From Guillardia theta CCMP2712 (Eukaryota; Protista; Cryptophyta), in assembly GCF_000315625.1 (NCBI RefSeq), contig NW_005434613.1, positions 430,809 to 494,808 of the forward strand: a stretch of DNA of 64,000 bases. The letters run 5' to 3'. The position numbers and the translations under genes are program-made. The notes below the pieces were generated by a model. That model was given only the letters and a program-made list of their open reading frames with translations. It was not told the origin of the DNA and did not search any database. This document shows, one piece after another, positions 1 to 64,000 of the stretch (within the stretch, counting starts at the first letter, position 1; each line of letters begins with the position of its first letter).

Positions 1-786
1 TGTCTGCCTCTACCTCTCCTTCCCCCGCCCCCCATGATCGCTCCATCGCCTCCTTGAAGGTTTGCATTCGCTTTCCTACCGAAGTCTCCTGGCGGGGAAG
101 TGGTAGTACCCACCTCGACAAACAACCGATCAAATGGATGGGTGGGTACTATAACCCCTACCCACATTTTTACAACAATGTACTGGGAAGAATACGGGTC
201 ATAAAAGTTTTATGTACATGTTTGGGATGTTTGGGGATGGTGGGGTGGAGTACCACTACCCGGATATTACAGGAAACAGTACCGGTACTGACAATGAGTT
301 TGGGATCTGTGTTGCACCCGTCCTAAATATAGATTTTCATGGGGTGGGTTAGTTTTTAGCAATGATGATGAGACCGCAGCCTTGACGAAACATTGAGCGA
401 GTCTCCTCCTCCTCCTCCTCCTCCTCCTCCTCCTCCTCCTCCTCTCCTCTCCTCTCCTCTCCTCTCCTCTCCTCTCCTCTCCTCTCCTCTCCTCTCCTCT
501 CCTCTGTTGCCTTCTCTTTCTCCGGTCCCTGACCTACCTTCGCTTCCTCTACCTACTTCCCCTCCATGCCCCTCTTGCTCTACCTCTTGATCATCTCCCT
601 CCACGCTGCTTCTCCCGTCTTCTTGAGCCCATCCTTGTCTGCCCTCAACGGATCCACGTGTCACGCCCAAAGTCAAAAGTGCACGACATCCTACGTATTG
701 GATCGCTTTGATACGAACCGGTGAGTAAGTCTTTACCCACCGTGACCCCTTACTCACCTTCCATCTTTGTTGGGTTGAACCTCCAG

Positions 787-2427
787 CTTCGGGAATGTCT
801 GTGCGCTAGACTGGAGAAGCAGGCAAGCTCTAAGTCGCCATGCTCTCGCTGGCTAACTGGCCGTATAGACTGAGATGCTTTGGAAGAGACCTGAATGGTT
901 TGAGCGGGGAAGAAGATGTGACGATGACGATGACGATGACGATAATACCAATCTGACTGCTCGCTTCTGAACAGATCAAGTGGGCCAAGATCGCACTTGG
1001 TTACCGTCACATGTGTGGGATCTTGGCTGAAGACTCCGACTCTGACAGAGGAGTTGTGAGATGCCAGGGTGAGGCTGATGAGAAGCAAGTCGCTCTCGGC
1101 AAATTGGTCTGATAATTGTTGCATGCAGGCAACAACATTCACTTGCAGGTTTGTTGGGAGAGGAGAATGTCCTTGGTTCAAGGTTTGTTGTGATTGTGTT
1201 GACTTGACAGGCCCAAGTCCCGTCTGATTACAAGGACGTGAAGTTCAAGAACATTTGTTCCGGAGCATACTTCTCTTGTGGAATAGGAAAGTGGAGGGAG
1301 GGAGAGAATGAGGCGGCGGCAAGGGAAGGATGGGAGTAAGGGAAGTGGGAAGGAGACAAGAGAATGGTGACAGGAAAGGAGGGTGTGAGAGCAGAGCGGA
1401 ACAGAGGAAGGAAGGCGGAGCATGACTCGCTATGTTTGATAGCTCTGTTTTCTTTCAGTGTCTTCGCTACCTCAAGACTCTCCTCTGAGTCAGCTGGTAT
1501 GCTGGGGTGATTCTCCGATATCTCATGAAGCAGAGCAAGTGTTCAGAATGAAATTCTCCAAGGTGATCGAACCTCTAACCCTAACTTGCTTCCTTGCGCT
1601 GTTCGTCCAATTTCTTCTCCTCCCCCGCTCTCCTCCTCTCTTTCGCTCTCTTCCCCCCCTCCCTTGGTGCCTATCTCGGTGATTCACCAGCATAGTTGCT
1701 GTGCTCTCCCCTGATTCCTGGAACAGCTCTCTTGTTCGCACTTCAGCTTGTGCGCCATCGAAGAGGGGATTGACAGACTCCATTGCTGGGGAGATGAAGA
1801 TATCATGAGGAAAAGTGTTCACCTGAGAGAAAGACGGCTGAGGAATGTAAGTGTCGGATACGACCACGCCTGTGCGATCGAGGTCGATTCTTCGATGAAT
1901 GTCTGCTGGGGATCAAATTCCAAGATTCTAGAGGATGAAGATGGGCATGGTGAGGTTGATTTGTTTGCATGGGTTTTCGTGAAAGAAACATGAAATGATG
2001 ATGGCTGGGGAGGGAGGAGGAAGAGGAGAAGGAGAGGAGAATTTGTTGAAATGATGAATGTTAGACAGTTGAAGGTGTAAAGATGGATGAAAGAGGAGGT
2101 CTGGTAAGACAATGGCTTGAGGAGGTGGAAAGCGGGAATCTCATGTGGATTATGATTAGCATCAAGTCACTTGTTGTGTTTCTTGTTTTTTGAATGACCA
2201 CCGTTTGACGGGTTGTGCAACAGTTCAAACGTTTGTGACTGAAAAATCTCGAAGCTTTCATAGGAAGATTGAACAGGTGAGGAGCAGGGGGGGGGAAGGA
2301 ATGTGAGGAGGAATGAATGGAATTTGAAAAATCGAAAGGACGAGTAAGGAGAGCAGAAGGAGGGAGTGAACGAAAAGGAGAGAAAGCGGACAGGGAGAAG
2401 AGAGGTATCAAGGCAAAAGGACCCAAT

Positions 2428-2475
<48 letters not shown>

Positions 2476-3294
2476 ATGCAGGGAGTTGACGTGAATGTTG
2501 GAATTGCGCAGGTTTCAGCAGGTTGGGATCATTCCTGTGCGGTGGATGCTTACCGGAGGCTGACTTGCTGGGGGGATGTTGGGGTGGGAGGAAAGGGAAT
2601 GCAGCGGGGAGGAGGAGGGGGAGGGGAGCCAGGAGGAGAGTTTCTTGCTGTGAAAGCAAGCACCCACTACTCTTGTGCTGTTCATGTCAGTGGAACTTTA
2701 ATGTGCTGGGGAGAGTCGCTCCCAGGAATGGAGCAGGTGAGATGAGGGAGAGGGCAGGGGAGGAGGAGGTGAGAGGAGGAGGTAGAAGAGGAGGTGAGAG
2801 GAGGAGGAAGAGGAGGTCTTGGTGGATGGAGAGAGGGTGGTGGTGGAGGGAAGGAGGAAAGAGCGGAGGAGGAGAGTTACTGAAGGATTGATACCCTGGC
2901 AGACCAACTGGGAAAGACTACAAATGTGCGATGAAGGCAACACATTGCAGGTTCGAGTAGAAAGAGGGTGGATGATGAAGAGATTGGAATGCAACGAGGA
3001 GGGGGGGAATGAACTATAGCAGAAATGATGTCTAGGTTTATTGGCATTGAACGATGAATGAGGGAGGGAGAAGGAGCGGGAGCGGGAGCAAGAGCATGAA
3101 TGGGAGGAGAAAGAGAGAGAGAACGAGCAATAGCAACAGAAAAACTTCTGAAGAAGGGGAGGACGAGGAGGACGAGGACGAGGAGGATTGTTGGTGAGGG
3201 CGAGCAGGTGGCTCATTTCGGTCCGATGTTATCTTCCATCACTCACATCGACGGGTCTTGGCTGCTGTTTGTCGACAAGGTGAAAGATCAATAA
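787..3294 (+). CDS. RCC1/BLIP-II-like beta-propeller repeat protein (multi-exon, boundaries approximate)
   Basis: Repeated motifs across exons: KIALGYRHMCGI, SQLVCWGDS, RLHCWGD...NVSVGYDHACAI...VCWGSNS, AQVSAGWDHSCAVDAYRRLTCWG, AVKASTHYSCAVHVSGTLMCWG. Separated by purine- or pyrimidine-rich GT-AG introns. Confidence 0.65.
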
Positions 3295-3302
3295 GTTGTT
3301 GC

Positions 3303-3418
3303 TTGACTTGTCACTTTTGACTTGTCACTTTTGACTTGTCACTTTTGCCTTGTCACTTTGACTTGTCACTTTTGACTTTTCACTTTTCACTGGTCACTTT
3401 TGCCTTTTCACTTTGACA
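3303..3418. repeat. Degenerate ~14-bp tandem repeat (GACTTGTCACTTTT-like), about 8 copies
   Basis: tgacttgtcacttt unit repeated with point variants. Confidence 0.8.
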
Positions 3419-4799
3419 TGTTAATTTGACTTGTCATTTTGAATTGTTTCTTGACTTGTTGCTCACGGCAGGACGTGAACTTGTTCGAAGATGAGTTCGT
3501 GATGATTGAGAACCCGTTGGGTGCGAACTCTCGGAGAGCAAGAACGTGTTTCTTCCTCTGATTCTCTTCTCTTCCAGCAAACTCTTTCCACCTGCAAACA
3601 CAAGGGAAGCTGCAAGTAGATGTTGTCGTCGCTCGTATTCCGAAGGGAGTCGAGAGTCTGGTGATGACTTGATCGTTCTTATCTGCTGCTTCCTCCCCTC
3701 CCCCACCTCCAGTTGTCTTCCACTCTCCTCCTCATCCTCAGCCTTCTTCTCCTCCTCTCTCTCCTTCTCCTCTCTCTTCTTCTCCTCTCTCTCTCTTTCT
3801 CTCTCCTTTCATCCCTTCCCCTTGTTCCTCTTCGTCAGTGCGTTTTTCTTCTTCGATGGCCTGTCGTGATTTGCGCGCAGGATGTGATGCTATTTGTGGA
3901 CGAGAAGCAAGTGACGTCGAAAACAATTCGACGGCAAGAGCTTGGAGCAGAAACTCCGACTTTGTGCGATTACAACAATCATGATTGTATTGAAAGGAGG
4001 GAAGAACATTTGTCGTTTGAGGTTGATGGTTGTGTTTGCCGAAGGTTTCTGAATTCTTCCAGGTCAACAATCTGAGTGAAGGATTCCATCTTGTTGAAGC
4101 TGCTGCCTTGATTGACGGTGACCCAAGATTCACTTCTTTAGAACTCGAACCTTAGATCTGTCTTTTTACATCTCTTTTCTTTAAGTTCACATCCCTGCCC
4201 TGTCTTGACGACATGTTTTTGTATCAGGCTCAGCAGCTATCAGTCATAAAATCCCCTTCACCCTGCTCTTGCCGGCAAGGAGCACTCAGGATAATCCGCC
4301 GTCGTATCTCATACCTCAAGTCGCCGTGGTGAAGAAGGAGATCGTACCGAGAGGAGAAGTTTCTGAGATGATAATATGGCTAGCGCTCTTCGCTTTTGAT
4401 GTGTGTACACTCCGTACCTTCCTCCTCCTCCTCTCTGCTTCCTCCTAAATCGCCGCCTCCTTCCCTCTCCGCCGCCTCTCCTCCTCCTTCGTTGTTCCTC
4501 CTCGTCTGCTCTATTTCTCATCCTCCCTTCCACCTCCTCTTCCCCGAGCTCATCTCCTCCGCCTCGATTCCTCTTCTAGCTCCTCTCCTCTCCTCTCCCT
4601 TCTAGCTCCTCTCCTCTCCCTTCTAGCTTCTCTCCTCTCCTCTCCCTTTTAGCTCCTCTCCTCTCCCTCTCCACTGTATCCCCATCTCGCTCTGCTCCTC
4701 TAGCTGTCCCTTCCCTCATCTGCTAGCCTTCAATCCTCATGCTTCACCTTCACTCATCGCCTTCTCTTGCCCTCCTGCTCATCTCGTTTCATGTGGTCA

Positions 4800-10189
<5,390 letters not shown>

Positions 10190-10289
10190 AGCTTCACAAT
10201 GAAACAGGAACAGTCAAGTGAGAGTCGTGAGCCCTTCGATGTACGTCAAGTGTATCCCAAGAGCTATCGAGCAGGTTGGCAGAACTTGT

Positions 10290-12188
10290 CTATGCAGAGC
10301 AGGCGGCCACGAGGTTGTCGACGAACTGAACGACGCTGCCGACCGCGGAGATTTCGTTGTCGTACTGCAGTCGAAGTCAGAGATGCTCGGAGCTACCGAC
10401 CTGGTTCACCTGCTGCAGGTCAGTCTGCAGGCTGGAGGCCTGGTCGTCGTAGGTAGACTTCTTGACCTGTGTGGGGAGACCTCACATGAGAGCAAAGAGA
10501 GGGGAACGATCTCACCTCGTACTGCCCGCCCAGTTGCTGGCGGTGAAGGTCTGCTGAGTTTTCTTCTGCCTGGGAGCGGGAGACTTCAGAATGGAGGAGG
10601 CAGAGGCAGGGGAGCGGAGGAGAGGGAGAGGAGTGACGAAGCAAGAAGTAGAGGATCAGGGACCAGGGACATAGGGGAGGGCAAGGAAAGTAATGTATGC
10701 ATTGACTTACTTTCGCCCTGTCCGCTGTGTCCGACAGCTCAACCAACTTCACCATCCACTCTTCTTTCTTGGCCTTGTTGTTTGAGATCTCTTCCTGGGA
10801 ACCAGCCATCTGAGCGTCGATCGCTTCGATCCTGCTGCTGATTTCCATGCTCATCTCGTTCAAGATAGCGAGTGAGTCGGCGATCGTTGCTGCCGTCACA
10901 TCCGACAAGGACGTAGTAGCCTGCAGCACAGCTGCTCAGCTGACAAATACGAGAGGAGACAAAGAGGTCGTCAAACCTTCTGGAGTCTCTGCAGCTGAGC
11001 TCGAGCTGGAGCAGGCAGGGAAAGAGAATCCTTCTCCAACTTTGCAACGCTGTCCTCAACCTGCTTAAGCCTGACATCGTTGCTTGTCCCCTTTGCGGCA
11101 GATGTCGTCATAGATTGAATCAGGCCGACGATGTTAGTAATCATCTGCTGCTGGGCTGCGAGGTTCTCTTTCTCAGCTTTGACCGGGGCGTTGTTCTTCA
11201 GGAAGTTTTCTTCAGCTGTGCACAAGCTCGTTGTTACCAACGACACTATAGCGTCATCTTAGATTCATTCCAACCTTCCTTCAACGCAGAAGTGTACTTC
11301 TCGAGTTGTCCCTTAGCATATTCAGCTGCAGACACAGCACTGCTCCTGGTCGACTGCAGCCTTCTAAGAATGACAACAAGCACGCTCCCTGCATCACCTG
11401 GGCTGAGCGAAACGCAGACTCGGATTCAATCCATTGCTGGTAGGCATCATCCTTATCCTTCTTGGTCTCACTGTCACATGAGAAAATCAAACATTCCAGA
11501 GCACGCGCAAGAGCAAGGCATACTCATCAAGCTTCACTCGCTCATCCTTCTCCGAGGTAAGGTTGGCCTTCAAAGACTGAAACTTCTCCTGCGATCTTGG
11601 CGTAAGAATGTGACTACTTGTGACTTATCAGACCTGAATGGTCAGGTAGGTGTCTTTGCGAGCACAATCAGCCTGCTGCAGCTTGGTAGAACGGAAAGCA
11701 GCGAGAGTCTGGTGGTTTTGAAGACGTCTAGCAATGCTCTTTGCCAGCATCTATCCAAGAGACTTACACGGTCGTACATGACAGAGTTGACAATCAACCT
11801 GAGCCTTGACTGGTAAGCTTGCCACAGCTTCGTGGATGGTCTTCAACAAGATCTCACGCCTGGAGTAAACCTTCTCCATGTTCTTGACACGATGAGCGTT
11901 GGCGTGTTTCATTGCCGCCATCTTCTGAGCCAGCCCAGAGCCCTGCAACAGCAAACTTAGTGATCAGGAGAATGCAAGAGCTGAGAGCTGAACCTCATCG
12001 TTTCCAGACAGAGCTACTGCAAGCAACATTGCAACGGCGATGGCTCCGCCTACCAAGAGGGCTTTCCTTCCGAAAGTCTGCTGGAAACCTTGGTTACCAC
12101 AATCCTCTCTCCCCTCTTCTTCCTCCCCCTTGCTTACCTTCTTGTCCCTCCCGTTCACTTCCATGTATACCACGAAGCTTTCCGCCAT
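10290..12188 (-). CDS. Membrane-anchored or secreted coiled-coil protein (multi-exon)
   Basis: ATG at 12188 (MAESFVVYME), hydrophobic anchor ALLVGGAIAVAMLLAVAL, heptad-rich exons (KAEKENLAAQQQMITNIVGLIQSM; EISSRIEAIDAQMAGSQEEISNNKAKKEE), ending FVDNLVAACSA-TAG. Confidence 0.6.
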
Positions 12189-12934
12189 GACTGCTCCCGA
12201 AATAGAACTCGGAACACAATGACTATTTAGTTTGATCTAATTTACTCAACTTTGATGAGTAAATCATAGTATGAGCTGACCGTGCTCCCTCTCAGTCATG
12301 CCCTACCGTCAAGTCACAGGCTCATGGTGATTGGCAACTGACCCGCGGCCGCCGGGCCCGCAATCATCGGATACTGAGCACACTGAGCGGCACGGCCGTG
12401 AGATCGGACGCCGCTTGACCCGACCGTGCCAGGATGATCATCCATTTCTCTTCAAGCGCCGTACTAGGTATGCGGCTTCAATGTCCGACTGTTCAACGGC
12501 AACCGCGGCCCGCCCGGGCCGGGCCCGGCGGCCCTGCAATCTGACTGATAGTAACTTGATAACCGTCAGTCGACTCTTCACTGCTCAGATCTGAGTGCCG
12601 TTCACTGCCGGCCGTTGCCGCAAATCTGGACGGGACTCGGCCCGGGCCGACTGAGACTCGCTGCCCGGCGGCCCGGCCCGGCCCCGGGCCACTGAGGCTA
12701 AAGCTACAGAAATGTCAAGCCTTCTACCACCCCTCTATAGTGGCAGAGGTCCTTTGCAAGGCCCCTACCCGCTCTCCGTAGTATTTGGACCCCTCAATCT
12801 ACCTCGGCCTGGCATCCACCGAGCTGACCCACCCACGCTATGGAAAATAAAGGCCCTATCTGTCTCTTCCTTCATACCGCCATGCCCCCGTAGCCAGTTG
12901 CTTGAAGCAAGGGAGGAGCGCGTCTCAAGAGAGC

Positions 12935-15900
12935 ATGGCGCAGCCGTCTTTCGTAAGCCACATGCTGCCGCCTCCCTCCATGTCCCTGACGCCCATGCAG
13001 GTCACATCCGCGCTGGAGATCACCGGAGATGTCGTCGAGCTTCCACGAACCCACGCGATTGTGCGAGCAGTACCAATCTCACAGGTTGGCAACTCCATCA
13101 GCATGCCAGGAGACCGAGACTGGAAGTATGCAAACATCATGTCACAGAAGGTCAACGATGTACAGAAGGTCTCCTTGGACGTGTTTGATTGTTTCCAATG
13201 AGTCACATGATTTGCACGACAGATTCAAAACCCTCCTGATGACATTGCTCTACATTGCAAGGATGGAGAGGTTCAGATGACATTATACATCACATGGGAT
13301 ATGTCTTGGTCAGATGTGAGTCTACAACTTGAAATTCTGTATATTGGCCCCTACTCAAAATTTGATGCAGATTCTCGACCTCCTTAAACAGAAGTTCCAT
13401 CGCGCTTGCGTGTTTTCGTATTATGACCGAACGTCAAGGACAGAATTTCTGATCAACAGCGAAGTATTTTGATCATTCAGCATCATCCAACTTTTGGAAT
13501 AAGATCCTTTGCAGGACGACTTCGACTTCTTTTGCAGCAAGATAGAGAAATTCGGGGAGGCTACGGTACACATCAAAAATGCAACATTCATGCCGTCAGG
13601 TATTGAGACATCTTTTATATGAATTTTGAGTCATTTGAATGGTATGCAGATTTTGTCACTGATCAATTCCTTGTACCTTCACAACCCTTCGAAGAGGAAT
13701 CGTCACAAACAAACACATCCGAACTCGAAATTGGAGATGGTATGTGCTTGCATGGTTTTGAATCCATTATCTCACTCCACAAAAAGTAGGTCTGCTTGAA
13801 GAAAAGATGTCATTCCATCGGAGATCATGGTTTTCAAGATTTAGTGACTGTCCAATACCTCTCGTCTACATGATTCTCTTCGGGGGATCTGGTTTCGTCT
13901 TGTCGGTCCTGGCTGTTGTGTTGGGTTACATGTTCGACTTCAACAACGTCGCTGCCATCGCTGTAGCTCTGCCATGCAATATCTTCTTTCTAAGTTTCTG
14001 GGTGAAAGAGGTACGTGTCCACATAGCAATCTTCATAGAAACTTAATGTCAAGACAGGTCGAATCGGGATTTGCTTTTCTGTTTCGTTTGGGTGTAGGAT
14101 TTCTAGGATTTTACAGCTCTTTGGTCGCTATGGTCTCATTTGGGTGATGAGGCTGCTTGTGTCAGTGTCACATAGTACTAATCCTTTGACAAAGGATTAC
14201 CAAGCAATTCTTCGTGTTGGCCATTTGCTTCCTGTACCTTCTTTCTTGCTTTTGGTATGTCGAGATTTGTATAAGAGCTCTCGGATGGGAGAGGTAAGAA
14301 AACTGTTACCTACATTGTCGGAATTAACATTGCACGACTAGCTGGTTTCAAGGGATTAGAAACCTGTATAATTGGGTCATTGGGGGATGTACATTAGGTG
14401 AGTGACTCTAACATTCAAACATTCGACCCTGATATCTGGAATCAGTCGGATTTCGGCAACCAGAAGACGTCGAGGAGATTCAAATCCTTGGGGAACCTCC
14501 ACCGCCGTCGATCTTCAATGCATTTCAAACAGTTGAAGAGCGATTTCCCGGCGCTCAGTGGATCAGACCGGTCGAGTTTTCTTCCCGAATCGCGAGTTCT
14601 CTGAAATTTTCAACAGAAAGTTGGCCAAAGAGTGAAACATATTGGAACCTGCCTTGCAAATTTGTCTGAAAAGATGAGCCCGTTGGGGCCATGGGAAGAA
14701 GGAATCATAGAAAAGAAACTAGCACGACAGCTACGAAAGTGGTTGGTCCGTCTAGGAAACAAAACAGACGCTGACTTCAAGAAGTTCTCAACTCTTCCTT
14801 GGGGCACTGTGACATATGTCGGTTCGATTGGCATCAAAGTAGAGTGGGACATTGAAACGATTCCTGGCATCAAGGATGCGGGATATTATGCTGATGGAGA
14901 GGATGGATTCTATGAGTTGGTTCTGTATCAAGAGGACGATACTGCCAAAGATGAGCTGTACGAGGACGGAACTAGAATTCACTCTGGGGGAAGGTAAGTG
15001 CTACTGATGATTTGTGGACATATAATTCAATTCACTTACAATTGCTTTAGTCGTGTCACGTCGGTGACAACTTTTCTTCTCTACTTTTCGAGACGATTTT
15101 GTATGCTGTTTTGGTATTGGCTGGCTTTCTTTGCATACTTCGGACTGCTGTATGCTCTTGAATACAGTCTCACGCGCTACGCTGTCTTTCAAGCAATGGG
15201 AGGAGTGCAATACGTAGCGAAAGGGCAGATGTTGAACGCGCGGCCTGGAAACAATGTCAACCTTCATATGTACTGCAAAGGACCAGCAATACTCTCTGAT
15301 TATGATGGAAGACCTGCGATCGTGACAGAGGCCATGGAAGGTGAACAAACTGTCAAGAATCACTGACGATCATCCTGACTTTCTGTCAGGAATCGGCCAA
15401 GGAATCTCAATGGCTCGACTGCAAGATTATGTCACCACTAAAGGAATCTGCTGCGTAAGTATCTGCATTTTCATTTTACCTGTTTTCTTTACTCCGCTTG
15501 TTTGTGATTACATTGGCAGGTGTATGATAGAGTAGGATTTGGGTGGAGCTCAAACCTGAACGATGGTCCACGAACTCCCCGGAACATTACTAACTTGTTA
15601 AAATATGCGCTGCTGTACGGCACAGATTCAGTTAGCGGCAGTCCTCTCTCCTGGACTCTATCATATCAGGGAGCAAACAATGAAACGCTGACGAAGAGCA
15701 TTCCTATCAAACCTCCGTTTGTGCTACTCGGAAACAGCGCAGGTGCTTTGTATGTCAGGCAGTTTGCACACGAAAATCCAGAGCTGGTTGCTGCCATGAT
15801 ACTGATTGACCCATTGCCAGCGATGCCAACAACCCAGGGGTATATCTTATCGCCTCAGCAGAAATTATTGAGTCCCTTCTGGATGAACTTGTGTTTGAGA

Positions 15901-18900
15901 TTTCTTCAACCCATGGGTTTGGTATACACTCTATTTCCAAACATAGTTTACCAACTTTTCAATCCCTCGACAGCTTTTCTGTTCAACGGAGGTCATTCAG
16001 CAAGCTATGATTCTTTCCAGATCATGACTAGCTTCATGTTTGTCAGCAGCTGGTGTCCGGCTGTGTTGAACGAGTATCAAGGTCTGTACAGTAATCCGCA
16101 AGTTGGAATTCAGACAGTTGAACAGGCAGACAAAGCTGGCTACAGCATGCCTACGGTGATTTGGATTCGAAATGTAGACAATTTAGCTGGAACAAAGTCT
16201 ACAGACAAGATTTACCCTCCCCTGCAGAGTTCTGTGTCGAGCAGACGAAATTCAAATGCAACAAGCTGCACGAATAACTGCCTTAGCTGGCAAGACGTGG
16301 GCAGGTCCCTGGTTCAATACTTTCGGAATCCTTGGATAGATCCTTTCACGGCAGCGCCAGACATCATGCTCGGCGATAGCACTGGATGCGTTGTGAACAA
16401 TTGTGATGAATATACTGCGATGGAGAATGCGTTTGAGATCAACTCTGCGGTAATTGATGATTCAAAAAATCCGAAATTTTGAGACCTGACTTTGTGTCGT
16501 AGGTTTTGGACATATACAATATGCTTGGATATCGAGTGAATATTTCGAGCACACAATGGAAAATCCGAATGGCTGGAATCGCATCCAATTTCTCCGAAGC
16601 AAAGTTCAAGGATGACCTCGGCGTCGTTCTCCGTCAAATAACAAGTGAGTTCATTTTCGTCACAAGCCCTGTCCAAGTCATTCGTCCCAACGTCGGTGCT
16701 ACAGTGCCGACTCCTCCAGCAAACAAGGATCAATACGTCGGGTTTTCGGGCACGGAGTTTGGAACTCCGAATTACGTGCCCATTAAGAATTTGGGGACGT
16801 TTGAAGTCGAAGTCTATTTCTATGGACACAAGCAACTGACTGTAGAATGGGCTACAGGGAATTTGAATGGAAATCAAAATGCCTTGGATACTACAGCATT
16901 GTCCAGACGAACAGTGTTCTTGCATCAATGGCAGGTCCTGGAAATACAAGAGAAAAGCTGCATTACAGTGTCAAATCTATCTTGTTCGTTCCAGAACATT
17001 GATATCTTCTCCTCAACGTTTGCTCTTCCCATCTATGGATGCCCTCAAAACTCGTACAAGACTGGTAGCTTTTGTACAGCTTGCCCCATCTCAACCACTT
17101 CGATCAGCGGGGCCACGAGTTTGGTTGCATGCTTCAAATGTGATTCTAATGGGACGTCGCCAACATCTGGAATATATCAGTACCTGTCCTGTGATGGAAA
17201 GACCTGTCAGAAATGTCCAGCAGAAACTCTGAGCAGTGAGGGATCTCTTGGACTGTCAGATTGCACGCCCATCCCTGTCATCACCTTCTGGTTGAATGGA
17301 CCGATCGGAAATACTTACACCGCCGACAACGTTACTGCACAAGGACTTGGACGGCCATCTCACAACCCGTTCAACAAGAGCAAGTTTCGAGAGATGTTGA
17401 CCCTTGTTGCAAACATCTCTTACGATCGAATAACATTCCTTGGTGAACCACAAGAAATCAGCAATTACCCAGAATCCCGCTGCGAACAGTTGCGAGGTGC
17501 TTGCATATTTCAGTTTTCAGTCATGTTTTATGCAAGCTCAACGGAGCTTCTCAAGACTTCGGTTGCGAGAGTCACGGGCGATGAGTGTAAGAAGTATGAC
17601 CGAATCACTTGCGTGTATCCGGATGTGAATGGGACGGCACAGCTCTGGCGAACAAAAATGATGTACGAGTATCAAATTCTCAAGATCTTCACAGAAACCA
17701 GACAGAGCAAAGCCGCCGGGACTTGTCCCGACAAATGGATCGTGGGACCAAAACTCCTCATTGATGTGGATCTTTTCAAGAGCAGCTTTCTTTCTGTCAC
17801 TTACGCCTGTCCGAATAAGTACTACCAATCTTCCAGTGGATTTTGTGAACCTTGTCCTGACATGACAACCTCTGATCAGGGAGCCACTGATATCGCTCAC
17901 TGCATCCCTTACAACAGCTTCTTTCTCACCGCAAAGGATGCTTCGCTGACCTACGATTCTCGGACTAGAATTGCATCCGGGGGTCAGACCTCGGCACAGC
18001 CAAACGCCTATGACATCAACAAGAACCCGGTTTACTACATCATTCGCGGATACTCTCTACATCCTTACCAGATAGCCTCGCCTGCGAGCCCTGCGCTTGG
18101 GAATCAGATAAGCTACTGCTCGAATCGTTTGAACTGCTTCAACGAGAGCGAGTTTCGTGTGAACCTGAGCACTGTTCTGCAAGGAAAGGTCACGGCCAAT
18201 GAGATTCGTTTGGTCAAAGCAGACTTCTGCAATTCCACAGATATGTACCAGAAACGTCTCTGCGGTCCATGGCCGGGAGTTGCACCGTACAACAAACAGT
18301 GTGTCTGTGCCAACATATCAAACTCGTCGATATGCTACGAGACCAGGGGATATCTCCATCTTTCTTTGTACATCGGCAAGACTGCAAATGTGAACTCACC
18401 GTTCCAGTCTAACGTGAAAACAGCATCTGATTGTGCACAAATCTTGCAGACTCCAGACTATTTGAACTTCAGTGCAAACGCATTCCTTTACAATCCTAAC
18501 TCCTTGACATGTTGGCCTCGTGTTTTGGATCTGAAAAGCGAGAATCTACATTCGAATCTCTTCTGCTACTCGAATAGTCCAGATTGTCGGGACTTGGTCG
18601 CAAACTTTGCACAAGATAAGGTCGTTGCTGCAGACAAGCTGGCAGGAACTCAGTTGTACTGGATCAACACTAGCTCCTGTATGATGAACAATTCGTTTGT
18701 CCTGGAAGATTCTTCGAAATGTGACCTCAAATCGAATCTCAATTCAAACCCGTTGGACATCCACCACTACATCATCAGTCTCCATGCGGACAACGCAAGT
18801 AATCTGAGAGATGCTGTGAGCATCCTGACCTCAGCGGCTGGAAATGAAAACGAGTTGAAGTATCAATTCTTCACGAATTACGCCATCTTGCAAGTGATGG

Positions 18901-21191
18901 AGGCTGAAGACAAGTCACTTATCAACGGGACGTCAGCGGAGAGGAGTCTGATCCAGTCGAACAACTTCGATCCCCACATGCCTTACCTAGTAGAGACCAC
19001 TGCTCTCTGCAACGTTTCTGGTTGGGCTCGAGGTGCTTCTTGTCTGTCGACCGCATCTGCAATGGTTTCGTCTGGGTACGCAGCATGTGTCTTCAACGCG
19101 ACCCTGCAGAAGGTCGTGCAGGTTTGCCCTGCGGGATATGCCGCTAGCTGCGGTGAAGGTTTGCCTCCTGAATGCATCAGCCAAAACTCTTCTCATCGTC
19201 AGGCGTCCCTTGCATTCTTGTTACCCTTCGATTCCTACGCTAAGCTCTATTTCAAAAGCAATGCGCAGCTGAGCCTTTGTCAAGCAGCAACATGCAAATA
19301 CCTACCTGCAGATGTTCTGCTGACCCGAGTTGATATCGGATGGTCGAGCACAGCAGGTGTGCCGTCTGAGTTAGTTCTGCTGGTGTTTAGCGATGGAAGC
19401 TCTCAAACTCTCAACCTGACGCATCCGGATCAAGTCTTCACCTACTACATCCAGCCGGTGGTCACTCAGTCCCTGTCAATACAATCTCCGACGGCGTTGT
19501 ATGATCTTTCCGTATTTTGGTTGGAGCCTTTCGGACAGCAGTTTTCCGAGACCAGGCATAATGAAGCCATGAAGGTCGCAGACATCTTACAGCAAGACTT
19601 CATGGCGAGAGATTACAACTTCTCTTGTCCCCCCACCACCTTCAGATCAGGAAGATATTGCACCGCGTGCCCTTATCCGCAGGTCAACTTTGGGCCCAAC
19701 GGCCATGAGTGCCGTTGCCCTGTATGCGGCGATGGTGCAGTGCAATGGCAGGCGAGGGAGCAGTGTGACGACGGCAACCTGATCAACAACGATGGTTGTA
19801 GCTCGGAGTGTACCATCGAGGTCTCGCAAGTCTGTCAGGGCCCCAAGAATCCTTTCACCTTGGTCGGGATCCCATCCGAGTCTTACTACATCAAAGATCA
19901 GTGCAACCGCCCCGGCGCCTTCTGGACGGACTTCGGCACTGCGTCGTTTGCGCCGCGTTTCGGACTGACGGCAACCTATCACCGCAACTACACGTGGATC
20001 TTCGGAGGTGATGCCGCTGGTTCTATCGCTCCCTCCCCTCCTGACCCGTTTGCAGGCATCGGCTCCAACTTCGCCAACTTCTACAACGACATCTGGATCA
20101 TGAACGAGACGGACCTCTGCGTCCCCAGGAAAGAGTCTCAGTCTTGCGCGAATGCCGGGCCCAACGGAGGCTCTCCGGTGATCTATCACAAGATCACATC
20201 GATAGGCGACACACAACCCAGCGCGCGGGGCCTGCACGGAATGATCTCCTTCAAGGGGAAGCTGTATCTTATCGGGGGAGCGATAGCCAACAACGAACAA
20301 CAGAGAAATCTGAATCAAAGTTTTGATGATGGTGATGCCTGCGTCTGTTGCTCCCGCACACTGACGATGATCTTCAGTATTTCAATCGGACGGAGTGCCG
20401 TCAACAGGAGGAACTGTCACCTGGACGCGTGTTGGACGCCTTCCGCAGGCTCGATGTATGTTCAGCCTCATTGAGTTCAACAACACCATCGTCATCATGG
20501 GAGGATTGTACGTGACAACTGCAGGAGGCCTCGTTGCTAACCCGATCAGCAACGTGCTGGCGGCGGACCTGCGAGACCCGCAGTTCGGCAGGTCCTGGGC
20601 CCTCCTGACAGAAACGGCGAGATGGGGGCAGCGATACGGTCACACGGTGACGATCCGGGAGAATCTGCTCTACCTGTTTGGGGGGATCGTGGGTAAGAAC
20701 GCGATGAACGACGTCTGGAGGTCTGCAGATGGAATCACTTGGATACAGCTGACGTCGTCAACGAGATGGTAATCGCAAGTGTGTCGGACAAGTTGCGATG
20801 TGACTCGCAGTGTTCAGGGGACGACGAGGGCTGCTGTCAAGCATCTACTACAAGCAGAGCTTGTGGGTGCTTGGAGGGTTCAACAGCACCATGAGCTCGA
20901 CGATAGAACCCAACAAGTTCTACAGCGACGTCTGGGTGTCGACGGGGCTGGAGAAGAGAGCCGATGGCTCGTTGGCTGATCCTGGTGAGATTTGGCAGCC
21001 GGCGACTGAGAACGCAGCGTGGTTGAAACGGGGAGCCTTCGGTAAGGAGATGTTGCTTCGTGCTTGTTTGATGGTTGGGTGCAGCCCTAGCGGTGTACGA
21101 GAAAGGAGCGACAAACAACCTCTGGCTGTTTGGCGGGATGGACTCGCTGATACAGGGACGTAGCGACAGCTTCCGGGCATATGTGTTGTAG
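12935..21191 (+). CDS. Large mosaic protein: TM segments + alpha/beta-hydrolase + Cys-rich (GCC2/GCC3, ephrin-receptor-like) repeats + DUF4215-type Cys repeat + C-terminal Kelch repeats
   Basis: Hydrolase: LHMYCKG, YDRVGFGWS, FVLLGNSAGALYVRQFAHENPELVAAMILIDP (GxSxG). An in-frame phase-0 intron at 16450-16502 joins ORF 15520-16482 to ORF 16506-20474. Cys-rich: CPQNSYKTGSFCTACPISTTSISGATSLVAC and VCGDGAVQ...EQCDDGNLINNDGCSSECTIE. Kelch: WIFGG, LYLIGG, IVIMGG, LYLFGG, LWVLGG, LWLFGG. Stop TAG at 21189-21191. Linkage of the exons upstream of ~15050 is less certain. Confidence 0.75.
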
Positions 21192-21299
21192 ATAGATAGT
21201 GATGTATCGATAGAGAGGAGGAGATTGGACATGGGAGAAGGAAAACAAGGACAAGCAGTTGAACATGAAAGATGTGTTTGGTTGCATGTAAACATTTCA

Positions 21300-21979
21300 C
21301 GGCTCCTTGGCATGTTAGAGCTCAAAAAATTATCCCGCGCTCCAGTCGCGCTCGTTCTAGTCGCTCCTCCTGGTATTTGTCCTTGGCTCTCTGAAAGGCG
21401 ATAGCAGTAGCCTCCTCCCAGACCTGAACCTCCGTCAGACCACCTGTAGCTCAAGTACAGCTGGGGGGTTACCTGGGTGGGGATGTATTCCTCCATGAGC
21501 TGATCTTCTAGAGATTCTTCCCACATGTTCCCGCTGCTCTCAAGACGAGCTATCGCCGCCTCTGCCTCCATCACAGTCATCCTTCGCANNNNNNNNNNNN
21601 NNNNNNNNNNNNNNNNNNNNNNNNNNNNNNNNNNNNNNNNNNNNNNNNNNNNNNNNNNNNNNNNNNNNNNNNNNNNNNNNNNNNNNNNTCTCCTTCTCCC
21701 TCTCCTTCTCCCTCTCTCCTCCTCCTCCTCCTCCTCCCTCCTCCTCCTCTTGTGCAGACCGCAGGCAGCTCTCGAGTCATGTGGCGAGTGATGCCGATGG
21801 CTTTGTCCCTGCGAGCCGTAAGGAGCGGGAGAGCGGAAAGACGCTGACTGACCTCTGAACCAGGAGACCTCTCACCCTCAAGCCGGGTTCCGGTAGCCTC
21901 ACGAGGTTGACAACGGCTCCTGGATCTACAAGTCAACGCACTTGCTGCATCCTCGTCGTCCTCGTCCTCGTCGTCGCCT

Positions 21980-22021
<42 letters not shown>

Positions 22022-23400
22022 TCTCTCGTCCTCGTCCTTCCAGTACGTCTTCTTCCCCTCTCTCCCTCCTCGCTCTCCCTCTTCGTGCTTTCTCCCCCCG
22101 ATTTCCTCCCTTCCCCTCTCTTTCTTCCGCCCACCTGACTCTCGCTGAATCTCCCTCACAACGGAACCTCGCTGCAGACGCATCAGCCGAAGCATGCACA
22201 TCGGAAGAGGGGAGGGACGAGAGGCAAGAGATGAGAACGGGGAGAGGAGACGTGTACCGAGAGGGTGAGAGAGCAGGAGGAGAGAGCAAGAAGGGGAAGG
22301 GGGCAAAGGGGGAGGAGGGGGGAAGGAGAGGGAGGGAAGCGAGAGGGGGGGGAGGAAGAGGAGGAGAATCAAAGAAATCACCTTGCCGATGATCAACCCA
22401 TGAAACTTAACTGGAATAGGCAAAAGCTCCTGCTCCTGCACACGTTCCCATGAGTCACTGACTCCTCTGCACTCATTCCTCGTCCTTCCTTCCTCCTCCC
22501 CCTCCTCCCCCTCCCTCTCCTCTTCCTCTTCCTCATCTTCCTCCTCCTCGACCGGCACCTCCTCCCCCTCCTCCCCCTCGCTCTCCTCTTCCTCTTCCTC
22601 GTCCTCATCTTCCTCCTCCTCGACCGGCACCTCCTCCTCCTCCTCCTCAACCTGCCGGTCGAGGTGTGAGCGAACAATCTTGAGCGCCTCTCGTCGCTGG
22701 CTGTTAGTCCCGGAAATCTGCCCAGCTTGTCAGAGGCGACACAAGACCCCAGCTAGTGTTCAGCTGAGAACTACCTGCAGGAAGGAGGTGTTGCCTTCCT
22801 CAATCAGCTGAAGCTTGGCTCCTGTGTCCTTCTCGATCTGACAAGAGCAGCGTCAGAGGAGGAGGATGTAGGGGAGGACTAGAGGAGGAGCTAGAGGTGG
22901 AGCTAGACGAGGTAAAGGAGGAGGAGGTAGAGGAAGGAAGGGAGGGAGTAGAGAAGTGAGAGGAGGAGGAGGTTGTGATGGTGGTGGTCGAGGAGGGTTC
23001 AAGCGTTTCTCCTCACCCCTCGGATTCTCGCGCCCTTGGCACCTACGGGGAGCATAAGAAGGCAGGCAAGGACGAGAAGGGCATGCAGGACGAGAAAAAG
23101 GAGAAGAGGAGGGGGGAAATGCTGGAGAGAGAGCGGGAGGACAGGGCGGAGAGGAGGGAGACAAGATCAGGGAGAGGAGCAGAGGGCACGGAGGAAGAAG
23201 AGTGAGATCTTCAAGAGGGAGATGGGTACCTATCACGACTGACCACATCTCCTTGGCCAGGTACAACTTCTCCTTCCCCATGCTGTTGAGAATCCCTTGC
23301 GCAGCCTGCATCTCCTCAGCCTCGTTCCTGCGCGACTCCTCCCACCTGATACGCGGCTTTGCGCTGCGATGGCGTCCCCTGCTCGACACGTGAGCGCGGG
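21300..23400 (-). CDS. KH-domain RNA-binding protein (multi-exon, spans gaps, 5' end uncertain)
   Basis: LLPIPVKFHGLIIGK|RGSVVREIQRESG (GxxG loop split by an intron); second KH-like unit LYLAKEMWSVVIG...GAKGARIR...IEKDTGAKLQL...ISGTNSQRREALKIV. Confidence 0.7.
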
Positions 23401-24549
23401 CTACAGGTAGCAGGCAGTGGAAGGACAAGAAGGACAAGAGGAGGAGGTGTGGAGAAGGGAGGAGGGGAGGGAGGGAGGGAGGGGAGGGAGGGGAGGAGGG
23501 GANNNNNNNNNNNNNNNNNNNNNNNNNNNNNNNNNNNNNNNNNNNNNNNNNNNNNNNNNNNNNNNNNNNNNNNNNNNNNNNNNNNNNNNNNNNNNNNNNN
23601 NNCGATAGGGAAATGTACGTCCGCCCACCAATATTGTTTCTTTTTGCGGCCAACGTGTAAAACCCTGTATTCTTTTTTGGGAGACCTCGCGCTCCTCTTC
23701 CATGGCGAAGTGCCATGGCAGGGGGGGGCGAGGTGCAAGGTCAGCATGCGCTAATGTCATGAGGCGTAGGTCACTCTTACCCTTTCTCCCGCCCCCCGTG
23801 CCTTTCGTGATAAATACTCGATAGCATCCCCATTCCTTCTTGATCATCGTTCGGAGAGCTATCTCTTTCCTCCTCCCCCCTACCAAGACCTCCTGCAGCA
23901 TTACCCCCCTCTCCTCTGGTATGTCTCAATCAGGCATCCCAAGATGTGTTTCAGCACAAACTGGCTGCACCCATTAACATTGTGGGAGGAGGGAGGAGGG
24001 AGAGAAGGAAGAAGAGAAGGGAAGGGAGGGATGCCGAGGAAGAGGCGGAAGCAGCAAAAAGAGAGGAGAGGAGGAGTATGATCAGGAGGGAGGGGGGAGG
24101 GAAAAGGGAAGGAGAATGGACGATAACGCAGAGGACGGGAAGAGACTGCGGATGAAGGATGATGTACCTATCCTCGCGACTTCCCTCAGGAGCGAGATCG
24201 ACTGGAAGTTTTCTCCTCCCCCAGCTGAGAAGGTGACGATAGAAAAGCGACGGGGTGGGCGAACAAGAGCAGAGCAAGTCAGAAGAGGCAGGAGTGAGNN
24301 NNNNNNNNNNNNNNNNNNNNNNNNNNNNNNNNNNNNNNNNNNNNNNNNNNNNNNNNNNNNNNNNNNNNNNNNNNNNNNNNNNNNNNNNNNNNNNNNNNTC
24401 TCAGTCGGTGCATCAATCATACTTCCTTACTTCCTCCTTTTTTCGTTTAACCTTTTGCTTTCCGCGTTCCCCCCAGGCAATAGGGTTTAATCCAAGGCTT
24501 TTACCTGACGCTTATCAAAGCTCTACCTGACGCTCGACCTGAAGCTCCG

Positions 24550-25809
24550 TCATCCTTCCATCATCGTCTCTTGCTCCTTCCTCATTTCAATTTGTATTCC
24601 CTACCCCCTCACCCTCCCTTCTCCACCTCACTGTGATGTTGTTGTTGCTGTTGTTTTGTCTTTGTCTTTGTCTTTGTGTTTGTTTTTGTTGTTGACGATG
24701 ATGATGATTACCATTCTGACCCCTTCTCCTCCTCTTCCTCAAGATTTGCTTGTTACCTGCTGAAACATTCCCTGCACTTTGACTACTTTGCCGAAGCTTT
24801 CCTGCAGGACTTAGTTAGCCTTTCCCTTTCCAGCTTCCCTCCTCATCCTCCCTCTTCCCTCCTTGATCTCCATCTCCTCCTCCTCTTCGTTACCATCAAG
24901 TCAACAACGTCAGCTGGTCGAGCACTGTAAGGCAGTCCACGCAGGTAGACCTGCTCTGGTCATCAGGCGAGCGAAGGGAGAGAAGATGGAGGAGGAGGAG
25001 GAGGAGGAAGAGGAGGAGGAGGAGGAGGAGGAGGTGGGATGGGGGGTTGCAGGAGGCAAGCAGGTTCGAGCATGAGACGGGCTGTGATAGACAAGATGTG
25101 TATGAGGAAGAGCGAAGGAGCACGCGCACCTTGGAGTTTTCTCCCATCTCCACCTCAGCTAGGGGGGGAGCGTTGAAGCTCAAGTCGTAGGTCCGAAAGT
25201 CCTCCTCCCTCTTCGCGCCCTTCTGTGACGGTGCTGGACGAGGGGAGCCGCTTTCTACCAACCCGAGAGCCTCCAGCAGACGATCTTGAAGCTCCGCTTT
25301 CACTCCTCCAACCTTCAACGATCCATGTCACTACTCTGTTTCTCCTCCTCCCTCCTCCAATCATCCTTCCCCCTCCCTCCTCCTCCTTCTCCTTCCCAAC
25401 AACCATCCCACATCCTGTCCTCACCTTGAATCCCCTGTCCTTCAGCTGCTCCTTCAGCTCTGCTACTGTCATCCGCAGAACTCTCTCCCTACTGATCTCT
25501 TCTTCCCGAAAGAACTCTTCCCCCAGTTTCTCGTCTTCTTCGTCGAAGAACGATGAGCCCTTGTCATCAGTGCTGGTATCAACACTGCTCATCATCATAC
25601 ATGCGCTCTTTTTTATCCCTCTCCCCGTCATTCCAGTCATCTTCTGCCTCTGGACACATGTCGTCCCGCCAAGGGTTCTGACTTCTCGGGCGAAAGGGGA
25701 AAATGGTAGGGTTCCGACGAATCCGAGGAGAGATGCGCTTCCAAGAGGCGACCTGGCATTACCTCCTTCTGTTCTGACCTGGACCATCTTCACGTCTCCT
25801 GCTTCCGCC
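24550..25809 (-). CDS. SAP-domain protein (multi-exon), possible N-terminal targeting leader
   Basis: RVLRMTVAELKEQLKDRGFK|VGGVKAELQDRLLEAL matches the SAP consensus. A (GCCATC)n repeat at ~25807-25866 gives MAMAMA. Ends approximate. Confidence 0.7.
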
Positions 25810-26449
25810 ATCGCCATCGCCATCGCCATCGCCATCGCCATCGCCATCGCCATCGCCCTCGCCATCTTCCGGCCCCTCGACTTCGGCCCCCGAACAACCC
25901 ACCCTTCTATCAAGCGGACCCCTACCCTCTATCTATCCCTGTAGTACCCACCTAAAAGAACAGACTTTCTTCACCCCCACCCTGACCCGGGGCTCCGACT
26001 CGTGACTTCGGGCCCGGCGAAACTTGACTGAGTCCGGAAACCGACTGACTCGGTCCGAGGCTTTACTCAAAGGTAAGTCACTAGTCACTAGTCACAGTGT
26101 CAGGGTCTCCTCTAAACAAACGATTTACTCCTCTACTCTCCTGATTGTCCTCGTACTGATTTTCACTTAACTAAGTCACTGCACTAGTCAACTTACTGCT
26201 TCCTGAACCTCTGAGAGTGAAGGCTGCCGACATCTCCCTGTGTGCCGCCGCTCAGGGAGGTGGCGATGCCGCAGACCGTCATCATATTAGATGTGCCGGG
26301 CCCGGTCCGGGCGGCCCGCGGCGCCGCCGAGACGAGCCGCCGGGCCCTGCTATCATCCCCCTCATTCCCTGATATTCCCCTCATCCCCCACCTCAGGCTC
26401 AAATTGGTTCCTCTGGATGTCAAATCGGGCGAATATCATGTTGGGCCAG

Positions 26450-29400
26450 ATGGCGACGATGAGGGAGGGAGGGATGGAGAGAGAGAGAGAAGGAGAGAGA
26501 GGGAAGGAGACAGACAGAGGGAGGGAAGGAGGGAGAGAGAGGGTGTGTGAGAGAGGGAAGGAGACAGACAGAGAGAGGGAGGGAGGGAGGGAGGGAGGGA
26601 GGGAGGGAGAGGAGTGACCGAGAAGCGCCTGCTGCTCTAAGTCAAAGCTGAGGCCGTCGCATCATTCCTACAGGATGACCTGAGAATCTTCTTCGCCGGG
26701 CTCGAGCGGCATGCCTCGCTGCAAATGCTGCCAAGAGAAACGGGAGGAGCAAGACAAACCTCCGTCTGCTTCCTCCCTCACTCTCGAGTCTCCAAAGGTG
26801 AGGGAGGGAGAGGGAGGGGAGCAGTAGCTCAAGAGCAGAGGTCGCGATCGTGTTGAGCTCACTGTGATGCCCTTACGGCAGGTCGACAACAGCATGAAGT
26901 TCGATCCAGAGCCGCCCCAGGGACGGCCGGCCGCTCATGCGAGCGATCCAGGCGGAGAAGGGGAGGAGGGCAATGGCAAGAGCAGCCCCCTGCAGTGGCG
27001 GAGAATGCGAGTAGCCAGGAATGGGGTACGGTTTTCTGCTGCTGCTTCATCCGTCTTGGCTGACTCGCCTCCCCTTGCAGTCATGGAGAAGTTTCTTTCA
27101 AAGCTCCAGTCGAGGTGGACCCCAGCCCGTGATGCAGAGGAGCCGATCTGAAGGATCGTTCAAGAGGAGGGAGGAGGTGGTAAAGGGGAAGAAGGCGGTG
27201 AAGGTGGAGAAGGTAGTAGTGGAGGAGGAGTTAGTGAGAGACAAGGGGGCAGTGAAGGTGGAGGAAGTGATGAAGGTAGGGAAGGAAGGGGAGGATGAGG
27301 CAAGAAGGGAGGTGCAGGAGCTGGTTTCAGAGAGAAGCATTGAGGAGAGCAAGATCGGCAGAGACCTGAGTCATCAAAGTGAGGATTCTGAAGAGACGTT
27401 GAACTCAGAATGCGACTGGTCGGTCAGGATCCCACCAGGAGATAGCAACGAACTTCACGAGAACCTTTCAGAGCTGTCGGAGCCGGAGGAGGACGAGACC
27501 TCAATGTCGTTGACTCAGGTGCTTGCCTGCACTCCTCCTCCTCCTACTACTACTACTACTGATGAACTTGGCCAGACTTCGAGTCACTGGATGAGTCAGC
27601 ATCTGCGGGTCGTCGCACAGCAGCAGCTCCATGCTGCATCCTCGGCCATGACTCCTCTCAAGGTGACCGACGGGTTGGTCACGAGCAAGAACGACCCAGA
27701 ATACAGGTAAGCGTTGGAAGGAGGAGAAGCACGAGGAGGAGGAAGGTGGGGGAAGAGGGAGGAGGAAGGTGGGGGGATAGGGAGGAGGAAGGTGGGGGGA
27801 TAGGGAGGAGGAAGGCAAAGGGGGGGGGGGGGCGGGGGAAGGAGGAGGAGGAGGAGGAGGAGGAGGAGGAGGAGCTTGATTCTACCGTAGACTCTCAGCC
27901 GGATGGATGGACAATCCTCCATCGCCGTACCGAGAGCAGGATGACACCTCTCTCGCTCTCTCTGCTGCCTCCTATGTGGTCGACACCAGGTCACACGCAC
28001 TCTTGTCCACCTTCTCGTCATCTTCTCGCAGCTGGCGAGAGAGCCCGAGCATCAGAGGTCATGCCGCGATGATGTACTGGAGGATCCTCGAGGAGAGATG
28101 TAGTCCATCTCCTCCTCCCCTCCTCCTCCCCTCCTCCTCCTCCTTCTGCTCCTGCTCCTGCCCTCCTGCTCCCGCTCCCGCTCCCGCTCCCGCTCCCTCC
28201 CTCACCCGGTTAGCAGCCACTGGCAACTTGAGTCGGAATAAGAGGATCAGGTTTGTGCTCGCTCTCGATGCCTCAGCCGACCCTCCTCTAGATCATCTTA
28301 CTATTCTCCTCGTACCTCACTTCCTTGCATCCCCCCTCTCCCTCCCTCCCCCCCTCCTTCTTGTAGAGCAGGCGTGACTGGCATCTGCAGGAGCAGCCGC
28401 AGGCGCGGAGAAGGGAAGGAGCAGCCGGGATGGCTCACGATTCCGAGCAACATCGAGGAGCGCAGAGTTGCCCTCATCCAGCAGCACAAGGTGCAATTGG
28501 AGGAGGAGGAGGAGGAGGAGGNNNNNNNNNNNNNNNNNNNNNNNNNNNNNNNNNNNNNNNNNNNNNNNNNNNNNNNNNNNNNNNNNNNNNNNNNNNNNNN
28601 NNNNNNNNNNNNNNNNNNNNNNNNNNNNNNNNNNNNNNNNNNNNNNNNNNNNNNNNNNNNNNNNNNNNNNNNNNNNNNNNNNNNNNNNNNNNNNNNNNNN
28701 NNNNNNNNNNNNNNNNNNNNNNNNNNNNNNNNNNNNNNNNNNNCAGGAGAGGATATCGATGCAGGAGTCGGAGGAAAGCGAGCAGCTGGTTGTCCTCAAG
28801 GGTGAATGAGAAGGCATCTACTCTCGGGCACTCGCGCAGCAAGGAGCAAGACAAGCCTTCCTCTCCCTTTTGTCCTGCTGTGAAGAACACAGCACTACAA
28901 CGCTTGCTGCAGAAGCAGGTTGAGGCTACTTGCCTCCCTCCCCTCCCCTCCTCCCTAAACCCGTCCTTCCCTTCTCTGATCTCCCTTCCCTCCCTCCTCC
29001 CCTTCTCTGCTCTCCCTCCCCCCCCTCCTTCCCCTTCTGTTCCTCCCTGTCGGCCTCCCATCCTTATCCCACACTCCCCGTCTGAACTCCTCTTACGTCG
29101 AGCGGGTTTCTCACACAGTCAAGCAGCAACAAGTCTTGTACTCATCGTCGCCTCTCTCTCCCGGTCGACTCGTCCCTGCTCCTCCTCTCCTGACCCTCCC
29201 GCAGGAAAGATGGAGCCTTCAGCTTCCACCACCGCCGGGTGGTCGTTGGTTCACCATCAGATCAGCATGAAGGTGTTGGAGCGGCAGGAGGGTCCACTTG
29301 TCCTGACCGCTTTCAGCTCGACGAGGACGACCAGCCATGGCCCTCTCCTCTCCAGCCCGGCCTCGAAAATACTGTACATCTCCGCTCCAGCTGAATTTCA

Positions 29401-29736
29401 GCTGAATCCTCCGTGTTGCAGCCGACCCCCGCCAAGAGCCTCAAGAGCAGGAGGACCGCAAAGGTCTGCTCTGCTCCAGCTGGGCTGGGACGCTTGCATC
29501 TCATTCGACTTGTCTTGCAGTGCTCCGTGTCAGAGCTGCCGAGCTCCGAGCAAGGCATGTCGATGCTCCGATCCATTTCCTCCTCCCTCGCATGCAGCAA
29601 GGTAGAGCAGCTCCTGCCTGAGCCCGTTGACTCTTTCCGCAGGTGCAGCTGGACTTCGACGAGTCTTGAAGCTCGCCAACCCCCCCCCCCTCCCCCTCCC
29701 CCGTCCCGCCCTTCCCCTCCTCCCCCTTTCTCTTGA
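26450..29736 (+). CDS. Hypothetical multi-exon protein
   Basis: Exon-like ORF pieces (DDLRIFFAGLERH; SECDWSVRIPPGDSNELHENL; WLTIPSNIEERRVALIQQHK) with GT-AG introns. No recognisable domain. Confidence 0.4.
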
Positions 29737-29752
29737 CTCAGCTCCTCGTCCT

Positions 29753-29971
29753 TCACTTCTGCTGTAAGACATCTCAGCGAGGACAGACAGCTCGCCGCCT
29801 CCTGCTCACAGTGCGAAGTTTGTTCTCGAGCATCTTGAGGCGGAGGAGGGTGTTGTTGATCTTGGTAGATACCCCAACGTGCTCCTGTGAAGCATCAGAG
29901 GAGGCAGCAGAGATGGTGTGGGAGCGTGAAGGCTTGAAAGACACGGAGAAGGTTGTCGACGATGTTGATTC

Positions 29972-30048
<77 letters not shown>

Positions 30049-33000
30049 AGGAGTATTTCAGACCTCGATGTCACTGGTTGTCTGTATCTTCATGGTTCGA
30101 ATGTCATGGCCTATCAGCCGGATGTTCTGGAACCTGCGGCTCTCAATCAGCTGGTGACGTCAGGAGCTCAATCAGGGACGGACTTGTCCTTCCGCCGTGT
30201 CTTCCCCTTCCTCCTCCTCCAGAACAACTGCAGGAGCTGAGCGCTCTTCTCTTGGAGATGGTTTCGGAGGATCTCGCGTTCAATCAGCGCCTGGTCGTGC
30301 TGCATCAGACATCTCTTCCCCCGCCCCTTCCTTGGCATCCCGCCTGCCACACCCAATACTCCTCTCCTCCTCTGTCTTCTTCTCCATCCTCCTCCTACTT
30401 GTCATTCTCTTCCTCCTCTTCCTCTCCCCCTTCTCCATATCCTCGTCCTTTCCATCTCCTCCTCCTCCTCGCCCTCATCGTCCACCCCTCCACCCCCTCC
30501 CCCTCCTTTGGTCCTCCTCTCTATCTCCTCGCCCTCGCCCTCGCCCTCGCCCTCGCCCCCCCCCGCCCTCTGGTCACCTTGGCTGTCGTCTCGGAGCTGC
30601 TGAATTGGAGGAGGTTGGTGAGGGCGGCAGTGAGGAGGGAGGCCGCCACCAGGCCGATCTGCGAGCTCACCTCAGCCGCTGCTGCTGCTCTACAAGACAA
30701 TCACCATGGCCGCCAGACAGGCTACGAAGCGGCTGACGGAGGTGGTGGGGACGATGTCACCTGAAGGAAGTGATGATGATGATGATGATGAGGAGGAGGA
30801 GGGCAAGACCGTAACCGACGGTGGTTGAGGTGATAAGGATGAACCAGATGGCTGTCGTCATGCGCATGTGGCTGCTCTTGTTGAAGTCCATCCCATGGAT
30901 AACCCAGTGCTGTAGCAGACAGTCAGCAAGGAGACGAGGACGAGAGGAGCAGCGACGTACCATGGCGTTGGGGTTCGCGCATGCTGGGACTTCTTCTCGG
31001 ATATGAGGTAGAGTACAGGCGGTGGTCTCAGCCGCTCGGAACCAATAGGCTGCAGCAGCGTCACGAGAGGCGTCGGAGCCTGAGCACTTGCCAAGGAGGA
31101 CGATGGCGATCATCCACACGAGGGACATGTAGATGGCTGCATACCAACTGGCAGCAGGTGAGAGAAGGAGGAGGAGCGACGGGGCAGATGGCACCTGTGC
31201 ATGATATGCTTGATGGCAAACGATGAGCCGATCTTGGTCCGCTGGAAGCCAGACAGGGTTTGATGTTTGGGGAAGACGGAGAGGATCCAATCCCTGAGGA
31301 CTCGCCAGCAGAGGTAGATGCGGATCAGGTTGCAGCCGCAGAGGATCGTCTCTCCACAAGTGACGTAGATGTTGTTCTCTCCGAGGTTGTCCGTCACTGC
31401 GCACACGATCGTCATATGGTCAAGGCCCCCAGCCTCTGCTGCTCACCCAGCACGAATCTGTATGACGGGGGGTTGTGGACGAGGACGAGGACGAGCTCCA
31501 GCCACAGGGACGGGTCCAACAGCCACCACACTCCAACGTCGGTGATCTGTCATAGGCATCGGTTAGGAGGAGGTGCCGGGAGCAGGTTCTTACCAGGTCA
31601 GTGAAGCAGTGAACATGGAGGCTGACAGCTTCCAACAACCGCGCGATGTAGTACATACGCAAAATGAAAGCTGCACATGAAAGAGTGCAGATGCTGTTCA
31701 TGGCCTTGAGCGCGTTCATGGTGACGTCGCTCTGTCCTCCTCCTTGCATCAGGTACTCGTTCTGTGCCACCGCAAACAACGTGCCCGTCATCCCAAGCAG
31801 AGCTGCCCACTGCCTGTACGACTGCTGCGCGCCATGGAGGGCCTTGAAGTTGTGGTGCCATTTGCCCGTTCCGTCCCTCTGCGTCATCGCCTTCTTGACT
31901 CGCATCTTGAAGCTGCCAGATCGTTTGGACCCCTGCATCGAGGGAAACGTTTGACCGTCTTTAGACAGCTGGTTGATATCCCTCCTCCCTATGCTGTTCA
32001 TGGAAAGTCTCCGCACCAGCGGAACTTTGGCTACTGTCGCTTCCTCCTCGATCGTTTCAAGCATCCCCTGCAGATTCTTGACACGGCTGAATATGATGTC
32101 CACCTTGTTGTTGTCTGAGCCGGATGTTTCGATGTCAACGTACATCTTGTCTTTCATGTGAATCATCGCAGTCAACGACATCTTGGGTGAGTTCAATAGA
32201 ATCTTTATCCACCAATACAAGTTCTGTAAACAACAAGGTCAGTGCGTGCTTGCTTTGCTGCCGATGCTTGCCTTGAAACGGCTTGTGCTGCCTCTTGCTA
32301 TTTTCTTCATCCACCACATTCGGATTCTACCGTCACTATCAGTCGCCTCAACCTCTGACGCGAACACATTACCGCTTGACAGCTTCAGACTGTACATGTC
32401 TCCTTGCTCGCTCCCTCTCAAAGATCGCCAGCGTCCGTGCTTCTTCAGGGTTCCATTGGAACGCGTTGCTGGAGGAGGACAACGTCACTAGCCGCACGAG
32501 GGTCCAGCTGAGTCTCACCTGATGGAGGCTGTCATGAGAGACGCGAACATGAGCCCGAGGAACGCCATGAGGATGCTCGTCATGCGGCCCAGCAACGTCA
32601 CGGCGTAGATGTCGCCGTAGCCGACCTGCAGGCACGTCAGCTGCACTGGGGCCGAGGGGGCATGTCAGACCGAGGTGGAGGTGATGAACATGGCCCAGAG
32701 GGCGTCGGAGTATCGCACGAGAATCGACTCTTTCTCTAGGCTCCCGCTGTCTATTTGCCACAGAACGGCCTCAGGCAGGAAGCAGGAGGGGTGGTCGTGG
32801 AAGGGGAAGAGACATGCTGACGTCTCGAAGGCACGGAAGAAATATCCGAGGACGAGCATCGAGAACATCCATGCAAAGGTCACGAACTGAAAGCCTTTCC
32901 ATCCTTCGAGCAGCGACTTCAACACGTAGAAGCTCCCAATGTTGATCTGTGTGAAGGCCTCGATCGTGAAGTGTTTGGGCATCGTTTTGATGATGAAATC

Positions 33001-34087
33001 TCTGATGCATCTCCACAGCAAGTAAATCCTCAAGATGTTGTAGACACAGAATATTGTCTCTCCCCTGTACAAGATGAAGTTCCCATTCTGAACCTCCATG
33101 CCGAACTCTGGAGAGAAAAAGGGGGGAAGATGAGGAACGCAGATCAGCAGTTCGAGCCAGAGCCCTCGGCTTGCAAGCACTTGTAAGAATCCGACCTCTT
33201 TGATCTTGGTATTCTTTGACGATTTCACCCGCAGCCTCCGATTCATCGCAACCAGACGCAGCTGCATGCGGTACATGTAAAAGATCCAGACTGCACACAC
33301 GAAGCTGGAGAAAGAGTTGAGAGCCTTCAAGATGTCGATCTTCCCTGATTTAGGATGCCACCGGTAGATGAGCTCGTTCTGAATGATTGCAAGGAAGGTC
33401 CCAAAGATTCCACTGCAAGCTGCCAACAGGCTGTAAAACCTTCTCTGGGAATCAATATCGTTGCGACGCACTTTCATCTCCACAGCCTTCTCGACGCCCT
33501 TGGAGGTGATGCGATGCATCTCTATCATGCTCTGCGAGAAGTTGGGAGCTGCATACTTGCGATCCTTCAAGCGCGCTCTTCTCTGGTTGGGCGTCTCCCT
33601 TCCATCCTCATCTTTATCCTCCCTTTCTTGGGGTTCTGCGGTGCGGTCCGAGCTCAAGGTCTTGCTGCTCTCCATGTCAGGCATCAGATTGCGCAGCGAC
33701 TGGCGGCGGACGAGGTCTTCAAGGATCGAGAGCCGCCTCTCGATCTCCGGAAGAACCTGCGGGGGGCTCGCCACAACTTTAACTCCAAACAATGTCTCGA
33801 CCTGTTCGATCTCCAACCCAATCTCCTCATCTTTCATACTCTCCCATCTCCTCCAGAGGTGCGAAGGGCGGGATGGGATGCACTCTGCGGTAGCTGCGCC
33901 CATAATTTTCAAGCGAGGAATCATCCAGGTCATGCGCGGTTGTCTCTGTCCACTTCAGCGAAGGGTATTGCTCCGGCTTTCCACCTCTTGCCATCTCCAC
34001 CAGTCGCTGTGATCCCTTCTCAGCTATAGAGACGCTCGTCGTCCATCTACCTCTGGCTCCAGATCTTCCATCGCCTGCATCAAGCAT
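29753..34087 (-). CDS. Small-conductance Ca2+-activated (SK/KCNN-like) K+ channel with two tandem channel modules
   Basis: Module 1: SGIFGTFLAIIQNEL, LWLELLICVPH, RIYLLWR, SDALWAMFITSTS|VGYGDIYAVTLLGR (GYG at 32614-32622). Module 2: GMTGTLFAVAQNEY, RIYLCWR, AIWFILITSTTVGY|GDIVPTTSVSRFVAC. The CaM-binding-like helix LQEKSAQLLQLFWRRRK follows module 2. Confidence 0.85.
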
Positions 34088-34295
34088 TCACATCCCCTTC
34101 AGTTCTCCTCATACCATACCTCCTCTCCATCCCTTCCTCCTCCTCCCCTCCACTTCTCACTTTCTCGCCCCCCTGTGATACTGCCAGGTTGCCCTTTGAA
34201 ACCCTGCACCCTCTTCCCTCTCATCATTACCCTGTCTCTCATGTCTTTCTCTTTCCATTCCCTATCTTTCAGTCTCTTTCTGAATCTGTCTGGTG

Positions 34296-34448
34296 CTAAT
34301 CATCTCTTCCAACGGCCTTTGTCTGTATCTCTCTCTGTCTCTGTCTCTGTCTCTGTCTCTGTCTCTGTCTCTGTCTCTGTCTCTGTCTCTGTCTCTGTCT
34401 CTGTCTCTCTGTCTCTGTCTCTGTCTCTGTCTCTGTCTCTCTCTGCTG

Positions 34449-34497
<49 letters not shown>

Positions 34498-34513
34498 GTC
34501 TCTCTCTGCTGTC

Positions 34514-34572
<59 letters not shown>

Positions 34573-34620
34573 GTCTCTGTGTCTCTGTCTCTGTCTCTGT
34601 CTCTCTCTGGTCTCTCTCTG

Positions 34621-34658
<38 letters not shown>

Positions 34659-34679
34659 ATCATCTCTTCCAACGGCCTT

Positions 34680-34771
<92 letters not shown>
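34296..34771. repeat. (TC)n/(TCTGTC)n microsatellite containing two copies of a ~31-bp unique segment
   Basis: CTAATCATCTCTTCCAACGGCCTTTGTCTGT at ~34296 and ~34656. Confidence 0.9.
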
Positions 34772-34774
<3 letters not shown>

Positions 34775-35539
34775 TGATCTCCTCCCTTGCTTCAATAATA
34801 TATCTGCTTCCGTGCACCACCCCAATGTAATAAGGTCCCCCACCACCCTACCCTTCCATCTTACACCCCATAATTACCCTCAAATCACCCACCCCTTTTA
34901 ATCCCTGTAAACCCACCCACATCGCACCTCCCAATTACCAATTATTCGTTTTTTGTACCCCTACCCAACCCCACCTTCCGGAAGCCGACACCACTCCCCC
35001 ACCCCCAACACGAAAGAATCCTCTTTACCTACCCTATAGCTTACCTCAATATACCCCCTATTTTCCCTCAGGGGTCATGGAATATCTTCAGTCCGGTGAG
35101 TTACTACCGGCACCCTCATCATCCCACCCCCGGTCAAGAAAATTAAAACGTTTTAATCTTTTAGAGCTGAAATCATCAACTTTTTCATCAACTTCGACTT
35201 TCAACCCCAAGGCCTCAGGGGCAGCAAGAGGCACCATCGCCCTCCCAGCTATATACCCTATAGTCGAAATCTCCTACCTTCCCCCCTTCCCCCCAGGCTC
35301 CCTCTCAGGGTCCTGGCTTCCTGCCCTCCCCGCTCCTCACCTTGCAGAGCATCGAAAAGTTGATAAAATCTCCCCACATTTTACAAATGCACATACGGTC
35401 ATTGTTTGAATATAAACGTCAAATCTTCATGTTAAATTTCAAAGCTGTAGGTGCAGAACAACATCATTTCACTCTATCGGAATGACCAGCGCGAAAGCCC
35501 GAGGCCCGGTCACGTTTAGCTGACTAGTAGTACCCCTCA

Positions 35540-35694
35540 ATATCAGCATCAGGGTCACTTTACTCAAAGTTGAGTTAAAGATCAGTACCAGGACAACCAG
35601 GACACCGGGAGAGTCGAGGATCAGAGTAATATCAGCACCAACACTGACGGCACTGATACTGATTTTTAACTTAACTTTGAGTAAATGCTGATAT
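35540..35694. mobile_element. MITE-like foldback element, member of a dispersed intergenic repeat family
   Basis: 33-bp inverted arms at 35559-35591 and 35653-35685 (30/33 identity), plus a perfect outer 10-bp IR (ATATCAGCAT/ATGCTGATAT). The internal motif recurs at 26129-26172 (-) and 40931-40973 (+). Confidence 0.55.
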
Positions 35695-36229
35695 CAGAAT
35701 AGTGTCCGAACTTGAAGGCCTATATCAAGGCGGGGTGTATCTACGAGATGATCTGACTGATTGTCTCAGCGATCTTTCGCCTGAGTCGTCCGGTCGTCAG
35801 CTCAAGGGCGCTGAGGCCCTGTCTGAGGCTTCGCGGCCCGGGGCCGTACGGCCTAGTACTACTAGCTAGTAGTGCGTCACTGTGACGGCCCGATCCGAGT
35901 CTCGCCGCGATCCGATCATTTCGTGACTGCCATCCTGAACCGGGGCATTATTCAAGTTCTAATCCGATCAGCGTCGGAAAGCATCAGCCTACTGAGAACT
36001 CGGAAACTGAATGCATCCTAGAGTGCAATAGTGAAGGAGGAAAGCCAAGTTGGGAGTCGGGGGCCCTAGACGGTAGCACAAGGACGTAGCCATCGACTCC
36101 GATCACAGATCTGTGTCATCAGTCTCATTGCTAGGTAAACTGATCCGGGACTGAAAGCCGGAGGCTCGACCCGCCGGGTGACCAAAACCGTGACAAGCGG
36201 CGGGCCGGCCTCATTCTGAGCGCGGCCTA

Positions 36230-37909
36230 TCAGACCTCGCTCACCCGAATGTTCAAATCTGCAAGATGGGGCTCCAGCAGTGAAAGGACCTGACAACTGG
36301 GTAAGAAGAGCGAGACTCGGGTATGACGCTTACATGTTGCTTCACTGCACTCGACAATCTTGACAGCAGCAACCTCATCTGCCTCCCTGTCAGCTCCCCT
36401 TCCCAAGTGACTGCCGCATGATCGGACCATCTCAATCCGACGAGTCCGTTGTGCCTCCTCGAACCGCTCACGTCGCGAAAACACGTCCTGCAGTGAACTC
36501 GATATCAGAAGGAGGGCAGTTGGGGCAGAACTCGCAGGAGGAGCGAAACTAGGAGGGTGAAAACGACCAGAGTCGAGTAGGGAACTTGATGCAAGGATGA
36601 TGAGCGATATGATTCCGATGAGGGAGAGGAAGTAGAAGAGGCAGATATGATGATGCTCATGTCCACAACGACGACGATGATGTGAGCAATGACCTTGCGT
36701 GGGTTCCACGGACACCTTGCAACGTGCGCATGCGCATCGGAGGCGCAATCTTCAAGGCAAAAAGCGCAGAAACCACATCTGAAGGAAGGAGGGTCAGCAA
36801 GAGAGCGGGAGAGGAGCGCATCACTTGCCCGCATCTCGTGCACTTCAAGGCGCTGCATCCGTCATAATCCACGAAAGCCTGCGAGCACCGAGGACAGGCC
36901 AGCGTGAGGATACGGTCTACTGTGAACTTGACGAGTCGGGATGCCTGCGACACACCTAGTCAGCACAAAGTTGAAGTTGACACTGATGGTCAGCACGTTG
37001 TCCTCGCTCAACTTCCCGCTCTTCTCATCCTTGGCTCTCTTCTCGTCGTCCAACCGCAGGTCTTCAAGGACGCGAGTTTCATGCGCGAGCTCCCGAGCCC
37101 TCAGGTACCTGGAGGAGCGAAGTGAGCAGGAAGTCTCCACTCTCGGCCTAGCGAGACCGTTCGAACGTATCATGGGAGACATGCAGAGCGAGGTCCTTGT
37201 GCGAGAACGAGGAGGAGCAGCCTTCTGCTCCCATCGGACAAACTATCTTGGCCCCGCGAGCCCGAAAAATGTCATTCTCCTCTGACTGCGAGCGAACGTA
37301 GGGGTCCAAGCAGTCGCAGCAGACGAAGTGAGCTCCTCCCGAGCACCGAACGCCCTCCTCCACCCCTTCCTTCACACCCGCTCCCTCCAAACAGATGACG
37401 CACTCTCCTCGGACTGTCCAAGATTGCACGTTGCCTCCTCCGCTTGCCTCGGCGTTCACCGCAGCCGTCGGCACGACCCCCGCAGCGTCAACTTGTGGCC
37501 CTTGAGCGTCTGAGACTTGCTTGCTTGCTGCATCGTCTGGCACTCGTTCCTGATCGTCGTCAGAGCGACAGGGCACACATGATTGCTGCCGATGCTCCTC
37601 CAGCTCTACTCCGCGAACCGGCAGGAGACATCGTTCGCAGGCGACGAAGTCGAACGAGCGCGCGGTCGGTTGAGCTCCATGACGAGGTTCAGCAGGAGCA
37701 CGTTGAGGGACTGCAGGATGAACTGCAGCAGGGGCACGATGTGGAGGGAAAGCAGGAGGACGAAAACGCCCGAGCTGATGGTTCGCCTGCTGTTGCTGCC
37801 CACCTCCGAAGATGAAGTCAGTGGAAGCTTTGATCTGTGCTTCAAGCCGCGCTCTCTTCTCAGCAACGATGGCTGCTTGTCGTGCTCTTCTTGCTTCTCT
37901 GTCCTCCAT
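36230..37909 (-). CDS. RING / RBR-like E3 ubiquitin ligase (multi-exon)
   Basis: RING: CVICLE...CSGGAHFVCCDCL...CPMGAEGC. Rcat-like: CPRCSQAFVDYDGCSALKCTRCG|CGFCAFCLEDC...HAHVARC. Additional Zn finger CERC...HRQQSC. Confidence 0.75.
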
Positions 37910-38396
37910 TCTCCTGTAGCTCCCAACGATCTTGTTCCCCTCCCCTCCCGAACTGCTCCTGCAGACGAAGAAACACCCCTACCCCCTGTATGGCTATGAA
38001 TTACCCCACCCTTTACCCACCCTTGCAGGACAGAGCTGTTTTTGAAATCTTGAGGTCAGAAGGTGTGGAACGCAACGATGAGCATGAGGGAGATACAACG
38101 AGAGAGGGAGAAAGGAGGGGGAGGAAGAAGAGAGGTATGTGGCAGAGAAGAAAAAGTTGTGACGTGAAACAAAAGGTTTAGAATGATGACAGCATGACTG
38201 TTTGCAATGTAAAGGTGTTTACTAAAACCTTCTCCCTAGAGTTAACATCTGCCTCATCAATAATAAAACACGTCTTCTGCACCTATGATAACATGTATTT
38301 TCTCCATCGATCTACAACTCTTTGAATATTCTCCGTCGCATTCTCAACAAACCAGGTGTTCACACATTGACCTCTACACCCCGACAACTTGAAGCA

Positions 38397-39368
38397 TCAT
38401 TCCAAAGCTGGCAAGCTCTTGATAGAATCTGTCACACTTGAAATCACCTGCTCCTCCTCGTGAACAAGTTGTTCTTCGTCATCCTGTTGGGTCTCCCTGA
38501 AGTTATCGATTCTTCTGGAACGAGCGGCACCCAAGTCCACCAGCGTCATCCACAGGTTCGGCACGATCCTCATCAGGTTGGTCGAGTCGTCGTAGGCGAG
38601 CTTGAGGAGCACGACGTCACCCGCAGCAAGCACATCAGCTTGACGATGACACTGATCCATCGCCTCCTTCTCTGGAACTCCGCCTTGGATCAGCTTGCTC
38701 AGCTTGATGACGGACATCTCACCGAAGCAGAACCCAGCACTCAAAAGATCCACAGCGTGCCCGTCCACTTCACAGACACACTCACCGGAGGCAACCCAGT
38801 AAATGTCTTTCCCCACAGTCCCATGCTGCACGATGAGGTCGCCTTCATGAAACCTCTCCACCTGCAGCTTCTTTGCTATTGCCTTGATACATGACTCATG
38901 TACGTGCCTTGCCTTTACCAATGGCGACTGAACCAGCACAGCCATCTTCTCTGACAACGCCATCTCCTCAGCATCACTCAAACCCTTTTCCTCAACCATA
39001 CAAGACCTCGAAGCACAAGATCCTTCCTTCATCTCCAACTTTGCATGGGCACCTGCAGCCACTGTCGTAGCAGGTTCTTGCATCCTTGCTTTCACAGCCA
39101 TGATGTTGTGCATACATTCTGCTCCGTCACTCTCGATCATCACTCTCTTGGCCTGGGGGATGAAACTTATCCTTTCTCGTGAATTTGTTGTATCGAGCTT
39201 CTTCATCCAAGCTGATTGCAATTCATTAAGGGGGAAACATCGTCGGCGCGCGGTTGGGTTTGACCGAATGAGAGTCGACGCGTTGGCAAGTCGCTGTAAA
39301 GCTAGTTTGGCGGTAGGAGACAGCTCCGAGGGATAACTATCTTCAGAAGACTGTGCTATGTCTTCCAT
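38397..39368 (-). CDS. Cyclic-nucleotide-binding domain protein (apparently intronless)
   Basis: LQVERFHEGDLIVQHGTVGKDIYWVASGECVC...LSAGFCFGEMSV...RQADVLAAGDVVLLKL matches the CNB fold. Confidence 0.85.
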   Translation of the reverse strand: MEDIAQSSEDSYPSELSPTAKLALQRLANASTLIRSNPTARRRCFPLNELQSAWMKKLDTTNSRERISFIPQAKRVMIESDGAECMHNIMAVKARMQEPATTVAAGAHAKLEMKEGSCASRSCMVEEKGLSDAEEMALSEKMAVLVQSPLVKARHVHESCIKAIAKKLQVERFHEGDLIVQHGTVGKDIYWVASGECVCEVDGHAVDLLSAGFCFGEMSVIKLSKLIQGGVPEKEAMDQCHRQADVLAAGDVVLLKLAYDDSTNLMRIVPNLWMTLVDLGAARSRRIDNFRETQQDDEEQLVHEEEQVISSVTDSIKSLPALE

Positions 39369-39390
39369 GATGAAGGAAGGATGGATACAA

Positions 39391-39434
39391 TCCACTGATG
39401 GCGAAGATACACTCCACTGATGGCGAAGATACAC
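39391..39434. repeat. Perfect 22-bp tandem duplication
   Basis: TCCACTGATGGCGAAGATACAC twice, just upstream of the CNB gene start. Confidence 0.9.
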
Positions 39435-41149
39435 CCAAAAGCTGGATCAACAATGAAATACCGTCCTGTTCAGTCTTCCTTCCCTCGTGTTGTCCTCAAT
39501 ATTCCTTCAACCTTGCTTCTTGCTGTCTTGAACGCTATCCTGTCCTCTCACGTATATCTACACTTCCCTGGCTCCCTTCCGTTCTATCCTGTGCTCGCCC
39601 TTAGGGGCAAACTCTTTGGGAACATTTCTGGTTTGGGGGTGGGGTGTTTATTTGGGGGTAGAGGGTAGTGTCATATGTGAAACAGTGGGGTGAATAATAG
39701 TATAGTGGACGGGTGATTGGGGAGAATCTGTAAGGGGGGTGGGTGGTTTAACTAAAAGCCGGGGTGAGCGATTGATGAAATTTGAGTGAGAGCGAGTGGA
39801 AAAGGTTTCGGTGGGGTGTATCGATCAAAGGGGGGGTTCGTTGATACTAGGGTAGAGAATCAGAGTACAATGTGTGGGTGATCCGTGGTTAAAAGTAGGG
39901 TGTGGGTAGTTGTCCGGATGAACCACTCAGGGGGTAGGGTGACTGCGATCAAGTGGTTATGTAGTAAATTTGAAGGGGTCTGGGTGGCATCCGTGCCGGG
40001 AAGAGAGTGTAACACATGGGCCAGCAACAATCAGCAAGGGTGGGTGGGGTAGTTGTGAGCCGGTGAAAAGGGAAGAGTAGGGGTAGTGAACCCTTCGAAA
40101 GGGGAATCTTGAGCTAGGGGTGGAAGAATCTAAAACATTTTATGGGAGTTACACATGACTTACCAGTCAAATGACCGGGTGGTAGGAAGATCACCAGTTG
40201 AAGGGTACATGATACTGTAAGGATCCAGGGGCAATGATGCCAAGAAAGAGAGGGGGTGGGGTGGAGGGTGGCATCCGGACGCCTTTACAAATAGGTTTTT
40301 GATTTCGCAGTACCTTACGACTGCGAGGAAACAGTCGGGTATAGAGGGGGACGGGGTGGTAGAAATTTATCAGACCTCCTCCCCAGTTTGTACCCCCAGA
40401 AGCCCTAGGGGTGGCCCTTGAAACCACCGGTCCTTGTAAAAGTCTCTTTTTTTTTGGGAATAAGCTGCATACTTGTCAGCCATTGTTATGCAGATACACG
40501 CGAGATCCTATAATTATACTATAAACTATATAATTATGTATATTTGTCATAATATTATGTCCAACGTCATATCTAGCCTCGGCCCCCCACTCCTTGAAAT
40601 ATAAAAGTATTTTTACTTGGCACGTCCTGCCGGTACCGATAGCGCAAACATGTACTACCACAAATACAATTACAGTACAGAGAATCTGCTATTTGTATTA
40701 TCCTCTTCTGTTCCCAGTACCAATATTATGTACCGTGGTACTGTGCTCATCAAATCGTATAGTTTTTGGTACGGGCCCTCATCCACCTGCCAGTGGACAG
40801 ATTCCACCCCCGTGCCCAGTGGATCACGCCGGGTCATGATTATGAAAGTATCTCACTGTCTTTGACTTCTGTCTGTGCCATTGGGGCTGACGACTTCTCT
40901 GTTACTCAACTCAACGCTAACAAGTTACCAATCAGAACGAGGACAACTTGCCAGGACTCGGGAGAGTCGAGGAGGCTTGACGGAGGCCTCACTGTCCGAT
41001 TACACACGCAACTGTACGGCGGGAAGACTCTCGGATAAGAGAGAGAGCCAACCTTGACAAGGGCTATGCGCCACGGATAGTGAGGGGTCAGTCGTACTAA
41101 ACAAGAGGGCCCTTACGGTCACATTCAGTTCACTACTGCGGCCAGTAGC

Positions 41150-42861
41150 TCAGAAATAATCTCTCCATGTTCGCACAGGCAGCCCTCTCATAAACTTCCC
41201 CTTCCACAGCAGCCTTCCCTTCTCGTCCCACATGCTCCCCTCTCCCTCCATCCTCCCTTCCTTCCACCCGCCCTTGTACGCCGCCTGCCCGGACTTGTAG
41301 AAGAGAACACCCGACCCATCGAACTGCAGGCGGAGGAAGCTGCCCCAGTAGAGGAGGTGGGAGGAGAAGGGATAGCTCATGACGTCCTCATACTTCCTTG
41401 GCATAGACTGCGGGCAAGGGGTCAGGAAAGCGGAAAGGAGGTGGGGGGAAGGACGGAGGAGAAAAAGAGTGTCTGAAAGTAGGAGGAAGAAAAACGAGCC
41501 AGAAGAGGATGATGATGATGATGATGACAAGCACGACTGCAATGACGATGGCGATGGTGGTGGTGGTGGTGATGCTTAGGAAAGCACAAACATGACAAGG
41601 ATGATGACGATGCTGACCAGGAGGGGGAGGGTAAGGGATGGGATGGGGATGACGTGGGGGGGACAAGGACCTCGACACGACGGAGTTGATGGAGGAGGTT
41701 CCGGGCGTCGGAGCATTTTGGGTCTTTCTCCATGAAGACCTGAGAGCAGGAGGAAGGGAGAGGAGGGACTTCAGTCTGCACCTTGACGCGTTTTGCAAGG
41801 GTCAGGAGCTTCTTCATGCGCAGCAAGTTCTTGTGAGTCTGCGAGGATAGCGCTGCTTGTGGGATCTCGGTCTGAAGGGCCTGCGGTGCTGTTGAGCCAC
41901 TGTGGAGATGGAAACAGGGAGCTGGGGAGGTTGAGAAGGAAGGAGGAAGGAGCCATTAGGGAAGGAAAGGAGGGGTGAGAAGGGGAAGGAAAGTAGCAGT
42001 GTGTGGAACATACAAGGCGGAGAACGAGGATGAAGAAATGCAGGAGGAAGCGGTAGAGGTGAAGTAGGATGAAACGGCGTGATGGAGAGGAGAAGAAAGT
42101 GGAAGGGACATCCATGTTACCTGAAGTGCGCTATCATGGTGAAGAGGAGTGAATTCAATGCCGTTCTTTTCCTCTTGTTTGCTGCGCTGACGCATCAACG
42201 CCGTTGCGATGCCCACGGGCAGGGCGAGAAAGTTCGACTTGTCGAGCTTTGCTTGCGAAGATGCTGACAAAGCATTCCAGTGAGGAGATGCATAGCAAGG
42301 AATAGGAAAATGAAAAGGAGGAAGTGGAGGAGGAGGAGGAGGATCAGCTTTGGAAGACAACCATGCCCAGGGCGGGAAGGACGAAGGAGCAGGAGGTGTA
42401 TGGAGAGGAGAGCAGAAAGAGCATCTTGTTGAGGGGGTACCACCTGACTTGATCCCAGCAGGAGGGTGTTGCCCGGGAGGAAGAGTCCAGTGGAAGGAGG
42501 AGGGGACGGACATTCCCGGTCCGGGAAGCACACCTCTCTTCTGTGACCAGCGACCCAGCACTGCTCTCCCTCCATTGCTGCGCCTTCCTCCTCCCATCCA
42601 AGTCTCCACGGAGTTGCGGGAGGTGTCCAACCCGTGGAGGACTTTAGCTTGTCCAAGAGCAGCAGCAAACTTTGAGTTGGATAGCATCACGAAATGATCT
42701 ACCACTATCCCGATCAGCACAATGGCTGCAATGAGCCAGACAAAGGAAGAGCGGAGGATTCGGAGGAAGAGAGGAGGAGGGCAGCATCTGACAAGCTTCT
42801 TCTGATCGTTGCTCGGTGCCTCTACGTCGGCATGCGCCCAGGTAGCTTCGAACTTTTGCAT
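41150..42861 (-). CDS. MORN-repeat-containing protein (multi-exon, 5' end uncertain)
   Basis: Last exon YWGSFLRLQFDGSGVLFYKSGQAAYKGGWKEGRMEGEGSMWDEKGRLLWKGKFMRG is MORN-like. Confidence 0.65.
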
Positions 42862-43420
42862 TGCACAGGGACGGTCAGTCCTCTACGCAGTGACGTGCCA
42901 TGCCCTGTAAGGATGCGCTTAGGATAGAGGAGGATCAAGAGGAGAGGAGACTCTTGCAGGCTCAGGCACGAGGCAGGAAATGGAGATACGATGGTTGAAC
43001 GAGAGGGGAGGAGGGGGGGGGGGGGAGGAGGGAGGGAGCGAGGGAGGGAGGGAGGGAGGGAGGGAGGCAGGGAGAGAAATGCTCAGTTAGGAAAAGGATC
43101 TAAGAGGGCGAGGAAGCCCGCATCAGAGAATTTCTGGATAGGGTTGGGTACTTCAAGTACGGGTACATTTATGGGCAAATAATGGGGTACTCACAACATG
43201 GTAGTGGGTAGTGAAGAGGATGGGTGGTACGGCTATTTCGGCGTTTCATGGCTCAAGAGCCTGAAGGCTGGACTGGAAGGGAGGAGGAGAGCAAGAGGAG
43301 CGATAGCAGGAGTTGAGACTCGCGACGATGAGGACGAGGATGATGATGATGATGAGGATGATGGCGATGATGCTGAGGATGAGGGTAATTTCGAACTACG
43401 AAGGTGGAAGTAGGGGATAC

Positions 43421-45916
43421 ATGTACAGCAGGACGGCAGGTAGGCGAGATTGATATCTATCTACATGGGTAGCTTGAGAGCTTGAGATGAGATCTATCAT
43501 GGAAGATTGATAATATTCCAGCATATGAATGTGGTCCTGACATGGTTCCTTTCGCATTCAGCAGGAACAAAGAGCAGGACATGGTGCGGTGAGATCCTTC
43601 CGACGACGATGGAAACGATGGTATCGCACAGGAGGTGCAACGAAGAAGTTTCCATGGAGACGCGAGCATCCGCTCATCGGTATCTACAACATCCTCACGA
43701 TCTTCCTGTTGTGAAGTGTGTCTGCAGTCGTGTCGCAAGGCTTGTTGGAGCAGGATGTAGTTTGGTCGCCCTGGTGGTTGGGCTGCTGTTGACAGCTGGC
43801 GATCTATCAAGCAGCCATGCTGTCAGTCGTCATAGGGACGCGCTGCTACAGAAGCTCAGCCCCAGTGCTCACCTTGCTCCTGCTGCGCTCGCCGCCGAAC
43901 AGCTATGGAGGACGACCATTGGACGTTTTTTCGACGGGCAACTGCACCCTCCTCCTCCTTCCAAGGCCAAGAGCTATAGGAAGGAGACGAAGCATGATGA
44001 AGACCAGGATGATGTACAGACAGCGCTTGAGGAAGCGTATTCGCCGTCTGAAGATCATGATCCTCACGGAATGCTTCTTCCTTCTGCTGCAGCCGAGCAG
44101 AGCAGGTGGGAGCAGCAGGTGCTGTCGATGCAGCGGGCTCAGCTCAAAGACAACAGCGACATCATGCGGAACGTCGTCCTCCTGCATGCCTCGAAGAAGG
44201 GTCGCGCTGGAGCAGAGAAGAAGGGAGGGAGTGCGGAGGTGAAGCGCTCCGAAGCAGCGACAGGAGCAGGAGCAGCTCGACAGGTTTCATTCAAGCTGGT
44301 GAAGCTGGTTGGAGCAAGGCTGACAGGGGTGACGGTGGTTCAGGCTGACATCAAGAAGCTGGAGGCCAAGGCAAGAGTGGAGGCGCTGGCGAAGGTTCAC
44401 TCTCAAGCAGGAGGAAGCGATACTGTAGGGAGTTGAAATGTTGTGACGTCAGCATTGATCGGCGTCTTACAGGCCCCCGCCCAGCACAAGAAGGCGATCG
44501 GTTCTAACAAGGTGTGTAGAGACTCTAAGAGGTGCTCGACCTGACTGAAGCCTCTGCAGGAAGGGGCAAACGATGCTCATCATGCAGCAAGCAGCGAGCA
44601 TGTTGCTGCTAAGATCGAGGCCAAGTCGAAGACGTCGAAACAGAGCTTGACACGTGCCGCTGTGAAAACTGTATTGAAGAAAGTTTCGCCACCTGCTCCT
44701 GCTGCCAGCAGCATCGCAGGGTCATCGGACTCGGACAGCCGTGCTTTCGTGAGTGTCTTGGTCCTTTGAGGGCTGACAAGCAAGTAACACAACACTTGCC
44801 TCCCCAGCTCTCTGGTTTCTTCGACACTCTTGCTCGCAGAGATGAGGAGAAACACGTCCTGCATCTCTCAAAGTACCCTCGCGTTCAGTAAGTCCTCCTC
44901 CTCCTCCTCATACTGCTCCTCCTGTTCGTCATATTGCTCCTCCTCCTCCTCCTCCTCCTCATACTGCTCCTCCTGTTCGTCATATTGCTCCTCCTCCTCC
45001 TCCTCCTCCTCCTCTTCCCCGTACTGCTCCCATCAAACTCTGACACCCGTTTAGCACTGTTGCTCAGTTCCTCCCGGCTCAGATTGCTCCCCCTCGTCCT
45101 CCATCCTCTGCGTTGAAGCAGATGGAAACCGAAGTGTCATGGCTCAGAAAACGGTAAAAGTCTGAAAAGAAAGGAGGAGGAGGAGGGGGAGAGGAAGAGG
45201 GAGAGGAGGGGAAGGAGGAGGATCATGACGATGATATCAGGGTGGAGGCCTTGCAAGACGCGTTGATCTCTGAGCACAAGGATCTTCACATTCAACAGCA
45301 AAAAGTTTCTGAGCCGACGAAGACAGTGAAGCCTGCACATAACGTCTCCCTTCCTCCCGCCCGCAAGGCCAAGTCGCAAGGAGGTTCGAAGTGTCAGGAG
45401 GTGGGAGGCTTCCTAACGGGATCTGAACCAGCGCGGCTGCTTGTGATGAAGTCTCCTCCTCCCATGGGCTGCCCCATCTTTCCTGCCCCCGGCGAGGCTC
45501 TTCCTGCCAAGTGCTACCAGGTGAGGGAGGAGAGAGGAGAGAGGAGGGAGAAGATAGAGAGGAGCAGGAAAAGGGAGATGGAGGAGGGAGGAGGGAGGAA
45601 GGAGAAGAATGCGGTTCTGAATTCTTGTCCTCCTCCAGTCGATTGCCGGCAGCGAAGTGCTCAAGAGGTCCTCCTCGCAGATGACTGTGAAGTTGAGCAG
45701 GTAGAGGAGGGGAGGGAGGAGAAGGGAAGAGAGGGACGGGGAGGAGGGAAGGTGAGAGGAGGGAGGTGGGGAGGGGGGAAAAGGGATGGCAGGGGGGAGG
45801 AGATGGTGATAAATTCTGCAGATGTGCGGATGGATCGGTTCGTTTTCAGTGTCCGGGCAAGCAGGAGAGCTCGTATGATAGTTTTTGTGAATACGATTGT
45901 TGAGGAATTTCAGTGA
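43421..45916 (+). CDS. Hypothetical membrane-anchored/secreted Ala/Lys-rich protein (multi-exon)
   Basis: Hydrophobic RLVGAGCSLVALVVGLLLTA followed by ALLQKL, then low-complexity exons and a Cys-containing tail (SPPPMGCPIFP...PAKCYQ). Confidence 0.5.
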
Positions 45917-46128
45917 TGACTCTATTGCTGTTGCTGTCCCTTGCCAAGGGCCCCACTGACTTGAGAGATTTCTCTTCAAGTCTCCTTGACGTCGTGAGGG
46001 AACACACGATACAGAAGAGACGGTTTGTTGAAAATGGGAGGAGGAAAGAGGGGGGAGGGGGGGGGGGGGGGGCGGAGGGTAAGTTCGAATCAATTGGATG
46101 ACATTCGAGGAATTTCACGTGTCTGGTG

Positions 46129-48292
46129 TTAAGCTGTGAGGTCCAACGTGTCTTGCCAGCGACAAGTGAAGGAGCGTCTCAGCTCGTCGGTCATGCTAAG
46201 TAGAAGCCCCAGCCCTCCTTCCAACTCCTCACGTTCCACTCCTGCATCTGACCTGAAGCCCAACAGATCAGAAGACATGAAGCAGACGAAAAGGATGGTG
46301 TTGGTGTTGTTGTTGTTGATGATGATGATGATGATGATGAGGAGGAGGAGGAGGAGGAAAGGGAGAAAGGAGAAGGGGGAGGAGAGGACGATGAAGGTGT
46401 GTAAGAGCGTCGATGAGATCTGGATGAGTTTCCTGACCATCTGATCTCCCGCAGTACATGAAAGTCTCATGGTAGTCTTTGTCGACAAACTTCATCATCT
46501 CCGTCAGGAATGAAGAGGAGGGAGAAAGGAGAGGAGAGGGAGGGAGGGAGGGGAGGGAGGGGAGGGAGGGGAGGGAGGGAGCAGAGAGGTGAAGGGAGGT
46601 GCAAGAGAACGTACCTCCTGCAAGAACAGGACCATCGGCCTCACATCTGATCTGCTTCAACATCAGGAAGGGTTAGGAAGACGTGTGCCACCGTCACAGG
46701 GCACCTGATAGGAGGACCAGAATCGTCCTCAAGGTCGAGACAGAGCTGTCGTTGTACCTCCATTCTGCCGACATCCACGAGCAGCAAGCACTGAGATACG
46801 ATGAACGCACAGCAGGGGAGAGGAGACGGGCTCGTACCCCCGTCGCTCCGCAGCAGAGGAGGGGTCGACCTAGCGTGCGAGGGTTGGGCACGAACTCGAG
46901 GGAGTGTAGAGTTCGGTTAAGATGGAGATCCTGGGAAGGTGTCAGAGAGCAGCAGACTAAACTCGTTCCTCTTACTTTGATTCTTGACCAAGTTGTCATG
47001 TTGTAGAAGACAAGCTTGTTCCTGTCCGCCCCAACGCATCTTCAACAAGCCCGTCACGACTCTCTCCTTTTCGTTGCAGACCACATACAGGATGTCATCG
47101 GAGCACGTCAGGTGCGATATCTCCGCACTTGCATCTTGCACTACGACCCGAGAGACCATCGCGTCCACGTCAATGCAGTGAACCTGTTCCTCCTCTCAGC
47201 CACACGCAGCAGTAGCGGCACGAGACCTGGCTCCCCACACTAGCCACCAGGCACTCCTGCTGCCTGACCCGAGCAAGCTGCATGCAGCTGATGGGCGACA
47301 AAGTGACTGCACAAGCAGTGAGGGGGCGGCAGAGGCGGCAAGGAGCTTGCCAGCAGCTTCTTCTAGCAGGTCCTCCCCTCCTTGTCTCTCCCCTGACTTC
47401 ACCCGCCATCGCTTGATGCTGCCGTCGGATGAGGCCGTGAAGAACCGGCTGCTTCCCTGCTGCCGCACCATTCCCGTCACTCGCCCGGCGTGAGCTTGAA
47501 GTTTCTGAGAGATGAGACGAGGAATGGTCAAGCGAGAGCAGAGGGAGGGAGGGGCGATGAGGGTGAGGAAGAAGTACGCGAGGAGGGAGGGGAAGGGAGG
47601 AGGAGAGGAGGAGAGGAGGAGAGGAGGAGAGGAGGAGAGGAGGAGAGGAGGAGATCTACCTTGCGACATCGCGATGTCTTGATGGACCATACCTTCATCT
47701 CACCACTGGAAGACACGCTGACAAGCATATCCTCGATCGCCTAGTTTGTTGTGAACAAGCAGTCGAAACAGCAGTGAAGGCTCACCAGCAGGCCTCCAAC
47801 CGGATCTCGATGCGCCTGGTACTCATGTACCTTGTCCCAACTGTGATGCATGGATTCTTCTTCCTCTTGATCTCCATCAACATGAACATCATCTTCGCTG
47901 TTTTCTTGACAACAAGTCAGTTTGCAGTCCTGGAGTTTGCGGTCCTGGGAGACGTGGGGAGTACCTGGAGTAGAGTATTCCTTGGTGCAGTAGTACGGGT
48001 ACTTAGAGCGTCCTCGCTTCCACTCCATCTCTACCACCTCCCCTGTCTCCTTTCCCAGAAACAGCTGAGTGCCGTTGGCTGCCATCGCTGTCACACCAAG
48101 ATTCGTTCTCCCTCCTCGCAAGCGAGGTCCCATGCACTCGCTGCCCCCTCTCCTACAGGCTCCTCCTCCTCCTCCTCCTCCTCCTCCTCCTCCTCCTCCT
48201 CCTCTCAGCACGCTGCTTCCTCCTGCTCTGTCCCAGCCTTCGGCATCCGCCGCCATAGCAAGCGCTGCCGCCACCATGGCCAGAATCCGCAT
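46129..48292 (-). CDS. WD40-repeat protein with signal peptide and LRGG leader motif
   Basis: MRILAMVAAALAMAADA signal; RLRGG at 48110-48124; WD40-like QAHRDPVGGL...LVSVSSSGEMKVWS and QAHAGRVTGM...FFTASSDGSIKRW. Confidence 0.7.
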
Positions 48293-48573
48293 GTCGTAGC
48301 CAGGAGATGTGAAGGAATGAGGTCGAAGGGGTCATGTGGAGCATCGAAAGGGGATTGGAGGGGGTGGGGTGGATAATGCGACCAGTGGTGACAATGCGGA
48401 TTTCGAGATGGAGGCGTAGTTTGTGATGGCGGTGGAGGTGATGAGAGAGCGAGAGACAGACAGTCTTGTGATGGAAGACGAGGAGATGTACAAAGAGATG
48501 AGATGGCAAGAAGATCTCTCTCCATGATGATGTCGTGGAAGCAAGGCAATCAAGGGGGAAATCAAACAATCTG

Positions 48574-49769
48574 ATGTACATGGCGGCGAAGAAGTTTGTT
48601 TCCTGCTTGTTGATAGCATGGACTAGTATACCCCAGCAAGAAGGAACAGTTGAGAGAATCTCTCAAACTTCAGAGAGCTCTCCAGCTAGATGCCATCTCT
48701 TGAACTTGCGCGGAGGAGCGGCGGTGATGACTGAGTTCGATGCTCTCGCCAAGAAACTCAGAGGGAATTTCACCTCCTGTTGCTCTTCTCCCCTGAATAT
48801 GCTCGACAGGGTGGCAAAATCGTACAAGAAGAAGATGAAGTTGAGGAAGAAGGAGAAGAAGGAGAAGAAATCACAGACGAGAATCGAGATCTTTGACGAG
48901 CTGCAGGTATTTCATAGTGCAGACAAAGTCGGTTGTCAAGATGACATTCAAGACCAGGTCAAGCATGATGTGCATCAGATGCTCCATGATGTGCATGCCA
49001 TGTTGAAGACAAACGGGACGCTGTTGCAAGTAGCTTTCCTAGCTGCTTTGTCTCTCCACTGACCGGAGCAGAGTCAGCAAATTTCCGGCATCCTCCGTTC
49101 TCTGGAGGCTCTCCCTCCCCTACATGCAGCAGCTGCTGATCTTGTACTCTTCTTTCTTCCTTCTTCCTTCCTCCTTTACCCCTTGCTTCGCTTCTCGTCC
49201 TCGCTGACCTCTTCCTTCGCTTCTCCTCCCTTACCCTTACCTCTCCCTTTGTGCCTCCTTCTCCCTCCCTGACCTCCCGCAGCTCCAGCTCATCCTCTCT
49301 CATCGATCCCGACGACCTCTCCTCCTCCCGGTCGCAGATGTCGCTTGCTCCGACGGTCGACTGAATCAAGAGCTGCAGATGCTGTTCGCCTCTGCCAGAC
49401 TTGTCGCCGCCATGCGCCCTCCTCCTCCGACCCTCCTGTCTATACTCGCTCCTCGGCTTGTCTCTCGACTTTCGTCAGGTAGTGACGTGAAATAGGGAGG
49501 AAACGCAACTATCGTCGTCCTCGTCCTCGTCCTTGTCCTCGTCCTCGTCCTCGTCCTCCTCGTCCTCCTCGTCCTCCTCGTCCTCCTCGTCCTCCTCGTC
49601 CTCCTCGCGCTCGTCGTCCTCTTTCTCCTCTACTTCTCTACCTCTATCTCTTTCTGCTCTCATCTGTCTGATCACGATTGAGAGAATCAACTGAATGTGA
49701 TGCGTCTGCTTCAGAGAACGTGACTATCAGCCCTCGAGAGCTTATGAGGACTGCAGTCTTGTTTCAAAG

Positions 49770-49805
<36 letters not shown>

Positions 49806-52800
49806 CTCGTCCTCCTCGTCCTCCTCGTACTTCTCCTCTTCCCTCTGCGCTGCTCCTTCTGCTCCCCCTTCCTCTCTGCTCTCGTAGAGATAACAAGATG
49901 TGCAGTCGAGGCAAAAGTCACTCTAAGCTCTTCCTCCTGCTCGAGCAGCAGTCACTCAGTCTTGGCCTCTCTGCCTTCTCCCCGCGTCTCTTCATGCGCC
50001 TGGTGTTCGCCATGGCCGAGGGCAAGCAAGGGTCGCCCACGTTCTGGGCCTCTGTGCGTGATCGAGCAAGGAAGATGGCGGTGGAGGGGGAGGGAGCGGA
50101 CGACGTCGCGAGATTCGTGCGAGGAGAGTTTGGGTTCTCCTCCTCCTCACCCTCCCTCAGGCCTGGGCCCTCGGTGTGCGGGGGATCCTCGAGGCCGAGC
50201 CCTTGTGGAGGATGGAGGCGAAGCTGAAGGAGGCGGAGACTGTGAAGAGACTGAGCACACAGGTGAGGCAGGAGGAGGGGAGAGAAGGGCATGGGGGAGG
50301 CGAGAGGGAGGAGGGGCAGGGCAAGAGGAGGCAGCGGTAGGGGTTGCAGGGGAGTGACTCCCGTCAGGCTTGGGCGAAGCTGCTGTGGCTGGTGGCCTCC
50401 TCCCGCAAAGTTTCTCCTGCTCTCGTCGTGTCCTCTCTGCTGCCTGCGACGCTGGGAGGAGCGAAGTTCAGCTCGAAGCTCTCAGCGGAGGTGAAGATGG
50501 GAGGGCTTGGCGGGAGGCTGAGGAGGACGAGCAGGAGCTTGTCAGCGCCGCATGGTCTCTGCAGCAGGTGCTGGAGAGGAAGCAGAGGAGCGAGAAGATG
50601 CAGGAGTGTGCGAAGATCCTGCGAGCAGAGGTGAGTCAGACAAAGCGAAGCAGTTGAGATGGAAGGAGGAGCAGGAGGAGCAGGAGGAGAGGGCGAGCCT
50701 GAGCTTGTTCTTCAGGTTCTGTCGCGTCCTCCGGCCTCTTGCGGCTGGTCTGAGCAGCAGCTGTTTTCCCTCACCAGGAGCATGGCAAACCTCAAAGTCC
50801 TCGACTTGGACAGCCTGCAGCACTTGTACTCCTGCCTGCTGTCCGCCCAGCACAGGGAGGAGAAGATGAATCTGAAGCAGGTGAAAAAAAGAGAGCGTCT
50901 CTCCTCCTTCTCGTTTCTCGACCATTCTCGCTCTCCTCCCTCCCCTTTCTCCTCCTCGCTCTCCTCCCTCCCCTTTCTCCTCCTCGCTCTCCTCCCTCCC
51001 CTTTCTCCTCCTCGCTCTCCTCCCTCCCCTTTCTCCTCCTCGCTCTCCTCCCTCCCCTTTCTCCTCCTCGCTCTCCTCCCTCCCCTTTCTCCTCCTCGCT
51101 CTCCTCCCTCCCCTTTCTCCTCCTCGCTCTCCTCCCTCCCCTTCCTCCTCCTCAGCCTGTCCAACAGATGCAAGACCTCATGCAGGAGGTCGCCAAACTT
51201 TCTCTTCCTCTCTGCCCCGGGGGTCCCGTGCAAGCCTTGTTCAATCACTTAACTGCAAAGGTCTCAAATTCTTGTCTCGCTGCGTTGCTCCTTGCTGGTG
51301 CTGGTGGTGCTGGTGCTGGTGGTGCTGGTGGTGCTGGTGCTGGTGGTGCTGGTGCTGGTGGTGCTGGTGGTGCTGGTGCTGGTGCTGGTGCTGGTGCTGG
51401 TGCTGGTGCTGGTGCTGGTGCTGGTGCTGGTGGTGCTGGTGCTGGTGCTGGTGCTGGTGCTGGTGCTGGTGGTGCTGGTGCTGGTGGTGCTGGTGCTGGT
51501 GCTGGTGCTGGTGCTGGTGCTGGTGCTGGTGCTGGTGCTGGTGCTGGTGGAGCTTCTTGTAGTCTATCTCTCACTATCCTCTAAGGTTTTGGCTCGCCCC
51601 TCGAACGAGTTCGGGTTTCGCTACCTCACCCCCATGTTGTGGTCCTGCGCCAAGTGCCAAGTGCTGTCTCGGGTGTGTCAGGAGGAGGAGGGAGAGTGAG
51701 GGGAAGATCGGGATGGTGGTGGAGAGGGCAGTAGCAGCGAGAAGGGAGGAATGGAAGAGAGAGGGCAGATGAGATGGATGGGAGGACGACAAGGGAGGGA
51801 AGAGGAGGAGGAGGGAGGGAGGGAGGTGAAGAGACGAAGGAGGAGTTTGATGTGTGATGTAGGAGCTGGTGGAAGCAGTCAATGACAGGTTCAGGAGGAA
51901 AGAAGTCCCCATGCCCAAGCCGTCAGTCATGGCCACCATTGCCTGGTCCCTCTCAAGATCTGAATTCCTGGTGGGGAGGGGAAGGGGAAGGGGAAGGGGA
52001 AGAGGAGGAGGGAATATGTAGGAGGAGCAGGGGTAGGAAGGGCTGACACGAGCTTCAGTTGTTTGCTTCCGAGGCCTTCAACTTCATAGCTCAGTCTATC
52101 ACCAGCGCACAGCTCCTTCACTGCACCTCACAGGTACCGCATGCTCCTCTCCCTCCTCCTCTCATCCTCTCTCAGGACGTCGCCAACCTCGTCTGGGCGC
52201 TCGCCCGCAGCTCGCTCGTCCCTCCCACTCATCGCTTCTGGCGAGGTACAGAGAAGTAGCTCTGGTGCTAGTGCTGCTGCTGTTTCTGCTGGTGCTGCTG
52301 GTGCTGCTGCTGCTTCCCTCTATCTTATTCTCTCGATCTTTCGCGCTAACTTGTAATCAGATGTGGAGCAACATCTTCAGGGAGACTTGTCGAGGTCAGC
52401 AGCAGCCCAGCTCCTTCCATCTCAAACGCTCCTCCCTCTAACTCTCCCGCGTCTTCCCTCTCCTCCCCTTCCCCCCCTCTCCCTCTCTCTTCCATCTCTT
52501 CACCTGCTTGTCTCCCTGTCTTCTCTCCCTCATACGCAGCAGGTTCAACGTGCAGGAGCTCGCAAACCTCGCCATGGCAGGCGCCATCCTCGTCTGCGGG
52601 GGAGCAACACCGCTAGCATGGGGAGGAGTGCTCCGCTGCTCACTTGCGCGCGTCGAGCAACTCGGAGAAAGAGAGGCTGCGCAGGTATAGGAGGAGGAGG
52701 AGGAGGAGGAGGAGGAGGAGGAGGAGGAGGAGGAGGAGGAGGAGGAGGGCGACGGCTGAACTCCTACAGGTTGCGATGCTCCACCTGGCAAGCTTACCCG

Positions 52801-54140
52801 ATGGAGGCTCGGAGCTCTCCCTCCCTCCCTCTCTTGCTTCTCGCATGCCGGGGATCCAGGGGAGGACGAGATCGTCTGCCTTACACTACGAGGTCGAACC
52901 CTCAACTCCCCCTCCCCCTTACCCTCCCCCCCGTCTCCCCACCCTCCCTCTCTTCCTCTTCCTCCCCTTCCTGCTTGTCAGACGGTGGAGCAGGTGGAGG
53001 AGAAGCTGCGTCTTGTTCCTCTGGCCTTCAGATGTGAAGTACCGGTGCTCTCCGGGCTCTACGTGGTGGATCTTGTTGTCGATATGGACGGGACGAGGAT
53101 CGCGCTTGAGGTGAGGGAGGAGGAGAGGAGTGAGACCTGTTGTGATAGAGAGAGAATGATGGCTGCATCTGTCGTTGTGAATGATGAGGATGGTGTTGGT
53201 GGTGATGAAGATGTGTATGTTGTTGTTGTTGATGGTGGTGATGAAGATGTGTATGTTGTTGTTGATGATGGTGATGGTGGTGATGAAGATGTGTATGTTG
53301 TTGTTGTTGATGGTGATGGTGGTGAACAAGATGATGTGGATAATGAGGAGGAGCTCAGAGGCGAGCAGGTCGACGGGCCCTCGCACTTTCTCCTTTGTCC
53401 GCCGGAAGCAGCGACCTCAGACGCCCTGCTGTTGCATGGCGACCTGTGGGTCCCGACAGCAGCAACTCGTCTTAAGAGGTACCTGCTGAAGAAGGAGGTA
53501 ACCGGCCCGAGTGACCTCCAAGAGCTGACGGGCTGCAAGGGATTCGTGCTCGTTTCCGTCCCGTCCATGGAGTGGGAGACAGATCTCGTACGAAGGTTCC
53601 ACCTACTCTCCGTCCACATTATCTCCTCCTACTGCCTTCTACCTGCTGCCTGCTGCCTGCTGCCTGCTGCCTGCTGCCTGCTGCCTGCTGCCTGCTGCCT
53701 GCTGCTGCTCTGCCGTGCTGTCATGCTGTTCCTCTCCTGCTCTCTTCTCCCATTCCCCTAACTGAAGAGCAGCAACGCGACATGCTGGCTCAAGGAAAAG
53801 CTCGAAGCTGCCGTCAGAGCCTCGGTGAGAAGAGGTTGTTGTGCTGTGGCTGAAGAATGAAGCAATAGCAGAGGCAGGGGCAGGTCCAGAGGCAGCAGAA
53901 AGAGTTGGGGCAGCAGGTTGGGGGAAAGAAGCGAAAACAAGTTTGAGGAAGGGGGAGAGAGAGAGGCAACAAAAACAAGAGTTGTGGAAGAAGCAAAGAG
54001 TTCAAGGTTGCAACGCCTGTGTGGAGAAGAAACCCTCAGCGACTTTGATCTCGTCTTACTCACTAACTCCCAAACATTCTCAGCATATCACGACTTGTCG
54101 TCCTCCAGTGCTGCCCCTACCAACCCTCCTCATCCTCTAA
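48574..54140 (+). CDS. RAP-domain / octotricopeptide(FASTK)-like helical repeat RNA-binding protein (multi-exon)
   Basis: Repeats SQDVANLVWALAR, FNVQELANLAMA, LTPMLWSCAK, MATIAWSLSR. C-terminal RAP: YVVDLVV...IALE|VDGPSHF...ATRLKRYLLKKE|GFVLVSVPSMEW. Confidence 0.8.
50925..51150. repeat. Intronic pyrimidine-rich tandem repeat (~3 units)
   Basis: CTCGCTCTCCTCCCTCCCCTTTCTCCTC-based higher-order repeat. Confidence 0.75.
51293..51550. repeat. (GGTGCT)n/(GGT) mixed microsatellite, intronic
   Basis: Read directly; source of the spurious WC/GA/VL ORFs. Confidence 0.9.
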
Positions 54141-54320
54141 TCGTCTCTTAGTAGAACTGCCCTCCTTGAGTCATGTTGCACTGCAGAAAGATCAGAATGA
54201 ACCTTTACCTTCTCCTCCCTCACCTCATTCGAGTAAGGGCCGCAGTCAAGGATCTACAACACAAACATTAACTCCCCACCTCCTCTTCTCATCCTCTTCT
54301 TCATCCTCACCGGTCTTGGC

Positions 54321-54675
54321 ATGTCTTCGCCGGTGTCGCCAGAGCTTGATGGCGTCATGTCGGAGAGTGAGATCTGTCAAATGAGAGTGAGTGAGGGGCG
54401 GATCTCAGGAGGGATGCCGGGCAACGGGAGCACATGAGATTGCGCTACGAAAGCACGAGGCGATGGAGCTGATATGCAAGGAAGAGAACTACAACAGCAG
54501 GAGGTAGGGGAGGCGAAGTAGGAGCAAGAGCAGGAGAGCAGGAGCAGGAGCAGGAGCAGGAGCAGAAGAGCAGGAGCAGGAGGAGGGAGGAGGAGGTGGT
54601 GGTGGTGGAGGAGGATGAAGGGGGGGAGGGGAGGGGGAGCAGGAGAGCAGGAGTAGGAGATCAGGAGCAGGAGAT

Positions 54676-54756
<81 letters not shown>

Positions 54757-55031
54757 AAGAGCAGGAGTAGGAGAGCAGGAGCAGGAGCAGCATCACCATC
54801 GGTGTTCTTAGCAGTTGAAGCAGCATGGCGGATGTCCCTTGGAGAACTGGGCAAGGGCAGAGCGGGGATGAGGGTAAAATTGAGTAGGTTATGAGATGGC
54901 AATGAGGGGGATGAGTGGGATATGAGGGGGATGATTCCCTCATTTCAGTTTGACAACCGGAACGAACGCTATGAACAAGGTCAGGTGATGGTGGTGGTGG
55001 TGGTGGTGGTGATGACGATGACGACGACGAC

Positions 55032-55065
<34 letters not shown>

Positions 55066-55114
55066 AAGAAGAAGAAGAAGAAGAAGAGATGATGAAGATG
55101 ATGACGATGATGAC

Positions 55115-55167
<53 letters not shown>

Positions 55168-55169
55168 GG

Positions 55170-55200
<31 letters not shown>

Positions 55201-55222
55201 TGACGATGATGATGATGATGAC

Positions 55223-55272
<50 letters not shown>

Positions 55273-55303
55273 CGATGATGATGATGATGATGATGATGAC
55301 GAC

Positions 55304-55368
<65 letters not shown>

Positions 55369-55488
55369 TGACGATGACGATGACGATGATGACGATGATG
55401 ACGACGATGATGACGATGATGATGATGATGACGATGATGATAGAGATGATGATGACGATGATGATGATGATGATGATGGAGATGATGA

Positions 55489-55522
<34 letters not shown>

Positions 55523-56918
55523 GATGATGATGATGGGCCTGCTCGCTGAAAAGTTGATGGCCTACGGTGCCACGGTGCAGCATGGCGCCCATCTGTTCAA
55601 ATGATTGTTTTCTTCTTTCAGCTGCTACAGGAGCTCACGGGTCAGCTCTACGACAAAGTTAGAGCAGATGTGAGGGCTGAGGAAGAGAGAGACATCCTGC
55701 TGATGAGAGACAGGTTGTGTTGCTGAGCCTGTCTCGCTCGATGATCACGGTCTTCTTACAGGGTCATCCTTGCAGAACGGGAGTTCCGGCAGGACATTTG
55801 TAGGAATGAGCAGGAAGATCATGCGCCTTCCCGGATGCGAGTGGGGCTGCAGGAGGGGAGGAGAAGAGTGGCAACGACCTGCGCGTGGCACTTCACCCCG
55901 AGCTACGAGGGGCGGCCGATGAGGGAGCTCTGTATTGAGCATGCGACGAAAAGGATTAGGATAGAGATGCCGAGAAGATCTCGAGGATGGTGAGGAGACA
56001 GACAGAAGAGGAACAGGACGTTCACTGGTGTGCGAACAGGTTCCTGTTCTCGTTCCTGCCTTCCAAGACCAAGAGGAATCATTCTTTCTCTCACTTCGTC
56101 TGCTATGTCATCACCCTTCGCCCTTGGCTGCTCTGCTCTGACTTGCTGCGAAGATGGATGGTTCGGTTCAAGACGTGTCAGAGAGCAAGTCCAGCCTTCT
56201 TCTGTTCCAGACAGCAGGCGACTGGTGCGGTCAAACATCTTCTCACCTCTTCCTGACATGCTCTAGGGGGAGGCGGCTGGACCATCAAGAACCTCCTCCC
56301 TCTGCCTGCCAGTTGGATGCCTTGCCCAGAGATCGATTCCTGCAAGTAGAAGCAGCTCAGGGGAAGCAGAAGGTCGTCGGAGCAGTGGGTTGGATCTTCT
56401 CGGAGAGAGGAAGGCAAGTCTTGCAACCAGATTGCCTCGTAAGTCTTACTGGCCGTCAGGTGCATGGAAGGGAGGTGGAAGGAGCAAGGGGTGCAGGCAG
56501 AGCAGCTCTTGCTGACGCAGCGAGGGTTCGTGTTCCTCGGGAGAAGACGAGCGGTGAGAAGGGAGGGAGAGAGGGAAAGAGGGAGGGTGGGAGGGAACGA
56601 GCGAGGGAGAGAGGGAGAGAGGGAGAGAGGGAGAGAGGGAGAGTGGGAGGGAGCGAGCGAGGGAGAGAGGCAGCGAGCGAGGGAGAGAGCGAGAGAGCGA
56701 GGGAGGGAGGGAGGAGCAGGAGGAGCAGGAGGAGCAGGAGGAGCAGGAGGAGCAGGAGGTCGTATATTTGTATATTGATGATGCTCAAGGTTGTATGCGA
56801 GGACGGTGAGTGGTGTCACCTAGACGTGGACTCGGCTCGAATCTTGATGGAGGAGGAGACGGAGGACGACTTGGAGCAGGAACGGGAGGCACGAGGAGCT
56901 GGGCTGGCTGACAGATAA
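54321..56918 (+). CDS. Hypothetical multi-exon protein
   Basis: Exon-like pieces (FLAVEAAWRMSLGELGK; LLQELTGQLYDKVRADV; VHWCANRFLFSFLP; VVCEDGEWCHLDVDSARILMEEE...LADR-TAA). No recognised domain. Confidence 0.4.
54985..55535. repeat. ~550-bp (GAT/GAC)n trinucleotide tract, intronic
   Basis: Read directly; source of the poly-His/Met ORFs. Confidence 0.9.
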
Positions 56919-57108
56919 GGGAACGAGCACGAACTTGGTTCTTAAAGCTGCGTACTGGTGGTGACTGCAGGTTTCTACTTGATGTCGAACATTATCTCAG
57001 CGCATGAGATTGAGATGGAATGTGCATGTACTCAGACTTTTACATGTCAGATTCACAGCTCAATCGCCGGACCCCGTGCACTACCGTACCTGTCCTTGCA
57101 CGTGCCCA

Positions 57109-57204
57109 TCACGTCTTCCTCCGTTTAGCTCGGGACATCTCTGACAACATACTGTCACAGCTTTTAGCGAGCTGACCAAAACTTTCGTCGTCGTCGTCTT
57201 TGTG

Positions 57205-57258
<54 letters not shown>

Positions 57259-58545
57259 GTCATCGTATTCTGCATCGTGCACTTCCTCCTCCTCCTTGCT
57301 GTCTTCATCATCGCATTCCGAATCCAGGATTCGATTAAACTCCGCATAATTACGATCAAAGTCTCCGGATGAAAGGCTATCTGCTTCGATGTCGCCTTCC
57401 GAGATCTCAATGACTTCTGTATCAAGTTCTGCCTCTCCACGCTCCGTCTCAGCGCTCTCCCTCTCTCTCTCAGCTCTCCTCCGCCCCCTCTCCGCCTGTA
57501 CTCGCTGCTTCTCCGCTCCCTCCCGCTTCTGCTCGCCGTCGACTCGCTGCTTCTCCGCTCCCTCCCGCTTCTGCTCGCCGTCGACTCGCTGCTTCTCCGC
57601 CTCCACCCGCTTCTGCTCGCCGTCGACTCGCTGCTTCTCCGCTCCCTCCCGCTTCTGCTCGCCGTCGACTCGCTGCTTCTCCGCCTCCACCCGCTTCTGC
57701 TCGCCGTCGACTCGCTGCTTCTCCGCCTCCACCCGCTTCTGCTCGCCGTCGACTCGCTGCTTCTCCGCTCCCTCCCGCTTCTGCTCGCCGTCGACTCGCT
57801 GCTTCTCCGCTCCCTCCCGCTTCTGCTCGCCGTCGACTCGCTGCTTCTCCGCTCCCTCCCGCTTCTGCTCGCCGTCGACTCGCTGCTTCTCCGCCTCCAC
57901 CCTCTTCTGCTCGCCGTCGACTCGCTGCTTCTCCGCCTCCACCCGCTTCTGCTCGCCGTCGACTCGCTGCTTCTCCGCTCCCTCCCGCTTCTGCTCGCCG
58001 TCGACTCGCTGCTTCTCCGCCTCCACCCGCTTCTGCTCACGGTCTTGTCGTTGTTGCTCTTGAGCATCTCGCTTGGTCTCTTGCGCTTGTCGGTGTTCGT
58101 CATGTTGCACCACTTGCCTCATCAATTCGGCCCAATGATTAACGCGATCGCTCAGTTCTTGACATTTTTCTTCGGCTTTTTGACATCTTTGCTCGGCGTC
58201 TGTACATCTTTTTTGCAATTCTTGCATTTCTTTCATGATCAACGAGTAGTTTATCTCCTGGTGTTGGCTGTAAATCTCGGGTTGCGCTTCAGGACGCACA
58301 GGTCTGGGGGGCTTGCATCCCCTCCTTGCAACGTTCGAGTACTGCATGTCACCCGTTTCAGTCTCGCTCGTTTGCCGCTCCTGAGTGTCAAGGTCCTCCA
58401 TCACTGAAAGTGGAAGCAGCCCAGCAGGCGAGTGGTTCTGGCCCGCTACATGCTCGTGGCGCCCAGCCGCTTCGTTGCGCACCTCCACAGGACATTGAGC
58501 AAGTGCTTGCTGACGCAAATCATGAAAAATTGACGAACTTGCCAT
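57109..58545 (-). CDS. Intronless coiled-coil protein with 13 x 14-aa repeats, poly-Asp tract and basic C-terminus
   Basis: MASSSIFHDL start at 58545; EQKR(VE/EG)AEKQRVDG x13; acidic tract; C-terminal RAKRRKT is NLS-like. Confidence 0.65.
57493..58038. repeat. Coding 42-bp minisatellite, 13 copies, two main variants
   Basis: 546 bp = 13 x 42. Protein-order pattern A B A A B B B A A B A B B (A = VE, B = EG). Confidence 0.95.
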
Positions 58546-59200
58546 ATCTGTCAGAGCAGTCAGTAAATTCGATTGAATCACTAGGGAAGCTGAGGTAGGA
58601 AACGACCAGCATTAAATTTAGATAAAAACGAAGCAGGCACTGCAGTCTGCTCTCTTCCCCTCTCCCTCTCCCTCTTCTTGTCTCTCTCCTTTTCACTCTC
58701 CCTCCTTCTCCCTCCCTCTTCCTCTCCTCCCTCCCTCCCTCTGCCTCCTCTCCCTGTCCCTCCCTGTCCCTCCCTGTCCCTCCCTGTCCCTCCCTGTCCC
58801 TTCCTGCCTGCCTGCAGTCGTCCTCTCTCCTGCCATCAGGCTATAGGTTCGTGGCAAAACTACCCCTACCTACCGACTGTGTAAAACCCCTACCCCCACA
58901 AAGCCGTACTTCTTATGGTACCCCTCATTATAAGTGAAAATACCCCACCCTTTGATAAGCCAAACTTTAGTGATTTACGTCAGACCCCAGCAGATCACTC
59001 CGTTCACTACCCCTACCAGCTCCAGCGGACAATCCCACAAAACATGGTGAAATTTCACAGTATATTTGAATTATTTCGTGAATATTTCGAATGTGATGCA
59101 GAATAAATGTCGTGGGGCATCAAACTCCTGCCGAAGCAACCAAAAAAAAAAACTTAACCTTTAATCGACAAAAGGACTCCCGAAGGAGTCCTGGACCAGC

Positions 59201-61334
59201 ATGACAGGGGTCATTGATAGGTTTCAATCACCCATCCAATGGGGCTGTATGAGGGTCTTAAAAAAGAAAAAAAAATCTTCCCGCCTTCCCGGAGTCCGAC
59301 GGAAAGTTTGTGGCTGCTCGTTTCATCTTTATTCAAAACCATTCACGAGAGTCGTCAAATGTGGGTTATACTCGAGACTCAAGGCAGAGAACAGATCGAT
59401 TTTAGACGTGATCGACAGATGGGTATTACATATCAGTCAGATCACATCAAGAGGCAGTATGATATTCAACTGTTTTCTGATATGGGGCAGGGATACAGGG
59501 AATTTACGATATGTAGTGGATGAAATCAAGAGAGCCAAATCGACCTTTTTCTGGAATGTTTTTACACTTGGAATGGAACAACATAGCCGTACAGATAACA
59601 AGTATCCAACTCTACAACGTTTCTGGTCAGAGAAAAGACATCTTTTCGTTGATTTATGTAGAATTCGAGGAGACTCGCAAGCTATTGTATTCGCTGCAAA
59701 TCAATATGGAACGAATTTCTACCAAGACCTGAAAGCAAATTTTACAAACCGATTGGAAAAGTTCATTGCCGAATTCTGCAAAGGAGAGTTACATATTAAC
59801 CATCAGCAAGAAATCGAAGACGTGAAGAATGTATTGTTTCAAAGGAAAGATTACGAGTTGAAGACAGAAGTGTTTAACAGGAATAATTCACAGCAGATAG
59901 GAACCTTCATCGACCATATGAAACAACTAATTGGATTATCGGGGTACGAAGATCTTTTTAGTTTCAAATATGACAAATTTGATCATAGGTTGCAGAAAAA
60001 TCTGTTTGAGATAATCGAGACACACATGTTCATGTTGAAGTTCTTCGAAGATCGTGGTCTCTCGAAAAAAACATTCAAGGCAGCACCAATGTCGAAATTC
60101 GGCAGAAAACATCTAACAATCGATAATGATGTGATGTATTACATTTTGAAAGAAGCGAACAGTTTGAAACCGGGAGAAGATAAAAAATCGTTCATGAGAA
60201 TAGATCAAACTTTGGAGAACTCTAAGAATTTCAGAAGGATTTTCGACTGTTCGAATCTGTTCAGAGATCAGAGAGAGGAGATTACAAGTATCACGACAGA
60301 CGGTGTATCGGTTTGTTTTCGCTTCACGTTAATTGTCAAAACAATCGATGGACTCGAACAGGAACCTTCATTGCGCACTACCAAATGGCTTGCCGATAGA
60401 AAAAGGGCTGAACGGAAATCGGCGAAGAAGATATCAATATCATACAAAGTATTACATGAAAATTCAGAATACCAAAGAGAGATCGAAGAATGTAAAAATT
60501 GCCCAAGGGTAATTGCGATCGACCCTGGGAGGAGCGTCATTATATCGGCCGTCGAACAATTCAGAGATGATCAACAAATAATCAGAAAAAGATTTCAGTT
60601 TTCGAGAAAACAATATTATCACGAGTCACATCTGAATCGCAATAAAAAGAAAAGAAAGACGTGGGATCAAGATATTCAATCGACATTGCACTATCTCAAG
60701 GGGTTCTCGAGTAAGTCTGGCGGCAGTCTATCAAGATTCGAAGACTATCTTCTTGCAGTTACAAGTCATTGGGAGGAGTTAACTTCGCATTATTCAAAGC
60801 GAAAATACGCCAGGATGAAATTCGACATCTACATTTCGAAACGAAAGTCAGTCGACAGGTTTATCCGTACAATGAAAGGAAAGGGAGAAATAGAACCTGT
60901 TATCGCATATGGAAATGCAAGGTTCCCGTCTACAGGACGTCGAGGAGAAAGGCCTGTACCGGTCAGGTGGATAAGAAGAAGATTCGAGAATCACTACAGA
61001 GTCGTAGATGTTGACGAATACCGTACTACCAAGTGCTGTAACGATTGTGGTTCTGAGCTCGATGTGCTTCGACGGATTGAAAATACAGGGAAAGAACCAG
61101 ACGAGACCTGTAGGTTGAAAACAAGGAAAAGTGAAGTACGAGGATTGAAATTTTGCAGATCATCGAGGTAATGTCAAGTTTTGTATACTCCTGTAATTCA
61201 CCTTTTCATCTAACTGTTATCGTGACAGCTGTAAAGGAAAGCCGATCAAATCCAGGGACTTGAATGCTGCACTGAATATACTCACTTGTTTCAATGTGTT
61301 TCCTGAAAGACCGAATCACCTACGTCGCCCCTGA
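59201..61334 (+). CDS. Fz1: Fanzor1 RNA-guided DNA endonuclease (TnpB/Cas12 family), 690 aa; exons 59201-61167 and 61229-61334
   Basis: SITTDGVSV; RuvC-I VIAIDPGRSVII (D441); IAYGNARF (Gly at the canonical Glu position); shifted catalytic Glu in VDEYRTTKCCNDC (E606); Zn finger CCNDC...CRSS|SC; RuvC-III SRDLNAALNI (D666) in exon 2; N-terminal KKKKK NLS-like motif. Confidence 0.95.
61168..61228 (+). other. 61-bp phase-2 spliceosomal intron in the Fanzor gene
   Basis: AG|GTAATG donor, CTAAC branch site at 61210-61214, ACAG| acceptor. Splicing restores the frame through RuvC-III to TGA at 61332-61334. Confidence 0.92.
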
Positions 61335-61548
61335 GGTGAATTCAATGATTGTTGTCGCCCCCTCCCTACCCAGACTGCGTCCCTCGGGACTCGATGCCTA
61401 ATTCCCTGCCTGCCTGCCTGCCCGGTGCCTGCCTCCATTATGATCCGATGTTTACGACATGTGATCATTGAAGTGACTGACTGGCATCATTTGGTAGGAT
61501 TCATGTAAGGCTCCAACAACATCCGAAGACAATTTGGCAAAAAAAAAC

Positions 61549-61726
61549 AACTGCCGTTGTATGACGGAGAGTCGCGGCTCTCAATCATACGACGGCAGTT
61601 CTGTGCGAAAACTTAGTTCGTCGTTCAGAAGGGTATTCACATATTCCGTCACATCATGAGGGAGAGTACCCGTGGTAGATAGATTCGTGGCGTTTATCTA
61701 TTAAAGTTACAAAAAACAAGTTTCAC
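61549..61726 (+). ncRNA. Candidate Fanzor omegaRNA (scaffold ~61549-61706 plus flank-derived guide from ~61707)
   Basis: Hairpin 1 at 61549-61600 (16-bp stem with one G.U plus a GAGAG/CTCTC upper stem); hairpin 2 GGGTATTC/GAGTACCC at 61631-61671; hairpin 3 TAGATAGA/TTTATCTA at 61676-61700. All non-Watson-Crick stem pairs are G.U on the + strand. Lies downstream of the ORF and abuts the element end. Confidence 0.7.
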
Positions 61727-63093
61727 TTAACCGCCGGGGTGGTTCCTATCGTGAGTCTACCCCCCGGGCCCCGGGCTGAATCTTCAGTGTCGCTCAGTTG
61801 TTCCCCCGGGCCCGAGGTGGGGGATGAGGGGCACAAATCCGAGTGGGGATGAGGGCCCAGCGCGCACATAAGGAGACGACGGGTGGTCTGCAAATGGAGG
61901 CGGATCTATGGTAAGAAAGAGGGGTAGTATACGAGGGGGGTGGAGACAGATTTGTATCTTGGGGGTGGGGTATTTGAGCATTGGGGTAGAGGTCCAAATG
62001 GAGTACATGGAAGGGGGTGAAAGCAGAGCATTCATAGTACCCGAAATAGTCTGAAGAGGGGGTACTAGGGAGAGAGGGTCTGTTCATCAGGGGTACCAGT
62101 GTTTTTTTTGAGGGAAGGGGGTACATAGAAAAGCATGATCGAGAAGGTCTGGCATAGGGGGTGGGGTAGAAAGGAGAGGGGTGGGGGTAGGGGGTCACGA
62201 GGTTGGAGGCCGCGAGGAGAGGCCGCCATGATGAAGAAGGTGAGGGCGACAAAAATGAGAAGAAGATGAGAAGATGAGAAGATGAGAAGACGATCAGTTG
62301 ATATAATGATGATGTGATGATGCTGTACGTCATGATGGCGAAGATATGTCGATTAGAGGAGGTGGAGCTAGCGCTTGATATGAAAATTGTATCGTACAAT
62401 GGTGGAAGCGATAGATACCAGTCGGTTTTACCAGAAGTGAAGAGAGTGTAAAAGTAGATGATCGATTCCTGTTGTAACAAGAGTAAGAATGAGAACCAAG
62501 TGACGCAAAGGCTAAGTTGACAGCAAAGAAAGGGTACATAGACATCTATTATAGAGTTTGTGAGCATGACGTCATTGGGGGTAGTTTGTTTAAGTCAAGG
62601 AGTACAGGGACGTGTGAGAGTCGCTGGCAAAGTATTTGAAGTTAAGAGAAGTCAGTTTCATGTGATGTATCAAAGAACATTCGTTTCCATGATCCACTGG
62701 AACAGCACTATGGTTATGAAGTCAGATGTCACTTGGAAAGTCTCTGTGCCTAATGGGATGGAGAGAGGGGAGGAGATGAGAATTTAGATCGATGAAATGT
62801 TGTTGGAATGAGTGAGTACTTTATGAAGCTATCGATAGGTTATGTTCTCAGATGCATCTGATGGATGGTGGTGTTGATGCTTGAAGATGGGATTTGTTTT
62901 TGTGGACCATGGAGTGATACTCCATGATGGCGATGAGAGGTCGATATGAGAGTCCTTTGATCTGTCAATGGTGTACGCAGCTTAGTAGCAATGTCGACAG
63001 TAGAAGCAGCCGGTAGGAGCAGCCGGTAGGAGCAGCCGGTACCAGTGAAGCAGTAGTGACAAGCAAGGAAGTCAAAGGATGTAACACGATAAG

Positions 63094-64000
63094 ATGAGAA
63101 AGTGGAAGTGGGTTTGGAATTGTGCCTGGTTAACATAGACGAGGAAAGGAGAGGACAGTTGCTTGCTGTTTTTCGTCTCATCTTCTTCTTGGCTCCTCCT
63201 GACTCCTGCCACCAGTTGTGTCTCTTTGCTGCCGCTGTCGCATCCGCCGCAGCCTTCGCTCCTGGACTTCCGTCCGCCCAGCGCGTTCCTAGCAAGGCTG
63301 CGCTGGTACTGGAGGGAGAAGGGAAAGAAAGGGAGGAGGGAAGCGATGGGGGAGGGGAAGGAGGAAGGGAGGAGGAGGAATGAGGATGATTGAAGTGCGC
63401 AGACCAACCTTCACATGGGCAAGAACATCTACGAGAAGAAGGATATCGTCAAGCAGGTTTCCGAGGACCTCGCCAGCTCTCAGTTCATCTTCTCCACGGA
63501 AATGAAGCAGATCACTGTCCCCCAGGTGAGGAGCGAGAGATGGACGGAAGGGCGGTAGGGAGGGGGGGTGGGGTCGTCGCTCCTCGGTCGTCTCCTCATG
63601 GCCCCTCAGATCCGTGAGCTTCGCTGGAGTCTCCCGGAGGACTCTAAGGCCTCCTGCATCAAGAACCGCCTCCTCAAGGTAGGAGGAGGAGGAGGAGGAG
63701 GAGGAGGAGGAGGAGGCTCACTGCAAGACAGAGAGCGGCGGCGGGAACCGAGGTGGGAGGTTGGTGAAGGATGCGGCTAAGGGATCGGACAACCTCTGGG
63801 TGTTCGTTGGAAGTGACATCAAGGTACTTTCATAGTCTCTCCTCTTACCTTCTCCTCGTTTGTTTCCCTCTTTTCCCGACCAACCTCCCCATGAGTACCC
63901 GATGGTACGACCTCTCTTCGACCGACTCTTTGCCGTTGGTACTCGCCCTCGAACTGGCACCCATCAGGTCCTGAAGACCTCCTGGATCCTGGAAACAATG
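63094..64000 (+). CDS. rpl10: Nucleus-encoded plastid 50S ribosomal protein L10 (partial, runs off the window)
   Basis: Bipartite leader LCLFAAAVASAAA-FAPG; MGKNIYEKKDIVKQVSEDLASSQFIFSTEMKQITVPQ|IRELRWSLPEDSKASCIKNRLLK...NLWVFVGSDIK matches the uL10 N-terminus. Start exon uncertain. Confidence 0.75.

Follow-up and report, generated by a model that had tools for sequence, protein, structure and literature searches.

Does the Fanzor-like gene found in this part of the Guillardia theta CCMP2712 genome belong to a complete RNA-guided nuclease system, and is it the one already known from this alga or another? Fanzors are the only eukaryotic RNA-guided DNA nucleases known so far; they are under development as compact genome editors and few examples have been characterised, GtFz1 from G. 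theta among them. An earlier reading of a 64,000-nt stretch (here called the window) from its letters alone, hereafter the sequence-only reading, had placed a complete and intact Fanzor1 gene, a structured ωRNA, both element ends and a candidate TAM at 59159-61726 in an algal nuclear genome, and had named the GtFz1 locus or a paralogue of it as options. The locus does lie within the nuclear genome of G. theta CCMP2712. Our reading, given a probability of about 0.85, is that 59154-61704 holds a non-autonomous DNA transposon, one copy of a young, multi-copy G. theta family whose cargo is a Fanzor1 gene with a likely ωRNA region and which is distinct from GtFz1.

The gene was read from the window as follows:

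59201-61171, plus strand: open reading frame, the unspliced frame
59201-61167, plus strand: exon 1 as read in the window copy, covering REC, WED, RuvC-I/II and the first half of the TNB zinc finger
61168-61228, plus strand: intron 1 (61 nt, GT..AG, phase 2), which interrupts the zinc finger in its Cx4C half
61229-61334, plus strand: exon 2, with ...SCKGKPIKSRDLNAALNIL..., RuvC-III including D666, and the stop codon at 61332-61334

Joining 59201-61167 and 61229-61334 in frame gives the spliced protein of 690 aa that had been proposed, and the joint is present in an RNA-derived contig of run X1. Unspliced RNA has a stop at TAA 61169-61171. Homologues that lack the intron read straight on across its position into RDxNAAxNIL, and this intronless alignment across the joint validates the splice. 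The 61-nt intron splitting the zinc finger must be removed to make full-length Fanzor1 protein; it is kept in the diverged C1 copy and absent from a second G. theta family (family B, see below). The protein contains IDPGR with D441, IAYGN at 568-572, VDEYR with E606, a zinc finger formed by C613xxC616 and C652x4C657, and then RDLNAA with D666, so that D441, IAYGN, E606 ahead of a CxxC and the RDxNAA motif are all found where the sequence-only reading had put them. D441, G571 and E606 are invariant across 31 homologues and RDxNAA is at least 90% conserved in the homologue alignment. The catalytic site is the canonical Asp-Glu-Asp (D441, relocated E606, D666); Gly (G571, in IAYG) occupies the old RuvC-II Glu position and the alternative Glu E606 sits ahead of the zinc finger.

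This gene is a genuine Fanzor1, a TnpB descendant with a rearranged RuvC site. In Fanzor1 the old RuvC-II Glu is replaced by an inert Gly/Pro and an alternative Glu lies downstream, which gives a site of RuvC-I Asp, relocated Glu ahead of the zinc finger and RuvC-III Asp/Asn (Jiang et al., 2023; PMC10530073), and the site described above fits this. The assignment had been drawn from the motif set; phmmer, profile search and Foldseek all point to Fanzor1. As a single sequence the protein matched SpuFz1 in phmmer (E 9.5e-7), and a profile of its homologues searched against the whole PDB matched only PpFz1 (1.6e-31), SpuFz1 (1e-30) and GtFz1 (9.5e-20), the SpuFz1 match being nearly full length (profile positions 7-589 of 595). 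The AF2 model, which was also the Foldseek input, covers the exon 1 protein (655 aa; pLDDT 77.7, pTM 0.76) and has RuvC-III, encoded by exon 2, outside it. It matches the REC-WED-RuvC-TNB bilobed fold of Fanzor1, and Foldseek ranks 1-7 were all Fanzor1 (E 9e-20 to 2e-15, TM 0.51-0.65) with SpuFz as best match (E 9e-20), followed by Cas12h/f only at E ≥ 2e-4. The Pfam domain Cas12f1-like_TNB scored weakly on exon 1 alone (E 0.029) because the intron cuts the domain; homologues P0013 and P0032 are above the cut-off. The relatives found at E ≤ 1e-3 number 1369 and include the cryptophyte Hanusia phi and Marseillevirus LCMAC101, and a viral-contig scan with the Marseillevirus homologue P0013 gave zero confirmed matches.

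The Fanzor gene is the sole ORF of an element that is one copy, slightly damaged, of a young, multi-copy mobile element. The ~2.7-kb element recurs at about 10-14 other loci, 98-100% identical and with unrelated flanks. Its limits and terminal features in the window are:

59158-61700, plus strand: body of the non-autonomous Fanzor1 element, 2543 bp here and ~2.7 kb in canonical form; similarity to the other loci runs between exactly these limits
59154-59157, no strand: left TTAA, the 5' copy of a putative 4-bp target-site duplication (TSD) and predicted TAM; consensus TTAW
61701-61704, no strand: right TTAA, the 3' copy of the predicted TSD, where similarity within the family actually stops on the right
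59174-59191, plus strand: left subterminal perfect hairpin GGACTCC-CGAA-GGAGTCC, near-invariant across copies (L002 has one substitution in the 3' arm)

Comparison of the copies sets the ends at TTAW/CCTTTAATC…ATCTA/TTAW. Of the 11 copies with a left end, 10 have TTAA or TTAT as the last bases of the unrelated flank, directly ahead of CCTTTAATCGAC (L007 has AGTT), and similarity ends directly after ...GCGTTTATCTATTAW, which is 61704 in the window, in 13 copies. The left end previously given as 59159 was correct to 1-5 nt, and TTAA is present at that junction as the proposed TAM, as a candidate only, while the right end at 61726 lay 22 nt too far out. The fourth base of TTAW is the same on the left and right in nine of ten copies (TTAA/TTAA in six, TTAT/TTAT in three, mixed in one). 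Since TTAT ends are confined to one subfamily, this base could also have been inherited within lineages. A search for terminal inverted repeats (TIRs), both at the true ends and at those given earlier, found none above shuffles, and the 'inverted terminus' of the sequence-only reading has to be given up; the sole TIR-like match, CTTTAAT(N)GA, relies on flank bases that three copies have. Because no TIR is present, the element can be tied only loosely to a transposase of the piggyBac/Kolobok type. The genome contains piggyBac-type transposase genes, for example at C1:917360-918118 and C21:234111-235178, and no shared termini were found. The left flank of the window copy is single-copy sequence, and therefore there is no larger host transposon. 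Solo right-end relics are present on C6 and C36; their neighbours, scanned for a transposase, were host genes only (a glycosyltransferase 20 and a DMT gene) or gave no match in Pfam, and a search of the assembly for empty sites of the window copy and C29 found none.

Downstream of the coding region the following features were distinguished:

61336-61497, plus strand: 3'-UTR intron (162 nt, GT..AG), beginning 1 nt past the stop codon, its joint present in runs X1 and X2
61498-61704, plus strand: putative ωRNA scaffold with four predicted hairpins
61705-61724, plus strand: predicted guide segment of the window copy's ωRNA, the unique flank AGTTACAAAAAACAAGTTTC, inferred from Fanzor1 biology
61726-61732, no strand: second CTTAACC, identical to 59153-59159, in unique flank, at the right end given earlier

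This structured 3' region most likely encodes the ωRNA of the element. The fold of 61498-61704 has an MFE of -71.4 kcal/mol (z -6.06; 0 of 200 shuffles equal), with predicted hairpins at 61550-61599, 61600-61629 and 61631-61671 and, at the end, a stem of 12 bp (61673-61684/61692-61703) in which the TTA of the right predicted TSD is paired. The structured 3' region claimed earlier is retained in this form, with four hairpins for the three first counted and no inverted terminus at its end. The scaffold region is 100% identical in nine copies, and the 162-nt intron recurs in the diverged C1 copy, there enlarged by a microsatellite. An Rfam scan of 58900-62100 at E ≤ 1 returned nothing, and a covariation test (window, diverged C1 copy, C6 relic, C38, family B) gave 0 compensatory pairs and a weak consensus, so that the putative structure is argued from folding energy only. 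The Fanzor1 guide starts after the TSD and is ~15-20 nt long (Yoon et al., 2023; PMC10711439), and the predicted guide position is directly 3' of the scaffold end ...ATCTATTAA. Since the earlier right boundary was misplaced, the guide position derived from it was off by 22-26 nt.

The Fanzor1 family is expressed in G. theta. The alleles in the assembled RNA contigs are those of other copies, and the contigs include the 168 nt that the window copy has lost (see below); expression is therefore established for the family and not for the window copy. The window copy is marked by the 59329/59330 junction, which none of the contigs listed crosses, by C59385 and by its unique flanks. One RNA contig spans 61496-61705 and continues into the flank of copy C40. 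Transcription also runs in the opposite direction:

60408-61285, minus strand: spliced antisense transcription, with GT..AG introns 60408-60472, ~60524-60761, 60829-60896 and 61229-61285

The antisense joints, seen as CT..AC, come from runs X1, X2 and X3 and two raw reads of X14, and in the only raw-read run with strand information the gene-body reads appear antisense.

The claim that the system is complete and intact does not apply to the window copy, which lacks 168 nt including its native ATG and N-terminal basic motif:

59329-59330, plus strand: junction of the window-specific 168-nt deletion; the lost segment includes the canonical ATG and MPRKRKRITDDSDNGQEIS

Every other copy aligned across 59329/59330 has this segment (L004 with 48 nt less). 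It is included in an RNA contig that has a loose end at 59329, and it held the canonical start codon and an N-terminal basic NLS-like motif (MPRKRKR…). The deletion is not bordered by GT..AG, and its two edges have a TT microhomology in common. Because the deletion took the canonical start, the 690-aa ORF opens with 45 residues of 5'-UTR read-through: codons 1-43 (59201-59329) are read from the upstream ATG at 59201, the match of exon 1 to the canonical gene starts at codon 44, and alignable protein begins at K46. Residues 1-44 have a pLDDT of ~31 in the AF2 model, and the substituted N-terminus is rich in lysine/arginine (KKKKKSSRLPGVRRK). Four other copies, on C111, C87, C23 and C29, encode the canonical family protein of 666 aa in intact form, and the window core differs from theirs by 3-6 residues only. 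Premature stops occur in six of the 11 near-full copies, and silent changes are not in excess among the substitutions between copies (3 aa per 5 nt).

The element shares the build of characterised Fanzor1 systems. SpuFz1 (Spizellomyces punctatus; PDB 8GKH, 9CEU-9CEZ) and PpFz1 (Parasitella parasitica; 9CF0-9CF3) agree with it in the full-length profile and fold match (REC/WED/RuvC/TNB), the D-E-D triad with the relocated Glu ahead of the zinc finger and a basic NLS-like N-terminus (MPRKRKR in canonical copies of the window family, MPPKKKQK in theirs), and by analogy an ωRNA would be expected from the 3' end of the non-autonomous element. They differ in that identity is only ~16%, in the structural alignment, that the window element has two spliceosomal introns and no TIRs, and that the predicted TAM of its family is TTAW instead of CATA or ATN. 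The Fanzor1 elements of insect viruses and Lepidoptera (SfAV; Yoon et al., 2023, PMC10711439) are likewise non-autonomous, carry Fanzor1 only and have a short TSD, which is predicted to lie in the last guide-RNA stem with the guide starting beyond it; they have clear TIRs and small-RNA-seq proof of their reRNA, whereas the ωRNA of the window family is a prediction from folding. That the TSD is part of the Fanzor1 guide-RNA scaffold and is also the TAM has been described (PMC10711439, PMC13565253). Within G. theta there is a sister family, family B; eight of its copies were compared, and in most of them 644-646 aa can be read without a stop:

C78:~47290-50223: example of G. theta family B

Over the RuvC/TNB half the two families are 48% identical, and their right ends are homologous (GTCGTTTAGCTA/ATAW in family B, GGCGTTTATCTA/TTAW in the window family). 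Family B follows the same 4-bp flank logic (ATAW/...CTA/ATAW), its fourth base agreeing in two of three copies. In contrast to the window family it has no intron at the RuvC-III position; its 5' region is longer and contains repeats, and its 3' RNA is predicted to fold differently.

One alternative is that the window holds the published GtFz1 locus or a near copy of it. The organism is the same, both proteins are 690 aa long (a coincidence) and both share the TTAA end motif. Saito et al. list G. theta Fanzors on scaffold_7 and scaffold_348 only. The published ωRNA position, NW_005434667:896451, corresponds exactly to G000:C7:896451 and so lies on another scaffold than the window, which is on C61; GtFz1 (PDB 9CER-9CET, scaffold_7) is G000:C7:894431-896503, which equals PDB 9cer at E 0 (L033:1432-3504). 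BLASTP of GtFz1 against the window protein finds one stretch of 51 aa only, with 18 of 51 identities (35%). GtFz1 as published has a D-E-N site, shows no human-cell editing and is without IRs or clear transposase association. The two are alike in genome, Fanzor1 class, a TTAA-type TAM or target, and the lack of IRs and of an internal transposase. GtFz1 differs in having N658 in RuvC-III (D-E-N, where the window family has the canonical Asp of D-E-D), in being intronless with two copies and in an ωRNA that overlaps the CDS and is unrelated in sequence to the putative ωRNA of the window family; the latter comprises ~14 copies, with one intron inside the CDS and a second between CDS and putative scaffold. 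The identity with GtFz1 or a close copy is therefore rejected, its chance being close to nil, and even 'paralogue' holds only in the most distant sense, as the window protein scores nearer to the fungal SpuFz1 and PpFz1 than to GtFz1 in the profile search. It is also improbable that the element reaches 61726, with the exact 7-nt repeat (59153-59159 and 61726-61732) as true duplication and 61705-61725 as element sequence. Carry-over of flank does occur, since copy C30 carries 66 nt of the right flank of its sister copy C29, but every other copy diverges at 61704/61705, the left heptamer takes its CC from the start of the element body, where these two bases are invariant, and no parent copy sharing the 22-nt right flank (starting AGTTACAAAAAACAAGTTTCA) was found elsewhere in the assembly. 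The second CTTAACC may be a coincidence or the trace of a 22-nt flank that was carried along.

Two further alternatives concern how the element moves and what the window copy can still do. Movement as a single strand, as in IS200/IS605 or Helitron elements, would make the left TTAW only a target or TAM and the right TTAW the element's own terminal cleavage site, with no TSD. The missing TIRs, the subterminal hairpins at both ends, the restriction of TTAT ends to one subfamily and the TTTAA/TTAAC target of IS605 itself (PMC13565253) would all suit this route. It does not predict the left/right agreement of the fourth base in nine of ten copies, and in two of three in family B, that a duplication would give; no Y1/HUH transposase gene lies inside or adjoining any copy examined; and the described eukaryotic Fanzor1 elements ride TSD-forming transposons (PMC10711439). 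We therefore consider single-strand movement unlikely. A far more serious competitor, to which we give a little under even odds, is that the window copy is a dead relic as a protein source, a ghost-like locus that at most gives putative ωRNA to the proteins of the four intact copies. The loss of start codon and NLS, the predicted disorder of the non-native N-terminus, the origin of the RNA contigs in other copies, the majority of copies already broken and a substitution pattern in which silent changes are not over-represented (3 aa per 5 nt) all argue for it. Against it, reading from the upstream ATG 59201 meets no stop in any of the 690 codons, the catalytic core is only 3-6 aa away from intact copies, and the lysine/arginine-rich replacement N-terminus, judged from its sequence, could still mediate import.

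Under the preferred reading, a non-autonomous transposon with Fanzor1 cargo, the mechanism can be sketched by analogy with other Fanzor1 elements. A transcript through the right end would give rise, by processing, to an ωRNA; the right TTAW, partly in the terminal stem, would close its scaffold, and the next ~15-20 nt of flank, from 61705 on, would be its guide. The RNP would recognise TTAW as TAM together with the guide-matching sequence, a combination that would be present at the donor site once a TTAA-type transposase acting in trans had excised the element and left the site empty, and cutting of that site would let homologous repair restore the element. A bolder version, which we regard as doubtful, is that the family forms an active second G. 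theta Fanzor1 system with a D-E-D site and a relaxed TTAW TAM, gated by splicing (the zinc-finger intron and the intron between CDS and putative ωRNA) and spreading partly by repair-mediated copying of flank and guide; here C30 has 66 nt of the C29 flank and the window may hold 22 nt of a lost parent's flank. If flank-carrying spread were true, several loci would emit the same guide and would protect each other in trans.

The type of system is already known, and the window family, which is separate from GtFz1, adds no new category. What it does mean is that beside GtFz1 the G. theta genome holds a separate, far more abundant and very young Fanzor1 family. Its catalytic triad is canonical, the limits of its element are known exactly, its TTAW flank is a candidate TAM, and four of its copies are intact. 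One organism thereby provides a second system in which to study the co-evolution of TAM, TSD and ωRNA scaffold, the relation of splicing to ωRNA biogenesis, and what mobilises Fanzor1 elements.

Searches of the G. theta assembly G000 (87.1 Mb, 669 contigs) showed that the Fanzor1 gene in the window lies in a repeated element, represented in the genome at 91-100% identity by about 14 right and 11 left ends. In all copies, similarity to the window begins at 59153/59154 and ends at 61703-61709. Unrelated left flanks are followed by TTAA or TTAT and then CCTTTAATCGAC, except at locus L007 (AGTT). The 3' end, ...GCGTTTATCTA, is followed by TTAA/TTAT (TTAG once) and then by unrelated DNA. The fourth base is the same on both sides in 9/10 copies (TTAA/TTAA in six, TTAT/TTAT in three, one mixed), and TTAA also terminates three more diverged or solo ends. 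The simplest reading of these junctions is that the flanking TTAW is a 4-bp target-site duplication (TSD). The right end had been placed at 61726, at an inverted terminus, but this position is 22 nt into unique flank and no inverted repeat was found at the true ends.

59154-59157 and 61701-61704: proposed TSD in the window
59158-61700: element body in the window
G000:C6:622662-622708 and C36:78961-78991: solo right-end relics ending in TTAA, without Fanzor gene, adjoining ordinary host genes
57109-58581, minus strand: neighbouring 490-aa ORF
58650-58805: CT-rich microsatellite between this ORF and the element

The insertion is intergenic, ~570 nt from the start of the 490-aa ORF, in which a 42-nt repeat encoding a charged 14-residue unit (EQKRVEAEKQRVDG-like) occurs 12.8 times. 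No transposase is present within the element. Piggybac-type (DDE_Tnp_1_7) genes occur elsewhere in the genome (C1:917360-918118, C21:234111-235178, C181:11687-12760 and others), with at least ten matches above cut-off and several in 670-800-aa open frames. TTAA-specific transposition in this genome could come from these genes; no termini linking them to the element were found.

The gene was predicted to be spliced, with the following features (residues of the spliced product):

59201-61171, plus strand: ORF, whose stop TAA belongs to the start of the intron
61168-61228: intron 1, 61 nt, GT..AG, phase 2
D441: RuvC motif IDPGR
568-572: motif IAYGN
E606: motif VDEYR
C613xxC616 and C652x4C657: zinc-finger cysteines
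D666: RuvC-III motif RDLNAA

Joining across the intron to 61229 gives 690 aa with a TGA stop at 61332-61334, and in this translation the motif positions of the sequence-only reading (D441, IAYGN, E606, CxxC, D666) are all exact. Alignment with 30 homologues shows no variation at D441, G571 or E606, and WCxSTxC...RDxNAAxNIL is continuous in the homologues without interruption, which confirms the predicted splice. G571 at the old RuvC-II position and a Glu ~35 residues downstream constitute the rearranged RuvC site described for Fanzors (Jiang et al., 2023, PMC10530073).

The protein is a Fanzor1, as had been proposed. The family profile matches only PpFz1 (1.6e-31), SpuFz1 (1e-30, over almost the whole length) and GtFz1 (9.5e-20), and phmmer against PDB retrieved SpuFz1 (9.5e-7). 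The AF2 model built from exon 1 (pLDDT 77.7, pTM 0.76) matches SpuFz, PpFz and GtFz (E 9e-20 to 2e-15, TM 0.51-0.65), while Cas12h/f matches are no better than E >= 2e-4. Pfam shows nothing beyond a weak TNB match, as the intron cuts this domain; intact homologues exceed the TNB threshold. Among 1369 relatives from an exhaustive search, the closest named ones belong to the cryptophyte Hanusia phi (36% identity) and Marseillevirus LCMAC101.

The suggestion that this could be the GtFz1 locus does not hold. The GtFz1 ωRNA was published at NW_005434667:896451-896603 (Table S3, Xu et al., 2024, PMC11423790), and the first 40 nt of this RNA are identical to G000:C7:896451-896490. The GtFz1 gene, an intronless 690-aa ORF identical to PDB 9cer/9ces/9cet, lies at C7:894431-896503 (L033:1432-3504), whereas the window is C61:430809-494808. 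Since the two proteins share a single 51-residue stretch (35% identity) and GtFz1 is absent from the 88 genome matches of the window protein, sequence comparison places the window gene in a separate lineage. The window protein also keeps the canonical Asp as third catalytic residue, where GtFz1 has N658. Saito et al. (2023) listed G. theta Fz loci on scaffold_7 and scaffold_348 only, and reported no clear association of GtFz1 with a transposase. Directly upstream of the GtFz1 gene we observed a 189-aa ORF (L033:560-1129; G000:C7:893559-894128) with a DDE_3 (Tc1/IS630-like DDE endonuclease) match of 27.4 bits, just below the Pfam cut-off of 28.6.

Further Fanzor1 genes were found in the genome:

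G000:C78:~47290-50223, with seven further copies retrieved (L023-L030, L044-L048): sister family B, also abundant
C72:356549-358276: further lineage, 34% identity
C201:4548-6188: further lineage, 40% identity

The eight fetched family B copies mostly have a 644-646-aa open frame with 48% identity to the window family in the C-terminal (RuvC/TNB) half, and are intronless at the RuvC-III position. The right end of family B is homologous to that of the window family, its ends read ATAW, TGGTTAAGTG...GTTTAGCTA, ATAW, and its 5' region has tandem repeats with many GGGGTGGGTACC motifs. As a Fanzor1, the window family is of a known kind; its novelty is limited to that of an uncharacterised lineage whose anatomy is well defined.

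The window copy had been called complete and intact. Its catalytic core is whole, but 168 nt present between 59329 and 59330 in all other copies (with 48 nt less in L004) are missing, so this description was overstated. The segment includes ATG CCG AGG AAG AGA AAA CGA... (MPRKRKRITDDSDNGQEIS), which continues in frame into YSKPFTRVV... and supplies the start codon; the canonical protein therefore has 666 aa and an NLS-like start, like SpuFz1. The gap is not an intron, as its edges lack GT..AG and have a TT microhomology in common. The window frame is open back to ATG 59201, which starts a uORF in other copies, and the first 45 residues of the 690-aa protein are therefore non-native, in agreement with the very low model confidence of residues 1-44 (pLDDT ~31). 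Outside the N-terminus, 3-6 residues, or 5-12/1935 nt, separate this protein from those of the four intact copies (C111, C87, C23, C29). Premature stops occur in six other near-full copies.

Downstream of the gene, the predicted fold of 61498-61704 has an energy of -71.4 kcal/mol (z -6.06; 0/200 shuffles as good):

61550-61599, 61600-61629, 61631-61671: predicted hairpins of the putative ωRNA
61673-61684/61692-61703: predicted terminal 12-bp stem, in which the invariant TTA from the right-hand TSD copy is paired

This stem is as reported for Fanzor1 guide RNAs, in which the TSD becomes part of the scaffold and is followed by a guide reaching ~15 nt further (Yoon et al., 2023, PMC10711439). Together with the 5' TSD acting as part of the TAM (2026 review, PMC13565253), we infer a predicted TAM of TTAW and a window guide that would begin at 61705 (AGTTACAAAAAACAAG...). 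Rfam has no model for the putative ωRNA, comparison of the window with the C1 copy (72% identical), relics and family B showed no compensatory changes, and the predicted fold of family B differs.

Contigs of runs behaving as RNA contained the intron joint 61167/61229 and, in two runs, a second GT..AG joint that removes 61336-61497, beginning 1 nt past the stop codon. One contig spans 61496-61705 and then 193 nt of the flank of the C40 copy, showing transcription past a right end. The RNA runs gave no pile-up of RNA ends. The long contig contains the 168-nt segment together with alleles belonging to other copies, hence expression is shown for the family and not for the window copy. RNA contigs with loose ends at 59154 and 59231 join the 5' region to flanks (...GATGACTTAAG; ...GCGCCTTTATG) found in none of the fetched loci; they represent either additional copies or transcription reading in from outside. 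Antisense spliced transcripts cross the 3' half of the gene (60408-61285, minus strand), each intron in 2-3 independent runs:

60408-60472, ~60524-60761, 60829-60896, 61229-61285: four minus-strand GT..AG introns (CT..AC joints)

In the one stranded raw-read run, the two CT..AC reads share their mate orientation with nearly all gene-body reads, which are therefore probably antisense. Host silencing or a read-in promoter might account for this RNA.

CTTAACC at 61726-61732, 22 nt past the true right end, repeats 59153-59159 exactly. The assembly has no second copy of the 22-nt spacer, and the heptamer with this flank occurs nowhere else; the repeat is either coincidence or a trace of flank carry-over. 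Two other copies bear on such carry-over:

G000:C30:~317360-320148 (L007): copy whose left junction lacks the usual TTAW
G000:C29:~422129-424998 (L005): copy whose right flank recurs at C30

After TTAA, the C30 copy continues with exactly 66 nt of the right flank of the C29 copy, which points to flank carried over through repair-type copying or aberrant transposition. The best reading of the family is a non-autonomous TTAW-flanked transposon with a Fanzor1-ωRNA complex. Mobility would be supplied by a transposase not encoded in the element. The complex would recognise TTAW plus right-flank sequence, which together make up the empty donor site, and a cut there would favour restoration of the element, with repair-type copying having probably taken flank along at least once, at C30. 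The C30 and C29 loci would then emit the same predicted guide.

Follow-up and report, generated by a model that had tools for sequence, protein, structure and literature searches.

The 64,000-nucleotide stretch of Guillardia theta CCMP2712 DNA analysed here (the window) carries on its + strand an element of ~2.55 kb (59158-61700), one copy of a repeated family, hereafter family 1, whose other members measure ~2.72 kb. The gene within it consists of two coding exons. Exon 1 (59330-61167) specifies the RuvC-I motif IAIDPGR, the RuvC-II motif DEYRTT and the first CxxC, and exon 2 (61229-61334) contributes the zinc-finger cysteines, the RuvC-III motif SRDLNAALNI and the stop codon (61332-61334). 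Between them lies a spliceosomal GT..AG intron of 61 nt (61168-61228), the spliced joint of which is present in contigs of runs X2 and X3. Without splicing, the open reading frame (59201-61171) ends at a stop codon that falls within this intron, and removal of the intron restores the second half of the zinc finger together with RuvC-III. A second GT..AG intron, of 162 nt (61336-61497) and attested by one contig joint in run X2, resides in the 3′UTR, beginning 1 nt past the stop codon. Its splicing leaves ~52 nt between the stop codon and the hairpin block described below. The same intron holds a (CTGC)n-like tract, which reaches several hundred bases in a decayed copy on contig C35 (L069) that has lost its tail.

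The window copy differs from all other copies by a 168-bp in-frame deletion at 59329, whereby the canonical start MPRKRKR..., an NLS-like sequence, was lost and the reading frame became fused to an upstream ATG at 59201, so that the long open reading frame of the window is partly fortuitous. At least four other copies retain an open exon 1 of 642 codons. Judged from its sequence, the encoded protein is a Fanzor1 nuclease that has a zinc finger and the complete set of three RuvC motifs. In a phmmer comparison, the family 1 protein matched SpuFz1 (8GKH) with an E-value of 9.5e-7, and a clade profile built from this protein plus its relatives matched, among the PDB entries, SpuFz1 (1e-20), PpFz1 (1e-19) and GtFz1 (3.5e-6), and no others. 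A protein search for relatives of family 1 recovered only one near-identical protein and two distant ones, and a scan of the JGI metagenomes returned none; outside the G. theta genome, neither search yielded a relative.

At least 14 copies of family 1, 98.8-100% identical (95-100% in the 3′ region), were found in the G. theta CCMP2712 genome assembly (87.1 Mb in 669 contigs). Homology among the copies starts at TTAA-CCTTTAATCG, with the left TTAA at 59154-59157 and the element proper from 59158, and stops right after ...GTTTATCTA-TTAA (...TCTA-TTAA), the right TTAA occupying 61701-61704. Because the copies diverge immediately beyond 61701-61704, the structured block terminates at the element's right end, on the strand of the open reading frame. 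A previous reading of the DNA letters, without database searches (the sequence-only reading), had the block extend from 61549 to 61706; its hairpin region stands, but the last two nucleotides (61705-61706) belong to the flank. The same tetranucleotide is found at both ends of all nine copies with independent flanks, as TTAA/TTAA in six and TTAT/TTAT in three; the flanks of two ENA contigs (L081 and L082), which are possible assembly chimeras, were left out. TTAT is found in two 5′UTR sublineages, one of which also includes TTAA copies. Considering the matched tetranucleotides and the occurrence of TTAT in two sublineages, a true 4-bp TTAA/TTAT target-site duplication is the simplest reading of these sequences. 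In the window, the TTAA at either end of the element would accordingly be one copy of the duplication, the left one being in addition a candidate TAM. Of the 11 genomic copies whose 5′ junction is known, 10 have TTAA or TTAT in front of the left end, and 8 of 12 copies have a C before the left TTAA; the right TTAA is preceded by A.

Two observations concern the surroundings of the copies. The copies on contigs C29 (L057) and C30 (L061) have exactly 66 nt of 3′ flank in common, a sequence found nowhere else, and different 5′ flanks, the 5′ junction of the C30 copy being AAGTT rather than TTAW; the common flank could reflect co-mobilisation, ectopic recombination or misassembly. Upstream of the element in the window, near 58646-58838, lies a dispersed repeat of ~190 nt with dozens of genomic copies of 71-84% identity.

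Terminal inverted repeats are absent from the element: the highest-scoring local alignment of the left end with the reverse complement of the right end falls short of the mean obtained with shuffles. Nor is there a transposase inside the 2.55-2.72 kb unit. Compared with a piggyBac/Sola-like cut-and-paste transposon that duplicates TTAA, the element agrees in its 4-bp duplication but lacks the terminal inverted repeats. The left end does possess a subterminal GC-rich hairpin, GGACTCC-CGAA-GGAGTCC (59174-59191, + strand), with a perfect 7-bp stem located 17 nt inside the element. This hairpin is identical in most copies, with a single stem substitution in the copy on contig C111.

The last ~155 nt before the right end, on the sense strand, are occupied by a block of hairpins, which starts at 61549, just behind an A-tract (61539-61547). 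The three hairpins put forward in the sequence-only reading are present, with small corrections of their coordinates (the 3′ arm of H1 is shifted by one base), the A-tract and the stop codon lie where that reading had placed them, and RNA folding adds a fourth hairpin, H1b. H1, the most stable element of the block, pairs 61549-61564 with 61585-61600 in an outer stem of 16 bp with one U.G pair, and contains an inner stem of 6 bp (61567-72/61577-82). It is followed by H1b (61600-61629), a weaker and imperfect hairpin of the MFE structure, and by H2 (61631-61671), with an 8-bp stem (61631-61638/61664-61671) that includes one U.G pair and a branched apex. The terminal hairpin, H3 (61673-61703), has a core stem (61676-61683/61693-61700) that can be extended to 12 bp with four G.U pairs (61673-84/61692-703). 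The three outermost pairs of the extended stem use the TTA of the right TTAA (61701-61703 with 61673-61675). In a genome-wide pattern search, the H3 stems were unchanged at 16 right ends, and the controls gave 0 matches.

As + strand RNA (158 nt), the block folds with -68.5 kcal/mol, compared with -39.3 +/- 3.8 kcal/mol in dinucleotide shuffles (z -7.73), none of 200 shuffles being as good; thus, the shuffles exclude that the hairpin block arose by chance. The - strand folds with -51.0 kcal/mol (z -5.47). The + strand fold is better by 17.5 kcal/mol because of its G.U pairs, eight of which are part of the MFE structure, as anticipated in the earlier proposal that the wobble pairs favour the + strand. 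Pair probabilities of the stems are mostly above 0.9 in four sequence contexts, with the block embedded in 230-570 nt; that of H3 drops to ~0.5 in one of the four. The 214 nt that separate the stop codon from the block (61335-61548) are unstructured (z -0.46), and the structured domain therefore truly begins near 61549. The placement of the bound RNA at 61335-61500, which had been named as an outcome that would speak against the block, is disfavoured, since that stretch is unstructured and partly spliced out. An Rfam scan of 58000-64000 matched no family at E<=1.

The pseudoknot or alternative fold suggested between TGACGGA and TCCGTCA does not fare equally well. The complementarity exists, but 37% of shuffled versions of the block hold at least one 7-mer pair of this kind, which is the chance level, and the pairing competes with H1, so that it carries no weight as an argument for a pseudoknot. 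A second possible loop-loop match, of 6 bp, joins 61647-61652 with 61687-61692.

In an alignment of 16 sequences, H1 and H3 are invariant, the stems of H1 being identical in all copies, and informative stem substitutions are lacking. The variation in the block comprises the length of the A-tract, one substitution before H1, one substitution in H1b in a single copy, a 1-nt deletion and insertions of +6 and +10 nt in the apex of H2 (four sequences carry the insertions), and a 15-nt deletion in a decaying copy on contig C38. Compared by region, the block shows no less diversity than the adjacent intron or the UTR ahead of it; 5′ regions, polluted by truncated copies, were excluded from this alignment. 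The copies on contigs C1, C6, C36 and C67 are all degenerate. In those on C1, C6 and C36, H3 is kept, and H1 and the 5′ arm of H2 are gone. The C1 copy is devoid of the H1 outer stem but retains the 3′ arm of H2 and the whole of H3, in which substitutions are confined to the loop, and H3 of the C6 copy has one A-to-G change that preserves a G.U pair. Conservation of the stems across copies, which had been proposed as a check, thus holds for H1 and H3 in the 16 sequences but is limited to H3 in the decayed ones. The related claim that the G.U pairs reflect selection on RNA structure is unsupported, given 16 near-identical copies and decayed copies that keep only H3. On contig C36 (78961-78991; L019), H3 plus TTAA stands as a solo fragment of 31 nt with no other element sequence around it, which may represent an extreme 5′ truncation or a footprint.

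The block is covered by contigs from three studies, whose runs are probably transcriptomes; the contigs are strandless. One X2 contig spans 61496-61705 and continues through 193 nt of flank specific to the copy on contig C40; judging by this sequence, it would represent the read-through past the right end that guide production needs. The spliced joint of the coding intron in X2 and X3 indicates that the gene is transcribed and the intron real, and the GT..AG joints of both introns imply that + strand transcripts exist, with sense splicing seen up to 61498. One raw-read RNA run, of which ~6% was sampled and which derives from a standard cDNA library, yielded no reads on 61040-61699. Splice joints are also found on the minus strand, at 61229-61285 in contigs of three runs (GTGAGT...TTTACAG, read as CT..AC on the + strand) and at 60829-60896 in an X2 contig and in raw reads of X16, about 8 of which support the antisense joints. 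These canonical minus-strand GT..AG joints indicate that spliced antisense RNA runs through the 3′ portion of the Fanzor gene, which may have a bearing on element silencing.

Family 1 is accompanied in the G. theta genome by further Fanzor1 families. Family 2, exemplified by the copy on contig C78 (48134-50200), has at least nine near-identical copies (L070, L073-L080, L083-L089) with an intron-less open reading frame of 642 aa, the C-terminal half of which is 48% identical to the family 1 protein. Its tail, 161 nt from the stop codon to the right end, is significantly structured, more so as + strand RNA (z -5.4) than as - strand RNA (z -3.6), opens with a hairpin of ~50 nt located ~150 nt from the end, and terminates in GTGTCGTTTAGCTAATA. 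Among three informative copies, the left end of family 2 appears to lie at GTGACACACTATGACC, with GGTTAA in front of it in two. The two tails can be aligned solely in a terminal motif of ~20 nt, TTyGTGkCGTTTAkCTAwTA, which in family 2 is predicted to be single-stranded or part of a long-range stem, whereas in family 1 it lies within the local hairpin H3. The family 2 tail further differs in following directly after the stop codon, and RNAalifold detected no structure common to the two families (-4 kcal/mol). A third Fanzor1 family, 34-40% identical, is represented on contigs C72 (356300-359400; L071) and C201 (3300-6400; L072). Homology between its copies stops ~45 nt past the stop codon, and the tails are unalignable with family 1; consequently, an omegaRNA of this family, should one exist, must lie partly within the 3′-terminal coding sequence, as in GtFz1.

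Families 1 and 2 are both uncharacterised Fanzor1 families. That family 1 might be the published GtFz1 locus was considered and ruled out: neither its RNA nor its protein strings occur in the supplements of Saito 2023 (PMC10432273) or Xu 2024 (PMC11423790), the G. theta locus file of the former study lists scaffolds 7 and 348 only (PMC10432273), and the GtFz1 locus lies elsewhere, since the initial 30 nt of its published omegaRNA match position 896451 of contig C7, in exact agreement with the published coordinate.

In the characterised TnpB and Fanzor systems, the nuclease strand also encodes the scaffold of the guide RNA, which extends to the element's right end; the guide is drawn from the adjoining flank, and the TAM corresponds to the motif of the left flank (PMC10432273; PMC11423790). 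Because its terminus coincides precisely with the right end of a Fanzor element, the block at 61549-61704 is most likely an omegaRNA scaffold, and we consider it probable that it serves the previously uncharacterised Fanzor1 family described here. The earlier reading of the block as a predicted omegaRNA scaffold is thereby strengthened by its position, length and strand asymmetry, by the TAM-like TTAA, by the structured tail of the sister family and by the RNA contigs, but not with respect to its 5′ boundary at 61549, the postulated selection or the pseudoknot. Under the omegaRNA reading, + strand transcription of the element would run through the right end, the structured last ~155 nt (H1, H1b, H2 and H3) would bind the Fanzor1 protein encoded just upstream, and host-flank sequence transcribed beyond it, ~15-20 nt starting at 61705, would serve as the guide. 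The resulting RNP would cut an insertion site that is still empty, where the flank sequence adjoins a TTAA-type TAM. We infer RNA accumulation, the position of the 5′ end, protein binding and guided cleavage. The putative native guide at 61705-61724 follows from the TnpB/Fanzor paradigm with an assumed length, and it is from this point that flanks differ between copies. The candidate boundary between scaffold and guide is at 61700 or at 61704. With a TAM of plain TTAA and a guide beginning at 61705, the nuclease would also be able to cleave the occupied locus, given that TTAA precedes the guide match there as well; the C before the left TTAA, as opposed to the A before the right one, might matter for such self-targeting.

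A close parallel in terms of architecture is GtFz1 from the same alga, with an experimentally defined omegaRNA of 150-153 nt that comprises four stem-loops, SL1-SL4 (PMC10432273; PMC11423790; PDB 9CER-9CET), a TTAAN TAM (PMC10432273) and loci at which Saito et al. found neither inverted repeats nor a transposase (PMC10432273). Family 1 resembles it in having a sense-strand RNA block of ~150 nt with about four stem-loops that reaches the right end, TTAA as the TAM or left-flank motif, and no inverted repeats or transposase within the repeated unit; the GtFz1 omegaRNA folds with a comparable z-score, -5.7 against -7.7 for the block. However, the two RNAs have no detectable sequence similarity, and the GtFz1 omegaRNA overlaps the last 17 codons of its gene, whereas the family 1 block starts 215 nt past the stop codon (~52 nt once spliced). 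The three solved Fanzor1 omegaRNAs have an SL1 of 7 bp (PMC11423790), which contacts the RuvC and TNB domains; a 7-bp 5′ hairpin is not found in the family 1 block, in which H1 has 16+6 bp, including the 16-bp outer stem, and H2 has 8 bp. The proteins, too, are distant (profile E-value 3.5e-6), and the RuvC-III residue N658 of GtFz1 contrasts with the canonical D in family 1.

In protein sequence, family 1 is closer to the fungal SpuFz1 and PpFz1 (PDB 8GKH, 9CEU-9CF3), the nearest solved structures, the omegaRNAs of which likewise lie downstream of the open reading frame at the 3′ end of the element and take the guide from the flank. By contrast, their scaffolds consist of ~75 nt with two stems rather than ~155 nt, and the SpuFz1 element has inverted repeats and a CATA TAM in place of TTAA/TTAT flanks and ends free of inverted repeats. 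With the TnpB omegaRNA (reRNA) of IS200/IS605 elements such as ISDra2, the block has in common the 3′-end scaffold, the guide drawn from the flank and a TAM that corresponds to the left-flank sequence. TnpB is, however, a bacterial system in which the RNA overlaps the open reading frame and contains a pseudoknot and the element makes no target duplication, whereas the family 1 element is eukaryotic, contains introns and is flanked by a 4-bp TTAA/TTAT duplication.

This affinity to SpuFz1 and PpFz1 bears on how much of the block would be engaged by the protein. Given that the scaffolds of its nearest relatives are ~75 nt long, H2 and H3 (61631-61704, ~74 nt) may constitute the protein-bound core, with H1 and H1b serving as a 5′ extension that the protein can do without, as a processing signal or as a stabiliser of the 3′UTR. 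We judge this narrower scaffold to be unlikely. The profile scores for SpuFz1 and PpFz1 (1e-20 and 1e-19) far surpass that for GtFz1 (3.5e-6), the fungal scaffolds combine a 7-bp SL1 with one further stem much as the 8-bp H2 is combined with H3 within 74 nt, and the decayed C1 copy has dispensed with the H1 outer stem while keeping the 3′ arm of H2 and H3. Nevertheless, structured tails of ~150-160 nt are present in both family 2 and GtFz1, H1 is the most stable hairpin and invariant in all copies, and the structured domain starts sharply at 61549, all of which argues against the narrower scaffold.

Subterminal hairpins in IS200/IS605 elements and the 3′ hairpin of Helitrons are DNA signals recognised by transposases. 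It is conceivable, if improbable, that the hairpins of family 1 likewise mark the right end at the DNA level for an unknown trans-acting transposase and have no role in a guide RNA. Such signals would be consistent with the lack of terminal inverted repeats, with the presence of hairpins near both termini (the subterminal one at 59174-59191 on the left and H3 at the extreme right), with the restriction of the tail sequence common to family 2 to the terminal ~20 nt, and with the better-than-chance folding of the - strand (z -5.5). Yet a 4-bp target duplication is unexpected for HUH or Helitron-type mechanisms, the + strand owes a 17.5 kcal/mol advantage to its G.U pairs, and 155 nt exceed the need of a terminal recognition site. 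Moreover, end signals and omegaRNA overlap in TnpB systems, so that a DNA-level function is compatible with the omegaRNA scaffold, and as the sole explanation of the block it is unlikely. Least probable of all, and very much so, is an ordinary mRNA 3′UTR structure (for stability, 3′-end formation or regulation) or a part of the antisense transcript, either of them without interaction with the nuclease: the block does lie inside a transcribed 3′UTR, is known from longer RNA contigs and not as a discrete small RNA, and belongs to a gene crossed in its 3′ part by spliced antisense transcripts, but the structure stops right at the boundary of the element, has equivalents in the sister family and in the validated GtFz1, and occupies the position from which all tested Fanzor and TnpB nucleases draw their guide RNA.

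Fanzors are eukaryotic RNA-guided DNA nucleases that are now under development as compact genome editors, and, to our knowledge, only a few of their omegaRNAs have been experimentally defined. If the block amounts to no more than a predicted omegaRNA for a further Fanzor family, it represents an incremental gain. Family 1 would be a second Fanzor1 family in G. theta, seemingly a young and active one, as suggested by the presence of at least 14 copies of ~99% identity, several with open frames. It combines a canonical catalytic triad and a protein closer to SpuFz1 and PpFz1 with a delimited right end, candidate scaffold, guide start and TAM, and the published yeast RNP workflow would be directly applicable to it. 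The matched TTAA/TTAT duplications also bear on how Fanzor loci that have neither inverted repeats nor a transposase move. Taken as a whole, the features of the locus would describe a Fanzor1 element with a genuine TTAA/TTAT duplication and no terminal inverted repeats, in which the terminal hairpin of the omegaRNA is completed by duplicated target bases, the scaffold-guide junction is partly derived from the target, the TAM is the duplication itself and the omegaRNA originates from the 3′UTR of a spliced mRNA; we advance this composite picture as a tentative one, unlikely to be right in its entirety. Should it be true, how an occupied locus with TTAA before the guide match escapes self-cleavage would become a question, and an RNA-guided nuclease would be linked to precise, TTAA-restoring excision.
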